From assembly GCA_964016885.1 (NCBI GenBank), contig OZ024740.1, positions 348,130,001 through 348,194,000 on the forward strand: DNA of 64,000 nt. Direction: 5' to 3'. The notes under the pieces are model-generated. The model had not been told where the DNA came from. It saw only the letters and a list, made by a program, of their open reading frames with translations, and did not search any database. Position numbers and translations under genes: made by a program. The stretch comes from Eledone cirrhosa (Eukaryota). Below are positions 1 through 64,000 of this stretch, piece by piece; the first letter of the stretch is position 1; the number at the start of each line of letters is the position of its first letter.

Positions 1-53
<53 letters not shown>

Positions 54-74
54 TATACATATATATATATATAT

Positions 75-181
<107 letters not shown>

Positions 182-283
182 TATGAAGTAATTCCATCGG
201 AAAAGTCCAGGAAAAAAGAGTGCTCTATGTAAGCAACAGAGCTTAATTATTATTATTATGTAATAAACAACATAAGGCAATTA

Positions 284-343
284 TTCCATTTACCAGTGGT
301 TTCTTAAAAGCAAAAGGTTTTGCTTTCAATCCTCAGAATGAAA
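284..343 (-). ncRNA. Hammerhead HHR-A1 copy in the inverted arm
   Basis: Reverse complement of 10474-10533. Confidence 0.88.
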
Positions 344-550
344 AATCCTGGTTTGTTTATTGAATATGGATTCTAAAAACGAAAATGCAATCTATATGAA
401 AGTGAGGCTGGAAAAGGGAGAAGGAAAGGAAAAATAAAATAAAATAAAACTACACATGCAAACACACACAAAAAAACCCAAAAACATACTTACACACACA
501 CACATATATACACATATAATTTGCACGCATACACATATACACATACACAT

Positions 551-589
<39 letters not shown>

Positions 590-690
590 CACATACATAC
601 ACATAGATATATATAAAGAGCGTACACCTACACACACATACACATATATATACACACATATACACATACATATATTCATACATACACACG

Positions 691-726
<36 letters not shown>

Positions 727-748
727 TATATATACACATGTACATATC

Positions 749-790
<42 letters not shown>

Positions 791-811
791 CATATACACA
801 CATACACATAT

Positions 812-847
<36 letters not shown>

Positions 848-1243
848 GTGTGTACAAGCCTACACATACACACACACATATATATACACACACATATACA
901 TACATTCACGCAAACATACAACGTACATACATACACATACATGAATGCACTCCACTACATATTAACGCAAATAAATATAAGAAAAAAATATATAAATAAT
1001 ATTAACAAATATTTATTTGACAGCGATACATGCCCCAGCTAACAGGACAGACACGCGTGGTAAGTAATACACACATAAGCGCATATACATACGTTCGAAA
1101 TAGTAAACACATACACACACTCTCACACATAAATATACATATACAAATACATAAACACGTACATACACATACATACGCAAACACGTACACGTATACAATA
1201 TAAACACACACATGTATATGTAATTATATACACACACACACAC

Positions 1244-1288
<45 letters not shown>

Positions 1289-1747
1289 CAAAAATATAAA
1301 AATATAAACGCACACACACATATATAAATACGTAAACACACATATACATACATAGCTAAACAATTATACACATGCAAATACGTATATATCAAAAGAACGC
1401 ACAACCAAATACAAACACACACACATATATACACACACACACACCCACACACAAACCCACACATACATAAAAATAAATAAAAACACACGCAACATATACA
1501 TACATACACGTACATATACATATATACACACATACACATACATATATATATATACACGCATATATATACACAAATATATATATATATATATATATACACA
1601 CGTACACGTACACATACACACATGCATACACATACACACACACATATACATGTGTGTATGTGTAAAGCTCAGTATTAGATAAGACAAATGAACCTTACAT
1701 AAACGTATATATAGTAGTAAAGTAATAAAGCCATACAAGGCAATTAA

Positions 1748-1805
1748 TCCATTCACCAGAGGTTTCTTAAAAGCAAAAAAAGTTTCCTTCAATCTTCAGA
1801 ATGAA
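1748..1805 (-). ncRNA. Hammerhead variant HHR-A2 copy in the inverted arm
   Basis: Reverse complement of 8990-9047. Confidence 0.75.
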
Positions 1806-2193
1806 ATATACAAATATATACACACATACAGACACGCACACACACATATATATATATACATATATATATACATGTACATATATATATATATATATATATA
1901 CAGACATATATACACACATACACACACATACATATACACACATACATACACATATATATACATACACAAACATATACGTACACATATACATATATACACA
2001 CAAAAATACATACACATACACATAGGTATGTGAAGGGCAAAACAAAAAGAATATATGGGGTGGGGGGCCTAGAGGAGGTAAAAATATAAAGGGAGGTAAG
2101 GGAGAAAAAAATATATTTTTTAAAATACAAGAGTACAGAAGGTAGAAGCAGCAAAATAAAAGCCGTAGCAAAAGTAAAGAGCAGAGAAGGAGT

Positions 2194-3728
2194 TCAAGGC
2201 GGTTGATTTATCGTAGGAGTGTCAATCCAGTTACAGATCAGATGCGATTTCAGATGAGGACAGCATCTGAAGATCTCAGTCTTAGAGTTAAGGCAAGCGG
2301 AAGTGTCTCTCAAGTTTAGCAAAATCCTATACTTTTCTGTGGTACACAAAGAACAATTCTTTGTGCCCCTTTGGTACTCCCTCGAATGGTCTAATATAGA
2401 CCAATCAATAGAGTACGGGATATTACTATCCTTGAGATCCCATACCTTACTTGCGAGGGCCGTTGATGTTCGTTTATCTGAGTGTTTAAAAGAAGCGACA
2501 TGTGAGTAAAATCTGGTTTTAAACCTGTCCTGGGTCATACCGACATATCGCTCGCTTCTGGCTGGCTGGTTGTTGATAACTGGCGTTATTTTAGCCTCAT
2601 AAACGACAGATTTTGTTTTACATTTACCCTGCAATGGGCATTCATCCGGCTTCCTGCAACTGCATCCTGGATTTATCCTCGTACGGTTTGAACTGGTGAT
2701 TTTGGATTTCATGGATGGACAACAAGAGTAGCTGATCTTAACTACATTCCTATTAAAAATCTTATAATATCTATGAATAGGAGGAAAATGTTTGTCTAAT
2801 AGTTCAAGGAATTTCCTTCCTACATTAGTTTTGACATTTAGAGAGAAGGGGGGTGTGAACCAAATAATCTTCCTTTTCCTGTTATTATGGTTAGTTTTAG
2901 GGGGGGGGGAATAGGTAAATAAGAAATATTTTCTGTAAAACCGCTGTTCTTAAGGGCTTTATTATAATAAGGGGCGGCTTTATTAAAAATGTCTATAGAC
3001 GAAGATAAAGTAGAAATCCTACGGCTAATGTTAGGAATAAGATTTTTAAAAACTATAGGGGGATGGCAAGACTCTTTGTGTATATACCTAAGATTTTCAT
3101 TAGGTTTATGATAGGGTTTAAAAGAGGCAGTAAGTAGATCAAGATTAATATCAAGAAAGTTAGCATTAGTAAGGTTCGTATCTATAGTAATTTTAAGGTT
3201 AAGATTAGCAAAGGTACTAATTAAATCTTTACGGAATTTATCAAGATTATGGCCATTGGTGGTATGAGAAACTGCTAATCCGTCATCACGGTATAAACCG
3301 ATATTATGGGACGGAAATTTCTCTTTGAGTGTGTGGAGAAGGAATAATCCTACTAAGTCGCACACATCCGCACTGTCATAAGAACCCATTGCAACATCGA
3401 AAGAGTTTTCAGGGTTTGACTTTTTAACCCAAATCTTATCATTAGTAAAAAGTAAAGTTTTTCTGGCATGAAAGATAATGTCCTCTTCTAATTTGGAGAT
3501 ATTAATGAAGGGTCTTGCAAAATCTAAGGCTTTAGTTAATAAGGAAACGGTAATAGAAGGGTAAAAATCGACAATATCAAATTGCGTAAATCTACACTTA
3601 TTTTTACCTTGTATATTATTGAACCAAGAAATAACAGAGGAAGTATTTAGCCACTGTGAAAGGACAGTGTTAGTTCTAATTTGGATAATTATTTTTCTTA
3701 AGATTTTCTTACTAGCAAGGCCAACCTC
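2194..3728 (-). pseudogene. 5'-truncated inverted copy of the PLE-A ORF (RT + EN), frameshifted at a homopolymer
   Basis: Reverse complement of 7069-8601. G10 run at 2900-2909 versus C8 in the intact copy splits it into ORFs 2838-3389 and 2194-2712. Confidence 0.92.
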
Positions 3729-4703
3729 CTATCCATAGATATTATAAGATTTTTAATAGGAATGTAGTTAAGATCAGCTACTCTTGTTGTCCATCCATGA
3801 AATCCAAAATCACCAGTTCAAACCGTACGAGGATAAATCCAGGATGCAGTTGCAGGAAGCCGGATGAATGCCCATTGCAGGGTAAATGTAAAACAAAATC
3901 TGTCGTTTATGAGGCTAAAATAACGCCAGTTATCAACAACCAGCCAGCCAGAAGCGAGCGATATGTCGGTATGACCCAGGACAGGTTTAAAACCAGATTT
4001 TACTCACATGTCGCTTCTTTTAAACACTCAGATAAACGAACATCAACGGCCCTCGCAAGTAAGGTATGGGATCTCAAGGATAGTAATATCCCGTACTCTA
4101 TTGATTGGTCTATATTAGACCATTCGAGGGAGTACCAAAGGGGCACAAAGAATTGTTCTTTGTGTACCACAGAAAAGTATAGGATTTTGCTAAACTTGAG
4201 AGACACTTCCGCTTGCCTTAACTCTAAGACTGAGATCTTCAGATGCTGTCCTCATCTGAAATCGCATCTGATCTGTAACTGGATTGACACTCCTACGATA
4301 AATCAACCGCCTTGAACTCCTTCTCTGCTCTTTACTTTTGCTACGGCTTTTATTTTGCTGCTTCTACCTTCTGTACTCTTGTATTTTAAAAAATATATTT
4401 TTTTCTCCCTTACCTCCCTTTATATTTTTACCTCCTCTAGGCCCCCCACCCCATATATTCTTTTTGTTTTGCCCTTCACATACCTATGTGTATGTGTATG
4501 TATTTTTGTGTGTATATATGTATATGTGTACGTATATGTTTGTGTATGTATATATATGTGTATGTATGTGTGTATATGTATGTGTGTGTATGTGTGTATA
4601 TATGTCTGTATATATATATATATATATATATGTACATGTATATATATATGTATATATATATATGTGTGTGTGCGTGTCTGTATGTGTGTATATATTTGTA
4701 TAT

Positions 4704-4761
4704 TTCATTCTGAAGATTGAAGGAAACTTTTTTTGCTTTTAAGAAACCTCTGGTGAATGGA
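4704..4761 (+). ncRNA. Hammerhead variant HHR-A2 copy in the upstream pLTR
   Basis: Identical to 8990-9047. Confidence 0.75.
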
Positions 4762-4907
4762 TTAATTGCCTTGTATGGCTTTATTACTTTACTACTATAT
4801 ATACGTTTATGTAAGGTTCATTTGTCTTATCTAATACTGAGCTTTACACATACACACATGTATATGTGTGTGTGTATGTGTATGCATGTGTGTATGTGTA
4901 CGTGTAC

Positions 4908-4943
<36 letters not shown>

Positions 4944-5224
4944 GTATATATATGCGTGTATATATATATATGTATGTGTATGTGTGTATATATGTATATG
5001 TACGTGTATGTATGTATATGTTGCGTGTGTTTTTATTTATTTTTATGTATGTGTGGGTTTGTGTGTGGGTGTGTGTGTGTGTATATATGTGTGTGTGTTT
5101 GTATTTGGTTGTGCGTTCTTTTGATATATACGTATTTGCATGTGTATAATTGTTTAGCTATGTATGTATATGTGTGTTTACGTATTTATATATGTGTGTG
5201 TGCGTTTATATTTTTATATTTTTG

Positions 5225-5271
<47 letters not shown>

Positions 5272-5667
5272 GTGTGTGTGTGTGTATATAATAACATATA
5301 CATGTGTGTGTTTATATTGTATACGTGTACGTGTTTGCGTATGTATGTGTATGTACGTGTTTATGTATTTGTATATGTATATTTATGTGTGAGAGTGTGT
5401 GTATGTGTTTACTATTTCGAACGTATGTATATGCGCTTATGTGTGTATTACTTACCACGCGTGTCTGTCCTGTTAGCTGGGGCATGTATCGCTGTCAAAT
5501 ATTTGTTAATATTATTTATATATTTTTTTCTTATATTTATTTGCGTGTGTTAATATGTAGTGGAGTGCATTCATGTATGTGTATGTATGTACGTTGTATG
5601 TTTGTGTGAATGTATGTATATGTGTGTGTATATATATGTGTGTGTGTATGTGTAGGCTTGTACACAC

Positions 5668-5705
<38 letters not shown>

Positions 5706-5728
5706 ATATGTGTATATGTGTGTATATG

Positions 5729-5781
<53 letters not shown>

Positions 5782-5814
5782 GTATGGATATGTACATGTG
5801 TATATATATGTATA

Positions 5815-5846
<32 letters not shown>

Positions 5847-5935
5847 CGTGTGTATGTATGTGTATATATGTGTGTATATATATGTGTATGTGTGTGTAGG
5901 TGTACGCTCTTTTTTTATATATATATATGTGTATG

Positions 5936-5974
<39 letters not shown>

Positions 5975-6189
5975 GTATATGTATGTGTATGTGTATGTGT
6001 GTATGCGTGCAAATTATATGTGTATATATGTGTGTGTGTGTAAGTATGCTTTTGGGTTTTTTTGTGTGTGTTTGCATGTGTAGTTTTATTTTATTTTATT
6101 TTTCCTTTCCTTCTCCCTTTTCCAGCCTCACTTTCATATAGATTGCATTTTCGTTTTTAGAATCCATATTCAATAAACAAACCAGGATT

Positions 6190-6249
6190 TTTCATTCTGA
6201 GGATTGAAAGCAAAACCTTTTGCTTTTAAGAAACCACTGGTAAATGGAA
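6190..6249 (+). ncRNA. Hammerhead HHR-A1 copy in the upstream pLTR
   Basis: Identical to 10474-10533. Confidence 0.88.
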
Positions 6250-6468
6250 TAATTGCCTTATGTTGTTTATTACATAATAATAATAATTAAGCTCTGTTGC
6301 TTACATAGAGCACTCTTTTTTCCTGGACTTTTCCGATGGAATTACTTCATTTATACAGCTCCAACCGGGATTGATCGCAGCATATTCGATATTACATATA
6401 CGATTGGCACTTTCCAGCCCGATTAGTTGAGCACTCTACAGTTTTCAGGAATTTAACCAACATACACC

Positions 6469-8601
6469 ATGGACCTTTATGATTTGGATTATTCTATCTA
6501 AAACATACCCACTCCTTCCAACACAACATACACCAAAATCCTCATTGATAAAATCGAGCAAGTCGTTAAAAGAATGAGATGGAAGGCAATGGTTTACGAT
6601 GGACTATTCAGTGCTGATACTAAAGATAATTTTGACATTAAATCCCGTAAATATCCACCTAGAATTAAAGATATGGCCAACTTCGAATTAGACCTCGTTA
6701 ATCTAATTAGTGATATCAAATTTCGTAAGTACAATAATAATTTTCAAACTAAACTTTCTCACGATATCTCTAATTTTAGAAATTCTACAAACACTTTTGT
6801 TCTTTCTGATAAAACCAAAAACCTCTTTGAAGTTAATAGTAATTTGTATAACCAACTTTTAACTAATAGTATTACCAATAAATATCAATTAACTAATAAT
6901 AATAGCTACAATACTATCAATAAAGAAGCTAAAGAACTAGCTAGTTCTTTACAAATAGATAACCGGATTGAAAGCTTAGCTAAGCGTAAAGCATATATTA
7001 CCCTTAAAGACCATAAATTGGACTTTACTAATCGACCTAGTTGTAGACTGATTAACCCGGCTAAATCCGAGGTTGGCCTTGCTAGTAAGAAAATCTTAAG
7101 AAAAATAATTATCCAAATTAGAACTAACACTGTCCTTTCACAGTGGCTAAATACTTCCTCTGTTATTTCTTGGTTCAATAATATACAAGGTAAAAATAAG
7201 TGTAGATTTACGCAATTTGATATTGTCGATTTTTACCCTTCTATTACCGTTTCCTTATTAACTAAAGCCTTAGATTTTGCAAGACCCTTCATTAATATCT
7301 CCAAATTAGAAGAGGACATTATCTTTCATGCCAGAAAAACTTTACTTTTTACTAATGATAAGATTTGGGTTAAAAAGTCAAACCCTGAAAACTCTTTCGA
7401 TGTTGCAATGGGTTCTTATGACAGTGCGGATGTGTGCGACTTAGTAGGATTATTCCTTCTCCACACACTCAAAGAGAAATTTCCGTCCCATAATATCGGT
7501 TTATACCGTGATGACGGATTAGCAGTTTCTCATACCACCAATGGCCATAATCTTGATAAATTCCGTAAAGATTTAATTAGTACCTTTGCTAATCTTAACC
7601 TTAAAATTACTATAGATACGAACCTTACTAATGCTAACTTTCTTGATATTAATCTTGATCTACTTACTGCCTCTTTTAAACCCTATCATAAACCTAATGA
7701 AAATCTTAGGTATATACACAAAGAGTCTTGCCATCCCCCTATAGTTTTTAAAAATCTTATTCCTAACATTAGCCGTAGGATTTCTACTTTATCTTCGTCT
7801 ATAGACATTTTTAATAAAGCCGCCCCTTATTATAATAAAGCCCTTAAGAACAGCGGTTTTACAGAAAATATTTCTTATTTACCTATTCCCCCCCCTAAAA
7901 CTAACCATAATAACAGGAAAAGGAAGATTATTTGGTTCACACCCCCCTTCTCTCTAAATGTCAAAACTAATGTAGGAAGGAAATTCCTTGAACTATTAGA
8001 CAAACATTTTCCTCCTATTCATAGATATTATAAGATTTTTAATAGGAATGTAGTTAAGATCAGCTACTCTTGTTGTCCATCCATGAAATCCAAAATCACC
8101 AGTTCAAACCGTACGAGGATAAATCCAGGATGCAGTTGCAGGAAGCCGGATGAATGCCCATTGCAGGGTAAATGTAAAACAAAATCTGTCGTTTATGAGG
8201 CTAAAATAACGCCAGTTATCAACAACCAGCCAGCCAGAAGCGAGCGATATGTCGGTATGACCCAGGACAGGTTTAAAACCAGATTTTACTCACATGTCGC
8301 TTCTTTTAAACACTCAGATAAACGAACATCAACGGCCCTCGCAAGTAAGGTATGGGATCTCAAGGATAGTAATATCCCGTACTCTATTGATTGGTCTATA
8401 TTAGACCATTCGAGGGAGTACCAAAGGGGCACAAAGAATTGTTCTTTGTGTACCACAGAAAAGTATAGGATTTTGCTAAACTTGAGAGACACTTCCGCTT
8501 GCCTTAACTCTAAGACTGAGATCTTCAGATGCTGTCCTCATCTGAAATCGCATCTGATCTGTAACTGGATTGACACTCCTACGATAAATCAACCGCCTTG
8601 A
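6469..8601 (+). CDS. PLE polyprotein: reverse transcriptase + C-terminal GIY-YIG endonuclease; probable start ATG 6469, in-frame TAA at 6499; open 675 aa from 6574
   Basis: RT motifs FDIVDFYPSI, AMGSYDSA, YRDD, FLDINL. EN motif VVY...YVGMT...FKTR. CxCx5C linker (CSCRKPDEC), CxxC (CSLC), terminal KTEIFRCCPH. Upstream in-frame reading MDLYDLDYSI*NIPTPS...KRMRWKA. Confidence 0.93.
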
Positions 8602-8989
8602 ACTCCTTCTCTGCTCTTTACTTTTGCTACGGCTTTTATTTTGCTGCTTCTACCTTCTGTACTCTTGTATTTTAAAAAATATATTTTTTTCTCCCTTACC
8701 TCCCTTTATATTTTTACCTCCTCTAGGCCCCCCACCCCATATATTCTTTTTGTTTTGCCCTTCACATACCTATGTGTATGTGTATGTATTTTTGTGTGTA
8801 TATATGTATATGTGTACGTATATGTTTGTGTATGTATATATATGTGTATGTATGTGTGTATATGTATGTGTGTGTATGTGTGTATATATGTCTGTATATA
8901 TATATATATATATATATGTACATGTATATATATATGTATATATATATATGTGTGTGTGCGTGTCTGTATGTGTGTATATATTTGTATAT

Positions 8990-9047
8990 TTCATTCTGAA
9001 GATTGAAGGAAACTTTTTTTGCTTTTAAGAAACCTCTGGTGAATGGA
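8990..9047 (+). ncRNA. Type I hammerhead variant, proximal (HHR-A2), non-canonical GUG triplet
   Basis: TTCATT-CTGAAGA-TTGAAGG...CTTTTAA-GAA-ACC-TCT-GGT-G-AATGGA. Paralogous to HHR-A1, but position 17 is G. Confidence 0.75.
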
Positions 9048-9506
9048 TTAATTGCCTTGTATGGCTTTATTACTTTACTACTATATATACGTTTATGTAA
9101 GGTTCATTTGTCTTATCTAATACTGAGCTTTACACATACACACATGTATATGTGTGTGTGTATGTGTATGCATGTGTGTATGTGTACGTGTACGTGTGTA
9201 TATATATATATATATATATATATTTGTGTATATATGCGTGTATATATATATATGTATGTGTATGTGTGTATATATGTATATGTACGTGTATGTATGTATA
9301 TGTTGCGTGTGTTTTTATTTATTTTTATGTATGTGTGGGTTTGTGTGTGGGTGTGTGTGTGTGTATATATGTGTGTGTGTTTGTATTTGGTTGTGCGTTC
9401 TTTTGATATATACGTATTTGCATGTGTATAATTGTTTAGCTATGTATGTATATGTGTGTTTACGTATTTATATATGTGTGTGTGCGTTTATATTTTTATA
9501 TTTTTG

Positions 9507-9553
<47 letters not shown>

Positions 9554-9949
9554 GTGTGTGTGTGTGTATATAATTACATATACATGTGTGTGTTTATATT
9601 GTATACGTGTACGTGTTTGCGTATGTATGTGTATGTACGTGTTTATGTATTTGTATATGTATATTTATGTGTGAGAGTGTGTGTATGTGTTTACTATTTC
9701 GAACGTATGTATATGCGCTTATGTGTGTATTACTTACCACGCGTGTCTGTCCTGTTAGCTGGGGCATGTATCGCTGTCAAATATTTGTTAATATTATTTA
9801 TATATTTTTTTCTTATATTTATTTGCGTGTGTTAATATGTAGTGGAGTGCATTCATGTATGTGTATGTATGTACGTTGTATGTTTGTGTGAATGTATGTA
9901 TATGTGTGTGTATATATATGTGTGTGTGTATGTGTAGGCTTGTACACAC

Positions 9950-9987
<38 letters not shown>

Positions 9988-10010
9988 ATATGTGTATATG
10001 TGTGTATATG

Positions 10011-10065
<55 letters not shown>

Positions 10066-10098
10066 GTATGGATATGTACATGTGTATATATATGTATA

Positions 10099-10130
<32 letters not shown>

Positions 10131-10219
10131 CGTGTGTATGTATGTGTATATATGTGTGTATATATATGTGTATGTGTGTGTAGGTGTACGCTCTTTTTTT
10201 ATATATATATATGTGTATG

Positions 10220-10258
<39 letters not shown>

Positions 10259-10473
10259 GTATATGTATGTGTATGTGTATGTGTGTATGCGTGCAAATTA
10301 TATGTGTATATATGTGTGTGTGTGTAAGTATGCTTTTGGGTTTTTTTGTGTGTGTTTGCATGTGTAGTTTTATTTTATTTTATTTTTCCTTTCCTTCTCC
10401 CTTTTCCAGCCTCACTTTCATATAGATTGCATTTTCGTTTTTAGAATCCATATTCAATAAACAAACCAGGATT

Positions 10474-10533
10474 TTTCATTCTGAGGATTGAAAGCAAAAC
10501 CTTTTGCTTTTAAGAAACCACTGGTAAATGGAA
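10474..10533 (+). ncRNA. Type I hammerhead ribozyme, distal (HHR-A1), GUA cleavage predicted after 10526
   Basis: Stem I TTTCATT/AATGGAA; core CTGAGGA; stem II TTGAAAGCAAAA-CC-TTTTGCTTTTAA; GAA; near-palindromic stem III ACCA-C-TGGT; H17 = A. Confidence 0.88.
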
Positions 10534-10847
10534 TAATTGCCTTATGTTGTTTATTACATAATAATAATAATTAAGCTCTGTTGCTTACATAGAGCACTCT
10601 TTTTTCCTGGACTTTTCCGATGGAATTACTTCATTTACACATATATATATATATATGTATATATGTATATATATATATATATGTATATATATGTATATAT
10701 ATATATATATGTATATATATGTATATATATATATGTATATATATGTATATGTATATATATGTATATATATGTATATATATGTATATATATGTGTATATAT
10801 ATATATATGTATATATGTATATATATGTATATATATGTATATATATG

Positions 10848-10898
<51 letters not shown>

Positions 10899-10907
10899 GT
10901 ATATATA

Positions 10908-10972
<65 letters not shown>

Positions 10973-11322
10973 GTATATATATGTATATATATATATATAT
11001 ATGTATATATATGTATATATGTATATATATATATATGTATATATATGTATATATATATATATATGAATTAGTTTTGCGAGGTTTTTTATATGAAATCGTG
11101 TGTCGAAACAGATATTGTTATATTTGGGGAGGGTCATATTTGCGTAATATTGCCAGAATTAATAACAGAACACACTCACTGTTTGTTTGGTTTTCGCTTC
11201 TCGCTGTCTTTTATATATATATATCTGCGATCTAACTTACTCGGTCCTCAATGTTGCCATTGACTGACGGCGGTCAAAAATAATACAGATACAATATAGA
11301 CAAACACATATATATATAGTTT

Positions 11323-11362
11323 ACATAAATCTTTCGTTGCACATCTGCAACATCGTCAGTGG
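11323..11362 (-). ncRNA. Minimal type I hammerhead of PLE-B (weak stem I)
   Basis: CCA-CTGACGA-T-GTTGCA-GATG-TGCAAC-GAAA-GATT-TA-TGT. Aligns motif for motif with the better-paired HHR at 54349-54391. Confidence 0.65.
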
Positions 11363-11631
11363 TGTTATATTCATTGTTCCTCCTGTTGTGTTGTATGTCT
11401 ACGCCATTTTTTTTGTTCAGTCTGTCTATATATTTATTTATTTATTTGCTTGTTTGTTTATCTTATTTTATTTTGTCTTTTTTGCGCATGCGTTTGCGTG
11501 TGTGTATAGTGTTATGTGTGATGTGTGACTAGTGTGTATAGTGTTGTGTCTGCTGGGTGACTAGTGTGTGTTTATGTGCTTGTGTATGTATTTATTTATC
11601 TTATTTTATTTAATTTAATTTACTTATTTAT

Positions 11632-12015
11632 TTATACTTCTCTTAGGTCAGTGTTGTTTGTTTGGGTGTTGTTGTTGTTCCACTCATTCTTTCTGTTTAG
11701 CTTTGGTCTTCTAATTTCTATTTCACTGGCCTCTCTGATTTGCCTATCTGCTGGGTCATTCCTATGTTTAGATATTATTCTAATTTCTATGTTGTCTATG
11801 TTACCGTCATGATGTTGTCTAGCATGTTCGTATAGTACTGACCCGTTTTTTCGTCCTTTTAGTTCCCCCCAGTGTTGGTCTATCCTTTCACCTATGCTAC
11901 GAGCTGTCTCACCTATGTATGTTGTTGTCGTGTTTCTGCAAGTACCCTCTGTACATCTTATGCTATAGACTACGTTTCTAGTTTTACAGTTTATCCGGGG
12001 GTTCACCTTACATAT
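11632..12015 (-). pseudogene. GIY-YIG endonuclease domain fragment of PLE-B
   Basis: VVY/YIG motifs with conserved R, E and Cys/His residues. The first about 25 aa of the tracked ORF come from the inverted arm and are not real coding sequence. Confidence 0.88.
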
Positions 12016-12225
12016 GTAAACTATATATATATGTGTTTGTCTATATTGTATCTGTATTATTTTTGACCGCCGGTCAGTCAATGGCAACATTGAGGACCGA
12101 GTAAGTTAGATCGCAGATATATATATATAAAAGACAGCGAGAAGCGAAAACCAACCAAACAGTGAGTGTGTTCTGTTATTAATTCTGGCAATATTACGCA
12201 AATATGACCCTCCCCAAATATAACA

Positions 12226-18190
<5,965 letters not shown>

Positions 18191-18192
18191 AT

Positions 18193-44405: not shown

Positions 44406-44693
44406 ACAAAAATAATGTTGTGAATTTCATTACCAAACCTGGTATATCGTTCACGTACAACAAGGATCCAATGCAACACCTTTACACAAAATAACAACAA
44501 AACAACAAACAAAAATAGATAGGATTACATTCGTCGATAATATGAGAATTCTACACAAAACAATGTGAACCTTAGTACGATATTAGAATGAGCATCCTAA
44601 TATTGAATAACGAAGCGTGAAAACATTGATTTAGGAACACTAGTGTTTTCAATATAACAGATTTTAATGAAAAATTGTTCCATGATTATACAC

Positions 44694-44793
<100 letters not shown>

Positions 44794-45226
44794 AGACTGG
44801 TTCCCCTTTTTTCTCTCTCGTCTACGATTTCACAAAACTTATGTTCACCGAATTCACGGACTGGACTCCTTCTGCCTCCCGTTTGACCTGTGCGGAATTC
44901 CTTCCTTGCTCACATTTCGACTAGGTTTGATCGTCTTTATTCCCTCTCGTTCACGATTTCACCGAACTTATATTCATGGAAATCTGGCACTTGACTCTTT
45001 CTTCCTCACTTTTCGTTGCTTTACCATCTTTGTTTGTTTACACTCTCGCTCGTTCCCCTTATTTATGTGTCCCAACGACTTTCTTTAGCCGTTGCTCGCA
45101 CCAACCGGAGGTATATGATCTTTAAAGCGATGAAATACCAATGATGGTTGGAAGATCACTGATGAAGGACTAACTCTATTCATATGTAACCCATTTGCAA
45201 CCACGCACAACGTTTGTTCTCATATT

Positions 45227-45269
<43 letters not shown>

Positions 45270-45421
45270 GTGTGTGTATGTGTGTGTGTGTGTGTAATTG
45301 CGTGTTTGAATGCATCTACATATACATATAAACACACACATATATATATATATATATATATTAAGTGTAATGAATTCTTTTACAATGGAATTAGCTCAAA
45401 AGGAAATATTCCTGAGCCGTG

Positions 45422-45827
45422 TATAAAAGTAATATATATGAGTAATATATATGATGAAACAGATACCAACACATCTGTATTTATATTGCAAAAGAAAATT
45501 AGCCAGTATGAAGAATATTAATTATTTTACCACAGTTCGTCCACATCGATTTAAAATAATAAATCGACAAAAACTAGCTGCGAAACATGTTTGGATTTTA
45601 AGGTTTAAACTTATCTACGGAACAGGTTTGATTTTGAAATTTAAATATGTATAAACATCATAGCCATTTGGCAGCGCAGCTAGTTTTTGTCGATTTATTA
45701 TTTTAAATCGATGTGGACGAACTGTGGTAAAATAATTAATATTCTTCATACTGGCTAATTTTCTTTTGCAATATAAATACAGATGTGTTGGTATCTGTTT
45801 CATCATATATATTACTCATATATATTA

Positions 45828-45835
<8 letters not shown>
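45422..45835. repeat. 161-bp perfect inverted repeat (45422-45582 / 45675-45835) with 92-bp spacer
   Basis: The arms are reverse complements (the same peptide appears in ORFs 45451+ and 45806-). The unit 45362-45835 is flanked by (TA)n. Confidence 0.95.
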
Positions 45836-45877
<42 letters not shown>

Positions 45878-45882
<5 letters not shown>

Positions 45883-46072
45883 GTTTTTAGAATAGGCACA
45901 AGGCCACCAATTATCCCAGTGTATTACTGGTACTTTATTTTATCGACCCCCGTTTGGATGAGAGGCATGGTTAAACTCGACAGGATTTGAACTCAGAATG
46001 GCAAGTGCCGTAAATCTATGCGCCAAAGCATGGCGTCCGCCCCTCTACCGATACTGCCAATTCACCGCCCTC
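45878..46072 (-). mobile_element. tRNA-derived SINE, second copy
   Basis: Homologous to 44222-44405, with A/B boxes and a fuller 5' end. Confidence 0.8.
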
Positions 46073-46494
46073 ATTATATATATATATAATGTTGCAATAC
46101 TAAAGGCAATACTAATATATATATATACATAATATTGCAGATTCATACTAAAATTATGTTTAAATTTGAGTTGCTATTAGTACAGCTCCTACTATTCTAT
46201 TCTGTAGCATCTGATGTACACCAACAATTCATTCAAAACAGATGCAATGTTTGTAGGTTCATATATAAACGCCCGTGGTCTTCCCTAATATATCTTTGTT
46301 GAAAAAAGTGAAAGATAGATAGATTGATAGACGGACAGATATACGGGCAAATTTATATATTTATATATACATGAGTGTGTATGTATGTGTGCTTGTGTGT
46401 TTGTGTACGTATGTGTGTGTGTATGTGTTTATGTATGTGTGTGTGCATACAGAGAGGGCAGGGAAAGAGAGAGAGATGATAGATAGAGAGCTAT

Positions 46495-49400
46495 ATAGAT
46501 ATATTTCTTTATTTGCCACAAGGGCGCACAAGAAAAGGGGACAATACAAAGACACATGCCGGGGATTTTACATACAGTCGTGTAAAAATATTGAAACAAA
46601 CAATCGAAATCCCCAATACGGGGGATGCACCACAAATGGGTTGTTTAATACTCCGTCGATAGAACAACCCTCAACTTCAGGAGCGTGATGTGCAAGTGAT
46701 CTCTTCTTCCTTTTGCTCTCTTCTTTAACTTACAGGCATATATAATCAGAGAAGGCCCAATCACTCGGGCCATTTTCGCTTCATTCACCCACCCTTTAGT
46801 AAATTTATTGGGTCGCAGAGCCTCTCTCTCCACTCTGGTTCTCCTTCTAAAGTGATACTTAAAGAAGGGAATCAATTGTTGTCCGGAGAGAAAGGCATCT
46901 GTCCTCACTCCCCTAACCTCTTTCACCATAGTCACTTTACAGAGGAAAACCGCCTCTCTTTCGTTTTTGAAAGAGGCTGGCGGTTTGATCCTTACTATAG
47001 ACTCGGCAGTCAACTGGATTTGTCCCATACGCGACAGCAGTTGTTTTGCGTAGTTCCACAGGTCATTTACGCCCGGGCAGTGTACTATTGCGTGCAAGAC
47101 GGTTTGAATATCCTGCTCGCATCTTGGACACGTCCTCTTGGAAGGTTCCCTGCCGGGGCGTCCGTGCCTGTATCTAGAACGGGTAGAGCTCCTCGGTAGC
47201 ACTTCCAGGCTAGGGACATCTGGAAGTTGTCCATAGGTCCCCGGCGGAAAGTCCTAACGAACAGACTGGTGAGCTCGTCGTCTTCGACGCCTAGAGTCTC
47301 CCCGAGCACGTCGTTGCACTTGTAAAGTACTAACCCTCTATAGAATGTCGAAGTGGAGTCTCCACTGATTGCTCTGCCCGCTTGACAGAGGACTGTGAGC
47401 GTCTGGGCGCATTCAATGTGCCAGGCGCCCATATTCTTCGGTCTTCGCTTGACCCAGGACTGCAGCTCCGTCAGCGAGACAAGTTGTGGGAAGGCCTGTC
47501 TCATAAACGGTGCCCACACCGGTTGGTCGTTGGGGAATACCTGGAGATGCCGTAGCCTCAGCGCATGTTTGAGCATCATTAGCCACGGCATGCCCAGTCT
47601 TCCGTTGGAAGGGTGTTGACAGCAGACGGATCTCCTCACCAGTGGAGCCTGCTTCTTTCACAGGAACTGGAAGAGCATGCATTCCATCTTGGTGAGGTAT
47701 TCACGGGGACAAGGCACGATAGTAAAGCGTTAGTAGATGACGGACGCTATGAAAGTGTTCGCCACCTCTGCTCGACCTTTCAAATACAGTCTGCATTCTG
47801 CCCACTTCTGGGTGAGCGCAAATACCTTGGCCATGACCTCGTTCCAGTTTTTCTCCACCTGGAGGTCTGGACCGAAACAGACCCCGAGCAATTTCACCGG
47901 TCCTTCCGTCCAGCGTCCGACGACGCTGTCGGACGGCATCGGTTTGCCTCTCCACGTTCCGAATTGCAAACCCACAGATTTGTCCGGGTTTAGGTTTGCT
48001 CCTGAGAAGCTTTCGTATTCCTGTAGTAGGTTGCCGATTGCCTTGATTTCCGAGGTTTTCGACACCATTACCGTTACGTCGTCGGCATAATCCGACGCCG
48101 CTTTTCGCAGTCCCGGTTCTAAAGGGATGCCCTGAAAAAGCTCCAACTTCCGCAGTAGTGGCTCTAGAGTCAATACGTACAGAATGGAGGAGAGAAAGCA
48201 TCCCTGTCGAATGGATCGCGTGATTGCGAACGACTCCGATAGGAAGCCGTTCACCTTGACCCTAGAGTAGAAGCTGGTATGCATCGCCTTGATCCAGCTT
48301 CTGAAAACGGGACCGAAACCGCCTGCCTTGAGAACCGCTTCCAAGTATCGATGGTCGACCCTATCGAATGCATTAGAATGATCTAAATTGACCAGAGCCC
48401 CACCGAAGCCGCGTTTACACCCCACCCTCTCTATGATGTATCGCATGAGGTGGAGGTTGTCGTGTATGGACCTGGTCGGGATTGCACACGTTTGTGCTTT
48501 CCCTACCAGGTTTTCGACGACAAGCGCCAGCCTCGTTGCTATCACCTTCGCCAAAATCTTTAACTCTGTGTTGAGCAGAGTTATGGACGTGAAATTTTTT
48601 ATTTCGTCCCCCTTGTTCTCGTCTTTCCTGATCAGCGTTACTACGCCCTTGCCTGCAGAACTGGGAATTGTTCCGTTCTGCTGCCAATTGCAGTAGACGG
48701 CTTCGAGGACACCAGAGAACAAGTCCGGCATGCCTATGTAAAACTCATATTGTAGACCATCTAGACCGGGTGACTTGCGTTTCTCGCAGCGGCCCAGAGC
48801 GCTCGTATCTCAGTGACTGTCATCGGTCTTTCGCAGAACTCTGCGTCCGTGCTCGAGAGACGCGGCAGGCCGTCGAGGTATGAGCCAAAGTCCATTTCCC
48901 CGTTCCATGCACCGTCGTTCTGCTCAAACAGTCGCACAAAGTGCCGCTAAAGGCCGCGCACATCAGCATTTCCTAGAGCGCGTGATTTACTTCCGACCAC
49001 GCAGCCTACGTGTTTCGCGTCGGAGAACTGGTCCAGTGCCGTTCTCGATGCTAGTACTCTAGGTACGTTGCCACTCCTAAGCGCCTCTTCTCCCTTGGCT
49101 ACTAGTTCTGTTTCTGATTTGTTTTTCTCTAAAGCTAATTCTCTGCTAAACCCTATCGATTCTACTCTAATTGCTCTCTTGAGAGAGTACCACAATTTAT
49201 TGTTGACGATGGCTCTCGTCAACTCTTGCTTAACTAATCTACTTATCCGTTCACTGTAGGCTTTTCGTGCCGGCAACGACAGGTTCAGCTTCCAGTATCC
49301 GGGTCCTTGTCTATGTGTTCTATCACGGTTGACTATACAGACGACTAGTTTGTGATCTGAATAGGCAACCATGTGAATTTGTGGACAGCTTAACATCTTC

Positions 49401-51430
49401 TTGTCCTTTTCTCTAATGAAAAACCTATCTAGATACTATCTAGATGTCCCGCTGCGATTTGCCCACGTCCACTGTGGTGCAGTCGGGAAATCTAGTCGAT
49501 ATCTATCGGCCAGTTGGAATTGGCCGATTAGACTTCTGAGGCTGTTGCACCCCGCTCTACTGGGACATTCTCCCACATAGTCCCATCGTGCATCTAGGAT
49601 ACCATTCCAGTCCCCCACTAAAAGCAAGGAGCGAGACGTTTAAAGAAGTCTGGCCGCGATATTGATTGCCCGGTCGGAGCATAAACGGCCACCAGTCTGA
49701 AGGCTCCACCTCCAATACTGTTCGCGTCTAGGACTACCAGTCTACCCTCCGGATCCAAGTGTACTTGCTGTACGTCGAAATCCAGGTTTTTCCGAAACAT
49801 GACAGTCACCCCCCCTCTACCTCCCGGCTGACAGAGAGCTGCGTAGATCTCAAAGTCATTGAAAATGGGGGTTAGTTGCTGCCTGTTGTGGATCATGGAC
49901 CCGGTGATGGCTATTAAATATATACAGTGTGACCCAAGGTCGTTTAGAAGTTGGCCCTGTTTCCAGGGCATCCCTAGGCCACGCACATTCACGCTTCCAA
50001 CTCGTAAGTATTCCATGTTGGTGGAGAAGAGTTGGCGAAAAGGACGAAAAGGTGCACATACCTTTTCGTTTCCTGGAGATCGGGTTGTTTAATCTCCATT
50101 ACAGTTCTGGTGGGTATGTTGAGTGAGGTGGGGTAACATTTCAACAGGACACGGTCTATTGGATTTTGGCAGGGGTTGCCAACGTCCTGTGAAAACTATT
50201 CTTTCAATTTCTGATAGGTTTCTATCGAAACCCTTATTAGTTTTAGGTGTGGTTGAGAGTCTGCTTTTACAAAAGTTTTTCCCTCAGTTTCTACTTTGGG
50301 GTCTTGGGAGATGACCTCCATTAGGTTTTTGTTGTTTGTGTTAATGTATGTGTATTGTTGTTTGTTTTTTCGTTGTGTTGTCTTGGTTTGTTGTTCATTT
50401 TGTAGTTTTCTTTTTATGGTGGCCATTTGTGTTTGGGGTGGTATTAGTGTTTGTTTTGTTGGTAGGGGGGGGGGGATTGATTGTGGTGGTGTTTGTGTTG
50501 TTGTTTGTGTTGGTGGTTGTGTGTTCGTGTTCGTGATTGTTGTTTTTGTCTCTTTTTTTTTGTTTTTTTTGATTTACGAGGCTCTCCTTCATCTTCACTT
50601 GGGGATGGAGAAGTAGCCTCGTATGGTAATGAATCGTATCAGGGGCATGTGGGGACGGGGAGTATGTTGTGTGGTGATGGTGTGTTTTTTGTGTGTGTGA
50701 TTGTGGTAGTGTTGCATGGACTGGGATTGGGTGGGACTGTGTTTTTCAGGGGAATTATTTCTGTTTTTTCTGTTGTTTGTGGTTGAACAGTCGTTTGTTT
50801 TGCTTGTTTGCTTGTTTTGTGTGTTGTTGTTGTTGTTGATTTGTAGTTGATGTTGGTAAAAGTACTTTTTTGGGGTGGTGGTGTTTGTTCGTAAGAGGGG
50901 GCAGGAGGCCTTTAAATGCGATGTGCTTGTGCATTTGAAACAATGTGGCCTCCTCTTTCTGCCAAAATCTGTATATAGTTTGTATTGTCTACAGGCACCC
51001 TTTCTGGTATCTTGGAAATGTTGTCCTGTTTCATTTGGACCAAAATTTCCAAGCTTGTGCTATTCCAGGAGTTTCTTGGGGATTTTTGAATCGACAGTAT
51101 TGTGTCTTCATCATCCTCCAAGAACCCTGCCAGAATCAACCAGATGTTAACGTTGGGTGGTATATTGGTGATGTTTATTCTATTGTATGTAGGGAAAAAG
51201 GTGTGTGTGGCAGAGGTGACCGGGGTCACTGACTATTTTTTCGCAAGGGCCTCACTTTTGAAGAGCACCGAAATGCTTCTATATAGTTTAGCCCTTTGTA
51301 TGTATTGTATTTCCGGCATTGCCTCTTTCAAGACGATTTCAATTTCGCCTTGAGTAAGGAAAGCCGGTTTTTTTTTGTTTGTTCAAAATCCTGCTAAAAA
51401 TCACAGTCCTTCGCATAGTGTCGGCTTTGA
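46495..51430 (-). mobile_element. Near full-length decayed L1-clade (Tx1-like) LINE: ORF1 with CCHC knuckle, ORF2 APE-RT-Cys domain
   Basis: ORF1 CFKCTSTSHLKASC (about 50900-50945). ORF2 from 50016: SVNVRGL, VYAP, GDWN, SDH, GPGYWKLN, KSPGLDG, NAFDRVDH, IRQG, YADD, CPRC...H...C. Many frameshifts. 3' AATAAA. The 5' boundary is approximate. Confidence 0.9.
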
Positions 51431-53689
51431 GCAATATAAACACATTTGTAAGGTAGGAACATTTATGCCTTGATATATTTGTTAACGTTTACTTAGTGCA
51501 ATATCAATATAAATAGCAACATCTTAATTGGCTATTTTTATCATATAAAACTGGTGTAATTCCTCATAGTTACAAATCCTCCTGCCAACGGTTTACCAGT
51601 AAAAATAGGCAATGTTAAAGCTAATGATGGTCGTTGACATTTATGTTAGGAATGGTAATATTCTGTTCATCTTTATTCCTGTTTTAAATCCACACCCTAT
51701 CATGTGTGCTTATGTATGTTTTTCCCTCTCGTTATTTGTGTTGCATTAAAATATGTTGGAGTAAAAACTATATTTCCCTGCATATATCTGAAAGAGCTAA
51801 AAGATATTCATCATACTTAAGAACACAAGAATTCTTTCTGGCAAGACTATGACTGATATATGTGACTTAGAAATTCTATAGTTTGTTTCTGGCGATTAAA
51901 AGTAAAGAAATGAAAATGAAGTTATAATCTAAAGTTATTCACGTGATTAATGGATAATCTGTTACCATCAGCATATATAGAAAAACCTGTAGAACCGCCA
52001 ATGGCTTACCTTTCACGTTTTATGAAAAACTTAATTTGTAAGTTGAACAGCATTCTCATGCCTCTGATATTCATTCAGCTCGACATGCTGAAAAGAGCAA
52101 CAACATTTCCCACGAATCACATTATATCATTTTAAATAGGGACCGACACATTAGATGATGTAGCCCATCTTCGCATAGAATGATGTACAACATAGTTCTG
52201 CTCCACTATATAATTGTTTTACTGTTCTGAAAGGCTAAGTATTTCATTCTTGACCGTAATTTAATACAAGAAATTTCACACCTGCTGAAACCAGTCTCTC
52301 CGAAATATCACATGACTACAATATCCTCCTTGAAATTCGATAATCTCCCGATATCGACTGGTGTTTGAAAAACCAATATAACTTTTTTAATCCAGTCAAG
52401 ACGAGTAAAATTCTAATTGTTCCAAAGCTATCAAACTTTCTATACATTCTAGAGATAAAAAAAAAATGTGAATTTTTAATGAAGTGGCTTTCCAAAAGCA
52501 TAAGCACCCAAAGTAGAAACAAATAGATTAAGCGGGTAATCGAAACTAGTTCATGTGCTAGAATCACTGAAAGAATACTATAAGCAATGGTTTCTAAAAC
52601 CAAAAGGTACGGTTACAGGTTGTTATAATAATCAATAGCAGCTCAACAGCAGACTTGCATGACACTGATGACTTGCATAAACAGCTAAAGATTTAGAAAA
52701 TTAGTTGTAGCAGCATTAGTAATAATAAAGTTTGGAATATCTACTACTACATGGTTTCGATTTAGATCCCAAATTGAATAATCACCTTCTACAACAGATG
52801 CGTATCGAGCAAAACATTATGACGGAAAAGAGATTTTAAGGCAAAAGACGTGATTGTTTCTTGTATAATAGATTGAATGTATCGGCAGTTTTAATATCGC
52901 CACCCGTTCGTTGGGGTCTTTTTTCCCATGAGTCATATATGGATTATGCCTCTGGCTTTGAATATAACGTCCTTTCTTCCACCAAAATCAGGATGCTGTA
53001 AAGGGCTCGTATGTGATTCCTTTCACTCTCCGATGAAATCAATAAAAAATACATTTTAATACCCGTAAACAATTTTGGTTTAGCTTTTAGAAATCACATA
53101 TTAAGATGTCGGAGTATAATATTTAACTGTCTCACTAACATTAACATTCGAATTTTACTTATTGCAATTTGTAGTAAAATTGTATATATTGTTTTCTGAC
53201 ATCGGCCTGAGGCTATCCAGTGTGAAGAAGAGTATAATGTTTGAATTGATTCCAATAATTGAGATGTACTATAATTTATCGACTGAATGACTAAATTCTA
53301 AATATTACGGGAAGCACACATCTTACTCATTTATATGCGTCTAGATAAATTTAATACTGACAAGTATGGTTTAGATCTTGACTGCTCTTAGCTCATTTGC
53401 TTCCTACACCTCTTGAGAAATTGAAATTATGAAAGCATATCAATATTTTAATTTCCTTACGCATTTTATTCTACAATCAGACAGACAATAATTCTAACAA
53501 ACAAAAGGATAATGAAGTGAAAGCATCAAACTCCGACATAAAAGCAAATACATACGATTAAGTAAATAATCAATATGAAATCAATGTATGGTGAAACATT
53601 TTAATGGCGTGAAGCTAAGGAGTTAAAATTCGCAAAGAAAGTAATTGATGACTGCATACCATACAAAATATTGTTTGATTAATAAATTG

Positions 53690-53721
<32 letters not shown>

Positions 53722-54157
53722 AAGGTAAGCGAATGATGGTAGAAATACTGTGTTCTATTGCAATAAATTAATATATATATATATATATAGGTAATATATG
53801 TGTAGATATATTTTCTTGGTTATTTTCCAGCCGAAAATTGTATTCCTGTTAGATTTAAATAGCATCTTTAACGTATCTATTCTTTCATACATATTTCGTT
53901 TCTCATTCTTTGCTGCGAGACATTTTGCAAAATGTTGTTCCGCCAATTTATATGTATATGCCTAACGATATGACTAATAACCGTCGTTTGCAATTATACA
54001 TGCTTTGTTAGCAAATGAAACAATTGATTGCAGACGTAATATCCTGTGTACGAAATATCAAAAATATTTATATAAAGAGATTATTCTGTTCTCTTATTGA
54101 CATTCCCCCTACACACGCTCACGCACGTAAACACACACACATGCACAAACATACACA

Positions 54158-54196
<39 letters not shown>

Positions 54197-54197
<1 letters not shown>

Positions 54198-56231
54198 TAT
54201 TGTTATGCTTTGGGAGGATCATGTTGCCAATAAGAATCACACGCACCAGTTGCTTTCACTCCAATTTATCATAAATTAAATTTATAAATTTAAGAATTTA
54301 TAAATTTCCGGTTGGCTGGTTCCCTAACCGGACGGTTATTCATATATTGTCAAAGTACTTTCGTCACACATTCTGTGACCTCTTCAGTGACTGGCGATTC
54401 TTTTCTTTGTTTTGTGCCTCTCCTTTGTTCTGTCCTACGCCATTTGTTTTTGTGTGTGTTGTGTGCTTAGTTTCCGCATGTGTTACATCCGGGTGTCTGT
54501 GTTTGTTTTTATTTGTTTATTTATTTGTTTATTTACATGTTACTGGTTTGTTGTTTGTTCTATGTGCGTGTGTGTTTTCATTTTGTCCTTAATTGTAAGT
54601 TGTGATGTTGCTATTCCATTCATGTTTCCTATTTAATTTTGGTTGGAGTTCATTTATGTTTATTGCCTCTGTGATTTGTCTAAATATAGCGTCTTTTCTG
54701 TGTGTAGATTCTATTTTTATTTCTATGTTCTCTAATTTGCCCTTATGTTCTATTTTACCATGTTGGTGGAGTATTGATGATTCTTTTTTATCTTGAAGTT
54801 CTCGCCAGTGTTCATTTAACCGTTCTCCTATACTACGAGCTGTCTCACCTATGTGCACTATATTCTTATCTTTACATTGTCCTTCAGTACATCTTATGCT
54901 ATATACTACATTTCTAGTTTTACAGTTAATATGGGGGCTTAGTTTACAGATTACGCATTTCTTATCTATACAGGGAGGTTTTTGAAAAGGGTATGTATTG
55001 CTAATAAGTGTTTTTATGGAGGTACCTGGTCTTTCTACTATCTTAATATTAAGTTTATGTTTATCTAGCGCCCTTCTAAATTTGTAAGCTAATTCACCTC
55101 TAGGGGTTGTATTGATGAACATTACAGTCTGGTATTTATTGCTATCATACCATGAGTTTATTCTATTAACCTTATTCCTAGTTCTTTCTATTCTATTCCA
55201 AAATTTGCTCCTATACAAGGGGCAGGTCCCATTTGTATCATTTTTTCCCATTTTTTCCCATTTGGTTCTGGCTTCTCTATATACTCTGATTTTATCTCTC
55301 TGATTGTAACCAGAGAACTGCATACGGTTGATGAAGTGTTGTATGTGTCTCTCTAGTTGTTTGGGGTTGCACATGCGGGACACGTTTCTCATCCCCCGTA
55401 CCACATCCGCAATCAGTATGTTGATTTTGGTGTGATCCGATCCGAACAGCTGAGTTTCGGTGGATCAGATATTTGGAAGTCATGGGTTTGGCATAATGGG
55501 AATGGAGGATTTGTTTTTTGTTATTAATTGTTTCTAACCAGAGGTCTGTGGTATTCGATGGTTGGGGTGTTTGCTTGGATAGTCTATAGTAACTCTAATA
55601 CTCTGGTGGATGGACTTAGCTATTTGCTGGATGCTTTCCATGGTGTTTTTCTCTAATTTCTGAATGTTCTCTAGTGGGGGTACATTTACTACGATGTTTA
55701 TATCATCAACGTAGCGGGAGTACATTATCAGGGTTAAGAGGTTGCTGTCTTCTAATTGTTCTTTAAGTTTAAGTTTAAGTTTATTGTCCCACCATACCAT
55801 GAATAGATTAGCTATGTCACCTGTAATGCTAACACCAATGGCTGCTCCCTCCTCTTGGGCATATTTTTTCCCATTAAATTTGAATTAATATTCCTTAAGG
55901 GTTAATTTTATACTGACCTCCACCGCATGTGCAATCATTTTCTTTAGTTCATCATGGTTTTCGGGCGTCCATATGGCTCTGGTCCACCCGTTCCATCTTT
56001 CTGTGTGGGTTTTCTTGGCCATTGAGGTAATGGTAGGTGGTCTGCCTCTTGCTGGTCTTGTAGGGCACAGGCTGCTCAGGTCATATGTATCTAGATAATC
56101 ATTACTATAGGTATGTTTAAGTAGGAGTCCCAGCTCACTGGTATCAATCCCACGGAATTCAACAGTGCTCTCACTGATCATTTCTACGCATTTCTCCACA
56201 GCAAAATCCACGTCAAATTCAGAAACGAAAT
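54197..56231 (-). mobile_element. Older 5'-truncated PLE related to family B (RT + GIY-YIG, frameshifted)
   Basis: RT motifs GAAIGVSITGDIANLFM and YVDD; SGY; EN CVIC...CKTRNVVYSIRC...HIGETARSIGER...H. The 3' terminus is homologous to 11112-11200. Clade not assigned. Confidence 0.9.
54349..54391 (-). ncRNA. Minimal type I hammerhead ribozyme
   Basis: GTCA-CTGAAGA-G-GTCACA-GAATG-TGTGAC-GAA-AGTACT-T-TGAC: 4-bp stem I, 6-bp stem II, palindromic stem III, CUU triplet. Confidence 0.82.
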
Positions 56232-56233
56232 AA

Positions 56234-56239
<6 letters not shown>

Positions 56240-56306
<67 letters not shown>
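56240..56306. repeat. (GA)n microsatellite
   Basis: Direct reading; similar tract at 60852-60902. Confidence 0.97.
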
Positions 56307-56316
<10 letters not shown>

Positions 56317-57559
56317 TGGTGTGCGTGTGCATGTGTGTCTGTAATATATATATATATATATTACAGACACACATGTAATATATATACATATGGAATGAAC
56401 TATCTGTGCAGATCATTTCGAAACTAAGACAACATGTTTTAATATTTAACTTCAAAATTTCCATTCATAACAATTTTTTTCTTCTTATTGGAAACATCTG
56501 TTAATCAAGTTATCTTTTTATTCCATACGCTTATGTGGATACAATAATATTTTGAATATGATTTTAATAGCATTCAATTTATTGATATTGTAAGTATAAA
56601 AGATGCTTTAAGTAATGTAAATTAATTTATTTTACAAATAATATTTTTAAAATTATATTTCATATTGTATAATATCAGTCTGAGATACCACACATAGTTT
56701 AGCAAAGGAGGATATTTTAAAATTAGAGGATGGCAATTAGGATCTTTCTACATAGTGATTATCTGATCTTAGAGGCGTTTCTCCTTTCAAGACAGGATAT
56801 ATGTTATCTTGTATAGTTTGAAATCTACCCTTAATTGACTATATTATTAGCATACCTGATTATCGTATTAAGTGGAGACTTAATTCAAAGATTTCTTGAA
56901 TCTTTAGTTTCAGATTTGGACCTGAGATAAATGTTGAAGTACTTCTGACAGGATAGTTATATTCACGCCTAGCAAATTAATGTATACACTATGCGTACAT
57001 AATTAATATAATATTCTTTTGATTACTGAACCAAATAACATGTTAGTGTTGTTATTTATAGTTTAGTTGGAGACAGATGCGATAGAATGTTAACTAGTGA
57101 TTTTACCCATTAAATTTCCTAACATTCAAGTTACAAATCAATTGTGCAATGAAGTGCTAAGTTTTGAAGATATCAATTGAATATTTATCCTAGCGATATA
57201 ATTATGACTAAGGTTAAATATTAACTTCATAGATTTAACATATCGACTCTGGAATTATGATGAATCAATTACAGTTATAAATGGAATCATCAACATTTTT
57301 ATTGTATGTTGCGTTTCACTTATGAACCATTAATCTTGAAAAAAAGGTTTAAAACTTGTTCTTCAGTTCGAAAGTTCGTATATTTTATGGCTGTTCATTC
57401 ACAGTTTCATTGTCACTTCATAATTTCAGGAACATATATGTGAGATGAAAATTAATAAAAAAAAACTTTGCGTAATTGATCAGTTCATTAGGACAGAAAG
57501 TAAAAGTAACAATTTTCTAAATAAATATATCTCCAGTTCAGCATCGATCATTAACATTT

Positions 57560-57599
<40 letters not shown>

Positions 57600-57600
57600 C

Positions 57601-57630
<30 letters not shown>
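57560..57630. repeat. (AGT)n microsatellite
   Basis: Direct reading. Confidence 0.97.
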
Positions 57631-57631
<1 letters not shown>

Positions 57632-58307
57632 AAAAATATATATAATTCGAATTCATAAAACTGATTTCTCCAGAAGGGAAAATTGTCATCCAGCGGGTTC
57701 AAAAAGAAAGGCGCAAAGTTGCTTGTTTAATGGGGCCTCGAACAATACAGAAGAAATTAGTTTTTAAGTTTGAAAAAATTAATCGCATTACTTCTCAATC
57801 TAGATATCTTACATTAGACATGCTCTCCCAAGAAAAATAAAATATATTTCGTTTATCAGTGTTACATCTTGATCCCAATTATTAGGTATTCCCAAGACCA
57901 AATGAATCCATATTTTATATTTTCGTTATCGATATACTTTCACATTATTTAGTCGAAACAACTATCCCTAAATTACAAATCTTATCTCATCCCTCTCTCT
58001 ATATTTACATGATTAAAATAGACTAATCACTCGATTGCACTCTCGCGTCTAAGATTACTTACAAAAATCATTGAGCCTGCTTCTTTTTCACCGACCAATA
58101 TTCAATATAGGTATACATATAAATATATGTATGTGTGTGTTGCTATGTATAATTAAATCAACACTATAAAATTGCCCTCTCCTAGTTTCCCAAAATCTTC
58201 CGTTCTCTGTCTGACTCTCTCATTCTTTCTCTTCCGCTTCCTCTCCCTCACCCATCTTTCTCCTCCTCCGCCTCTCTCTCTCTTTCTCTCTCTCTCTCTC
58301 ACTCTCT

Positions 58308-58360
<53 letters not shown>

Positions 58361-58363
<3 letters not shown>

Positions 58364-58432
58364 CGAAGGAAGTGTGGTAAGATCTAGCTGTCGAAACGGC
58401 CGGAGCTCAGCCGCGGGGTCCTGACTCTTTTC
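58361..58432. mobile_element. 72-bp two-part family C remnant within (TA)n
   Basis: An inverted terminus TAACGAAGGAAGTGTGGTAAG is fused to TAGCTGTCGAAACGGCCGGAGCTCAGCCGCGGGGTCCT, which is homologous to 40348-40386. Confidence 0.7.
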
Positions 58433-58454
58433 ATATATATACATATATATATAT

Positions 58455-58658
58455 ATGACAAGTAAGTATGTTTGTTTTGAAACAGAGAGCAAGTTTGAAA
58501 TTAGAAATAGAAGCTTTCACCGTATTTTTGACTAAACAATTTTTAGCCTGATAGTGGGGTTTAGAACCCTCAGATAAATGGAAAAAGATGAGTATTGACG
58601 TACATGGGAGTCGAACCCACATCTTTGGTTATCCAGACCACTGTGCTACCATAACTCC

Positions 58659-58660
<2 letters not shown>
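58455..58660 (-). mobile_element. tRNA-derived SINE-like element
   Basis: A box TGGAGTTATGG and B box GGTTCGACTCC at tRNA-like spacing; bounded by (TA)n; no full cloverleaf. Confidence 0.55.
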
Positions 58661-58755
<95 letters not shown>

Positions 58756-58949
58756 AACAAAAAGTGTACGTCAAAAGGTTAAAATTAACTTCGTTTATTC
58801 ATATTCGTAGTTATATATATATATTTGGGTAATAACCATTATTTAACGGAGCTATGACCTCATCAAACAGCTAGATCTTGAATAGAAAACACAGAAAAAC
58901 ATAATGGTGTAACAAAGTTTACGTCTGTTGTTTCAATATATCTATCTTC

Positions 58950-59793
58950 GGTGAAACTCTAGGCATAGAGAAGATGAACTGGCCAGTCTGTTCGGTAGGA
59001 CCTTCCGCCCGGGACCGATGGACAACTTCCAAAAGTCCCTGGCCTGGCAGTGCTACCGAGGAGCTCTACCAGTTCGAGACAAGCTCTACAGACATGGGCG
59101 TGCGGGCAGGGACCCTGCAAAAAAGATCTGTTCGAGGTGCGTGCGAGACGAAGAAACCGTCGCGCACGCATTCATACACTGCCCGGGCGTCACTGACCTG
59201 TGGGGCTATGTAGAACGACTATTGTCGCGGGTGGGACCAATCCAGTTGACCACCGAGTCCATTGTCATGATCAAACCGCCACCCTCCTTCAAAAACGAAG
59301 GAGAGGCGGTTTTCCTTTGTGTGATAGCTATGGCGAAAGAGGTTGTATGGTGGACAAGGTTGAAAGGGCTGAGGTCAGACACCTTTCTCTCCGGCCAACA
59401 ACTGATTCTTTTTTTCAAATACCACTTTGGAAGAAGAATCAGGATGGAGAGAGAGGTGCTGTACCCCAGCAAGTTTTATGAAATGTGGGTGAAAGTGGCG
59501 AGAATGGCCCGAGTGAATGGGCCTTCTCTCTATATCAGCCTGTAGGTTGAGGAAAAGGAGGAGGAGAGGAAAGGAGTACAAGCTCTTCGTACTCCTGGAG
59601 ATGAGGGTTGCACATTTTTTTTCGGGGGTATGTGTTACCCATATAAACTGTCTCCCTCTATTGGGGAAAATCGACTAACTTTTTAAATTCCATTTGTGAT
59701 AACATTTTACACGTTTTTATTGTATGTAAACTTCCCCCTTTGTATTTGTCCCCTTCTTTTGTGCCCCTGTGGCTAATAAAGAAATATATCTAT
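58950..59793 (+). mobile_element. 5'-truncated L1/Tx1 copy (ORF2 C-terminus + 3' UTR)
   Basis: MDNFQKSLAWQCYRGALPVRD...CSRC...H...C, homologous to 46495-47305. Same 3' end ...GTGGC.AATAAAGAAATATATCTAT. Confidence 0.9.
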
Positions 59794-60832
59794 TATATAA
59801 CATATATAAAGAGGGAGAGAGGAAGATTAACAGCAGTTAACACAATATTAACACACACCCATAACTCAATACGGATGAAAGCTATTACTTTATAAATATA
59901 TATATTAATCTCTATATCCATTGAAACATTGATTAAGGAAGATGTACGTTACATGATCTTTCCTATACAGTAATGTCCAAGTATTGAAGAAATTGCACAT
60001 CGTTCGTTTTGTAGCCGTTTGGATAACCGTTGTGGCGAGATTTTAACATCCACACATATTGATTAGTATACAAGAACCTATATCCTTATCAGAGACAGAA
60101 CGCAGCATCTAAAGACATCACGAGCTTTCAGATCTTCGTTTTGCAAGTTAGACATACGCGGATGCTACATCATCTAGAAACCCTTTTATTTAAAAATGAT
60201 ATTATTTTCAAAGATCCACAAACTTGACATGGTTGGTTCTAATATTACCGTTATCATTATTTATTGATTCATTAATATGCCATAGATTCGCATTACATGT
60301 TACTTCTCATTTCTGAATATTTTCATTGCAATAATAATATCACTTGATATTAAAACTGCCGACAGAGATTTAGTGCTGTTTAGATATCGCATTACTATTT
60401 TCGATACAAACATAGAAACACTTACATTTTTATCTGGCTGACACATCTTATAAAGCATATACAAATGCATGCCTATGAGAAATTTTCTTTCCGACATAAA
60501 AGAAATTATATTCTGTCACACACACACGCACATGCACAGCACACACGAATGTATATATAATTATACATATATATTTGAAATGTAGTTATCCAAAAGTAAA
60601 TGACTCGAAGATAATATAAACATTATGGATAAAAGTTGAGAATACAGGGTAAAGAACTTTGTCACCTCTGTCACTTTTTCTGTCTCCGTTGGTATTTTAC
60701 CCGATTTCCTAAACTATTACTTAGGTGATCAACTCTTCTTAAATAATCATTTGCGTTGTAACGTCTAACTTTCGACATTCAAATTTTCCTAATGCTTCTT
60801 AAACCGACAGAATATATGTATGTATGTATATG

Positions 60833-60906
<74 letters not shown>

Positions 60907-63900
60907 GGTAGTTAGATAGAAATAGAGGGCGAAAGAGAGGGAGAGGGCGAGAGAAAGACATATTGATATGTACATATAATTGTTGCAGTGTGCATTAGAT
61001 AGATCGTTATCACACATAATCACAGCAACAGGAGACTTGAACCATTTCAAATATTCAAGTGTTGAATGATTTAAAACTCGAATGTTTCAATGTTTACAAA
61101 CTGAACTGAAGCTACATAACACCGCTTCCAACCTTCAGTGTAAGATCAATGTGTTACAGGTTGTTATTTTATCGATCCATAATATATGCTATATCATTTA
61201 AACTCTAGAACGATCCCAAAATGTACAAATGTTATCTTGTTAATAGCTGTAAGCCGTCCACTGCAATACATTTACATTGATTTATCTGATTAGTGTGGTT
61301 GATAATATAACTGCCAGTCAAGTACCTACTCTCTTCTTCCTCTATAATGTGTAGGATTGTGTCAATATGAAAAGTACATTTTTCTTTCGGGAATTCAGAT
61401 CTGTACATTGGCAAAATTGTAATAGGCCTGGACGAAATCATTTGCACTATTTAGTGACGTCTCCTTTCATGGTAAATGTGAATCTCGCTGCGGTAGACAA
61501 AATTAAGTACAAGTCTAATACTGGGATAGGCAATCGACATTACTCTACTCCGTATTTTGTGGCCGTATGTCTCTTTTTGAAATATCTCTCTAATGGGGAG
61601 AGTCCCAAATCAAACTTTCGCACTATTTCCATACGGAATAGTATGTATCATAAACAATCTCACTCTCACATATTGCATATCTGAGTATCTTCCATATTTT
61701 GATAGATCATTGATAATGACTAAAGGCTTCATGGTAGGAATCAACTATTAAAGTTAGGTAGAAGTTATATAAAGAAGATATGGTAGAGATGTAGCTGAAT
61801 GAAATTGCCTGAACTATTTTCAGTACAGTAGCAATGTTGTACAAGCAAACCACATGTTAGAATTATTTACACAAAAAATTAATCTCTTCTATCTCCTGTG
61901 CTATGATATGTAACACTACTTATATTGGCAATTGTAGCTAATTCACTACACAAGAGACGCTAATATCTTCGAGGAAATGTGTGAGCGTCACAAAGTTAAT
62001 GTCTAAGTAACATACAAGACTATTGATTATCTGCAACAAATTAAGAAAATATGGGTGTGATTTCCCCCAAACGAGTATATAATCGAGTTAATCCAGAGAA
62101 CATCAGAGATAAGAAATGAAGTCGACTCGAACGATACTTGAAAGATTTTGTATTGTTATTTATCTGTTCAGAATTACATTACCTATTGTGTCTTGCATTA
62201 CTGTATGATATTAGGGTGCGGATTTAGGGATGTTCGGCTTCTGAGTCTAGTAGGTCGAACGGTCATCTACGTAAAGTAGAATACCTGAAAGTAAGGCCTA
62301 TTTGAGTAAACTAAATACGATATGTATTCGACCCACACACCCACATTAACTACATAGCTTCTTGAAAGCAAAATTATTAAATGTATATTTGTGATGTCCT
62401 GCCAATAAGCACTTTGTCTCTGTGTTAGTAAAACGCTTCATGAAGAAAAACATCTCATTGTTTTGTCTACATCACCTCTAACTTAACGCAGCATTTTGGT
62501 ACAAGCTGACTTGTATAGAATGTATCTGTTTCATCACCTTCAAACACTAGAATCCAGAGTTTTCTCTTATCATTGACAAACTTTTCAATGTCTTCTCTGT
62601 CACTTTCCCCCTCTGTTTCTCTCTCTCTCCATCTCTCTCTCGCGTTTTTGACAGGAATATGTCACGATAATTGGAAATGGAATCTTGCTATTGTATGTGC
62701 CTCACTAAAAAAGTCTGATCTAACAGACGCTGGAAACTATTTACTGTTCTTACATATAATATCTCCAATATTCATCTTCACCGATATATAGAATCTCCGT
62801 TCCTACTCAGTGATTCAATAATGGATCCCGTAGAGCCAGATCTACTGGACACCAGTGCATCGGGAAAGTCGGTTTGATTGTACCAGATATGAAAAGCACC
62901 TATCTAAATCTCCGCAATCGTTTTCATTAGGTCTCACACTTACATCTCTGTATTGCATTTTTCATCCCATCTTGTCTGTATTTTGGTGCATTCTAAAGTT
63001 CGGCAATGTTTCTCACATTATATTCTCTGTATATTAACGAATTACTTTCTTCTTATTTCTAACAAAATATGATCCTATGTAAATTATGCCACACTTATCT
63101 TTCGCAATCGGCATGACTTCTAATCACCTTACACCGACCCTATTCTAATTTCATGGGGGAAAAAAAAATCTATAAAACCTTTTTGAATAAATATATGTCA
63201 ATAGCACAACGAACTTTGCAAGGCACGGTCTTCACCCCCCCCCCCAACAGTTTTTAAGTGTCACATAGAATTGAAAGATCCAAGGTGACTATATATCTTA
63301 GAACGTTACTATCTCTAATTTTACATGGCCACCAAACATACACGCTATGCCAAATCTGGATTAAAATGAATAGGATTCTGCGTTAGTGTACAGTATACTT
63401 CAGTACTGATGAATCGCGGATCCTTAACGTATCTCAATATATACCAAAACTTGAATACTGCTCACGTACCGATGTTACTGCTGCTGTCCTTACACTCAAG
63501 CATACTAAACATGATTTGTTATATTAGAAAAGATCCATTCACCACCACATAAATATCTCGTAGAAGTGAGGTTTCTCTTTTCAGGATCCTCTATCATTAA
63601 TATTATCGACTCTAGGCTTCTGAATTAGTTAACAACCCTCAATACAAATACACATTCCACGCACACATCACAAATTTCCTCCGATACCATCCCAGAATTA
63701 TAGCCTTGTGGAGCCCTCCGTCTTACGTTTCACCTGCAGAACGGAGTTGCATATGTTGAAGTTGAACATCAACTACATCGACATTTTCCGTTTCAGAAGG
63801 TTTGGGGACTGACGAACTTCATCCGATTATCTTTTAGAAATATTCTGGTGTATGCAAATATCTATTCACAAAATTGCTCGTATAATTAAGTCATTCAGGA

Positions 63901-64000
63901 TTCTGTAACTTTAGAGTTGATCTATTTTATTGTTTTTGATAAAGCTATATACCTTTCTATGGTGTATAATACTGATGAGTTACTGTTGTGATTTTGATGA

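Follow-up and report, generated by a model that had tools for sequence, protein, structure and literature searches.

We analyzed a window of 64,000 nucleotides (64 kb) from Eledone cirrhosa (contig OZ024740.1), in which a two-armed insertion at 11063-12229 lies in microsatellite DNA. As claimed in a preliminary description of this DNA, a 217-bp inverted arm at 12013-12229 (plus strand) aligns with 11327-11112 (minus strand), over 217 columns with one substitution and one 1-nt gap. The features of the locus are:

10636-11062, no strand: left flank, (TA)n/(TATG)n microsatellite target
11063-11111, minus strand: 100% match to unit positions 1-49 in locus L075
11063-12016, minus strand: long arm, a 5'-truncated 3' end of the element (ORF end, 3' UTR/pLTR and tail), ~99% identical to genomic copies
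11324-11361, minus strand: minimal type I hammerhead motif with the predicted cut between 11326 and 11325, from sequence, conservation and covariation
11632-12016, minus strand: coding end of a C-terminal GIY-YIG endonuclease (CxxC...VVYSI...YVGET...HH) with its stop codon, by translation; corresponds to the end of the 1217-aa open frame in locus L031
12013-12016, no strand: 4-nt microhomology TATG/CATA common to both arms, within the palindrome TTACATATGTAA
12013-12229, plus strand: short inverted arm; its pLTR sequence begins at -2 to +3 relative to the predicted cut and runs to the tail-less 3' end
12230-18190, no strand: right flank, (TA)n/(TATG)n microsatellite array, read to 16500 and masked as simple repeat
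18191-19359, no strand: tandem twin of the entire cassette with the same junction and flanks, 99.8% identity, two 1-nt indels and no substitutions

The junction palindrome reported earlier is present at 12008-12019. The shared sequence had been given as a TA of 2 nt; it is in fact longer, since the ORF of intact family copies contains ...ATCATATGTAAGG and these copies agree with the window through 12016. The overlap between the arms is therefore 4 nt long (12013-12016), which makes five breakpoints equally compatible, -2 to +3 relative to the cut. Contig loose ends start behind 12016, and no contig bridges the arm junction, which is uninformative in either direction. A target duplication is not readable in the (TA)n/(TATG)n left flank at 10636-11062. 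The twin at 18191-19359 is either a local duplication or an assembly repeat and, because its junction and flanks are identical, both cassettes were counted as one event.

The inserted sequence belongs to a Penelope-like element (PLE), intact copies of which (L031-L034) are arranged with a tandem period of ~4.12 kb, as partial tandems forming pLTRs. A single open frame of 1217 aa in L031 contains DKSG, MDVVSLYP, YVDD and YSI...YVGET motifs, corresponding to a reverse transcriptase (RT) plus a GIY-YIG domain at the C-terminal end, the motifs being named in part after the description in PMC8557442. A Pfam search with this frame and a PDB sequence search gave no match; its distant homologues bear RVT_1 and GIY-YIG Pfam marks, and the nearest named homologue is an RT-domain protein of Octopus vulgaris (69% identity). 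The linker before GIY-YIG contains CTNRKCIIC (CX2-5CxxC), compared with Neptune and Nematis by motif description only. A long Asn-rich insert was observed before the RT, at residues ~250-415 of the intact frame. The family is large and young, a single pLTR anchor giving 2206 exact matches. Overall, the RT and GIY-YIG frame, the pLTR tandems, the inverted 5'-truncated copy and a one-sided tail are all found, and the element is an EN+ PLE. Family positions were numbered along a real tandem copy in L031, which places the cut between 553 and 554 (+1 = 554) and the tail-less 3' end at 768; the tail ends at positions 811-830, recurring genome-wide, and is thus 43-62 nt long.

Other elements share the window. 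A second, unrelated PLE at 194-10628 (699-aa frame at 6502-8601) is present in nested copies, both inverted and tandem. A hammerhead-like motif in its pLTRs (e.g. 10481-10530) has a long helix II and may have a helix I of 7 bp; one head-to-head junction of this element, at 3725-3728, overlaps by 4 nt and lies far from the motif. Two fold-back elements with near-perfect arms and no match to the hammerhead core, at 45444-45813 (370 bp) and 40073-40192 (120 bp), are probably miniature DNA transposons. In the same microsatellite field, an AP-endonuclease/RT LINE (20862-21163 and 23550-26492) shows a 302-bp inverted copy of the LINE end 5 kb away.

The preliminary description had placed a hammerhead on the minus strand with its cut between 11326 and 11325, and this assignment is upheld by the sequence pattern, by a cut register that is constant across subfamilies and by covariation in helix II. 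From 11359 to 11319 the minus strand reads CTGACGA-T-GTTGCA-GATG-TGCAAC-GAAA-GATT-TA/TGTAAAC (the slash marks the cut), that is, a 2-bp helix I (CA/UG), CUGACGA, an extra U, a 6-bp helix II, GAAA and a helix III of A-U and G-U pairs. All the marks of a minimal type I hammerhead are present: the CUGANGA/GAAA/UH core, the extra base 9-10.1, G10.1-C11.1 and helices I-III. Among 16 copies drawn from several subfamilies and from a sister family at 54330-54415, 95% of cells were paired; helices II, III and proximal I were paired in 99-100% of cells, compared with 19-46% in slid controls. Two helix II pairs are altered on both sides, both in a single sister-family row, and helix III varies between G-C and G-U. 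Rfam scans gave no hammerhead match and only microsatellite-driven miRNA noise.

Judged from its sequence, the ribozyme of the young subfamily looks weak, with a 2-bp helix I and a helix III self-duplex of 0.0 kcal/mol versus -4.8 kcal/mol in the sister family. The cut lies inside an imperfect palindrome, TTTA-TG-TAAA. In an older subfamily (L101-L130, 2739 matches) helix III retains a G-C pair, and the distal part of helix I has 5 bp (AUAGU/ACUAU). The upstream control search that gave these matches, dominated by the older subfamily, was used only for the ribozyme comparison. Part of these features has been lost in the youngest subfamily, which would suit a ribozyme in decay within a still active element. 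The sister PLE family (54330-54415, minus strand; ORF remnant at 54589-56220; ~71% DNA identity) has a better formed hammerhead, with a 4-bp helix I, a fully palindromic helix III (AGUACU) and compensatory helix II changes. In a further large subfamily (pLTR of L047, L059 and L298) 9 nt of the cut-site sequence are duplicated, so that cleavage would be possible at two sites, and four junction events begin exactly after the first copy; this subfamily was considered as a decoy cut-site control and rejected because either copy could be cut. In isolation, an extended monomer helix III was unfavourable (+5.8 kcal/mol).

A spike of 5' breakpoints at TA/TGT had been predicted, and it would have answered from DNA alone whether cleavage occurs in the cell. 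We mapped 5' ends genome-wide with patterns that combined an anchor with a base ruling out intact copies; the matches are therefore copies ending within a short window. In each control window 30 loci were classified, and densities were corrected by filter pass rates estimated from base composition, giving intervals of roughly 1-9 per base. Ends of the young subfamily amounted to ~3.0 per base at 526-544 (9/30 classified, 151 matches), ~2.1 at 556-571 (9/30, 90 matches), ~4.1 at 586-604 (14/30, 100 matches) and ~4.6-5.1 at 615-633 (7-8/30, 310 matches). For the cut window, the full set of 54 matches from two complementary searches was examined; it gave 33 ends (the twin counted twice, two perfect palindromes once), a density of ~3.8 per base across 547-557 and ~4.7 across 550-557. 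Ends near the cut are thus no denser than in ribozyme-free windows, and the predicted spike is absent at this scale. The abundance of matches at 615-633 was considered as a large hotspot or a transcription start at an Inr-like TCAGTC; this was dropped because other subfamilies account for 21 of the 30 classified loci and just one true break lies at the Inr base.

At the scale of single bases, the 33 apparent starts were distributed as 548:1, 549:1, 550:2, 551:3, 552:11, 553:6, 554:3, 555:1, 556:4 and 557:1. There is a real local rise of 2-3-fold over adjacent bases at -2 to +1 (20/33 ends in 3/11 positions). It peaks at -2 (11 ends) and -1 (6), not at +1 (3); at -2 the TA is matched by the target microsatellite or by an inverted partner rich in T. 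Pile-ups over 3 bases also occur without a ribozyme at 525, 601 and 618 (~19, 33 and 25, versus ~25 at the cut; small samples, best of each window). Six rows (L150, L177, L181, L184, L186 and L190), which are indel or mutated copies with the real break outside the window, were left out of this comparison. Among junctions of the young subfamily with no overlap, 3/13 start at +1 (hand tally, P 0.13). For the (TA)4 subfamilies, 100 of 142 matches were used; their 59 v3/v4 ends run from -8 to +5, smoothly from -5 to -1, with 3/59 at +1 and 1/24 among no-overlap junctions; two references were allowed, so the real number of +1 ends may be about double. Ends taken without selection for the cut fell at 552-556 (-2 to +3) in 1/165 cases and at 440-479, near a poly-A run, in 14/165. 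Microhomology accounts for most of this base-scale rise, which bounds cut-derived ends at ~1% of copies; a class of symmetric junctions described below is left as a residue. A literature search by title and abstract start, with most subscription papers outside its coverage, found no PLE breakpoint map on a hammerhead cut.

The densest cluster of 5' ends lies elsewhere, at 444-472, often near-symmetric and at or just before the poly-A run (L057, L222, L424, L432, L435). It is ~90-100 nt upstream of the cut, and base pairing is possible between 446-458 and 574-586, around the ribozyme.

We then turned to the way in which the arms are joined. The fetched loci contained 176 head-to-head junctions. 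Among 122 scorable pairs, pooled from all searches with imperfect de-duplication, a tail was present on exactly one arm in 116, on both arms in five and on neither in one. This count supports two-ended priming from two start sites, since it matches the two RT start sites defining the tail and the nicking of both target strands described for an anole element in PMC11167929. Asymmetric junctions (n=166) comprised 57 without a gap and 109 with fillers or nearby mismatches. An overlap of at least 2 nt was found in 30 of the 57 gapless junctions (versus 15% by chance) and one of 4 nt in 5/57, so that the overlap at 12013-12016 is typical: joining by microhomology is the family norm. At the cut, some junctions consist of snap-backs of 15-110 nt repeated in a tangle (L389, L380, L160, L251), which suggests repeated template switching during joining.

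Taken together, these results favour, with a probability of about 0.68, a two-armed head-to-head insertion made by two priming events, the cDNAs being joined by microhomology rather than at the end of a ribozyme-cut RNA. A young PLE would insert into a TA microsatellite, with one priming event from each nicked target strand. Reverse transcription would start, at each end, at one of two fixed internal sites, yielding the tail-less or the tailed end; the cDNAs would halt at unrelated places and then anneal through short homology, preferably at T/TA-rich spots such as TTTATG at the predicted cut. The two arms of this locus were likely joined through the 4-base overlap CATA/TATG. The intact hammerhead inside the long arm indicates that the long-arm template was copied uncut. 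In PMC11167929, cleavage is dispensable in vitro: hammerhead mutants had no effect on insertion, and no RNA-seq ends lay at the cut.

A tentative alternative, unlikely but of some weight, is that most copies are microhomology joins while ~1% or less derive from hammerhead-cut RNA, best seen as symmetric junctions; both RNAs of a paired complex would be cut, and the arm at 12013 need not be cut-derived. A symmetric-junction pattern around the cut was found in 36 loci (reversed control 18), 24 of them element-derived and 12 not. Both arms starting at +1 fit in 13 loci, of which five are blunt (ACA/TGT, ATCA/TGAT), five have TA and three have other spacers. A search of the same design at the control site 501-515 gave none, an excess with a rough Poisson P of ~0.01-0.03 that is post hoc and relies on a single matched control site, and none was found at the neighbouring 2-base palindromic centres 549/550 and 556/557. 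The clearest cases are L086, with both arms exactly at +1 around a 13-nt filler, and L094, blunt at +1. Minimal hammerheads are built to work as dimers (PMC4209133), and the PLE protein is a predicted dimer that assists cleavage (PMC11167929). However, near-symmetric junctions are common anyway: eight occurred among unselected loci, scattered, three of them at 444-458, also with 2-nt overlaps or fillers, and 8 of 100 rows read by eye from one control-window search were a single fold-back at the palindrome 603-615. Moreover, in 2 of the 13 loci the second 'arm' is merely a 15-17-nt snap-back, several others are multi-switch tangles, and the cut itself sits within the imperfect palindrome. Three TA-centred symmetric junctions are nearest to subfamily v3, whose sequence is without that TA; the score margins are small (leave-one-out 23/26 and 15/19 for v3/v4), which makes this assignment a hint only.

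The small symmetric excess may keep a family-level role for cleavage open, and cleavage in vivo as the cause of these junctions is improbable, at about the same level as the alternative just described. A little less probable, we would consider the conjecture that two hammerheads in one dimeric Penelope complex are cut together in the germline, that the cDNAs run off and are joined end to end, and that the 13 junctions are the fossil of this process. The claim that this DNA would show hammerhead cutting in vivo is thus not supported for the arm at 12013, a likely microhomology join, and retains a narrow residue in the 13 versus 0 symmetric junctions; evidence for PLE hammerhead cleavage in vivo is absent according to PMC4209133. 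In a large young family, the symmetric-junction class offers a cheap, sharper test of cleavage.

The original proposal, that the arm at 12013 was reverse-transcribed from the 3' cleavage product, with run-off at the 5'-OH end and joining to the long arm, has a real motif and cut register behind it and a breakpoint interval (-2 to +3) that contains +1, but it is very unlikely, as the 4-nt overlap fits normal family joins, a cDNA fixed at +1 would match the upstream TA (-2/-1) by chance only ~5% of the time, the young ribozyme looks weak and the long arm, made in the same event, was copied across an uncut motif. With an estimated 2-5% of -2 junctions cut-derived, the arm itself is probably not, at ~10% when untemplated bases are allowed for.

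The structure can be compared with several known systems. In LINE-1 twin priming, a second priming event and a microhomology join produce an inversion whose two parts are non-overlapping pieces of one RNA. The Eledone insertions resemble it in the second priming and the microhomology join; by contrast, both arms hold the same 3' end, so that two RNAs or a tandem transcript are needed.

Compared with the metazoan PLE minimal hammerheads of PMC4209133, the Eledone motif shares the extra base before G10.1, G10.1-C11.1, a long helix II and a tiny near-palindromic helix III, and its helix I is short (2 bp) as in D. virilis; unlike those, the young-subfamily helix III is only pseudo-palindromic (G-U), and activity is predicted. 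Poseidon of Anolis carolinensis (PAc; PMC11167929) likewise has a pLTR hammerhead upstream of two fixed 3' end points, an AT-rich target and copies that pass through the uncut motif. In PAc the motif overlaps the first Met, whereas in Eledone it lies upstream, ~190 nt before the open frame's first Met; the Eledone linker is CX4CX2C, Neptune/Nematis-like by the description in PMC8557442, and PAc is known biochemically, the Eledone family from sequence.

A further likeness is to the canonical EN+ PLE unit, described in the Fig. 2 legend of PMC8557442 and, for Pen2a_Av, in PMC3846280 as a pLTR, an adjoining inverted 5'-truncated copy and a tail at one end. Shared with these descriptions are the head-to-head inverted arm, the palindrome or overlap at the junction, the tail on one arm, the partial tandems, the C-terminal GIY-YIG, the microsatellite target and an Asn-rich ORF insert, which resembles the N-rich inserts of Adineta Penelopes (PMC3846280) at a different position. 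The Eledone tail is longer (43-62 nt, with several end points). Overall, the family is a new member with known PLE architecture, to which the present analysis adds a counted one-tail rule (116/122) and junctions mapped against the hammerhead.
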